From positions 75,672 to 139,671 of IMG/VR virus record IMGVR_UViG_3300012983_000033: 64,000 nucleotides of DNA. One strand, given 5' to 3'. Position numbers and translations under genes: made by a program. Origin of the DNA: a virus (Duplodnaviria; Caudoviricetes). Under the pieces are notes generated by a model. It made no database searches and was not told the origin of the DNA. It was given only the letters and a program-made list of their open reading frames with translations. Of the stretch, positions 1-64,000 are shown one piece after another (position 1 is the first letter of the stretch; the number at the start of each line of letters is the position of its first letter).

Positions 1-535
1 TTTCATTTCTGTGCATAAATACAAAGTTTGGAACGAGATTAAGAAGCACTCCTTCTTTAAGAGTTGGTTCAAGAAGGGCTTTTCTTACCATAGTTGCACT
101 GATATTCTCAAATCTATCAAGAAATTTGAAACGCAGACACCAACGGTCATCTGTATCAAACCAACTGAGCATAATCTGAGGATTATCACTATAATAAATT
201 GTCATATCTGGGTCGTGAGTATAACTGAGCATCTTCATAAAAAGATATCGACCCCACGCATATGAATTATCTGCCTCATCAGTTAAATCATTAAGCGGAT
301 GGATATGAACTCTGTGAAGTTCTTCTGAACTTAATACTTCGTGAAGTGCGCCCTGAATAAGCATCATACGAAATTCAATCGGTAATGGATTTCGCTTTGT
401 ACCACACTTATCAGCACTACCAACAAAGATATGCAAATCTCCGCAGTATTTACGAGCGTCATCGAGAGCTTTCTTTACCATACTTAAATGTCCATTATGA
501 AAGGGCTGTGCCCTAAAAAGAATTACACCAGTCAT
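1..535 (-). CDS. nicotinamide/nicotinate mononucleotide adenylyltransferase (NadM-like), 3' end runs off the window
   Basis: Manual translation MTGVILFRAQPFHNGHL...FVGSAD...RNPLP...ISATMVR has the HxGH nucleotidyltransferase motif; not in the ORF track because it is truncated. Confidence 0.85.
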   Translation of the reverse strand, partial: MTGVILFRAQPFHNGHLSMVKKALDDARKYCGDLHIFVGSADKCGTKRNPLPIEFRMMLIQGALHEVLSSEELHRVHIHPLNDLTDEADNSYAWGRYLFMKMLSYTHDPDMTIYYSDNPQIMLSWFDTDDRWCLRFKFLDRFENISATMVRKALLEPTLKEGVLLNLVPNFVFMHRNE

Positions 536-634
536 ATTATTTTCCTTTCTTTTCTAACTTTCTATATATATTATAACAAAAATTTGAAAAAAAATCAAAT
601 AACCCTCTATTTAAGTAGAGGGTTATATCTTTAA

Positions 635-889
635 TTATTCATTAACTAAGTGACAGTTAAAAGAACTTACGAGCCAAACTTTTCCTTCGGTATCTGTGAT
701 CTGAAGCTGTTCTCCGTCATAATCACGCCACTTAGCAATTTTAATGGTCTTTGAAGTGCCGTCAAACATATCAATAATAGCTGTATCATATTCATAGTTG
801 AGGTCTACAATTTGTTTATTAAATCCACATCCTGTGAAAAGACAAGCAATAATCAATACACCGAGTATGATAGCAATAATTTTCTTCAT
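635..889 (-). CDS. small lipoprotein
   Basis: Signal peptide with lipobox LFTG-C. Confidence 0.6.
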   Translation of the reverse strand: MKKIIAIILGVLIIACLFTGCGFNKQIVDLNYEYDTAIIDMFDGTSKTIKIAKWRDYDGEQLQITDTEGKVWLVSSFNCHLVNE

Positions 890-901
890 TTTTATTTCTC
901 C

Positions 902-1372
902 TTATTTCATCAATTCATTGAGGACTTTCTGTGCAATTTTCATATCGCAATTGTAAGTTTTAAGAATTGGCATTACGGTCTTCATAATCTTACCCTTATT
1001 TTGCATAGTAACAGGTATTTCATTTTTAAATAAAATTTTATCAATGAGATTAGTAATTTTCGTTTCGTCAGTAATCAACTGGGGAGCATACTCATTTACA
1101 ACTGTCATATTATACTGATATTCTGCCTTACGTGTTGCATACTGTTCCGTATCAGGGCAGGTATCAATCATTTCCTGAACTGTTTTCTTGTACTTTGTCA
1201 AGACTTCATTTACAAGTGCGTCAGTAATTTCAACTCGTGTCTTACCTGAGGTTGAAGCCTTATCAATTGCCGCTACAATGTCTGCCAACACAGAGCGGCG
1301 GGCTTTATTACCACTTTTAAGTGATTCATTCATATCATTTTTTATTTTTTCATATATCGTCATTATAATCAT
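902..1372 (-). CDS. GatB/YqeY-domain protein
   Basis: IYEKIKNDMNESLKSGNK...EYAPQL...KGKIMKTVM matches the YqeY pattern. Confidence 0.75.
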   Translation of the reverse strand: MIIMTIYEKIKNDMNESLKSGNKARRSVLADIVAAIDKASTSGKTRVEITDALVNEVLTKYKKTVQEMIDTCPDTEQYATRKAEYQYNMTVVNEYAPQLITDETKITNLIDKILFKNEIPVTMQNKGKIMKTVMPILKTYNCDMKIAQKVLNELMK

Positions 1373-1380
1373 ATCCTTTC

Positions 1381-2196
1381 TTATATATTTTCAACAAAAG
1401 AAACAAACTCTGTTTCTATATCACGTGGAAAGATTGATTTTGTAGTGAAGACGTGTTCAACAAGACCGCTATTGGGAAGGTCTCCTTTAAGCATAGTAGC
1501 TTCACAATGTGTTACATAAAGATATACATTCTTCGCGCCCGCTTCCTTGAGAGCCTTGGCTGTATAATAAAATGTGCCGCCGCGTGAACAAATATCGTCA
1601 ACAATAAGTACGTGTTTTCCAGCTACGAGTTCTTTATTCATAAGCTCGAGACCTTTAATTTTACCTGTTTCCCAATCTCTTTTCTTAATGCCAAAAGCAT
1701 AGGGAACACCAAGTGATTCAGAATAGCGTTTCATCGCACCCTCATCGGGGAAACAAACAATAACACTCTCATCTGAAAGGTCTGTAAGAAATTCATAAAT
1801 AGTTTTTGCATTGTTGTGTGCGGGGTCGATAGGATGATAATTGTGAATAAGAGCCGCCGCAACATTACTATGCACATCATCACAGAATACAAGTTTAAAA
1901 TTAAGTGAATTTAAAACTTCTGTAAAGTATTTAAGAGTAAATACATCTTCGGAATTTTTTACTCTATCCATTCTTGCGTGAGGACAATAAGGCATATAAA
2001 GAACCATATCCATATTTTCAAAATGTTTGCGAAGACAAATCAGAGTAAAAAGTTCAGCATCGTTTTCATAAAACCATTCGATAAGCGTAATCTGGTTATC
2101 ATCAAGGCTATCATAAACTCCCTGTTCAATTTTCATCATAAGAGTATTATCAGGAAAATGTCCCTGTTCAATTTCAATACCGTTAAACTTAATCAT
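1381..2196 (-). CDS. prs: ribose-phosphate pyrophosphokinase-like protein
   Basis: FPDNTL, MPYCPHARMDR, PDEGA, LIVDDICSRGGTF PRPP-binding motif. Confidence 0.85.
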   Translation of the reverse strand: MIKFNGIEIEQGHFPDNTLMMKIEQGVYDSLDDNQITLIEWFYENDAELFTLICLRKHFENMDMVLYMPYCPHARMDRVKNSEDVFTLKYFTEVLNSLNFKLVFCDDVHSNVAAALIHNYHPIDPAHNNAKTIYEFLTDLSDESVIVCFPDEGAMKRYSESLGVPYAFGIKKRDWETGKIKGLELMNKELVAGKHVLIVDDICSRGGTFYYTAKALKEAGAKNVYLYVTHCEATMLKGDLPNSGLVEHVFTTKSIFPRDIETEFVSFVENI

Positions 2197-2207
2197 AAAA
2201 TCTCTCC

Positions 2208-2792
2208 TTAATCTTCGTTAATCACATTTATCTGGCACATCTTCATTGCGGCGAGTGCATTTTTGTGAGATTCAGGTGTTACACCGGCACAGCAACTTGC
2301 ATCAACTGTAATAAGAAGCTCTGGGCAATATGCCTTGAGAAGCATTGCATTTGAGATAACGCAAATATCTGTACATACACCCATAAGAATTACTTCGTCA
2401 ATATCAATATGGGGGTTATCATTAACCAAACCGCGAATTGTATTTGCAAGTTCGAGTGAACCAAAAGTGGGTTTAAGAACTCTACCCTTGCGAATATCGC
2501 GAGTTGAATAACTAAGGAAATTGCTACCATAATCAGTATAGCTTGAAATTTGCTTATTAATACTCCAACCCGCAGTTCCTTCGATACAGTGCATAACGGG
2601 AAGATTTTTTCCTTCCTGAGTTTCAAGATAATTAGACTGATGAGTGTCTTTGGTGAAGAAAAGAACTGTTTTTCCGTCATCAAGTTCGTGAAGTCTATCA
2701 ACCATTACAGGAACAATCGCCTGAGCTTCTGGTGAACCAAGAGGACCGTCAATAAAGTCATTCTGCATATCAACTACTACAACAATTTTCAT
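2208..2792 (-). CDS. pncA: nicotinamidase (isochorismatase family)
   Basis: VVVDMQNDF, DTH, HC, GVCTDICV catalytic motifs. Confidence 0.85.
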   Translation of the reverse strand: MKIVVVVDMQNDFIDGPLGSPEAQAIVPVMVDRLHELDDGKTVLFFTKDTHQSNYLETQEGKNLPVMHCIEGTAGWSINKQISSYTDYGSNFLSYSTRDIRKGRVLKPTFGSLELANTIRGLVNDNPHIDIDEVILMGVCTDICVISNAMLLKAYCPELLITVDASCCAGVTPESHKNALAAMKMCQINVINED

Positions 2793-2880
2793 ATATAAAA
2801 TCTCCTTTATTTATTTTCTATAATAATTATATAAAAAATTTGAGGAAAAAGCAAATTAACTTTTGCCTTTTCCTCTTTAC

Positions 2881-5800
2881 TTATCTATCTTTTACTTCGA
2901 AGTATGCGGCGAGACCAACTCCAGCTAAAACAATAATTCCTATATAGGCTAAACCAATCCAAATAGAAAGTTGCATTAAATGTGCGCCAAATACTGCCAT
3001 AAAGAATATCGCGCCCGCACATATAAAGACAAAAAGGGTTCTCAATATCATAAGAATGAATTCTCTTAACCAATCTTTAAACATTATTTATCTCCTCTCC
3101 ATTTCTCTTTTATATCTTCAAGGTAATCAGAAATGATAAACCAATTATCGTAAATTGTATATATAAGCGTCCCTAAAGGTATTGCCAAAACGATGATTAA
3201 AATAGTTATTGCGACCCATTTTAAAAATGTGAACAGCATAATCCATAAAAGCGTAAGCACAGAAAGTGCGAGTAAGCCGCCTATGATTATAAGCACTATG
3301 AGACAGACATTAAACATTCTTTCAAGCCATTCTTCAAACATTGTTTACTTCCTTTCTTAATCCATTACAATAGATACCATCTTGAGGATAATAATGAGCC
3401 AATAGGCAACCCAAAACCAAGCTGGCGCATCAACAACATACGCTAAAAGTCCCATTAATATTATCATTTATCTGTCTCCTTATCTTTTAAAGTCCAAACT
3501 TTTCCGTTTGCGTCTACTACATCATATTTTTCATATATTTCAACAAAAGGTGTATCATCATCAATTAAGACAGTATATTGATATCTGCCCGTTTCTACTG
3601 AAGGAGCACCCCAAATAATTCCAATAAAAACAAGAAGACAAATGACTGCAGAAAAACCACCAATTGGAACCCAAATTGACCACTTATCGGCACTTAACAT
3701 TATACCAAAACCTATTGCACCAATAATTGCGATTACAATTGCGGCTATCTTATAACTTTGAGCTATTTCCATAATTGGCTCTTGATATAATATTTCCATT
3801 ACTCTATCTCCTTTAAGTCTTCTTTTTCTATCCAATAGGAATTTTTCCAATATGGGCAACGCATCTGCTGAATAAGATGCAAACAAAGCGTCATATAATC
3901 TTCAACTTGTTGTTCTGTCGGTTCTGCTTCGGGATCTTCATAATTATAATCATCCCACTGAATACTCTGAAGGGTATCGCATACTGTGCAAGAACCATAA
4001 CCTACTTCTGTTATCATGTAATCGCCGCCAGACGGCTGATATCCGCGTCTGTGGAAGAGAAATAGCAGCGTGCCCTGATAATCACCGTGATCAACCTCAA
4101 TAATCTCGGTTTCATCCCACAGTTCATAAGAATTTTCGCTATCATTAAGAACATACTTAATAATCATTTCAACCAAATTCTCATAATCCCAGAAATGATG
4201 ACCTTTAGAAGTTGCAATTTTTTGTTTAAGAACTTCTTTATTCTTATCCCATTTATCTATACAATACTTATTCATTATTCTGCCTCCTGAAATCTTCCCT
4301 CTTCATCAATAATGAAGTTGGTTGCATTAACATATCCACCGTCATAGAAAAGCATATCTTCCTTAATATAGGCTCCGTTAAGGTCAAAATCCATATTCTC
4401 TTTTACAGAGAGAAGAAAACGCAATGCCGCTTCTTCAGTATCGAATTCAAGAGCATAACCCTCATTAGTTAATGGAAGATCGTCATAATACTTATTATAA
4501 ATGTGAAATTTAAAATCAGGCAAAAGAGAATCACTTTCTTCTTCACAATTTTCAGTTACTTCTTCATTCGCACACTCTTCTTCGTCATATGGATCTATAA
4601 CATCGCTATAAAAACCACAAACATCCGTAACACTATCATATTCAGCGAGTTCAAGCAAACACTCAGCCATTTCATCACGATCATCTACCATTGTGTCTAC
4701 GATAATATCTATACAGCGTCTGCGTGCTTTTTCTTTTGTTGAGAAAAACTCGTATTCGTCATCTCTGGTCCAAACTACCCAAATTTCTTTCATATTACAT
4801 TACCTCCCACTGTTCAAGAAAAGTTTCAAGTCCGCCTGCCTCGGTTACAAATGCTATCATAATTGCACCAGTTGTATAACTGGCATTATCAAAGGTTTCA
4901 ATAGAGTCAATCTGATATAATGATACTATATCACGATATTCTTCAATAGTTTCCTCAAGTGCCGCCGCAAGTTCCACCTCTTCTTCTTTATCTTCATCAT
5001 AAAGATAAGGAGAAAGATAGCCACCCCAAGAGAAGCGATCAAATACTTTATAAATATCAATTCTTAAATTCATAAGTCTTTTTTCAGCAGGAGAAATTAC
5101 TCTTTCTTCTGAAGTGTTATCAAGTGAATACATCATATCTTTTCTCCTTTACCAACTTACATCAACAAGAATATGTTCATATGGATAATCTTCGGGAATT
5201 GTTGAATCAAGAAAACTTATAACAGCCAATTGTTCAGGGGTGCTATAGTCTGCAAGAGCGTTGCCGTCACGGAACCACAGACACTTATAGCAATCATTCA
5301 TATAATCGCCTTCCCAAAATACTCTTGCAAGATTTTTAATCTCAACATCGCTATGCTGATTAACAAGACTTGCAAGATAGCCTGCTTCAATAACAAAAGG
5401 AGTATCGAAAGAAAAAGTTGACTGTCCACCTTTTGCTGAATAATAATGTACATTAAACATAAAAATATCTTCCTTTCTTATCTCATAACTCTTAAGCCAA
5501 TGACGGGTCCGATCCAAAGAATAAGGGCACTTACTGTACTTGCAAAGAAGCATTTGATAACAGTTTTTCCTACCATTAATGCCGTGAGTGTACCTGCGTC
5601 AAAAGCCTTGCACGCATCAATAATCGGTCCGATGAACATTTCCCAGATTCCTACATAGGCGGCCGCGACAAAACTTCCCACGATAATAATACCGCCAATT
5701 ATAAGTTTTATTGTGTCTTTTGCTTTCATTAATAATTACACCTCTCTTAACTTTCTATAAATATTATATCAAAATTTTGGAATTTTTTCAAATAATAAAA

Positions 5801-6373
5801 AGAGGAGTTACAAGTGTAACTCCTCAATGTATTAGAATGTATCAACTTCAAATTTTGTTTTTACTTCGTGTTCTTCAATATAGAAGAAACACTCGACATA
5901 ACCATCAAGCATTGACTGAAGGTCAAAAGTAAGTCTATCAAAATTAAGTTCTTCACCACTCTGTTTTTCCTGCTTCAATTCAGCGATATAGGCATCAATC
6001 ATATGACGCTGTGCTTCTGCTTTTGAGGTATATATACCAACAACATCATAGCCGTCTCCATCGAAACAAACATAGACTTTCTGATTTTCATTTTCGTGAT
6101 AATTGCATGTGTAAGTATTCATTCTTCATTCTCCCTTTCTTTTTTTTAAACAGCAATATAATCATTAAAAGGAATCCAATCGTGTTCCTCAAATTTAATA
6201 TCGTTTTCTTCTGCCATTTCAATCACATCTACGATGTTAAAGACACCACCGCAACAAGAACATATGATGACATCATTATAAGCGATACCATAAATTCTTT
6301 CGATGTTTTCGTATTCATCTGCGTCAAGAAAACTAACCATAGTAGGTTCGCTGTAATAAGATTTGATTTTCAT
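2881..6373 (-). other. run of about 10 small hypothetical CDSs, several membrane or acidic (2881-3084, 3084-3341, 3464-3799, 3799-4275, 4275-4793, 4795-5136, 5149-5460, 5478-5729, 5832-6122, 6146-6373)
   Basis: Abutting ORFs with SD sites behind sigmaA-like promoters; no recognisable motifs. Confidence 0.7.
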
Positions 6374-6442
6374 TAGACATCAATTCCTCTCTTTTTTATC
6401 TTACATATATATTATATATGATTTTTATGATTTTTTCAAATT

Positions 6443-8008
6443 TTATTTTGCAATTTTGAAATTATATGATGAAGTTAAAACAACATTATTAGCAATTTCA
6501 CCAATGGTCTTATCACGATCGCCGCTATTATATGCCTAAACAATGTTTTCTTTTGTTGAATATTTTATATTAATGCGTTTTGGCTCATTTACCTAAATAT
6601 AATAATATATATTTTCTAAAATTTGTGAAGCTAAAACGAAGGTTTTTCCTGCAACAAAAAATAAAGAGTTTTTGTCGATATTTTGTAGCTCAGACATGTC
6701 ATCTACTGCTAAATACATAAGACTACTTGCAAAAGCACTAAAAGCCTATTCTATTTGTGGAATCATATTTAATAAATTTTTTCTACGAGAAAGAAAGCTG
6801 TTCATTTGTGGTGTAGGATTATATTTCGCACCAGATACAGCGGTTCCTTTTGATGAAATATAATATGGAACGTTAAAACCTAAACTACCATAAAAATTAG
6901 TAAGAATTTCTTTAACCTCTGTATTAGGCAATGTATTGAGCACTGTTTCTAAAGAGGCATTTGCAAAATAAGAAGAAAAATTTGAGTCAATATCTAATGC
7001 TGTATTTTTTACCTAAATACCAAAATTATTTAATAATATATCTCTGTGAGGCTTTGCTTTGTCTTCTCCAACATGAAGTCCACCGAGCCAACGAATACTT
7101 TTTCCAATCTCTTCTATTCCAAGAAACTGTGCTAAATAATACATAGCTTTTATTTCTCCTAATAAACCAGTAATATCATGCTGATTATATCCTACAAAAA
7201 ACGCAGTGGGATCTGCAACCAAAATATGACCAATTATCTTTTTTATGTATGGGTCGCCTCCACAAACTTTGATTATTTCTTGGGCAACTCTAGAATTCAT
7301 TTTTTGTAATTCTTTTTTATCTATATTTCGTGCCTCTGAAGGAGTTAAAAAATTTGTCTCTTCCTGCCAACTAAAATGAGCGTTTGCGTCCTACCCATTT
7401 TCTGAAACAGATAAAGTAAAAGCCTATGGTTTTATTTTTTGCTCTTTTGAAGCTTTTTTGTTGTAACTTTTTATTGCTTTATTTAAGGCTATTTTTTGTG
7501 CCTTAGATAATTCAGAAATTTTAAAAAAACTTTTTCCATTAGAACTTTTCTATATTTTTGAAGCAGAGAATCTTATTTGTTTATTTCCTCCATGAAACTA
7601 ATTAAGAACAATATTCATTACTTTTCCATAGTCTACAACATCCATTTCTTTACAAGCATCCAATACTTCATCTTCTAAAAGGGCAGTAAAACTACTTACA
7701 TCATAGCCTTTCATCTATTCATATCCTATAAAGGCTTGTTTTAAGGCAGAGCCGGACAATGGACAAACCGCTTTTTCATATTGTTTTATTTTTTCATTTA
7801 ATTCTTGTATTGAACCGACTTTTAATCTTGCTAAAATATTTTTTTCAATATTCTCGGCTCTTTTGATATCTTGTAGTATCTTCTAAATCCCCACTTGTTT
7901 TAAATTACTTAGCGTGGTTATCTTCTCTTGGCTTGAAAAAGATTGGGTAATATCATAATATCCAGTTAAACTCATTAAGTTAGTTGGAGACTATATTATT
8001 GCACTCAT
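6443..8008 (-). CDS. 521-aa protein with 11 in-frame TAG(Gln) codons; putative PD-(D/E)XK nuclease fold
   Basis: Open from ATG 8008 (SD GGAGGTGG) to TAA 6443 once TAG is read through; motif GLLGEI...HRDILL..FGI[TAG=Q]VKN. Confidence 0.7.
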
Positions 8009-8074
8009 TATCCCACCTCCATAAATTTCTTCTTATAATAAGTAAAAAAAAGAGTGGAAAACTCCACTCTTTCG

Positions 8075-8461
8075 TTATTCAAGTTCAGTTGTCTTTATAT
8101 AAGATGTTGCAATATTACCACTTTTTATTTCAACATATCTTTCAGTAGCAATTTCAACTTTTACCTGCCTCATATCACTCTCAAATCGTACTTCTGCGGC
8201 GTACCAATAATTATTCTCTTGACATTCTGTCAAACCTTCCTCCCAATAGATCGCAAATAATCTTTCGCCGCCGTCCGTAGGAATTGATATAATACTTGTC
8301 GCGGATCTTGTCCAACGATGATTTTCATCAAATTCTTCTACGATAATTCTATTATTGCATAAAACTTCCCTCAACATAAATTCAGGAATATACTCATTAT
8401 TATCATAAAGTCCAAGAAATTCGGTATTATAATCTCTCATATTAACCTCTACATCCAACAA
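8075..8461 (-). CDS. hypothetical protein
   Basis: ORF track, operon context. Confidence 0.6.
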   Translation of the reverse strand: MLDVEVNMRDYNTEFLGLYDNNEYIPEFMLREVLCNNRIIVEEFDENHRWTRSATSIISIPTDGGERLFAIYWEEGLTECQENNYWYAAEVRFESDMRQVKVEIATERYVEIKSGNIATSYIKTTELE

Positions 8462-9185
8462 ATTTTATTTCAGTACAGTCGTCATAAATTTCAATAATAT
8501 CATCATATATAAACCGCACATTTTCATTATATAAAGTTAAATTTAAATCGTGATGATAGTGACCAGTAATCCACATTTTAAAGTCTATATTATAAAATAA
8601 ATCTTCAAGAAGTTCACCTGAAGGAGTGGCTTCAAAAGTATGGAATACCTGTTTTACTACGGTATTTGGAAGGGAATGAGAGATGATATAGTCGATACTA
8701 TTGCCGACAGTAGCAAGATTGCGATTTGCATTTTCAATATCAGAAGGAAGAATTGTTTCCTGCGGCCACCAGCTCACATTCTCTGTACGCCATTCTTTGT
8801 CGTGGCTATCTGCTCCGCCCATACAAAGGATTTTTAAGTCATCAAATTTCAAAATTTCACCACGAAGAATATGGTATACAGAATCAGAAATTTGATGTGC
8901 TTTTGCACCACAAAATTCTGTGATAGGATATGCATTAAGGCGAAGATGATTTTCGTGATTCCCGTCAATAAAAACTGTTGTCCACGGCGCAACTTCATCA
9001 AGCCATTTTAAATACCATTTTTCTTCACCGTCAGGCTCATTTGACCAAATAAAGCCAAAGTCACCTGCAATAATCAGTATATCGGACTTGTTAAACGCAT
9101 TTTTAAACTTTCTGCGAAAGTCTACGAGTTTATCAAAGTCAATAGTACCGTGAGTATCGCCAGTAACTAATATCTTACTCATCAT
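8442..9185 (-). CDS. calcineurin-like metallophosphoesterase
   Basis: GDTHG, GDFG, GNHE, GHYH motifs. Confidence 0.85.
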   Translation of the reverse strand: MMSKILVTGDTHGTIDFDKLVDFRRKFKNAFNKSDILIIAGDFGFIWSNEPDGEEKWYLKWLDEVAPWTTVFIDGNHENHLRLNAYPITEFCGAKAHQISDSVYHILRGEILKFDDLKILCMGGADSHDKEWRTENVSWWPQETILPSDIENANRNLATVGNSIDYIISHSLPNTVVKQVFHTFEATPSGELLEDLFYNIDFKMWITGHYHHDLNLTLYNENVRFIYDDIIEIYDDCTEIKFVGCRG

Positions 9186-10344
9186 CTTCCACCTCCATTT
9201 CTTTTTTTATTCGTTCTTTTATTCTTAACATAATAGTTTTTTCTGTTAAATTATTCATATAATCATTTATATTATTTTCTCTATGGTCATAAGCCCATAT
9301 TGAAAAATTAAAACCGTCTTTTGTTAAGCCTGCTGAATTAAGAGCATATACATAATTTTTTCTTGGCATCCAGCAAAGATGACGTACTTCACAGAATTGC
9401 TCCCAAAAGTGGTCTTTGATATCTTCGTATGCCGCGATGATAAGTTCCATTTTTGCTCTATGCATTGGTGCATAAGCAAGGAAGTCATCGACTTTATCCT
9501 CACGAATAAGACGGACAGCTGTTCTCAAACCAAGTTTACCATTATTTGTAGCGTGCGCGGCGATGAGATATTCTGGTGATTTGATTTTAATGCGGTTATG
9601 ATTCGCATCGACAACAACCATACCCTCTTCGTCTTTTGTCATTTGTTCTGCGACATCAATACAATCTTCAAGAGAAGATAAATAAAATCTCTTTGGTTGC
9701 TCAACTCCAAATTCCCTCCATACAGGATCGAACTCATAATACTCTCCATAGAGAATATTATCTCTTTGACCAAGATAATAGAGAGTTGTGTGGTCATAAT
9801 GGATTGTTACTTGGCTTTCTGGTGAAACCAATTCAAACATATAGGTGTAATGTTCGTCAAGTTCACGACAGAAAGAAAGCCAATTACAACCAAGAGCACG
9901 CTCAACTAAATTACCAAAAGTCAATCCTTCTATTGAGTTTGACACAGGCGCCTCGAAAGCGTCAATAGAGTTATTAGTTGATAAATGCCAACCTTCGTAG
10001 TTGTGCCAGAACTTGATAAGCGAACCGTCAATTTTTTCATTAACAAATGCACTACACCAATCAATTTCTGCGGCGTTTGGATCTCCATAGTTAAAGAACT
10101 TATCGAAAGGATAACAAACAATACTCCACTGACCGCTTAATCCTTTTTGCACAATTATGCCACGACACGCCTGACATAAAGGTAAAGACATATCAGATTC
10201 AAGCTGATTATACTTGAAAAGGTAATAGTTACCTTTCTGACGAACTTCAATATTATAAGGCGGTTCCTGTATTAACTTAACCCATTCGTCATTAGGATGC
10301 TCATTGGCAAAGTCAATAAAAGCATCAATTATTCTTTTCTTCAT
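9175..10344 (-). CDS. T4 Rnl1-like RNA ligase
   Basis: CRGII, PFDKFFN, EKIDGS (motif I), FELVSP, EGMVV, IKIKS. Confidence 0.9.
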   Translation of the reverse strand: MKKRIIDAFIDFANEHPNDEWVKLIQEPPYNIEVRQKGNYYLFKYNQLESDMSLPLCQACRGIIVQKGLSGQWSIVCYPFDKFFNYGDPNAAEIDWCSAFVNEKIDGSLIKFWHNYEGWHLSTNNSIDAFEAPVSNSIEGLTFGNLVERALGCNWLSFCRELDEHYTYMFELVSPESQVTIHYDHTTLYYLGQRDNILYGEYYEFDPVWREFGVEQPKRFYLSSLEDCIDVAEQMTKDEEGMVVVDANHNRIKIKSPEYLIAAHATNNGKLGLRTAVRLIREDKVDDFLAYAPMHRAKMELIIAAYEDIKDHFWEQFCEVRHLCWMPRKNYVYALNSAGLTKDGFNFSIWAYDHRENNINDYMNNLTEKTIMLRIKERIKKEMEVEDDE

Positions 10345-10402
10345 AGTTTATTCTCCTTTCTCAATTTCTTTTATTATATCAAAATTTTAAGATAAAATCA
10401 AA

Positions 10403-11333
10403 TTAATGCGCCGCCATATCGCATTTATGAATAATATCAAGTTCCGCGCCCAGTCCTGTTTTCTTATAAAACTTCTCAAGATTTTCGGGTGAACGGAAGA
10501 AATGCTCCATATGGAACTGAATAAGATTTGCAACGATAAGACGCTTATAATTTCTTACTTCATTAAAGTAAATTTCAGGATGTGTCATAAGATAGATATA
10601 AGCAGAATAATTCTGATGACCATAGTAGTGGGCTTCTTTTGTGGGTTCGCCTTTTGAGTTTGTGAATACTTTTGTAAAAGGCTTTCCAATATCGTGATAG
10701 CGAATTGCTTCAGTAAGTAATTCAATATCAACATCATGTCCACAACTATAATTTACTCCAAGATGAAGCAAAGCCATATCTATATGATCGCTCACTGTTT
10801 CAGTTGAATGATTATGATTATCATTTTTTATTTTATCACAAAGTTCAATATATTTTTCAGTTTTTTCTTCAAGACAAGTATTATCCCAAAGAATAAGGAT
10901 ATTATCCCAACCTTCGTATTCAAAAGGACACTGGAAACTACGAAGTTGTTTTTCAATTACTTCATTAGGGACTTTACGCTCTCTATTTTTCATTCTTTCT
11001 TTTATAACTTGCGGCGGTGTGATAATTACTATGCATTCTTTTTCGCAGTTAATATGCTGAATCTGTTTTAAGAAGCCTTCACGACGACGAGCTGATAAGT
11101 TGGTTGCATCGAACACAACCCATTCACCATCTAATAAGCCTTTTTTTATGCGGCGGTGTGCTTCCTGAAAAACTTTCTGCGGGTCTTTCTGCTCATTTTC
11201 ATCGCCCCAAAGTTCACCACGAATAGCATCAGTAGACACAATAATAGCACCCATTTGTGCTAAATCTTTTGCTAAAGTTGATTTACCACAACCAGCGCTA
11301 AGATACACCAACCATCATAGTTAGTGTGCTCAT
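10403..11333 (-). CDS. polynucleotide kinase (AAA_33) fused to an HD domain; N-terminus is out of frame (see findings)
   Basis: GCGKST, STDAIR, DATN, HDIGK; true start is ambiguous. Confidence 0.8.
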
Positions 11334-11334
11334 T

Positions 11335-12279
11335 TTACATCACCTCTTCTTTCATAATATACTTACTGCTATCTAACAGCAAGTCTTCAATTTCTAATGT
11401 TTGTAACTTTGTATATGGAATTCTGATTAATGGTATCTTGTTTTCTCTACACCACTCATTTTTTATGGAATCTCGCCTTTGATTTTCTTTAAGGCTTTCA
11501 ATACCTCCATTGTCAAACTAACGTGTGGACTCAAAATGCTAAATTCCATCAAATTCAATTAAATAATCAATTGTATTGTTCTTTAAAATTGCAAAGTCAA
11601 AAGCATAGAATTTACCACTTTCACTTTTTAAGTTTTCAAAAGTTGCTTGTCTGCAAAAACTGATATTAAATTCGGATAGTAACTTTGCTATGATTGCTTC
11701 TCCCTTTGAATTCATACAACCACAAGAAGCAACCTTACCACGTTTTAAATCAGAAGTAGATACTATATGTTTTCCACCACAATCGCATTCGCAAAACCAA
11801 TATCGAATTCCCTTAGGACGAAGAAAAGTCTCTTCTTTAGTAGCCCTTCGTATTACGGTTAATTTAGTAAATTTTTGTCCTATTAAATCTTCATTATGCT
11901 CTTCATTCCATTTTTCTATGGTTGCACTTGCTCTATCTAAATTATAACATCCACAAGATTTAGTATTACCAGACTTCAAACTTTTTGTTGTTACTGAAAT
12001 AATATTTCCGCAATCGCACTAACAAAGCCATCTAATTCCATTCTTATCTTTTTTAGTTAAATCTCTTTTTAATACGACAAGTCTACCAAACCGCATATTC
12101 TTTTCTATTCCAGATTTAGAACAAGGGCACTATCCGCCGTTTTTCTTTTCTGGAACTATATTTGCAGTTTTATAAGTTCGTTCCAATCCACATTTTTGAC
12201 ATCTTGCCTACCAAGTGCCTTTACCTATATAATCTTCAATAAGATAATCTCCATATTGAAGTCCCTTAAAATTTTTCAT
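11335..12279 (-). CDS. homing endonuclease-like protein (Zn-binding WxCxCDCG repeats plus C-terminal PD-(D/E)XK/Vsr-like domain), 314 aa with 5 TAG(Gln)
   Basis: WLC[TAG]CDCG, KSCGC, FDFAI...IEFDGI[TAG]HF...KIPLIRIPY; ATG 12279 with SD, TAA 11335. Confidence 0.8.
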
Positions 12280-21373: not shown

Positions 21374-21511
21374 TTAAGCGATCTGTTCTTCTGATTTTTC
21401 AATCTGACGAACCTTACGAAGAAGTTTAGCGATAAGTCGTCTATTTGTAGACGCGTCGCGTTTTTCGAGCAAATCTGCCCTCATCTTGTAATATGCTGCT
21501 GTTCGATTCAT
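21374..21511 (-). CDS. 45-aa basic protein
   Basis: SD GAGAGGAG then MNRTAAYYK... Confidence 0.5.
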   Translation of the reverse strand: MNRTAAYYKMRADLLEKRDASTNRRLIAKLLRKVRQIEKSEEQIA

Positions 21512-21539
21512 TTTTAATCTCCTCTCATAATTTTTATAA

Positions 21540-21619
21540 TGGCACGCCCAGAGAGATTCGAACTCCCGACTAACCGTGGTTCGTAGCCACGTGCTCTGTC
21601 CAGACTGAGCTATGAGCGT
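21540..21619 (-). tRNA. tRNA-Arg(ACG)
   Basis: Loop CTACGAA. Confidence 0.9.
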
Positions 21620-21626
21620 ATATAAT

Positions 21627-21700
21627 TGGAGCAAATAACGGGATTCGAACCCGTGCTGTCTGCATGGCAAGCAGAAGTACTACCACTATACTATATCTGC
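21627..21700 (-). tRNA. tRNA-Gly(GCC)
   Basis: Loop TTGCCAT. Confidence 0.9.
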
Positions 21701-21709
21701 ATATAATTT

Positions 21710-21780
21710 TATACTACTGGGAATTTAACCACAGCTCTCCTCCTTTAAAGGGAGGCGAATTTTCGCTATTCGATAGTATA
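21710..21780 (-). tRNA. degenerate tRNA-like cloverleaf with UUA (ochre) anticodon, no encoded CCA
   Basis: TATACTA/TAGTATA acceptor, GAAT/ATTC D stem, CCTCC-CTTTAAA-GGAGG, T loop TTAAATT. Confidence 0.5.
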
Positions 21781-21789
21781 AAAGCATAT

Positions 21790-22700
21790 GGTAAGTAAAA
21801 ACGAAAACCTGAGAATACAGTTTTCAAATTGCTACGCCTTAATGACCTTATGTGTTAGTCACTTTTCCACTTCCTTTTGGGAAGTAGCGCTCATGCCTGC
21901 GTTTTTACATCCCCAGCACAAGGGACGAGGTCCGCTAATCTACCTTTAACGAGTACTTACTCGATTATCACTCCACTATCAACCTTGCGGGCTGTTCGCG
22001 GTTGCTACACCACTATAGATTCGTTTCAATCAAATACAAGATGCTTGTGACACCTTATATCCCGTATTGCTTACCACTACGGGCTTAAGACACTTTTCGT
22101 TACTCGCAATAACAGATTTTTACTTTTAACATACCTTCCATTTAATAGTATTGCTCTACCTACTGAGCTACCCGCGTATGTATGGGAGATAGGTGCTTAC
22201 TATCTCCGCGTGAATAATAATTGGCACGCGGGGTGGGACTCGAACCCACGCTAAGTTAATTTGACAGAAGACAGACTGTTATCGTAGTTTCCATACCTTT
22301 TGAGCACAGAAATGCTACCCGCCTTCAACACTTTCCTTGGCTTCGTACTCGTGTTTCCTAAAACCACCGTAGCAGTAATAGATGGAAGCCGCCCTTGATT
22401 GCTAATCTCGAACTTATCTTCCTGCGGTTTACCATACCTTATTCTATCCTTTTTGCGTTGAAGCCAGTCCCTTGCGAGAACGGTCGTTCTCAGACATTTG
22501 TCCATTGATCGACATTTTCACTTCATCAAGAATAAGTTAAGACATAGGGGATATATCCGTAGTGGTCTTTTCAACCAACTACTGGTCCCGGCGCGCAGTG
22601 CTTGGGGTACCACTTTCGTGGCGGAAGTTTGTCAGTATCTTCCTTTCGTTCCCTTACGGGAAGTTATCAGCCAAGCCTGAATATTTCAATAAATTACCGA
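21790..22700 (-). ncRNA. GOLLD-like giant ornate RNA (about 900 nt) with an internal permuted tRNA module
   Basis: No credible CDS, rich in GNRA-capped hairpins, own sigmaA-like promoter; 3' end TACTTCCCAAAAGGAAGTGGA...AAAACTGTATTCTCAGGTTTT resembles GOLLD (from memory, not searched). Confidence 0.7.
22152..22250 (-). ncRNA. circularly permuted tRNA module without anticodon (T arm + CCA first, 44-nt spacer, then 5' acceptor + D arm)
   Basis: GTGGG-TTCGAGT-CCCAC-CCCGCGT-G-CCA (22249-22222) precedes ACGCGGG-TA-GCTC-AGTAGGTA-GAGC (22177-22153); acceptor strands are perfectly complementary. Confidence 0.8.
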
Positions 22701-22775
22701 AGTAATTTATGTTATATTTTTTTTCAGATTATGTATATATTATACATAAAATTTTTGAAAAAATCAAATTTTTAA

Positions 22776-22855
22776 TGGCGCCCCTTGAAGGATTTGAACC
22801 TCCGACACACGGGGTAGAAACCCGTTGCTCTAAGTCCAGACTGAGCTAAAGAGGC
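22776..22855 (-). tRNA. tRNA-Arg(UCU)
   Basis: Loop TTTCTAC. Confidence 0.9.
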
Positions 22856-22978
22856 ATATTAAACGAGAATACCATTTCCTATAATCAAAAACCCTTTGGT
22901 CATCGTTTGTCCGGATGCACATATCAAACTACCATTGGATAATCGATGTGCTTCGCTTGTATAGTGACATATTCTCGT

Positions 22979-23055
22979 TGGTACAGGATGACGGGATCGA
23001 ACCGCCGACCCTCTCCTTGTAAGGGAGATGCTCGTTCCAGCTGAGCTAATCCTGC
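22979..23055 (-). tRNA. tRNA-Val(UAC)
   Basis: Loop CTTACAA. Confidence 0.9.
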
Positions 23056-23121
23056 ATATCTTTTCTCTTTCGAGATTATATATTTATTATATATGATTTT
23101 TATGATAAAATCAAATTTTTT

Positions 23122-23195
23122 TGGAGCACGATACTGGAGTCGAACCAGTCTATCTCGGGTTGCAGCCGAGTACATATCCGCCCTGACCATCGTGC
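23122..23195 (-). tRNA. tRNA-Cys(GCA)
   Basis: Loop CTGCAAC, U73; weak D arm. Confidence 0.8.
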
Positions 23196-23255
23196 ATATC
23201 TCGTCTTTCCGAGTGTCAGAAGGTTGAGTTATCGTCATTATACCTACAATATGAC

Positions 23256-23332
23256 TGGTACCTGAAGTCGGGATTGAACCAACAACCTTGCGGGTATGAA
23301 CCGCACGCTCTGGCCAGTTGAGCTATTCAGGC
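23256..23332 (-). tRNA. tRNA-Met(CAU), elongator-like
   Basis: Loop TTCATAC. Confidence 0.85.
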
Positions 23333-23335
23333 ATA

Positions 23336-23412
23336 TGGTTCCGAGGCTTGGAATTGAACCAAAACTTGTAGAGCCACAATCTACCGTACTAGCCATTTAT
23401 ACTACTCTCGGC
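23336..23412 (-). tRNA. tRNA-His(GUG)
   Basis: Loop TTGTGGC. Confidence 0.85.
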
Positions 23413-23420
23413 ATATCAGT

Positions 23421-23505
23421 TGGTGGGCGAAGTTGGACTCGAACCAACGAAGTCTTGCGACGGCGGGTTTACAGCCCGCAGCAATTGCCACTATGCGATT
23501 CGCCC
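23421..23505 (-). tRNA. tRNA-Tyr(GUA)
   Basis: Loop CTGTAAA, long variable arm. Confidence 0.9.
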
Positions 23506-23566
23506 ATATGAAGCCTTAAGGTCAGCCAACCGCACATTACTTAACGCATTCCATTTGCTCGCGCTG

Positions 23567-23654
23567 TGGCGGAGGATCAGAGACTCGAACTCTGAAGGCT
23601 GTTACACCTAACGGTTTTCAAGACCGGCGCAGTACCAGTTATGCTTAATCCTCC
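23567..23654 (-). tRNA. tRNA-Ser(UGA)
   Basis: Loop CTTGAAA, long variable arm. Confidence 0.9.
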
Positions 23655-23659
23655 ATATA

Positions 23660-23735
23660 TGGTGTCTCAGGTCAGGATCGAACTGACGCGACATGGATTT
23701 TCAGTCCATTGCTCTACCTACTGAGCTACCGAGAC
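23660..23735 (-). tRNA. tRNA-Phe(GAA)
   Basis: Loop CTGAAAA. Confidence 0.9.
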
Positions 23736-23758
23736 ATATCCTCGGTCTGAGGATTAGC

Positions 23759-24880
23759 TCAGACCGCATAATGAATATTTTTAGAACTCTTACGACGGAA
23801 GAGAAGAAAATCAAGTTCTTTATTCTCTTTAAGTGCAGCATATTCTGCTTTTTCCTGTTCAGTGTCATCTTCATAAGAGTTATATGAATCATTCCATTTA
23901 AAGTTAACCGATTTTGCAAGAATGATGTTGCCGCCGCGCTCATAATCATAACGAATATCAAGAGCACTAAACTCAACAGAAAAACGCTTATCTTCAAGAT
24001 AGAACCAGCGAGTAATCTGTTCATCACTGAACATATCAAGTGAAACTTCCTGACTTAATTTTGTTCCGTCTTTGAAACAAGCAATAAGATTATAAGTTTC
24101 ATTATCAATATTTAAGATATTCAAATCACCGATAGCATCTTCAAAGGGCGTTCCACACTGTAATTCAAATGAAATCGCACGAAGACAGTCATAGTTAAGA
24201 GGAACTTTATTTGCAAAAGCAACTACCTTTTCAATTTCACAAAAATACTGATCATCAATCTTATCACGAAGATATTCCTCAATTTCTACTTTTGTGGGAT
24301 AATCAAAACGAAAATGATAATGGAAACGACCAGGGCGGTTCACGATATAATCATTCAAGTGATTCAACTTGTTACAAGTAACAATGAATAACTTTTTACC
24401 TTGTGAGAGACCATCAAACAAAGTAAGCATACTTGCCTGAGGATCGTTCATTGAGTCACCGTCTTTGGCATAAAAAGTCTTATCAAATTCATCAAAAAGA
24501 ACGACAACTTCCTGCTGAATTGAGGTAAGGAAATCCGCAATTCCGGGAATAAAAGCATTTACAATAAGTACGGGATAACCCTCATTAGCCATTTTTGCTG
24601 AAAGCATTTTGGCAAATAATGACTTACCAATACCTTTTTCGCCACTAAGAATAACACCAAGACTTCTTTCAAAACATTTAAAAGCACCAACAACTTTCTC
24701 AAGTTTTTCAGGTGCAACACCATACACTTTTTCAGTAATTTCAATATCATCAAACTTCTGAAGATAGAAGCCAGTCATTTTACTAAAATTAACAGTATAA
24801 ATCTGTGCGGGCAACTGATCAAAAGTCTTGACACCATCATCATAGATTTGGTACATATGACCTGTATTAACTATCTGCAT
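23759..24880 (-). CDS. AAA+ ATPase
   Basis: GEKGIGKS, VLFDEFDK, NRPGRF (second region of homology). Confidence 0.85.
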   Translation of the reverse strand: MQIVNTGHMYQIYDDGVKTFDQLPAQIYTVNFSKMTGFYLQKFDDIEITEKVYGVAPEKLEKVVGAFKCFERSLGVILSGEKGIGKSLFAKMLSAKMANEGYPVLIVNAFIPGIADFLTSIQQEVVVLFDEFDKTFYAKDGDSMNDPQASMLTLFDGLSQGKKLFIVTCNKLNHLNDYIVNRPGRFHYHFRFDYPTKVEIEEYLRDKIDDQYFCEIEKVVAFANKVPLNYDCLRAISFELQCGTPFEDAIGDLNILNIDNETYNLIACFKDGTKLSQEVSLDMFSDEQITRWFYLEDKRFSVEFSALDIRYDYERGGNIILAKSVNFKWNDSYNSYEDDTEQEKAEYAALKENKELDFLLFRRKSSKNIHYAV

Positions 24881-24949
24881 TTTATCATTTCCTTTCTTAA
24901 CTTACTATAATAATTATATACGATTTTTATTATAAAATCAAATTTAAAA

Positions 24950-25037
24950 TGGCGGAGCGGGTGGGATTCGAACCCACGCATCCGTAGACCTAACGAGTTA
25001 GCAACCCGTCCCCTTATAGCCACTTGGGTACCACTCC
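24950..25037 (-). tRNA. tRNA-Ser(GCU)
   Basis: Loop TTGCTAA, long variable arm. Confidence 0.9.
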
Positions 25038-25402
25038 ATATAAAGCTTTCGCACTGATTAGTAAAAGTCTCTCCTACTCTACGCCGAAGCACTCTTGAGT
25101 TGGTTTGCGTAGCCACTCCTCATCCGACCTTAACCCGCAAGTTAAGATACTCTCCTTAGAGAGCTTACCTACTAATCAGCACTACTCATCTTCGCGCACC
25201 TTGAAGGCAACCACAAAATCTGTGGCGATACCAGCTCGCAATATAGCTGTTGATCGTCTTCAAGACCGCTTACACTTAGTTCCACAAATATTAATCTATA
25301 TGTCCCTCACATATTGCGTTTACCCCGATTTAAGTATCGGTAGAGGGTGTAACTTTTACTGTAGTCAGTAAACCAGTCATATATATCATTTCAATGACAA
25401 AC

Positions 25403-25478
25403 TGGTAGGGTGCGTGGGATTCGAACCCACCCTGTACGGATTTTAAGTCCGCTATCTCTGCCTCTGGATTACCACCCC
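25403..25478 (-). tRNA. tRNA-Leu(UAA), short variable arm
   Basis: Loop CTTAAAA. Confidence 0.85.
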
Positions 25479-25497
25479 ATATAATAGAGAAAATATT

Positions 25498-25704
25498 TTA
25501 ATTGTGCTCTCTATAACACAATTCTGCTTCAATTGCATGAATTTCTTCTTTTGCTGTCTTAATACAATGTGTTAAGAAAATCTGATATAAAGTAGATTTA
25601 GTGACAGCCAATGATTCTTCGTGCTTTTCAATTTCTTCTAAAAGCATCTCTTTTCTTTTAATAAGAGTTTCTGCTGAACAATGCTGAAATTGATATCCCT
25701 TCAT
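25498..25704 (-). CDS. hypothetical protein
   Basis: ORF with SD. Confidence 0.5.
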   Translation of the reverse strand: MKGYQFQHCSAETLIKRKEMLLEEIEKHEESLAVTKSTLYQIFLTHCIKTAKEEIHAIEAELCYREHN

Positions 25705-25737
25705 TCAAACACTTCCTTTCATTCCTATATTAAAAAA

Positions 25738-25814
25738 TGGTGGCGGAGGTAGGACTTGAACCTACGACCTTCGGGTTATTGAGCCCGACGAGCTACCAAC
25801 TGCTCTACTCCGCG
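25738..25814 (-). tRNA. initiator tRNA-fMet body with an 8-nt anticodon loop (CUCAAUAA)
   Basis: C1/C72 mismatch, GGG/CCC anticodon stem, one extra A in the loop. Confidence 0.8.
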
Positions 25815-25948
25815 ATATATACTCCACAATGCACTGTGGAGCCTTCCTTATAATAGGTTTTCAAAACTTACTCTATATATCTTTTCAAGAGTAGGACGAC
25901 AAGTTTTGAACTATTATAGTTTGCCGCCGTCCGTCCAAAACGGGACAA

Positions 25949-26031
25949 TGGTGTCGCTGGTGGGACTTGAACCCACACGGTTTCCCACTAGTTTCTAAGA
26001 CTAGCACGTATGCCTGTTCCGTCACAACGAC
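25949..26031 (-). tRNA. tRNA-Leu(UAG)
   Basis: Loop CTTAGAA. Confidence 0.9.
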
Positions 26032-26145
26032 ATATAAAAGAAAAGTTATTCTCCGTCGTAGCCTCTGTTTATAACGGAATTTTGACGCGCCGCCTACGAG
26101 CTTCTATCCTTTCGGTCTGGTATGAACACCCAGATAACTTTTCTA

Positions 26146-26220
26146 TGGAGGTGGATGTCGGAACCGACCCGACAACAAAAGGTTACAAATCTTTCGTTTT
26201 TCCTGTTAAACTAATCCACC
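26146..26220 (-). tRNA. tRNA-Thr(UGU), non-canonical T loop
   Basis: Loop TTTGTAA; T loop GTCGGTT. Confidence 0.7.
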
Positions 26221-26392
26221 ATATAAAAGGGAATTATAATATGATAGAAAGGGGTAACTTTACTTTACTTTCGTTTTCTTTGTATACCGAATCCCAATGA
26301 CTAAGCCACATACCAGTCTACGGTCTTCTTTCGTAGCGTCTGTCGGTGGTAGTTTAAGAAAGTCACCAAAAGAAATCCATCCTCTCTCGGTC

Positions 26393-26469
26393 TGGTACCT
26401 CGAGTGGGATTTGAACCCACAAAATACGGTTTTTGAAACCGTCACGTATGCCAATTCCGTCATCAAGGC
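26393..26469 (-). tRNA. tRNA-Leu(CAA), short variable arm
   Basis: Loop TTCAAAA. Confidence 0.85.
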
Positions 26470-26795
26470 ATATATAAAATTAACTCATAAACAACCGCTG
26501 AACAAGTTGATCAATCCCATTCGCACGCGAAGTCTACTCACTTGGTTAATGTTTTCAAAAAGATAATATTAGTGGACTTTGCGCCTCCTTCAGCTCCACT
26601 CACCACATCGCCCTGTCCTCTAAGCACCACACTCTTTGGAAATATCACTTCTTTATGAGTTAATTTTTATATATTATCTTAGGTTGATAAGCCGCACATT
26701 TGTTGGTAGGAATTTTTGCTTTTCCTTTTGAGGAGAGTCGGGGACTCAAACCCCAGAGCCGTCGCTCATAATGTATGTCCATCATAAACTCTCAA

Positions 26796-26870
26796 TGGTG
26801 GAAGTAGTGGGATTTGAACCCACAACCCTCTGCTTGCAAAGCAGATGCGCTTCCGTTGCGCCATACCCCC
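26796..26870 (-). tRNA. tRNA-Ala(UGC)
   Basis: Loop TTTGCAA, G3.U70 pair. Confidence 0.9.
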
Positions 26871-27075
26871 ATATTTGTTTGAGAGATTGTATCTAAAAGA
26901 GGTTTTCTCTCAAACTTACTATAATAATTATAGGTCATTTTTAAAAATTTTTCAAATTTTAATTACCAAAGCTTCTTCTTCAAGAACATCAACCACAACA
27001 CTATTTTCCTCTTCAAAATCAATACAAATCGGATAAGCTGTATCTGGCAATACTTCTACAATAACTGGTTTCATC

Positions 27076-28723
27076 TTACATCGACTCCCCAAAAAGAGTA
27101 TCGTCTACCCTCACCGTAACAATTCTTGTGTTTGGAATTTTATCTTCGTTTGTTACAATACGAGTATCAAGATATACAACTCCTGCGTTAAGACTTGTAG
27201 TTTCTTCTTCAGTAAGCTCAAGCAAATAAAATTCTCCGTCAAAGTTTACATCTTCAGGATAATTTCTGCTAATAAGCGTATCTGCTTTACTTTCTTTTTT
27301 TTCTTTTATAATAAAATCAACTGATTTTATATCTTCGTGATTTAATAAAATTTTAACAGGAATTACTGCTGTTGTTCCTCTTTTCATAAAAATGTTCCTC
27401 CTTTTAAATTAAAATTAAAGTTGAAGTGCAAGATAAACAATATCACTTGTATATTGCCAAAAATCCTCTATCCAAGGACTATTATTATCCAAATCCCCTA
27501 CACTTCCTCTGATGGGACCACCGCCCATTTTTTCAACCCAATAACCAAGTTTTGGGTCAAAGTAACGATAGTGAAAATCAATGTCGAAATCGTGAAAACT
27601 TTCTTCTACTTCATCATACCAGTAAGTAACACCAATACGATAAGCAATAAGTCTTTCTCCTTCCCACAAATCATCAATACCATTAACCCTACGAAGTTTT
27701 CCTTTAAACTGTCTAAGCATATATAAAACATCGCGAGTAAGAAGTCTGTTTTCAAGCTCCTTAACAACATTCTGTGGTTCATCAACAAGTTTTCCATTCT
27801 GATCATAATATTCATTTAACCAGTCATTCAAAAGCTGTTCTCTCCACTCAAATGCTCCCTCGTATGGTTTATACCAATTAAAAGTATTTAAGGCAAATCC
27901 ACCGCAGTTATAATCACCCTTACTTGTGTTATTAGAATTTCGATATTTTCTTCGATTAAGATAATCTCGTCTATTTTTTACTTCAATATCTTCATCTATG
28001 TTATCAATATTCATATCGGTGATATCATAGAGTTCTTCAATTGAATAAATATCAAAAGCATTTTTCTGCAAATAAATCTTCCTTTCTTTTTTATTATATA
28101 TTTATTATATCAAAATTTTGAAGAAAAATCAAAAAAGATTTATTTAATACCTACAACTGCGGCCGCCCGTCTGTTTAATTCTTTAACGAGTTTTTCTGCT
28201 TTACTTCTGTCGTTAAAAAGTGCGATTGGATATTTTTTATTCTTGCCATAGAGCTCAGCACCATAATTGTCTCGACAAAAGCGAAGGTAGTTTGCATAAG
28301 ATAACATCATAAGTTTTGCAGGAATACAATTATAACTACCACGAAATTCCTCAAAACCAAAACTTTCGTGATTAAGACGGATTACATATTTATTGGGGTA
28401 ATATGGACTTTCATCTACATAAAAATATTTAATCATATTGCAATCTCCTTCCATAATTCTTTGATTTCTTTAAATTCATCGCCAAAAACGACACAATTAT
28501 TCCAATCAATTCCATCAAAAGCTTTAACATCAAACTCTGGAAGCATTGACGAATCAAATTGTTCAATATTATCAGTCTGCGGCACTTCGAAGTTTGGGAT
28601 AACATATTTTTTAACAGTAGTTGGTGCTATACCCATTTCACGAGCCACTGCCGCATAAGTGCCATACTTTTTATATAAGATATTTATTTGAAGTTTATGT
28701 TCTTCAGTAATCTTTGTAGCCAT
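27076..28723 (-). other. four hypothetical CDSs (27076-27387, 27415-28071, 28140-28436, 28433-28723, the last HTH-like)
   Basis: ORF track; last ORF has AAVAREMGIAPTTVKKY helix-turn-helix. Confidence 0.6.
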
Positions 28724-28937
28724 AACTTTTCTCCTTTTAAAATTTTTTCTATAATAAATATACCAAAAAAATAAAATTTTTTCAAATTTCACTCTTTAAT
28801 ATATACATTATTAAATATACACGCGCACGCACGCGTATAAATAATAAAATTTTAATTAAAAATCAAATTATCGTTATAAAAGTTGAAATTTTTTTAAAAA
28901 AAATATATAATAAAAATATAAAAGGAGGTGCAGTTAA

Positions 28938-29327
28938 ATGCCAGATAGTTTAAGTATTTATGATAAAATAACTACCACAATCGTAATCAATACTTGGTCA
29001 CTTTTTAATCGTTCAGGTAAAAAGAAAATTTGTTTTGAGTACGAAGTTAATAAGAAAGAAGACGAATATCTTCTTGCTTTAATTTTCTCAACAAGACATA
29101 TTGGCTTATATCCAAAAATTTATTTTGATATGCCTTTTATGGATTATATCAAATATCGTCTTGCTAATTGGAAAAGCCGAAAATCATTTGGTTATTCTTG
29201 GATAAAGAAAAACAAATATGTTGTTGAAAAAGAACGACTTTTAGGAGATGCAAGAATTGCCTATGGAATTGATAACGAAAAGATCTATGAAAAAATTTAT
29301 GATGAATTTTTTGGGAAGGATGAATAA
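28938..29327 (+). CDS. hypothetical protein
   Basis: SD AGGAGGTG behind a sigmaA-like promoter. Confidence 0.65.
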   Translation: MPDSLSIYDKITTTIVINTWSLFNRSGKKKICFEYEVNKKEDEYLLALIFSTRHIGLYPKIYFDMPFMDYIKYRLANWKSRKSFGYSWIKKNKYVVEKERLLGDARIAYGIDNEKIYEKIYDEFFGKDE

Positions 29328-29805
29328 AAGAATGTTTAAAGTTTACACAGACGGAGCTTGTAAGAAAAATGGTAAGGCTGGAGCAAAGGGTGGCTGGGCA
29401 TACGGTATTTATGATGAAGATAATGTATTAATGCTCGCACATTCTGGTCACGAAGAAAATACGACAAATCAGAGAATGGAAATTACTGCCATTCTGGAAG
29501 CCTGTAAAATGGTGCAGCTTTTGAATGAAGATAAAGCTATATTTGCTTGTGATATTCATAGTGACAGTGCCTATTGTATCAGATGCTACGCAGAGAAATG
29601 GTATGATAGGTGGGAATCGAATGGTTGGAAAACAGCCAGTCGTGAAAAGGTAAAGAATCAGGATCTTTGGGAAGAACTTATTCCTTTCTTTAGAGATTCT
29701 CGATTCCATTTTATTAAAGTAAAAGGTCACGCAGATTGTGAGCAGAATAATTTTGTAGATGAACTCGCACAAAACGCGGCCGTCATAGATCCGGAGGAAG
29801 AATAA
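29320..29805 (+). CDS. rnhA: ribonuclease HI
   Basis: YTDGAC, TTNQRMEI, SDSAY, KVKGHA, NNFVDELA. Confidence 0.9.
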   Translation: MNKRMFKVYTDGACKKNGKAGAKGGWAYGIYDEDNVLMLAHSGHEENTTNQRMEITAILEACKMVQLLNEDKAIFACDIHSDSAYCIRCYAEKWYDRWESNGWKTASREKVKNQDLWEELIPFFRDSRFHFIKVKGHADCEQNNFVDELAQNAAVIDPEEE

Positions 29806-30329
29806 TGAAAGTAGTAGTAATTAATGGGGCGCCGCGTTCTGGTAAGGATACTTTCGTAAATCTTTGTAAGGAAAAACTTGGTTCTTTTTGTTATAATTTT
29901 TCTACCGTCGATTTTGTAAAAGAAATTGCAAAGTAGTGTGGTTGGGACGGAGAAAAAACACCCAATAATAGAAAGTTTCTTAGTGACCTTAAAGATTTGC
30001 TAACTGACTGGAACGATGTACCTTATAGAAAAATGAGACAAGAGTTAGCAAAAATTTATCTAATAGCTGAACAATATAATTTAGACCACGATAAATTTGT
30101 AGTATTTATTCATTGTCGAGAACCAGAAGAAATAGCTCGCTTTGTAAAGGACTATAATGCAATAAGTCTTATTATTAGACGACCTGAAGTTGAAGATGCT
30201 ATTCAATCAAATCATGCGGATAAAAAAGTATTTGATTATAATTACGAAGTAACAATATTTAATGATGATACGATTGATCGTCTCAAATTATCGGCAGACT
30301 TTTTTCTTGAAAATTTATTAAAATCTTGA
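29805..30329 (+). CDS. P-loop nucleotide kinase (dNMP kinase-like), 174 aa with 1 TAG(Gln)
   Basis: MKVVVINGAPRSGKDTF...KEIAK[TAG 29934]CGWDG continues in frame into ORF 29997. Confidence 0.8.
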
Positions 30330-30363
30330 TATAATTATTATAGAAAATTGAAAGGAGAAAATT

Positions 30364-31476
30364 ATGACAGGTTATATTAATGGTTTTGACTGGGTGAACT
30401 GCGAAGCTATGAAGTATTGGTCATTCCCCAAGACTTATAAGAAAGACTCAAAAGCAGAAACAAAAAATCTTATTTTTAGCGGTAAATACTGGGGCGCGCT
30501 TAAGCGTGACGGTTACTACCAGCGTTTCGTAAAAGACGAAGACGGCAATATATTTATGATTGCTCGTAGTAAAAACGTCAAGGGTGAAGCAGTCAATAAA
30601 ATTGAATGGATGCCGCATCTCAATCCATTTTTTGAATCGTTGCCGAATGGTACGGTCCTTCTTGGTGAGATTTATCTCCCCGGTAAGGAAGGTTCAAAGA
30701 ATGTTACAACAATTCTTGGTTGCCTTAAAGATAAGGCAATCGCTCGTCAAGAAGCGGGTATTAAACTTCATTTTTATATCTTCGATGTAATGGTATTTAA
30801 TGGAGTTTCCTATGTTGATTCAGCTTTTAAGGTAAGAATTGATTGTCTTTATAAACTTGCAATCGGTATGAATAAGTTTGATTTTGTTGAGTGGGCAGAA
30901 TATTATAATGGTGATGCTCTCTGGAATAAGATTAGCGAGTACCTTGCGGCTGGTAATGAAGGTGTTGTTATTACAAAAGAAGACTGCCCTGTTTACTTTA
31001 AACGCACGCCCGCAAGAATGACAATCAAAATTAAGAAAGAAGTTCTTAATACAATTGACTGTTTCTTTACTGGTCGTTGGACACCTCCAACAAAGGAATA
31101 TACTGGTAAAGAAATCGAAACTTGGAAACTTTGGTATAATACAAAGACTGGCGAAAAACTTCCTGAAGGTGAACACTTCCGTGAATACAGCGAAGGTCAA
31201 ATGATTATCCCTGTAACAAAGGGCTTCTATAACGACTGGGCTGGTAGCTTGGAAATTGGTGTTCTTAATACAGAAGGTAAAATTCAATCAATTGGTTTGC
31301 TTTCAAATCTTACAGAAGATATTAAGGCAGATCCCGAAAGCGTTAAAGGTAAGGTTATTGAAGTAACTTGTATGGAAATTGACGAGGAAACAAAAGGTCT
31401 TCGTCACGCAAAACTTGTACAGTTCCGCCCCGATCTTGGTGTTGTAGACTGTACAGCAGAGAAGGTGTTCGGATGA
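30364..31476 (+). CDS. ATP-dependent DNA ligase
   Basis: KRDG motif I, LLGEIY, FDV, EGVV, KIK, LRHAK. Confidence 0.85.
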   Translation: MTGYINGFDWVNCEAMKYWSFPKTYKKDSKAETKNLIFSGKYWGALKRDGYYQRFVKDEDGNIFMIARSKNVKGEAVNKIEWMPHLNPFFESLPNGTVLLGEIYLPGKEGSKNVTTILGCLKDKAIARQEAGIKLHFYIFDVMVFNGVSYVDSAFKVRIDCLYKLAIGMNKFDFVEWAEYYNGDALWNKISEYLAAGNEGVVITKEDCPVYFKRTPARMTIKIKKEVLNTIDCFFTGRWTPPTKEYTGKEIETWKLWYNTKTGEKLPEGEHFREYSEGQMIIPVTKGFYNDWAGSLEIGVLNTEGKIQSIGLLSNLTEDIKADPESVKGKVIEVTCMEIDEETKGLRHAKLVQFRPDLGVVDCTAEKVFG

Positions 31477-31721
31477 CATAGAAAAATTTAGATGCAAAAA
31501 ATCATATAATTTTCTTCACAAAAGAAGAAATTGATAATGGATATCACTATTGTGATAGTGTTGTTAAAAGTGTTCAAATTGCTTTTCCTGATCACACTTT
31601 TCTTGGTTTACCCGATACAGTTGTAATAAAAGAAATGGATAAGGAAGCAGTTCAAGATATGATAAATGAACTCCAAAAGTATTTGGAATTAATTTCTAAA
31701 GAGGAAAATTCAAATGAGTAA
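31473..31721 (+). CDS. 82-aa hypothetical protein with TAG as codon 3
   Basis: ATGA overlap with the ligase stop; stop overlaps the next start; fills the gap exactly. Confidence 0.6.
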
Positions 31722-32109
31722 TAGTAGTTATGAACTCTATATACTAAAAGTTCTTTCTCGTGGTAAGGTTGTGTTTGAAAGAGAGAAAACATTCTCCGAC
31801 CTCCGTCGAGGAAAATATAGATATGATTTCTATATACCAAACTGCGGCGGCAAGAAGGTGTTGATTGAAGTGGATGGTGAACAACACTTCAATCAAATCA
31901 AACACTTCCAAAAAACTCGTTCCGATTTTAAAAAAACTCAGGAGCACGACAGAAGAAAGAACTCATACGCGCTCGCCCATGGATATACGCTAATTCGTAT
32001 TCCGTATTGGAGAGTTAATGAAATAAAAACAGTCGAGGATTTGTTTAACCCCGATTTTATTGTAAAATCAAAATATCATAACGATAACATAAAAGCACCG
32101 TCGAAATGA
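31714..32109 (+). CDS. small PD-(D/E)XK/Vsr-like (DUF559-type) endonuclease
   Basis: YDFYIP...IEVDGEQH...HDRRKN...LIRIPYW. Confidence 0.75.
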   Translation: MSNSSYELYILKVLSRGKVVFEREKTFSDLRRGKYRYDFYIPNCGGKKVLIEVDGEQHFNQIKHFQKTRSDFKKTQEHDRRKNSYALAHGYTLIRIPYWRVNEIKTVEDLFNPDFIVKSKYHNDNIKAPSK

Positions 32110-32123
32110 CGGTGCTCTTTTTT
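32092..32123. terminator. bidirectional intrinsic terminator at the convergence point
   Basis: AAAAGCACCGTC-GAAAT-GACGGTGCTCTTTTTTT. Confidence 0.75.
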
Positions 32124-32125
32124 TA

Positions 32126-32731
32126 TTAGTCAATAAAAAGATTATTCTTTAATTTGTATTCATATGCTTTTTCAATAATTCCAAAAGCAATATCAACTTC
32201 ACCATTTTCAAGGTCGTGTGCTTCAATATAATCTTCATATTCTCTATATACTTTGAAGATTTTTGTAAAATGTTCTCTTGTAAACTCATATTGTTGATTA
32301 TTTACACGAGCCGCAAAATCAAGAATTCTATTACGCTTTGATTCAAGATACAAATCAGTTAAAACAGTATCAATATTATCAATTTTTTCAGACATATTTT
32401 TGATTGAACTATCATAATTATCTGCTTGACCATTAACCCATTTTATCCAATTATCTCTCTTTTTAATATTATCATCGTCATAGTGAGAATTAACATCATC
32501 TAAGAGAGTTCTTACCTCAGCCAATGTATTTTTAGAATCTTCAAGAGCTGTCTTTATTTCGCGTTTTTCTTCTTTTCTTCGTCTAAAAAACTTTCTAACT
32601 TTCATAAATTCTGGAACTACCTTACCTTTAAATTCCAGAAGTTCGCCAATTAACTACATAACTAAATATCCAGCAATAATGCAGGTGGCGATTGTACCGG
32701 GGATCCCCAAAAATTCAACTAAACTTACCAT
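32126..32731 (-). CDS. membrane-anchored lysis-cassette protein, 201 aa with 1 TAG(Gln)
   Basis: ATG 32731 with SD GAGGTGG; N-terminal TM recovered by readthrough. Confidence 0.65.
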
Positions 32732-32755
32732 TGTATCACCACCTCACCCGCTGCA

Positions 32756-33094
32756 TTATTCAACTGAATCTATATATGTGGCTACTTTTGTATTTGCTTC
32801 CCATTTTTTCTTAGCATCTTCAAGACCTTCATTAACCCATTTTTCAAGAGTTTTCACGGGAATGAATCTTGAAAGAGAAGGAAGCTTCTCATAAATTTGT
32901 GCAACAACACTTGAAAGTTTAAGTTCACCAGTGCCGCCGCCGTATTGTTTTTCTGCTTCCGTAACAAGAGAAAAGAGCATTTTGAAAACAATATTTTTTT
33001 CTTGCTTAATTACGCCAATAATCGCTACTCCAATAACTATAAGAGCAGCTAGGATAGAATCCCAATTGGCTAAAATGAAATTCCAAACATTCAT
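32756..33094 (-). CDS. holin (LL-H-like)
   Basis: N-terminal TM, VTEAEKQYGGGTGELK motif, adjacent to the endolysin. Confidence 0.7.
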   Translation of the reverse strand: MNVWNFILANWDSILAALIVIGVAIIGVIKQEKNIVFKMLFSLVTEAEKQYGGGTGELKLSSVVAQIYEKLPSLSRFIPVKTLEKWVNEGLEDAKKKWEANTKVATYIDSVE

Positions 33095-33108
33095 TTGCTA
33101 TTCCTCCA

Positions 33109-34251
33109 TTATTCAAAATCTTTTGCATCTACCCAGCCATAAACAGTTGAGCCTTTTCCAGCAACACGAACCAAATGATATGGATGCTTACCATCTTTTT
33201 TGATATTTGTAATTTTAGCTTCACCTGATTTACATTTTGTGCCAAGTGAAGAATTTGAAGAAAGATAATGCTTTGTTCCTTTAAAATTAACAATATCGCC
33301 TTTCTTGTAAACTTTTGGTGTAGCTGCAACTGGCGCTTTAATGTCGTTAATATTAACCCAACCAGTAACCTGACCTGCTTTACCAACTTTATCTTTTGAA
33401 ATTGTAATACGAACTCTGCCATTAACAACTTCATTACTCCAAAGATAGAAATTTCCATTTTTCTTATTTGATTCAGTAGCAGCTACAGAACTTGCAAATA
33501 CTTTTGTATTTGAAAGTTTTACAACATCTCCTGCCTTACCGTATGTTTCTGTTTTTGAAGTAGAAGGTTTTGTTGTAGGAGTTGTTGGTTTTGTTTGTGG
33601 TGCGGCTGGTTTTGTTTCCTTATTTTTTAATTCATCATAATATTTTTTGACATTTTTAAGGAATGTAGACCAGTGCGGCAAGATGTAAATTGGACAATTC
33701 TTGCTTGGATAAAAATACTTATGAGTATAGACATCTGTTGCAGGATTGAGTCCATATTTGTAGCAAAGATAAGCTACAAGTTTTGCTGTTGTGTTTTCTG
33801 ACTCTGCAAGATTTCCAATACACTCAATAGCAATTGTGTCAAGGTTGCCGCCGATTTTTGAACCATCAGGACGCTGAGAAGTTCTACGAGAAGAACCATC
33901 GGCCGCGTGCCATCCACGTTCATTGTCATTTAAGTTCTACCAAATTTCTGTTTTCCAAACATAATAGTGAACTACAACACCTGACATATTACCATTAAAG
34001 GTTGCGCGTGTGTATTGTTCTGCTGGAGTTGTGCCAGAAGCTACTTTAATATCACCAGTGTTGTGAACTGTGATGCCTTTTGGTTTTCCTGTTCCGTCGC
34101 TAAGCTTTTTACAAGGCTTCATCTTGGCGCCTTTCTTTATCCAAGAAGCCACATTTTTTGTCGCAACTAATGAATCAGGAATAATTTTTTGTTTGATTGT
34201 AAGACCGTTACTAGTTTTTACAGTCTTATCTGGTTTTAAAAATGTTGCCAT
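33109..34251 (-). CDS. endolysin, N-acetylmuramoyl-L-alanine amidase (Amidase_2), 380 aa with 1 TAG(Gln)
   Basis: ITVHNT...VHYYV...EIW[TAG]NLNDNERGWHAADG...IAIE...H...KNCP; C-terminal cell-wall-binding region. Confidence 0.85.
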
Positions 34252-34266
34252 TCATATCACCTCTTT

Positions 34267-34967
34267 TTATTTTTCTATCATAACCCAATTCGCCGCATAT
34301 TGGCTTGGATTATAAACATTTGAATCGACTAAAGATTTATAAATTTTATCTTCCCACCAGCCAAGCTCTCCTAAACTAAATGCCTCTGCGGCAAAGATAG
34401 TTTGTGGTATAAATCTAATTCCGTCTTTATATTGAATATCGTACCATAAATTTGGTGCGTTATCTGGATTATTTTCATGCGTATCCCATAAATCTACAGC
34501 GGCGCGCTTGAGGATTCCATTATAATTGATACGAGAACCAGCAGTGATTAATTCACCATTTTCTTTAAGAGAAGGGGCAAATGAAATCAATTCAGACGCT
34601 ACTTTATCATCAGTATCTTTTATAATTTGAGTTAATAGGGCACGAACTCGTTTTGCTTCTTCTACATAATTCATTCAGATACCCCCATAATTATATCATA
34701 TGCTTTTGCTTTTTCGATTATATCTAAAGAAATATTTTCGAGTGGTTCGGCATTTTCAAAATCATACAAAACTTCGTACCAGCCTTCAGAAGAATCTGTA
34801 TCCACACAAGCTACAAAATTTATATTATCTTTTGTAAGCATTTTTCCTTCATCTGAAATAAGACGTAAAAGTGTTGTATACTCTTGTTCTGGAGGATTTG
34901 GAGAGATTGTTGTTCCTCCATCTGGACGAGTGAATTTATATAAAGTTTTTGTTATCATTTTTATCAC
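34267..34967 (-). other. two tail-accessory hypothetical CDSs (34267-34674, 34671-34967)
   Basis: ORF track, late operon context. Confidence 0.6.
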
Positions 34968-35548
34968 TCTCCCGTGTAATTATAATTTATAGTAGCATCG
35001 ACGCCCCAGACAATCGAAGAATGAGTCTCATGATCTACCGACCAGGGCACATTTATTTCAGTTAAACGGGAACAGTTATTAAAAATTCCATCTCCAATTG
35101 AGTCAGGAGTGCCTTCGAAAGTTATTGTTGTTAAATAAGTACATCCCTCAAAAGCTCTTGCGCCAATTGTTTTTACTGATGCGGGAATTTTTGTAATTTT
35201 AAAACCTTGGTTAGAGTGAGTCATAAAACATAATTCACCAATTTCCTCCAATGTAGAAGGCAACTCTGTAACATCTTGAAATACACCTAAATTTGCACCT
35301 CTAAAAGCACGGGAGCTTAATCGTTTAATATTTTTGGGAATATTTAAAACACCTCCAGCCAAGTAAAAAGCTTCATAACCTATTTCCTCAATTGAATCTG
35401 GTAAAACAAGTGGTTCTTTAAAGTTGGCATAACTAAAAGCGTTACGTCTGATCGTCGTAATTCCTTCCGGTATGGTGAAAGTGCCGTCTCCCTATATAAT
35501 ACTATATTTTTCATTTTTTATTCTTTCAATTTCAGATTGAATACTCAT
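34964..35548 (-). CDS. BspA-type leucine-rich repeat protein, 194 aa with 1 TAG(Gln)
   Basis: Repeats IPxxVxxIGxxAF; ATG 35548 with SD GGAGGTG. Confidence 0.8.
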
Positions 35549-35561
35549 AGCTGCCACCTCC

Positions 35562-36467
35562 TTAGATAGCAGCTAGAGCTTCTTCAATAGAAGAAGATAA
35601 AGTGATTTTACCCGTTCCATCATAATATCCCGCAGGAATTTCAACTTCTACATTTTCTATCATGCCATCAACTTCAAAAGAAAGTGCACCATGATTATCC
35701 ATATTACCCCTAATTTTTTCTCCATTTACAAAAGCAACCTTGTCTTTTAATACATCTAAAGATGAAGCCGCTTCTTCTCCAGCATCTGGGTTAGTAATAA
35801 TATATTCATCAGGAATTGGCGCTACTACAACTTTTGAAAGAACTTTTCCATCTGTTGGCTCAACAACAATTTCTTCTTTTGTTGGGGTTATTGTTTTTTC
35901 CTCAAGAACAATCTAAACAATTCCGTATCCATTATGGTATCCTTTTGGAATGGTATAAGAAATCTCTGTAACACGAAGATTTTTCTAAACCGCTCCATTG
36001 TTAAGCATTTTACCTGTAAGAATATTACCTTGTGCATCAACAATAATTTTTCCTGCAAGCACGTCTTCACTTGTTGCGTCCACATCTTTTACATTTTGAT
36101 ATTCAGCTGGAATTGGATTAACTGTGATAGGATTTAATCCATAATATCCTTCATCTGGTGCGACAGTAATTGCAAGTTTTGTTGGGGTAATTGGATCTTT
36201 TGATTGAAGTTTATATTTTTCAGCGTCTCCTGTGGTGTCAGATTTTGCAGTAACTGTACCAGTACCATTATGATAACCCGCAGGAATTGTATAAGTATTT
36301 CCTTCAATAACTTCTGCATTTACTGCACCATTATTATAAATTGTTTGAATAGCAGAAGTAATATTTTCCAGCTTAGCGTCAGAACCAACGATTCCAAGTT
36401 GAATTAGTTTATCTCTAATAGAATCTCTAAATCCTATAATTCTATTTATTTCAAGTTCAATACTCAT
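35562..36467 (-). CDS. tail/virion-associated repeat protein, 301 aa with TAG(Gln)
   Basis: Repeated IPxGY(H/Y)xGTG units continue through TAGs to TAA 35562. Confidence 0.7.
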
Positions 36468-36481
36468 TTTATATCATCTCC

Positions 36482-37825
36482 TTATATTGTTTTCAATAAC
36501 GCTTCAATATTACCGATTTGCATTTGAACTGCGGCGGAGGTAATAGGAAGAGTATTATCTTCTGAAAGCTCGTTTGTTGTATTAACTGCAAGTTTTCCGT
36601 CTTTATATATAAGAGTTTCATCTAATTCTGGTAAAGTATCTTCGTTAATATTAGAGAGATACTTTTTCCATATAATTTTACCCTGTTCGTTTTTATCAGC
36701 GATATAGAAGGTTTTTGATAAACCATCGTCTTCTTCTTCAGGAGTATCAATAATTATTCCATCTATAGAACAAAATTGCTTTAACACATCAATGCAAATT
36801 TGTGGTGTCATTACTATATTTGCATTTTCTAAATCTTCAGTGTATCCACCAAACATTTCCCATAAATCTGCTACACCCCATTCTTCTTCCCAAAGTTGTG
36901 TAAAATATTCAAAATCTTTTTCGGTGGCAATATTTGTAGTTTTATTTTTATTATCAACTACATACCAAATATTTGGTAATGTATCTATACCATTATAAAA
37001 ATTTTCATAATTGGCGAAAAAGAGTCCTTTTCCACTAAAATTTCCTTCGCCCGTCTGTTCCAATATTTCTATAACAAATAAATCCTGAAATACTCCATCC
37101 TTTATTTCTATATTTTTTGCACTACCAACTCTTACAATATAACGAATACCAAAAAAGTCTCCAATACCAATCAAACCATACATATTTTTTGTTGCATCAT
37201 ATTTAAAATCACGATAATTGATTGGACCAAATTGAAGTTTATTATCATAAAAAATGGCATCATCTATATTAACACCAACAAGTTTTCCATTTTCATCATA
37301 TATAAAGAATCCCGTATCTGGACCATTTATAACAATATTGTTCCAAGGATCTTCAATACTTTCTTCAATTTTTACAGGTTTTCTAAGAGCTATAATATCA
37401 CCCACTTTAGGGCTTTTTGGAAGTGCGTCCACAACCTTAACTGTATTTTTATACAAATAATCAGCTAAAGAAGGATTTAATTCCTCTAGCTCTTTCTAAA
37501 GAGCATTAACACTTTTCGCAACCTTTGCAATATAAATGCAAGATTTTACGGTAGTTTCAGCTTGGTGTCCAATGATCTAAATCTCAAGTTTTCCTTCTTC
37601 AAGAACAATATCTTTTAATGGTACTACAGCATAACCATCTTCTAATACTTCTAAATCTTCTAAAGTAAAAACTTTTTCATTGGACATTTTAAAATCAGCA
37701 TCGTAACTTTGACAATCTTTTATTCTTTTATCAATTAAAACATGAAGTTGAGTATAATTATGCTCTTTGGCATAACCGACAATCCCAATATTTTTCTTTT
37801 TGGGATCAACTTTAATTATTTCCAT
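36482..37825 (-). CDS. putative baseplate/tail protein, 447 aa with 2 TAG(Gln)
   Basis: ORFs 37577-37825 and 36482-37456 are in the same frame, separated only by TAGs. Confidence 0.65.
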
Positions 37826-37838
37826 TTAATCAACTCCT

Positions 37839-38144
37839 TTATTCACAAGTATTAAAAGCGTTTATCATATCTGGAGTAACTTCAACACCTTTTTCAATAA
37901 GGAATTCTAATAATTCTTTATTAGCTCTAATCTTATATTCTGTGCGGCCGCGCCATATATACAATCCCCATATCGCAGTAGCAAGAACTTCTACAGAAGG
38001 AATTAAGTATATTAATGGCGAAGTATCTTTTGTTTCAACAACAATCCAACAAGCAAAACCCGTCACAAAAAGCACGAGAGCTGTAGCAATATAAGCAAGA
38101 ATTTTTGTCAAAGTAAACCAGTCTTTTTTCGGTTTTTGTGACAT
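37839..38144 (-). CDS. two-TM membrane protein (holin-like)
   Basis: Hydrophobic segments. Confidence 0.55.
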   Translation of the reverse strand: MSQKPKKDWFTLTKILAYIATALVLFVTGFACWIVVETKDTSPLIYLIPSVEVLATAIWGLYIWRGRTEYKIRANKELLEFLIEKGVEVTPDMINAFNTCE

Positions 38145-38426
38145 AATTATCCCTCCTTTTACTGGAACATATTAAGGAAATTTTTTATAAGATCCTCAAT
38201 AAGGGGAAACCAAATGTCGATTGGAGCCACACCAATAAGTGTGTAGTAAATAGCCGCAAATGTTAATGCGAAAGGATTTACCATATTATTCACCTCGATT
38301 TAAAAATTTGTATATTATTACTAAAATAAAGTAAACTTAGTCAGTTTTGAATCCACTAATTTAAAATTTGCATTTTAGTATAAATTTGATTATACTATAA
38401 TAGAGAGGTAGATAAGGAGTAAATAA

Positions 38427-39479
38427 ATGGTATATATCGGAATCTCATTATTAATTGGAATTATATCAATAGGAATATCATTCTATATACGATATAAAGT
38501 AGAAGAAGATAAATTTATTAAAAAATTAGAATTAGAATAGACAAGAAAAATATAGAATAAATATAAAGAATTTTAGATGGAATTCGAGAAATATGAAAAT
38601 TTATATAGAGATGCATTAAATAAAAAATAGAAAGAAATTGATATTTTAATAGAAACTTATGATAATGAAGAATTAAGATTAAAAAATGAATTTTTATCTA
38701 AATCTATTCTCCATAATTAGAAGATAGATGAAATAAAAGAAAAATATAATAAAGCAGAATATGAATTAAAAATAATTGAAGAAAGAAAACAACATACACA
38801 AGAAGTATTAAATACTTATTATGACAGTGAGAAATAGAGAATTGAAGATAAAATTCAAAATATTACTGCAAGTTGTATTGAGGAAATGATGCAACAAGTT
38901 GGAATAAAATCTGTAGAATGTGAAGAACAAATTAAGAAATTCCAAGATGTATTATTATCATATCAACAACGACAAGCCGCAGTAAACGAAGCAATTATGC
39001 GCGAGCGTCAATTACAAGAACAATCAGAATTTTATACAATCAACCTCTCACAATCAGAAATTGATGACTTGCTTATGATTAAAGAATTATCGCCTCGATT
39101 TAATAATCGAGAATTATTAAATAAAATTATATATGAAAGTTATATAAAACGTCCTCTCCAAGAAATGATAAAAAGAGTATTGAACGGGCGCAGTCCCAGT
39201 GGTATATATAAAATTACTCGAAAATCTACGGGTGAAATTTATATAGGTCGTGCAGTTGCTGTCGATAAACGCTGGACAGAGCACGTAAAAATGGCTTTCT
39301 CTATTGGTTCGATTGCTCATTCAACTCTTCATACAATTATGGAAAAAGAAGGAGTTTGGAATTTTACTTTTGAATTACTTGAAGAAGTTCCAAAAGACCA
39401 ATTAAATGAGCGAGAAAAATACTATATTGATTTTTATGATAGTAAAAATTTTGGACTCAATCAAAAAAATGGTGGATAA
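38427..39479 (+). CDS. TM + coiled coil + GIY-YIG nuclease, 350 aa with about 6 TAG(Gln)
   Basis: ATG 38427 with SD AAGGAG; SGIYKIT...IYIGRA...RW..H; FELLEE...EREKYYI. Confidence 0.75.
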
Positions 39480-39503
39480 TAATAAAGAAAGGTGATATAG
39501 ATT

Positions 39504-40586
39504 ATGACATTAACAGGAGAACAAAGGGCGGCAGTTGAAACTACTCGTGATAAAGTAGTAATAATTGCAAGTGCCGCGTGTGGTAAAACGCGTATTATTA
39601 CTGAAAGAGTTAAATATCTTTTGGACAACGGCGCCGACCCAAAGAAAATTGTTGTTATTACTTTCACAAATGCGGCGGCTGATGAAATGCGTACAAGGAT
39701 TGGTAGTGCTGGTGATGATTGTTTTATTGGAACAATTCATTCATATGCAAATCGTTTGCTTTTAAAGAAGGGTGTAGATACTGGTCGTTTAATTCAAGAA
39801 GGCGCTTTTGATATGTTTTTTAAACTTATTGAAGAAAATTTGGACTGTATCGAACCAGTTGAACATTTAATACTTGATGAAGCTCAAGATTCAGATGCAC
39901 CACAATTTACTTTTATTCTTGATAGAATAAAACCAACAAACTTTTTTATTGTTGGAGATCCTCGTCAGGCTATTTATGGTTTCCGAGGAGCCAGACCTGA
40001 TATCTTAGTAGATATTTCAAATCGTTCAGATGTTTATACTTATCGTGTAAAGAAAAATTATCGTAATGGTGGAGAGATCTTATCATTCGCAAAAGAAAAA
40101 CTTGGAACTGGTGGTCCTTGGGATGATTCGATTGCAATGTCAAATGATGTTGGTAAGGTTTATCGTATGGCTGACGCACCAAATCTTATATGTAAATTAA
40201 TTAAAGATACTAAAGATAGCGATTATAAAGATTGGTTTATTCTTGGAAGAACCAACGCCATTGTTGATAAATTTATTATGGAACTTCAAGAAGCTCAAAT
40301 TCCTTGTGATACATTTAAAATGGCTGGTAAAACGGCAGAAGAGCTACACGATATTATTGAGAATAATTCTGTAAAAGTTCTTACAATTCATACCTCAAAA
40401 GGACTTGAAGCAAAAAATGTTATTGTCATAGGTTGCCGTCATAACCCTTATGATGATGAAGAGTGTCGACTTAATTATGTAGCGGCAACTCGTGCGAAGA
40501 AAAGACTGTTTTGGACTTATCCAACACCAAAACAAAGAAAACAAAGAACAAAAGTAAATGACGGAATAAGAAATTGGGAGAGATGA
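39504..40586 (+). CDS. UvrD/Rep-like SF1 helicase
   Basis: ASAACGKT, DEAQD, GDPRQAIY, HTSKGLE, YVAATRAK. Confidence 0.9.
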   Translation: MTLTGEQRAAVETTRDKVVIIASAACGKTRIITERVKYLLDNGADPKKIVVITFTNAAADEMRTRIGSAGDDCFIGTIHSYANRLLLKKGVDTGRLIQEGAFDMFFKLIEENLDCIEPVEHLILDEAQDSDAPQFTFILDRIKPTNFFIVGDPRQAIYGFRGARPDILVDISNRSDVYTYRVKKNYRNGGEILSFAKEKLGTGGPWDDSIAMSNDVGKVYRMADAPNLICKLIKDTKDSDYKDWFILGRTNAIVDKFIMELQEAQIPCDTFKMAGKTAEELHDIIENNSVKVLTIHTSKGLEAKNVIVIGCRHNPYDDEECRLNYVAATRAKKRLFWTYPTPKQRKQRTKVNDGIRNWER

Positions 40587-41254
40587 TAATGGGACAGTAT
40601 AGTAAAAAAGGTTTGTACACAGGATATGATAAGAATCACAAAGAGCGTGAAGCATTGGATTATTACGCAACACCTCCAAAAGAAGTAACAAATATTTTGG
40701 AAACTATGGGATTAAAGATTAGCAATAAGGATCTTGTTCTTGAACCTTGTTGCGGCGGTGGTCATATGGTTGAAGGTATTTATCAGTATAATAAAGGTGC
40801 TAATATTATTGCAACAGATATTATGCAAAGAAGCAATCCTTTTCTTGTAAGGGATGCGGTTGGTGATACTATTATGTATCACTATGGAACAAAATATGAT
40901 TTTCTTTCTGACGAATATCCAATTAAAGAATGTGATTATGTTATTATGAACCCACCTTTTTCTGTAATTATTCCTTTTGTTCAGCACTCACTTGAAGTGG
41001 CGCGAAGAGGTGTATTAATGCTTGGTCGTCTTAAATTTGTAGAAGGACAAAAGAGATTTACTGAAATTTTCAAAGATAATCCACCAACAAAGATTTGGGC
41101 TTATGTTGATAGAATTGCTTGTTACAAGAATGGAGATTTTTCAGAGAAGCCGAGTTCTATTGAAGCATACGCTTGGTTCTATTGGGATAAAATTGAAATG
41201 GAAAATAATAAAGATAAAAAGACCGAATTCAATTGGATTTGGAGTAAGAAATAA
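40574..41254 (+). CDS. DNA amino-methyltransferase
   Basis: DYYATP, LEPCCGGG, NPPF. Confidence 0.85.
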   Translation: MGEMIMGQYSKKGLYTGYDKNHKEREALDYYATPPKEVTNILETMGLKISNKDLVLEPCCGGGHMVEGIYQYNKGANIIATDIMQRSNPFLVRDAVGDTIMYHYGTKYDFLSDEYPIKECDYVIMNPPFSVIIPFVQHSLEVARRGVLMLGRLKFVEGQKRFTEIFKDNPPTKIWAYVDRIACYKNGDFSEKPSSIEAYAWFYWDKIEMENNKDKKTEFNWIWSKK

Positions 41255-41270
41255 TAGGAGAGTGTTTAGT

Positions 41271-42430
41271 ATGGCAAATATGTGTTATGTTACTATTAAA
41301 AGTGATAAGGTTGATCAGTATCTTGCAAAAGATATTTTTGATCAGATAGTCGCTGAAGGTTTAGTGAGAAGTTTTTCTTTTCATGACGGTTATATAAGTT
41401 ATTGTACTCGAGGTTTGGCTGATATAACTTCTACATTGGTTGATTATGATATCACTAATGAAGAAATAGATGTCAAAGATGAATTTGACCTACTTTATGA
41501 AAGCTTTACACCAGAAGAACTTGAAAGCATGAAAGCGGAAGCCAATCAACCCTTATCTTTTAAAGAATTTTCATTTTAATTATTAAAAGACGAGTCTTTA
41601 AGCTCGTCTTTTTTTTAATTTGAATTTTTTGAAAAATTTTGATATAATTATATTAAAGATAATAGAAAGGAGAGTATAATAATGTTTTGTACATTAGAAG
41701 AACTTAAAGCAAAATATCCTATTGGAACAAAATTAAATTACTCAAAAAATACTATGACTCAGCGTTATTTTTATGCACGACCTGAAGATATTGTAGAGTA
41801 CCGCAAATTGTATAAAACAGTTGAAGTAATCAACGATAAACTGGTTGAATGTACTTGGGATGTTGAGGAATATGATTCGGTAGACGGATATTTATTCGAT
41901 GGAACCCATTGGTGGCCCGCAGAAAATACTTGGGACGGCTGGCTTCCTATTCATATTATTATTGAGGAGAATGAAGACGATGACTGTTGAGTGCGAAATT
42001 TGTGGTTCTTATGCAGAAATGAAAGAACTTCCAGTAAATAATATATGTCCTATATGTCTTACAGTAGGTAGTCTTTTTATTAAGGAGGAAAAAAATGAAA
42101 GCAATAGTATGGTATAACAATAATGTTGAAACAGCAAAAGAATTTTTAAAAATGCAAATTTACAGATATAAACTTGCAAGAATTGAAGGGCGAGTTGTTG
42201 AAAGCAAAAACTATCTTCGCTTCTATGCTGATAATGGTGACTTCTGGCAAACATCTCCGTCAAGAGAAAGCAGTCGTGGTCATAAATGCAATATTAGCTA
42301 TATTGAAAGAGGTATCCCCGAAGAAGTTATAAATTGCGTAATTAAGCCGTGTACTGTAGCTGAACCCTATAATGCAATAGATTATTATGGATATAGTGAG
42401 GAGGACTTTGAATGTCAGATTACGGAATAA
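41271..42430 (+). other. small hypothetical CDSs (41271-41579, 41682-41990, 41980-42117, 42095-42430)
   Basis: ORF track, SD sites. Confidence 0.55.
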
Positions 42431-44283
42431 AAGATATACAGTCACTCTCATTTAAAGACGGCGTTCGTCAGAGAATTGCGATGTATCTTGGTTCTGCAGA
42501 TATGCAGGGCGTGTATAATGCTATTCAAGAAATTATTTCAAACTCAATAGACGAGTTCTATATGGGCTATGGTGATAAAATTGAAATCGGTCTCGCACCT
42601 GTTAAGGAAGGACAAATGGTAACAATTACTGACCACGGCCGCGGCATTCCGTTCGGTATTAAAGAAGATGGTAGTAATGTTCTTGTTGATATTTTTTCAA
42701 AGGCTCATACGGGTGGTAAATTTGATGATAAGGTTTACAACTCTGTTGCTGGTTTGAATGGTATCGGCGCGAAGGCAACTTGTCTTTCTTCTTTGAAATT
42801 TAATGTAAGCGTTGCGCGTGGTGATAAACAAGCCGTAGCAAGTTGGGAGAAGGGTGAACTTGTTTCTTATAGAGAATTGGAAGCTCATAACTGTCAGTTT
42901 GGTACTTCAATTCAGTTCTGTTTGGATCCTGAAGTGTATAACCTTGAACCAATTAATATTAAATTTGATGTGCTTTGTGAGAAGTGTAAGAATTTGAGTT
43001 ATCTTACAAAAGGACTTACATTTGAACTTCACGATTGCATGGACGGCGGCGATAGAATAGTAACTTATTGTGCAAAAAATGGTCTGCTCGATCTTATTAA
43101 AGATAACGCAGTAGACGGACTCCATACAACACCCGTATATTATGAGCTTGAAGACGGCGCGAATAAGTGCGAAGTTGCGCTTATGTGGACTCGTGGTCGT
43201 GAAAAATCATTTACTTTTACGAATGGTTTGTTCCAGTCAGAAGGTGGTACATCACTTACTGGTGTGAGAACTTCTATTACAAACTTTATTAAGAAGGAAT
43301 TTAAAGAGGGTTTTGAGGGCGATATGGCTCGTACTGGTTTGGTATATGCGGTTGCTTGTAAAACTCCGAATCCTTCTTTTGCAAATCAGACAAAGACAAA
43401 AATCAATAACCCCGAACTTCGTGGACTCGCGCAGAGGGCTACAACAATGGCTCTTCAGAACTTTAAAGTAAGACGAGCTAACGAATATAAGAGCGTTATT
43501 GATGCTTTGACGCGTGAAAAGAAAGCTGCGGCTGCCGCAGAAAGAGCGCGTAAGCAGGTTATGGAAGCTTCAAAAGATGTTGAAAAGAACCAGAAGAAAA
43601 AGGTTTTTGCAACAGACAAGCTGAAAGATGCCGAGTTCTTAGGTGAAGATTCAATCCTTCTTATTGCAGAGGGTGATTCTGCTATGGGTGGTCTTGCTCA
43701 GGCAAGAGATTATAAGAAATATGGTATTATGGCTATTCGTGGTAAAATTATCAATGCTTTAAGTCACCCCGAAGAAAAAATCTTTCAGAATGAAGAAATC
43801 AAACTTCTTTTGAGTGCAATGAATATCGTTCCCGGTAAGTACGATGCGAAGAAGCTTCGTTATGGCAAGCTCGCAATTTGTACTGACGCCGATGCCGACG
43901 GTTATCACATTGGTTTGCTTATTATGGCGGCGCTCCGTTTTATTGCGCCTCAATTTATTGAAGAAGGTCGTTTATTCTGGTTGAGATCTCCACTCCATAT
44001 TGTTACAAGCGGTAAGACTGAGAGTTATTACTTTACTGATGAAGAATTCGAAGCAGCTAAGGAAGCTGGTAAGATTAAAGGTGAAGTTATCCGTAACAAA
44101 GGTCTTGGTTCTCTTGAACCCGAGCAGGCTCATCGCTCAATGTTTACAGAAGAATTCCAGAGAATGGACCCGCTTATTCCTGATCCTGATAGTATTATTT
44201 TACTTGAGGAGTTAATGGGTAAGGATGTTGAACCGAGAAGACAGTTTGTTAATGGTATTGACTTCTCAGAGGTGAGAGAATAA
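42412..44283 (+). CDS. gyrB: type II topoisomerase (gyrase) subunit B
   Basis: EIISNSIDE, DHGRGIP, GLNGIG, EGDSA, DADADG, KGLG. Confidence 0.9.
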   Translation: MSDYGIKDIQSLSFKDGVRQRIAMYLGSADMQGVYNAIQEIISNSIDEFYMGYGDKIEIGLAPVKEGQMVTITDHGRGIPFGIKEDGSNVLVDIFSKAHTGGKFDDKVYNSVAGLNGIGAKATCLSSLKFNVSVARGDKQAVASWEKGELVSYRELEAHNCQFGTSIQFCLDPEVYNLEPINIKFDVLCEKCKNLSYLTKGLTFELHDCMDGGDRIVTYCAKNGLLDLIKDNAVDGLHTTPVYYELEDGANKCEVALMWTRGREKSFTFTNGLFQSEGGTSLTGVRTSITNFIKKEFKEGFEGDMARTGLVYAVACKTPNPSFANQTKTKINNPELRGLAQRATTMALQNFKVRRANEYKSVIDALTREKKAAAAAERARKQVMEASKDVEKNQKKKVFATDKLKDAEFLGEDSILLIAEGDSAMGGLAQARDYKKYGIMAIRGKIINALSHPEEKIFQNEEIKLLLSAMNIVPGKYDAKKLRYGKLAICTDADADGYHIGLLIMAALRFIAPQFIEEGRLFWLRSPLHIVTSGKTESYYFTDEEFEAAKEAGKIKGEVIRNKGLGSLEPEQAHRSMFTEEFQRMDPLIPDPDSIILLEELMGKDVEPRRQFVNGIDFSEVRE

Positions 44284-45351
44284 TGGAACGTGGACGGCGT
44301 AGAAAGGCTGGCTTATATGAAGATTGGTGCGATATTCCAATAGAGGGCGCTTTAGAAGAAGTAGTAAAACCATTAACTGATTATGAAATAGTTGATATAA
44401 TAAATATTAGGATAAAAACTGAAACAGATGAAATTGTCTGTTGGGAAAATCCTAAATATAAAAAGGAGCAATAAAATGCGAGTTATTGAAAGAAAACAAC
44501 CATTAGAAATTGAAATTATTTGTACCGAATGTCATTCTCATTTGGCTTATATAAAAAATGACATAAAGGTAGTTTCAATGATTCGAGAAAGACAGTTGCA
44601 TACTGCCGAGGTAATTAAATGTCCTATTTGTGGTGAGTTTGTAATTATTAGAGAAATAGATTAAAATTTAAGAAAAGAGAGAAAATTGATTTTTCTCTCT
44701 TTTTTTGCTATAATAATTATAGATAAAAATGAAAGGAATGATGATATGAAAACACCTTTTTTCAATTTATGTAAAGAGCCAATATCGTTTTATATCAAAG
44801 GATTAGATTTTATATCCTTAGATGATGCGAAAAAATTTCTTGAAATAAATAAAAATTTTTCAATTGCTGATTTAGAAATTTTAGTATATACAATTGGAAG
44901 ACCGAATTACATAAACATTGAAGCTTCTATCAAAGAAGAAATTGTGGTATTTTATGATGATAAAGAAATTCAATGGAAATGTGAAGAAGATTGTGATAAT
45001 TGTGTAGCAAATCCATTTAATTAAAACGAAAGGAATAGTAATATGAAACGAGTAATTATTTCACCTCAGGAAAGTGATATGGGTTGTGGATATGGAGAGA
45101 TTCTTACTGAAGACGCAACATTAAAAGAATTCCTTGATTACTTTAAAAAAGAAACCAAAGCTTGGGGAACAATGACGATTTATTATCCAAGTGGTAAAAT
45201 TGTTAGAAAATTTGACTATAATCTTTATAATCGCAACTGTAATGTTTTTTATCACAATATTGACGGTTGGATAATGAAATATAAAGTTGATAAAGCAACA
45301 TTTAGATATTGTTTTATGAGTGAAGATTATGAGGTATATTTAAAAAAATAA
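44283..45351 (+). other. four small hypothetical CDSs between gyrB and gyrA
   Basis: ORF track; one has a CxxC..CxxC Zn ribbon. Confidence 0.5.
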
Positions 45352-45394
45352 AATGAAATGAATCAACTGATATTGGATTGGAGGTATATAAACT

Positions 45395-47746
45395 TTGAGT
45401 GATTTAAAATCAATTATTAATGAAAGCTTTACTCAATATGCAGGTGCTGTTCTACAAAGCCGTGCGCTCGTTGATGTACGAGATTGTTTAAAGCCTTCGG
45501 CTCGTCAGATTTTCTATTGTATGGATAAATACAAATATACTTCTGACAAACCCTATAGTGCAAGTACTGCGCCCGTAGCTGAAGCGATGAAACACTTCTA
45601 CATTCACGGTGATGGTTCTTGTCTTGGTATTATTATGAGAGCTGCACAGCCTTTTGCTATGCGTTATCCTCTCGTTGATGTTCACGGTAACGTCGGTAAT
45701 TTGATGAGTTCTGGTAACTGGGCAGCGCCTCGTTATACAAAATCTCGTCTTTCAAAAATGTCAAAATCTCTTTTCGCAGACATTGACAAAGATACAATAA
45801 GCGAATGGAGAGATAATTTCGCAGAAGATGAACAGTATCCCGCAGTTCTTCCTTCAAAAGGATTTTACAATATTGTAAATGGAACAAGCGGTATTGGTAT
45901 CGGTATGGCTTCGTCAATCCCGCAGTTTAATATTAAAGATGTTAATGCAGCTTTGATTAAATTGCTTTGGGAGCCAACAACACCTTTTGAAGATATTTAT
46001 TGTGCACCTGACTTTGCAACTGGCGCAATCCTCCTCAATGAAGAGCAGGTAAAAGAAAGTCTTAAAAATGGTACTGGCTTTGCTTGTAAGTTGCGCGCGG
46101 TCATAGAATATGACACAAAAGAGCGTTGCTTGGTAGCTACTGAAATCCCTTATGGTGTTTATACAAATACTATTTGTGGAGAACTTGAAGCTATTTTGAA
46201 TGATGAGGACAATCCCGGCATTGATAGATTTAACGATTTGACAGGTAAAACACCTCTTATCAAAATCTATCTCACAAAAAATGCAAATGTTGATAGAGTT
46301 ATCAAGTATCTTTATAAGAATACTTCACTCCAATCTCACTATGGCATTAATATGACAATGCTTGAGGACGGTAGATATCCGAGAGTGTTTGGCTGGAAAG
46401 AAGCACTTCTTCAACACCTTAAACACGAAGAACTCGTATATCGTCGCGGTTTTGAATTTGATTTGGCAAAAATCAATAAGCGTATTCATATTCTTGACGG
46501 TTTGTTTATTGCTCTTGCAAATATTGAAGAAGTGGTTGCAATCATTAAGAGTTCTACATCTACTGCGGCGGCTCGTGAAAAATTACAGGAAAAGTTCTTA
46601 CTAAGTGATGCTCAGGCAAAGGCTATTCTTGAAATGAAACTTTCTCGTTTAGCAAGTCTTGAAGTTAAAAAACTTGAAAATGAAAGAGAAAGCCTTGTTG
46701 CAGAAAAAGAAAAAATTGAAGCAATCCTTAACAATAAGGAACTTTTATATATAGAAATCGAAAATGGACTTCGCGCAATTGCGACAAAATATGGTGACGA
46801 ACGCAGAACAAAAGTTATGAATATTGAGGGTGAAGAGGATGAACCCGTTGAAGTAAAATCACTTCAGCTTTCTCTTACAAACAAAAACAATATCTTCGTA
46901 ACCGAATCATCATCACTTTATAAGCAGAAACGCGGCGGAGTTGGCACAAAGCTCAAACTTGGTAATGGCGAATTTGTACTTTCATCAATTAATATTGAGA
47001 ATGTGGATACAGTAATGTTTTTCACAAATACGGGCAACCTCTATAATTGCTCTGCAACTGCGCTTATGCTTAATACTCTTGTGGCAATTGAATCAGTATG
47101 TGCTGTTAAACCTAATGAGCAGGTTGTTGCGATTTCTTCAATGAATAAGAAAAATACAAAGCCTCATATTCTTTTCTTTACAGAAAAAGGTATGGTTAAG
47201 AAGTCTCTCGTTTCTGATTATAATACAAAAAGAACAACGGGAGTAAAAGCTCTAACTCTTGATAACGGCGACTGTATCAAGTCAATCATCTTCACAGATT
47301 CCGATAGAGTTGGAATTTTGACAGAGCTCGGAAATTTTGTTATAATTGAAACAAAGGATATAAGAGCAATCGGAAGAACTGCAAAAGGAGTTAAGGCAAT
47401 TAAACTTAATGAAGGCGATTGTGTTGTAAGTGCAAAAATTATTCCTACAACAACAACTGATATTGCATCAGTAAGCAATATTGGTTTAATTAAGAAAACT
47501 CCTATCGCAGATTTTGGCGTACAGGGTCGCGGTACGAAGGGCTCGAAGATTCAGAAAATTGGTGAAGATGAGTGGATTGCGGACTTCTATCCTCTCACTA
47601 CAGAAACCGAAATTCTTGTTGCTTCAAATAATTCTTGTATTAAGTTTAGCGTTTCTGAAATACCAACACTCTCAAAAGGTGCGGCCGGTAGTCGCTCTAT
47701 TAAATTAAGTCCAAATTCTAACATTGTTGGAATTTCAAAATCGTAA
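45395..47746 (+). CDS. gyrA: type II topoisomerase (gyrase) subunit A
   Basis: RDCLKP, HGD, AAPRYT (catalytic Tyr), GyrA-box-like QKRGGVG, pinwheel repeats. Confidence 0.9.
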   Translation: MSDLKSIINESFTQYAGAVLQSRALVDVRDCLKPSARQIFYCMDKYKYTSDKPYSASTAPVAEAMKHFYIHGDGSCLGIIMRAAQPFAMRYPLVDVHGNVGNLMSSGNWAAPRYTKSRLSKMSKSLFADIDKDTISEWRDNFAEDEQYPAVLPSKGFYNIVNGTSGIGIGMASSIPQFNIKDVNAALIKLLWEPTTPFEDIYCAPDFATGAILLNEEQVKESLKNGTGFACKLRAVIEYDTKERCLVATEIPYGVYTNTICGELEAILNDEDNPGIDRFNDLTGKTPLIKIYLTKNANVDRVIKYLYKNTSLQSHYGINMTMLEDGRYPRVFGWKEALLQHLKHEELVYRRGFEFDLAKINKRIHILDGLFIALANIEEVVAIIKSSTSTAAAREKLQEKFLLSDAQAKAILEMKLSRLASLEVKKLENERESLVAEKEKIEAILNNKELLYIEIENGLRAIATKYGDERRTKVMNIEGEEDEPVEVKSLQLSLTNKNNIFVTESSSLYKQKRGGVGTKLKLGNGEFVLSSINIENVDTVMFFTNTGNLYNCSATALMLNTLVAIESVCAVKPNEQVVAISSMNKKNTKPHILFFTEKGMVKKSLVSDYNTKRTTGVKALTLDNGDCIKSIIFTDSDRVGILTELGNFVIIETKDIRAIGRTAKGVKAIKLNEGDCVVSAKIIPTTTTDIASVSNIGLIKKTPIADFGVQGRGTKGSKIQKIGEDEWIADFYPLTTETEILVASNNSCIKFSVSEIPTLSKGAAGSRSIKLSPNSNIVGISKS

Positions 47747-47902
47747 TTTATAGGGTTTGAAAATTTGAAAAAAAGTGAAAATCCTATTATAATTATTATA
47801 GAAAGTTAAGAGAAACAAATCTCTAACTTCGTGATTAGGTATAAAGACAGGAAGTCTTTACACATATATAAAAATATTTTATTAAACAAGGAGAGAAAAA
47901 CA

Positions 47903-48151
47903 ATGAAACTCACAGAAAATCAGGCAAATGTAATCAACTATCTCAGAGACAATGGTGGAAAGGTTTCCGTTCCAGAACTTGCTGCAGGTCTTGACAAAAC
48001 AGAAAAACAGATTGGCGGTGTTCGTCTTGGTCTTGTAAAGAAAGAACTCATCACTTATGAAAAAGTAGCTGGTGCAGGTGCAGACGGCAAAGATCTTGCT
48101 TACTTTGTTATCACAGACAAAGGCGCTAACTACGAATCAATCGAAGACTAA
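47903..48151 (+). CDS. winged-helix DNA-binding protein
   Basis: LTENQANVINYL...SVPELA...LVKKELI...ITDKG (MarR-like). Confidence 0.6.
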   Translation: MKLTENQANVINYLRDNGGKVSVPELAAGLDKTEKQIGGVRLGLVKKELITYEKVAGAGADGKDLAYFVITDKGANYESIED

Positions 48152-48252
48152 TTCGTTAACGGCTTATAGGGGCTATTAATTTAGCCCCTTAAATTGTCTC
48201 AAATTAACAAATGAAAAGAAGAAAAAGAATAAAATAAGGAGAATAAGATAAT

Positions 48253-49164
48253 ATGATCAGACAGGCATTTAATCAGGTAGAAATTGAAGGTATTTTGAGC
48301 GAAATCAATCTTGACTATAAATCATACAACGATGCTAATGGTAAACCCGTTGAAGCAATCGGTGGAGATGTTAAGGTTAGAGTAAGACAGGTTATCAATA
48401 AAAACGAAGAACCCGTTACTCTTGAAATTCCCGTATTTATGTTTTCACAGAAGTTTAAGAAGGATGGTAGTCCCAACTCTTCATATAACTCTATTCAGGA
48501 TATTAAAGAAAACTTCAAATCAATCAATATGGCAGGTGGAGAGGCAGGCGCCGATGGTATCCGTTTTGTAGGTAAATATTGCTCACTCGAAATGAATGAG
48601 TTCTATAACCAGAAAGGTCAGCTTGTTTCTTATCCTCGTGTAAAAGCAAGTTTTGGTTCAAAAGTTGAACGTAGTAAAGTTAAAGAAAAAGCTAATTTCA
48701 CAGTTGAACTTATGGTTTCAGATATGATTGAAGAAGAAGTAAATGATGAAGCAACAGGTCGTCTTATCGTTGTAGGTTCAGTGCCTCAGTACGGCGGCAA
48801 GGTTGATGTAATCAAATTCATCGCTTCAAACGAGGGTGTTAAATCTGGTATTCAGCAGATGTGGGCTGAAGCAGATACTGTTAAAGCTTCTGGTAAGCTT
48901 AACTTTACATCAAGAACAGAGACATATATTCCCGAAGTGGCTCTTGGTGAAGCAGAAGAACAGACAAGAACTATTTCAGTAAGTGAACTTATCATCACAG
49001 GTGGTACAGAAGCATACGATCAGAACGCTTTTGAACTTGAAGATGTTCGTAAAGGTCTTACAGAAAGAAAGGCAAGACTTGATGCAGCTAAAGATAAGAA
49101 TAAGTCAGGCGCAAAAACTCGTCAGACTCCCGCAGCAGGTCTTAAAGACGATCTCGGATTTTAA
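48253..49164 (+). CDS. putative single-stranded DNA-binding protein
   Basis: NQVEIEGIL OB-fold start, acidic DDLGF tail, replication context. Confidence 0.6.
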   Translation: MIRQAFNQVEIEGILSEINLDYKSYNDANGKPVEAIGGDVKVRVRQVINKNEEPVTLEIPVFMFSQKFKKDGSPNSSYNSIQDIKENFKSINMAGGEAGADGIRFVGKYCSLEMNEFYNQKGQLVSYPRVKASFGSKVERSKVKEKANFTVELMVSDMIEEEVNDEATGRLIVVGSVPQYGGKVDVIKFIASNEGVKSGIQQMWAEADTVKASGKLNFTSRTETYIPEVALGEAEEQTRTISVSELIITGGTEAYDQNAFELEDVRKGLTERKARLDAAKDKNKSGAKTRQTPAAGLKDDLGF

Positions 49165-49182
49165 TAATAGGAGGGGTAACTA

Positions 49183-50160
49183 ATGGCTCTTGATTTATTA
49201 AATCTTCAGCCGTCCGTTATTAGCCGAGATTTAAAAGGTAAATTTGTTTGTATATATTCAATTCCTAAGGCGGGCAAGACATCACTTGCCTGCCAATTTC
49301 CAAAAAACCTTTTATTCGGTTTTGAACACGGTTGGAACGCAATTTCAGGCGCAATGGCTGTTGACATCACAAAATGGTCAGACTTTAAGCTCTATTTGCG
49401 CCAGCTTGAAAAGGCAGAACTAAAAGAAAAATATAATACTATTACAATTGATACTGTTGGACTTGCTTGGGAAATGTGTGAGCAGTATATTTGTACACAG
49501 AACGGCGTTCAAAAGATTGCAGATATTCCTTGGGGCGGTGGTTACACAGCTTGTAAAAAGGAATTTGAATCTTGTTTGCGTAAAATTACCCAACTTGGTT
49601 ATGGTTTGGTAATTATTGCTCATAGTGAGAAGAGAGTTGAAAAACGCTCTGATGACTCAGAAGTTGAAATTCTCGGTCCTGCTATTCCAAAACGCGCATA
49701 CGATATTGTTAATCAGTTAGTGGATATTATTGGATATATTGATGTGACTTGGGATGAGGACGGCAATAGTGAACGTTGGCTTTATACAAGAAAAACTCCT
49801 ACTATTATGGCAGGTAGTCGTTTCAAATATCTTTCTCCAAAAATCAAGTTCGGTTATCAGGAGTTAGTAGATGCTATCGCTGATGCAATTGAAAAGAGCG
49901 AAAAACTTGATGGTGCGGTGGTTGTCGATACAGAAGTAAACACTGTTGCTGAAACTGAACCTCTTCACTATGATGTAATTCGTGCTGAAGCTCAAGAACT
50001 TTGGGGCAAACTTATTGCTCAAAATGAAGAAAACGCAGCTCGTATTCTGAAAAAAGTTGAAATGATTTTCGGAAGACAAATGAAACTCTCAGAGATTACA
50101 GAAGATCAGGTTGATCTATATAATCTTGTAGTTATTGAAATGCGTGAAATGTTAAAATAA
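49183..50160 (+). CDS. Sak4-like AAA_24 ATPase/recombinase
   Basis: YSIPKAGKT, TIDT, IAH, VDIIGY. Confidence 0.75.
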   Translation: MALDLLNLQPSVISRDLKGKFVCIYSIPKAGKTSLACQFPKNLLFGFEHGWNAISGAMAVDITKWSDFKLYLRQLEKAELKEKYNTITIDTVGLAWEMCEQYICTQNGVQKIADIPWGGGYTACKKEFESCLRKITQLGYGLVIIAHSEKRVEKRSDDSEVEILGPAIPKRAYDIVNQLVDIIGYIDVTWDEDGNSERWLYTRKTPTIMAGSRFKYLSPKIKFGYQELVDAIADAIEKSEKLDGAVVVDTEVNTVAETEPLHYDVIRAEAQELWGKLIAQNEENAARILKKVEMIFGRQMKLSEITEDQVDLYNLVVIEMREMLK

Positions 50161-50224
50161 TCGTTAGCATTAACGATTCATATACGGTCGGCGGTAGTCT
50201 TTTTAAGGCTACCGCTTTTTAAAC

Positions 50225-50253
50225 TTGACAATTTTTTGTATTTTTGATATAAT
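50225..50253 (+). promoter_or_regulatory. sigmaA consensus promoter (representative of about 20 similar early promoters)
   Basis: TTGACA-17 nt-TATAAT with extended TG; similar TTGAWT...TATAAT sites precede most operons. Confidence 0.8.
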
Positions 50254-50281
50254 AAATATAGAAGATTGGAGGAATATAAAA

Positions 50282-50965
50282 ATGGGTAAAATTTATACTT
50301 GCTTATTTTGTAAACTAAAATTTGATACCGATGAAGTCGAATGGGATAGATATGGAACCCGTTATGCACATAAGTCGTGTATTGAAAAACACAATGAAAA
50401 AGAACGACTAAAAGAAGAAAAGAGAAAGAACAAAGCAGAAGCGCCAAAGTCAACCACAAAACGAAAGAAAAATATTCGTAAGTGTTATTACTGCGGCGGT
50501 GATGTGGATATAACCACAGATAAATTCTCAAAAGTTCACTCAAATAGATATGCTCATAGAGAGTGTCATATCAAAAACTATACACCCGATGAAGAGTATA
50601 TTCCAAAGATTTATGAATATTTGAAATCAATTAATTTTAATTATAATTATACTCAATGTGATAAGCAAAGAGTTAATTTTATTAAAACAATGGGATATTC
50701 AAATGAAGAAATCTATCTCACATTAAAATATATGTATAGTATAAAGAAATTATCACCCGAGCGATCTGAAGGTCGTATCGGTTTAGTGCCATATCTGAAA
50801 GAAGAAGCAATCCAATATTTCCATAATATTGAGAAACGTCAAGAAGAGATTGGTATTGCTGTTGAAAAACAGCTTGAAAAAGGAGTAAAGGTTATTAGGG
50901 TTCTTGCGCCCGAAAAACCAGTAGATAAAGGCTATATAGATTTGGATTCGATTGGAGATGATTAA
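50282..50965 (+). CDS. Zn-finger protein upstream of the helicase (possible loader)
   Basis: Two CxxC...HxxC motifs. Confidence 0.55.
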   Translation: MGKIYTCLFCKLKFDTDEVEWDRYGTRYAHKSCIEKHNEKERLKEEKRKNKAEAPKSTTKRKKNIRKCYYCGGDVDITTDKFSKVHSNRYAHRECHIKNYTPDEEYIPKIYEYLKSINFNYNYTQCDKQRVNFIKTMGYSNEEIYLTLKYMYSIKKLSPERSEGRIGLVPYLKEEAIQYFHNIEKRQEEIGIAVEKQLEKGVKVIRVLAPEKPVDKGYIDLDSIGDD

Positions 50966-52633
50966 TTGCTTGATAAGGACACTGTACTTCAAGTAATTGG
51001 CGGATTAATGAAGCAGCCGCAATACTTGAGTGAAAAAGATAAATATAGTCTCTCAATAGGAGACTTTCCAAATCGTTTTGAAAAATATATCTTTTCCGCT
51101 ATTTATAATCTATATAAAGATGGCGCAAGAGTTATTACTCCAACCGATATTGATAATTATTTCAATGCTCATGCGCCGGCAAAAGATTTATTTGAAAAAA
51201 ATAATGGCATAGAATATCTTCAAGATGTTTTGGAATTCTGCGAAGCAGATAACTTCCCATTTTATTATAAAAGATTAAAGAAATTTAATTGTTTAAAAGA
51301 CCTTAAAAAATATGGTTTTGATACTTCTTCTATATATTGTGAAGATTTAACGAATCCGAAGTTTAAAGAAATTAATGATAGATTTGAACAAATTGAAATT
51401 GGGCAAATTTTTGAATCAGTTAAAAAAGGCTTAATGCTTATTGAAACAAATTATTCAACTGGCGAAGCCTCAGAAACAAACTCTGCGGCCAGTGGTGTTC
51501 GTCAGTTACTTGAAGACTTGAAAGTAAGACCAGAAGTTGGAGCTTCACTTCAAGGTGATATCTTTAACACAATCTGTCGCGGCGCGCGTAAGACAAAGTT
51601 TTATATTCGAAGTGCTTCGAGTGGTGTTGGTAAAACAAGACACGCACTTGGAGATGCTTGTCAGATTGCTTATCCGCTTCGTTTTAATACGGAAAATTGG
51701 CAGTGGGAATCAACAGGTAATTGTGAGAGAACTTTATTCATCGCGACTGAGCAGGAACTTGATGAAATCCAGACATTGGTGCTTGCATATTTAACTGGTT
51801 TTAACGAAGAAAACTTCTTGTACGATAACTTCAATTTTGAAGAAAGAAAAATTATTGCACAAGCTGTTCGTGTTATGGAAACTTATAATGAGAATCTTTT
51901 TATTGTAAGATTGTCTAATCCGAATATTGAGCAGATTAAGGCGGTTGTAAGACAGAACTGGATTTTACATAATATCCAAAATGTGTTTTACGACTATATC
52001 TTCTCAAGCCCAAGTTTGCTTAATGAATTTAGAGATTTACGAATCCGTGAAGATGTTGCTTTGAATTTGTTATCAACAGCTTTAAAGGACTTGGCAGTTG
52101 AGTTAAAGATTTTTGTTATGTCTGCAACTCAGACAAATGCGAAATCTGACGAAGATAAGGCAATTAAGAATGAAGCTGTTATTCGCGGCGCGCGTTCTAT
52201 TATTGATAAGTGTGATATTGCGTGTGTTGTTTCAAGAGTAACAAAAGAAGATGAAGAAATTCTTGCAATTCCTATTCAAAGATGTGGAATGAAGCCAAAT
52301 CAAGTTACTGATGTTTATAAGGTTAGACGAGGTAAGTATACGAATGTTCGTATTTGGAGTTATGTCGATTTAGGAACTTGTCGTAAAATAGATTTGTTTG
52401 TAACAAACGAGCGACTTCAAGAAATTGATGATTTCCAATATCTTCGTTTTGATTTTGGCGAAGAAGAGGATTTAACCAAATTTATTGAAAGTCTTAATGA
52501 CGAGGTTGAAAAACCGTTAACGGCATTTCAACCAGTTTCAAACGATGATGAAGAAGAAAGAGAAGCAAACTCTCTTGATAAAGTTGATGAAGAAGATAAG
52601 AAAGCGAGAGGATTATTTGGTGATCTATTATGA
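50966..52633 (+). CDS. DnaB-like replicative helicase
   Basis: SASSGVGKT, FYDYI, SATQ, RGARSI. Confidence 0.85.
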   Translation: MLDKDTVLQVIGGLMKQPQYLSEKDKYSLSIGDFPNRFEKYIFSAIYNLYKDGARVITPTDIDNYFNAHAPAKDLFEKNNGIEYLQDVLEFCEADNFPFYYKRLKKFNCLKDLKKYGFDTSSIYCEDLTNPKFKEINDRFEQIEIGQIFESVKKGLMLIETNYSTGEASETNSAASGVRQLLEDLKVRPEVGASLQGDIFNTICRGARKTKFYIRSASSGVGKTRHALGDACQIAYPLRFNTENWQWESTGNCERTLFIATEQELDEIQTLVLAYLTGFNEENFLYDNFNFEERKIIAQAVRVMETYNENLFIVRLSNPNIEQIKAVVRQNWILHNIQNVFYDYIFSSPSLLNEFRDLRIREDVALNLLSTALKDLAVELKIFVMSATQTNAKSDEDKAIKNEAVIRGARSIIDKCDIACVVSRVTKEDEEILAIPIQRCGMKPNQVTDVYKVRRGKYTNVRIWSYVDLGTCRKIDLFVTNERLQEIDDFQYLRFDFGEEEDLTKFIESLNDEVEKPLTAFQPVSNDDEEEREANSLDKVDEEDKKARGLFGDLL

Positions 52634-53679
52634 TTGATTACGAAGGCATTATTGACAATCTACAAGATAACGCAATAATTCAGCTTATGACTCAGCTTGG
52701 GGCAAATTCATATACGGAAAATGATAATTATATCATCTTTCCAACAATTTGCCATAATGTTCATAGTGATGAAGCCAGTATGAAATTATATTATTATAAG
52801 AATACTCACGTATTTATGTGTTATACAGAGTGCGGCGGTATGAATATATTTCAATTCTTAAAACATTATTATGAAACAAGAGAAATTGAATATGACTGGT
52901 ATGAAGATATTTATAGTGTTATTCTTAATTGTTCAGTGTCAAAGGATTTTGAAGGATTGACAGAAAGTAGAATATCTTATAAAGAAAGATATACTGCTCG
53001 TGGATTTAAAGAGCTTCAAGAATATCCTGAAGGCGTACTTGATCTTTTTATAAAATTTTATCCAGTGGAATGGTTGAATGACGGTATTTCAAAAGAAGCT
53101 ATGGATAAATTCAATATCTTATATTCAATCTCGCAAAATAAGATTATAATTCCACATTATGATATTAATAATCGTTTAGTTGGAATTAGAGGTCGCGCGC
53201 TGAATGAGTATGAAGTTGAGAACTATGGTAAGTATATGCCAATTAAGCTTGAGAATATTTGGTATAAACATCCACTCTCGCTTAACTTATATGGTATTAA
53301 TAAAAACGCAGAAAATATAAAAGAGAATGGTATTTGTTTCTTGTTTGAAAGTGAGAAATCAGTACTTCAGCTCGAAAGCTTTGAAAGACCAAACTGTGGC
53401 TTAGCAGTGTGCGGCAGCTCGTTTAATAAGCATCAACTCAATTTATTATTGAAAAATTGCAGACCAAAAGAAATTGTTATTTGTTTTGATAATGAGGAAG
53501 AGCCTCATAGTACAAAATATTTTGATAAACTTTGGGCAATTGGAAAAAAATATTCTAATTATTGTAATTTTTCATTTATATATGATAGAAAAAATATTAC
53601 AGAAAAGAAAGATTCTCCTACAGATAAAGGAGAAGCGATTTTTGAAGAGCTTTTAAAGAAACGTGTGGTGGTAAAATAA
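52630..53679 (+). CDS. DNA primase
   Basis: CH...CYTEC Zn finger, GIRGR, FESEKS, CFDN TOPRIM. Confidence 0.85.
   Translation: MIDYEGIIDNLQDNAIIQLMTQLGANSYTENDNYIIFPTICHNVHSDEASMKLYYYKNTHVFMCYTECGGMNIFQFLKHYYETREIEYDWYEDIYSVILNCSVSKDFEGLTESRISYKERYTARGFKELQEYPEGVLDLFIKFYPVEWLNDGISKEAMDKFNILYSISQNKIIIPHYDINNRLVGIRGRALNEYEVENYGKYMPIKLENIWYKHPLSLNLYGINKNAENIKENGICFLFESEKSVLQLESFERPNCGLAVCGSSFNKHQLNLLLKNCRPKEIVICFDNEEEPHSTKYFDKLWAIGKKYSNYCNFSFIYDRKNITEKKDSPTDKGEAIFEELLKKRVVVK

Positions 53680-64000: not shown

Follow-up and report, generated by a model that had tools for sequence, protein, structure and literature searches.

The window, by which we mean the whole stretch of 64,000 nucleotides that was analysed, belongs to a phage known from a 139.7-kb virus record with terminal repeats, and the sequencing runs that hold this phage point to animal gut. 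Using Rfam model RF02032 together with a conserved 5' domain, we identified positions 21790-22700 of the minus strand as a GOLLD RNA of about 900 nt. It sits in a tRNA island, with 30 tRNA genes and a ROOL RNA in its surroundings, which is the phage and tRNA-island setting typical of GOLLD. The RF02032 model, which covers the GOLLD 3' region only, matches 21806-22327(-) over its full length (model positions 1-416) with 149.1 bits and an E-value of 2e-41; this score lies 0.9 bit below the gathering score of 150, the 147-nt insert in the linker costing score, and the scores of relatives that have this linker are 173, 156.2, 152.8, 148.8, 134.2 and 97.8 bits. All helices of the model are aligned and the 3' domain is preceded by a variable linker and by a less conserved 5' domain, the latter shared with four of these relatives (L099, L100, L491 and L240). 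A first-pass annotation, made from the letters of the window alone, had already named this RNA GOLLD-like, and the Rfam search, in which the entire model was aligned, bears out that assignment. The features of the locus are collected in Table 1.

Table 1. Features of the GOLLD locus, listed in the direction of transcription (minus strand; window coordinates)
Feature	Position	Strand	Basis or remark
Promoter-like site TTGATT-17-TATAAT, upstream of the GOLLD RNA	22739..22767	-	consensus scan, 10/12 matches; weak, a consensus match alone: shuffles of the region yield equally many such sites
Whole GOLLD RNA	21790..22700	-	RF02032 over 21806-22327; RNA contigs 22693-22223 and 22160-21787
GOLLD 5' domain, subfamily-specific	22328..22700	-	motifs common to L099/L100; outside the Rfam model
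GOLLD helix before the linker, Rfam model positions 1-62	22266..22327	-	cmscan alignment; MFE and centroid fold of 22098-22330
J5, single-stranded entry GUCAAAUUAACUUAGC	22250..22265	-	parsed alignment; final 5 nt at variable-loop position
Possible closing helix UUAAC/GUUAA	22259-22255 / 22130-22126	-	tentative, judged by eye
T arm GUGGG-UUCGAGU-CCCAC	22233..22249	-	5 bp in every cell; double change at 2 positions
Acceptor stem, 3' strand CCCGCGU	22226..22232	-	7/7 pairs; compensatory change at all 7 positions (n=7 sequences)
Discriminator G73 (22225) and encoded CCA (22224-22222)	22222..22225	-	predicted mature 3' end of the 5' piece at 22222
44-nt spacer	22178..22221	-	8-bp hairpin: GGAGAUAG (22207-22200), loop UAAGCAC, CUAUCUCC (22192-22185)
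Leader CAUACAU, end of spacer	22178..22184	-	ends in AU at -2/-1
Acceptor stem, 5' strand ACGCGGG	22171..22177	-	predicted RNase P cut between 22178 and 22177
U8 A9 (22170-22169) and D arm GCUC-AGUAGGUA-GAGC (22168-22153)	22153..22170	-	G18 G19 present; stem invariant in 7/7 sequences
A26 and anticodon-arm equivalent	22131..22152	-	stem AUACU (22151-22147) / GGUAU (22135-22131); 11-nt loop AUUAAAUGGAA
GOLLD 3' domain, conserved core	21806..22130	-	RF02032 alignment, model positions ~115-416

The 5' and 3' domains are joined by a variable linker that is itself a complete, circularly permuted tRNA-shaped domain. The layout read on the minus strand in the first-pass annotation (T arm, 3' acceptor strand, G73-CCA, spacer, 5' acceptor strand, D arm) stands at the same coordinates, as do three further observations made there: the acceptor strands pair 7/7, a 23-nt identity exists with the D-arm region of the phage tRNA-Phe (GGTAGCTCAGTAGGTAGAGCAAT), and ACGC.../...GCGTGCCA is common to the module and the phage tRNA-Arg(ACG). 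The same annotation had found no anticodon arm, but a 5-bp stem with an 11-nt loop follows directly after A26 and the stem recurs in 7/7 sequences. Its description of the module as lacking an anticodon is thus mistaken in its anatomy, an anticodon-like arm being present, and is right only in the sense that the loop is non-canonical in the window. When tested in genomic order, the module gives fragments of only 13-17 bits with the tRNA model RF00005 and no tRNA call by ARAGORN; reordered in silico to the standard order, all seven of the modules compared below are called as tRNAs by ARAGORN, with a loop of 11 nt, not 7, in the window.

The flanks of the module had been proposed to form an irregular helix running into the large RNA, and this part of the earlier model has to be given up: its 5' strand CUUC pairs with an upstream GAAG in the Rfam GOLLD helix (positions 1-9 with 54-62), the GUCUUC formerly assigned to it is part of the GOLLD helix at 22266..22327, and its 3' strand falls in the loop of the anticodon-like arm. 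The pairing CTTCTGT/ATGGAAG forms only in a fragment folded without the upstream GOLLD strand, is gone in a longer fold and conflicts with the Rfam helix. Tentative counterparts of the possible closing helix of Table 1 were read by eye from the alignment in L240 (AUAAC/GUUAU) and L100 (CUCA/UGAG). The GOLLD body is joined to the module at the variable-loop position, which leaves three sites free: the acceptor end, the D/T elbow and the anticodon-like loop. One alternative pairing in the window, of spacer CACGCGG with CCGCGUG, could compete with the acceptor stem.

The first-pass annotation had suggested looking for the same halves at other GOLLD loci, and such a search recovered the same permuted cloverleaf at six of them, on separate contigs, with covariation at every position of the acceptor stem. 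Across the resulting seven sequences, window included, pairing is found in 49/49 cells of the acceptor stem (double changes at 7/7 positions), in 35/35 cells of the T stem and in 35/35 cells of the anticodon-like stem (double changes at 4/5 positions). RNAalifold alone predicts the permuted cloverleaf, with compensatory pairs at 12/21, and in a control comparison 98.4% of cells pair as against 77.3% after shuffling, a value of 98.4% being reached by 0/500 shuffles, and 32-51% when slid. Since the T arm and D arm of unrelated neighbours come with only 1-3 of the 7 acceptor pairs and all seven related modules have 7/7, the order of the module and its acceptor pairing are more than chance. These substitution patterns indicate that the fold is under selection.

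Other parts of the module vary more freely. The spacer ranges from 16 to 44 nt among the modules with N73-CCA and retains little sequence identity. Its hairpin also occurs in L240, in L491 and in L100, where two pairs are changed on both sides relative to the window, and is absent from L359 and L335; keeping a hairpin in this way is odd for a piece that would merely be discarded. In three relatives (L491, L335 and L240), complements of 6-7 nt to the anticodon-like loop fall at the same homologous site of the 5' domain; the window and L099 have theirs at another site, matches of such length are expected by chance, and we rejected the idea of a kissing partner.

The distribution of the module was followed with several searches. 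A GOLLD RNA was found by Rfam search in 16/79 records of phages sharing the neighbouring AAA ATPase, and the phages nearest by this gene therefore do not carry the module, all 16 linkers being AT-rich and without a tRNA module. Searching with the GOLLD sequence, nhmmer gave no match in 80 loci of phages sharing this ATPase; blastn gave none for the 931-nt stretch among 50,697 phage records, and an exact 25-mer of the module had no match in the viral contigs searched. A metagenome scan with a 5'-domain motif returned mostly chance matches in a protein gene, plus L104, whose sequence is that of L099, and a scan of a genome collection returned mostly tandem identical tRNA genes (which also pair 7/7 and were removed by eye) and L491 as the single true member. 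At one further locus, L229, the module is placed outside the linker, about 340 nt upstream of the Rfam match.

Both acceptor ends of the module carry the gene-end signals of the phage's true tRNAs. N73-CCA stands exactly after the 7-bp stem in 6/7 modules, and positions -2/-1 are AU in all six of these; among the phage's own tRNAs the leader is AT at -2/-1 in 27/30 and NCCA is encoded in 29/30, and the tRNAs of the relatives likewise have AU at -2/-1. The RNase P cut placed in Table 1 is predicted from three features, the 7-bp stem, U-1 and N73-CCA, together with the precedent of Mycobacterium smegmatis YrlA, which RNase P cuts in vivo and in vitro and whose 5' half ends in CCA (PMC4201824).

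In metatranscriptomes from three animal-gut studies (X15, X17 and X18), the RNA is assembled each time as two contigs that break around the spacer. The 5'-side contigs end at 22223, 22226 and 22234 and the 3'-side contigs at 22160, 22160 and ~22153, with no loose ends there, and the depth of the two is unequal (8.9/7.6, 73.8/39 and 45.7/28.5). One RNA contig runs from the 5' domain into the T arm and the 3' acceptor strand, and the D loop is joined to the 3' domain in RNA contigs; these come from a close strain with one extra base in the anticodon-like loop. Contigs of the 3' piece lack the first 11-24 nt that would follow the 5' end predicted at 22177. No RNA contig in the three studies bridges the spacer gap. 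Contigs cannot show true RNA ends, and the absence of contig cover over 22161-22222 is not evidence by itself, as only contigs are concerned and a filter may drop tRNA-like records. The breaks nevertheless hint, weakly, at RNase P cutting and 3' trimming. The earlier proposal of a two-piece RNA is thus favoured indirectly, by the stem, N73-CCA and AU leader kept in six modules and, to a small degree, by the contig breaks.

With little more than even confidence, we lean towards a GOLLD RNA whose permuted tRNA linker is split by host RNase P and trimming, leaving two clamped pieces. Host RNase P would cut 5' of A22177, and the 44-nt spacer, by then a 3' trailer, would be trimmed back to the CCA at 22222. 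The products would be a 5' piece of ~475 nt, ending in the T arm, acceptor strand and CCA, and a 3' piece of ~390 nt, starting with the acceptor strand and continuing with the D arm and anticodon-like arm, and the 7-bp acceptor helix would keep them together, along with the tRNA elbow and contacts within the cage. Since GOLLD linkers lie inside a 14-mer nanocage in which the 5' and 3' domains are separate, a cage known by cryo-EM only for GOLLD env-38 (10.1101/2024.12.08.627333), we propose that 14 tRNA bodies would be placed there, and the covalent hinge of 5' cap and 3' belt would become a non-covalent clamp. A more speculative extension, which we regard as rather improbable, is that each cage of cut GOLLD holds 14 tethered tRNA bodies whose free CCA ends are functional (extended or repaired by the CCA-adding enzyme, charged, or bound by EF-Tu, the ribosome or a tRNA-modifying enzyme), and that the cut hinge opens and closes the 5' cap, the whole forming a tRNA-presenting or tRNA-factor-trapping cage that would serve phages with large tRNA islands.

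The module might instead remain covalently closed, with the spacer hairpin capping the acceptor; its tRNA shape would then be a stable fold or a protein docking site, as in Salmonella Typhimurium YrlA, and its CCA and leader would be inherited from the source tRNA. We give this a minority, though appreciable, chance. In L099/L104 a 6-nt loop closes the acceptor stem, and both CCA and leader are missing, so cutting cannot be essential to every GOLLD of the subfamily; the spacer hairpin is present in four lineages with pairs changed on both sides, and both S. Typhimurium YrlA and Deinococcus radiodurans Yrn1 are uncleaved (PMC4201824). Closed T/acceptor/D modules are moreover frequent in viral contigs, where they make up 49/123 matches to a general pattern, GOLLD being present in only 2/42 records with such modules, which thus lie mostly outside GOLLD. 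What tells against a closed module is that six modules, with fully rewritten acceptor stems and with spacers of differing length and sequence, still have NCCA and the AU leader exactly in place, which makes plain inheritance without selection unlikely; that no RNA contig bridges the spacer counts slightly in the same direction.

The first-pass annotation had gone beyond the two-piece RNA to suggest that its processed CCA end could be charged, and that it could bind EF-Tu or serve as a decoy; taken further, this reading would have it bind the ribosome as well, or lure enzymes that target tRNA. The 12-bp acceptor/T minihelix with N73-CCA would suit such a role, aminoacylation of cut M. smegmatis YrlA has already been raised as a possibility by Chen et al. 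(PMC4201824), and a ribosome pull-down of GOLLD is mentioned (10.1101/2024.12.08.627333). We nevertheless find this improbable, and charging, EF-Tu binding and a decoy function go unsupported in our analysis: the modules have no common aminoacylation identity because the discriminator, the first pair and the 'anticodon' all differ between relatives. The window and L100 combine G73 with A1-U72, whereas L491, L240, L359 and L335 combine C73 with G1-C72, and the 'anticodons' reported by ARAGORN disagree (taa, agg, tgga, tga, gat), in loops whose length varies from 7-11 nt among the relatives. The module has neither G3-U70 (pair 3-70 is G-C) nor G-1, and with its enlarged loop it is ill suited as a decoy for anticodon nucleases.

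It is highly improbable that the module is a canonical Y RNA (YrlA) bringing the Ro60/Rsr protein to GOLLD. The YrlA model RF02553 does align to it end to end (35 bits, E 2e-6 on 201 nt), and T arm, acceptor hairpin and D arm come in the YrlA order, but the gathering score is 69 and the columns of the Ro-binding outer stem are mismatched or gapped in the cmscan alignment. The position of that stem is taken here by the anticodon-like hairpin, the flanks belong to this hairpin and to a GOLLD helix, and the complete phage genome has no TROVE gene (PF05731), for which control genomes match. A tmRNA was also considered and rejected, ARAGORN finding none and beta_tmRNA scoring 10.4 bits against a cut-off of 84. 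That the module is a non-functional relic, decayed from a tandem pair of tRNA genes, or that its order arose by rearrangement in assembly, is hardly credible: tandem tRNAs can imitate the T-arm-then-D-arm order (PMC4201824; also seen in this analysis), but seven separate contigs show this order, three of the stems carry compensatory changes, a 5' half is missing upstream of the module and a 3' half downstream of it, the tRNA model gives only its 13-17 bits, and the junctions of 5' domain with T arm and of D loop with 3' domain recur in independent RNA contigs.

A permuted tRNA domain with RNase P and CCA signals ties GOLLD to tRNA biology by mechanism and not by mere neighbourhood, and as a linker it predicts what the interior of the GOLLD cage contains. 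To our knowledge, GOLLD has since 2009 been among the largest bacterial and phage non-coding RNAs without known function; its cage structure was solved recently, with no partner or activity known. If the RNA of the window is cut, it would be the second natural large RNA to be made two-piece by way of a back-to-front tRNA, after M. smegmatis YrlA; if it is uncut, it would still be a new placement of a Y-RNA-type tRNA mimic, without Ro60.

Weinberg et al. are said to have described, in 2009, GOLLD RNAs with an ordinary tRNA or pseudo-tRNA in the linker. Such tRNAs and pseudo-tRNAs in the variable linker are noted in later work, and published models draw 'covalently linked tRNAs' inside the cage (10.1101/2024.12.08.627333; PMC6582537). 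The RNA described here shares with known GOLLD the RNA family, the position of the linker and the phage tRNA-island setting, but its tRNA is circularly permuted, with the T arm and 3' end first and the 5' end, D arm and anticodon-like arm last. Because the GOLLD body hangs from the variable-loop position, end-processing here would split GOLLD and not release a tRNA. No description of such a design, a GOLLD with a YrlA-like, permuted or tRNA-like linker, was found in the literature searched.

The two-piece tmRNAs of alphaproteobacteria and cyanobacteria are encoded as 3' half, spacer and 5' half, and removal of the spacer leaves two paired pieces with a CCA end. The layout is the same in the GOLLD linker, which by contrast has no tag reading frame and no G3-U70 alanine identity, and has a full D arm. 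In Cyanidioschyzon merolae, Soma et al. reportedly described in 2007 permuted tRNA genes whose 3' half lies upstream of the 5' half and whose acceptor ends come from tRNA end-processing. These genes give normal free tRNAs by way of a circular intermediate, cut at a bulge-helix-bulge motif and made by a splicing endonuclease and a ligase, whereas our case is bacterial, with a non-canonical anticodon loop and with RNA domains of 470 nt and 390 nt at the break point. In MALAT1/mascRNA and in mitochondrial 'tRNA punctuation', a tRNA-shaped element in a long RNA is the signal for RNase P; there the tRNA-like piece is released, whereas here it would remain as a clamp between the products. The resemblance to M. 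smegmatis YrlA (PMC4201824) extends to the way in which T arm, acceptor and D arm follow one another inside a larger RNA and to the 7-bp acceptor, and YrlA is indeed cut by RNase P, CCA-ended and two-piece. Unlike YrlA, the GOLLD module comes without a Ro60 gene and without a Ro-binding stem, has an anticodon-like arm and encodes the CCA that is added in YrlA, and its carrier is a 900-nt RNA of the cage-forming GOLLD family.

The linker of the GOLLD RNA in the window (the module, minus strand, about 22249-22131) holds a complete tRNA whose permutation point is the variable loop, the site at which both GOLLD domains attach. The first-pass annotation had placed the T arm, acceptor strands, G73, CCA, spacer and D arm at their exact positions on the minus strand, and its pairing of the acceptor strands (7/7), the 23 nt identical to the phage's own tRNA-Phe and the acceptor end in common with tRNA-Arg(ACG) were all confirmed. 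It had also described the module as lacking an anticodon arm and as flanked by an irregular helix, but a 5-bp stem with an 11-nt loop follows directly after A26, and GUCUUC, the 5' strand of the proposed flank helix, pairs upstream with GAAGGC in the pre-linker Rfam helix. We consider the tRNA complete and permuted at the variable loop because this anticodon-like arm is present, because GUCUUC is used upstream and because, in a fold of 22098-22330, the pre-linker GOLLD helix coexists with the T arm, acceptor stem, spacer hairpin, D arm and anticodon-like hairpin. A possible closing helix of 4-5 bp joins J5 UUAAC with J3 GUUAA.

Features of the module, its surroundings and the matching RNA contigs (window positions)
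Feature	Position	Strand	Detail	Basis
T arm	22249-22233	-	GUGGG-UUCGAGU-CCCAC	sequence
3' acceptor strand	22232-22226	-	CCCGCGU	sequence
G73	22225	-		sequence
CCA	22224-22222	-		sequence
Spacer	22221-22178	-	44 nt	sequence
5' acceptor strand	22177-22171	-	ACGCGGG	sequence
Full D arm (after U8 A9)	22168-22153	-		sequence
Anticodon-arm equivalent	22151-22147 with 22135-22131	-	AUACU with GGUAU	
Promoter-like element	22767-22739	-	TTGATT-17-TATAAT, upstream of GOLLD RNA	
ROOL RNA	20625-21259	-	318.6 bits, E 1.7e-72	RF03087
tRNA-like gene	21709-21780	-	UUA (ochre-reading) anticodon, loop CUUUAAA; directly after GOLLD 3' end	
RNA-repair-type, PhoH, ClpP-like and AAA ATPase gene set	9175-11311, 15434-16997, 23759-24880	-		
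X15, 5' piece; 3' piece	22630-22226; 22160-21787		depth 8.9; 7.6	RNA contigs
X17, 5' piece; 3' piece	22693-22223; 22160-21719		depth 73.8; 39	RNA contigs
X18, 5' piece; 3' piece	22687-22234; about 22153-21839		depth 45.7; 28.5	RNA contigs

Comparison with other loci shows that the linker fold is a selected, complete, permuted tRNA with tRNA gene-end signals in GOLLD RNA. Pattern scans, then filtered, recovered the same design in the GOLLD RNAs of six other contigs (L100, L240, L359, L335, L491 and L099; L101 has the same module as L100, and L104 the same sequence as L099). Rfam identifies every one as GOLLD, with scores from 173 bits down to 97.8 bits for a copy truncated by its contig end; L491 is 2.6 kb long and falls in the bin of an Acutalibacteraceae MAG. 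The first-pass annotation had proposed a search of other GOLLD loci for permuted halves and acceptor covariation, and these six relatives supply both: with the seven modules parsed in register, the acceptor stem is paired in 49/49 cells and changes on both sides at 7/7 positions, giving five different stems. The T stem and the anticodon-like stem are each paired in 35/35 cells, with both-side changes at 2/5 and 4/5 positions respectively, and the D stem is paired in every cell and invariant, with no both-side change. RNAalifold predicted the four helices unaided from the six CCA-bearing modules (12 of 21 pairs compensatory), and by a formal count 98.4% of cells are paired, against 77.3% in shuffles (0/500 reach the observed value) and 32-51% with slid partners. 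Returned to standard order in silico, all seven modules were called as tRNAs by ARAGORN, with inconsistent "anticodons" (taa, agg, tgga, tga, gat). The 3' part of the anticodon-like loops is shared and UGRAAA-like; loop length varies even among near-identical strains, since close-strain RNA contigs from the metatranscriptome runs X15 and X17, and also X18 once its loose end is read again, carry one extra base at 22142/22143. A further GOLLD-like RNA, in L098 (4040-4170, minus strand), carries in its linker a tRNA body whose parts follow the standard order (D arm, CUU anticodon arm, T arm) but which lacks an acceptor stem; GOLLD strands occupy the acceptor position, a graft opposite to that of the window.

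N73-CCA stands exactly after the 3' acceptor strand in six of the seven modules, followed by a spacer of 16-44 nt with little shared sequence, and AU directly precedes the 5' acceptor strand in all six CCA-bearing modules. The true tRNA genes of the phage (17146-26870, minus strand) have AT at -2/-1 in 27/30 and an encoded CCA in 29/30, their leaders being strikingly uniform (ATAT, the typical form, or TTAT immediately before +1), and the tRNA islands of L100, L240, L359 and L335 follow the same leader and CCA pattern. Because N73-CCA and the AU leader match these tRNA genes, both gene-end signals have been retained in the module through several replacements of its acceptor-stem sequence. Only L099 departs from this: its acceptor stem ends in a 6-nt loop, with neither CCA nor leader. 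Among the closest phages as judged by the adjacent AAA ATPase gene, GOLLD occurs in 16 of 79 records and the module in none of the 16, whose linkers are AT-rich; in such loci (L082-L097) the tRNAs of L082 (seven) and L094 (two) have no encoded CCA. Module presence may accompany CCA-encoding tRNA sets, the numbers being small.

The window spacer contains an 8-bp hairpin, GGAGAUAG/CUAUCUCC; L100 has it with two pairs differing on both sides, L240 and L491 carry it too, and L359 and L335 lack it. Most of the 5' acceptor strand recurs in the spacer, where CACGCGG (22212-22206, minus strand) complements CCGCGUG (22231-22225, minus strand) exactly, so that the 3' acceptor strand and G73 could be masked by a competing hairpin. 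This alternative pairing is specific to the window and absent from L100, L240 and L491.

The RNA hosting the module is a GOLLD RNA, as first annotated: when the Rfam check was run, RF02032 aligned full-length to 21806-22327 (minus strand; 149.1 bits, E 2e-41, 0.9 bit below the curated cut-off), and the module occupies the linker, where that model holds little information. The window belongs to a complete virus record (139,671 bp, terminal repeats) and has 30 tRNA genes. A search for an intrinsic terminator found none. ROOL lies about 530 nt downstream on the same strand, and also beside the related GOLLDs of L099 (327.7 bits) and L240 (296.4 bits). The tRNA-like gene after the GOLLD RNA has no encoded CCA; only the sensitive Rfam run detects it (46.6 bits), and ARAGORN does not. 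An X17 RNA contig continues from GOLLD through it. ARAGORN calls one tRNA at 19683-19772 whose anticodon is CTA (amber-reading; label 'Pyl') and another at 25738-25814 with eight nucleotides in its anticodon loop (caat), both on the minus strand. The RNA-repair-type genes near the tRNA island are those for an Rnl1-like RNA ligase (PF09511) and for a protein combining kinase and HD domains (AAA_33 plus HD); genes for PhoH and a ClpP-like protease occur as well, and an AAA ATPase gene sits among the tRNAs. An 84-aa ORF (22251-22505, minus strand), wholly within the GOLLD 5' domain, is most likely not a gene.

Part of the stretch is present in 20 sequencing runs from 12 studies, all animal gut or faeces by record, six of the runs being metatranscriptomes. 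We compared assembled contigs of four metatranscriptome runs; such contigs cannot show RNA ends, and the filter drops some records. In three studies (X15, X17 and X18) the GOLLD RNA is represented by two contigs that match the window at 95-99% identity. Their joins, 5' domain to T arm and D loop to 3' domain, confirm the order; they stop at the module without loose ends, and no contig bridges 22161-22222. These contig breaks are at most a weak hint of an RNA split at the spacer. Of the ends predicted at first, 22222 lies near the stops of the 5' pieces; the 3' pieces fall 11-24 nt short of 22177.

We lean slightly towards a processing model in which RNase P would cut 5' of A22177, and the spacer would become a 3' trailer that is trimmed to CCA, leaving the acceptor helix, the tRNA elbow and cage contacts as the only links between the two GOLLD domains. 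By cryo-EM the GOLLD linker lies inside a 14-mer cage, with the 5' domains as cap, the 3' domains as belt and a single A-minor bridge between them (10.1101/2024.12.08.627333). Because of this placement and single bridge, a cut hinge could, speculatively, matter for cage opening. The charging proposed in the first-pass annotation found no support: the discriminator (G or C), first acceptor pair and anticodon-like loop all vary among modules, G3-U70 is absent, and no Ro60 gene was found in the phage.

Earlier papers describe ordinary tRNAs or a pseudo-tRNA in GOLLD linkers (10.1101/2024.12.08.627333; PMC6582537) and tRNA mimics of Y RNAs (PMC4201824); we found no description of a permuted tRNA as GOLLD linker in the searchable literature. 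The interest of the finding is real, because GOLLD thereby gains a first biochemical handle that can be tested. The order T arm, acceptor stem, D arm is not unprecedented but is the known layout of the bacterial Y RNA tRNA-like domain, since RF02553 (YrlA) aligns with the module from one end to the other (35 bits; cut-off, 69). Closed modules of this type are common in viral contigs L110-L229 (49/123 pattern matches with 6-7 acceptor pairs), many preceded by a GGTTACTTC-like motif, and GOLLD occurs in only 2/42 records with such modules; in L229 the closed module lies about 340 nt upstream of an Rfam GOLLD match and adjoins a tmRNA gene. RNase P cuts the YrlA of M. smegmatis, the sole Y RNA whose acceptor stem has 7 bp, both in vivo and in vitro (Chen et al. 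2014, PMC4201824), giving a two-piece RNA whose 5' half ends in CCA; the YrlA of S. Typhimurium, whose closed stem is shorter, stays uncut (PMC4201824). By analogy, these two states look like those of the CCA-bearing and the closed GOLLD modules, respectively.
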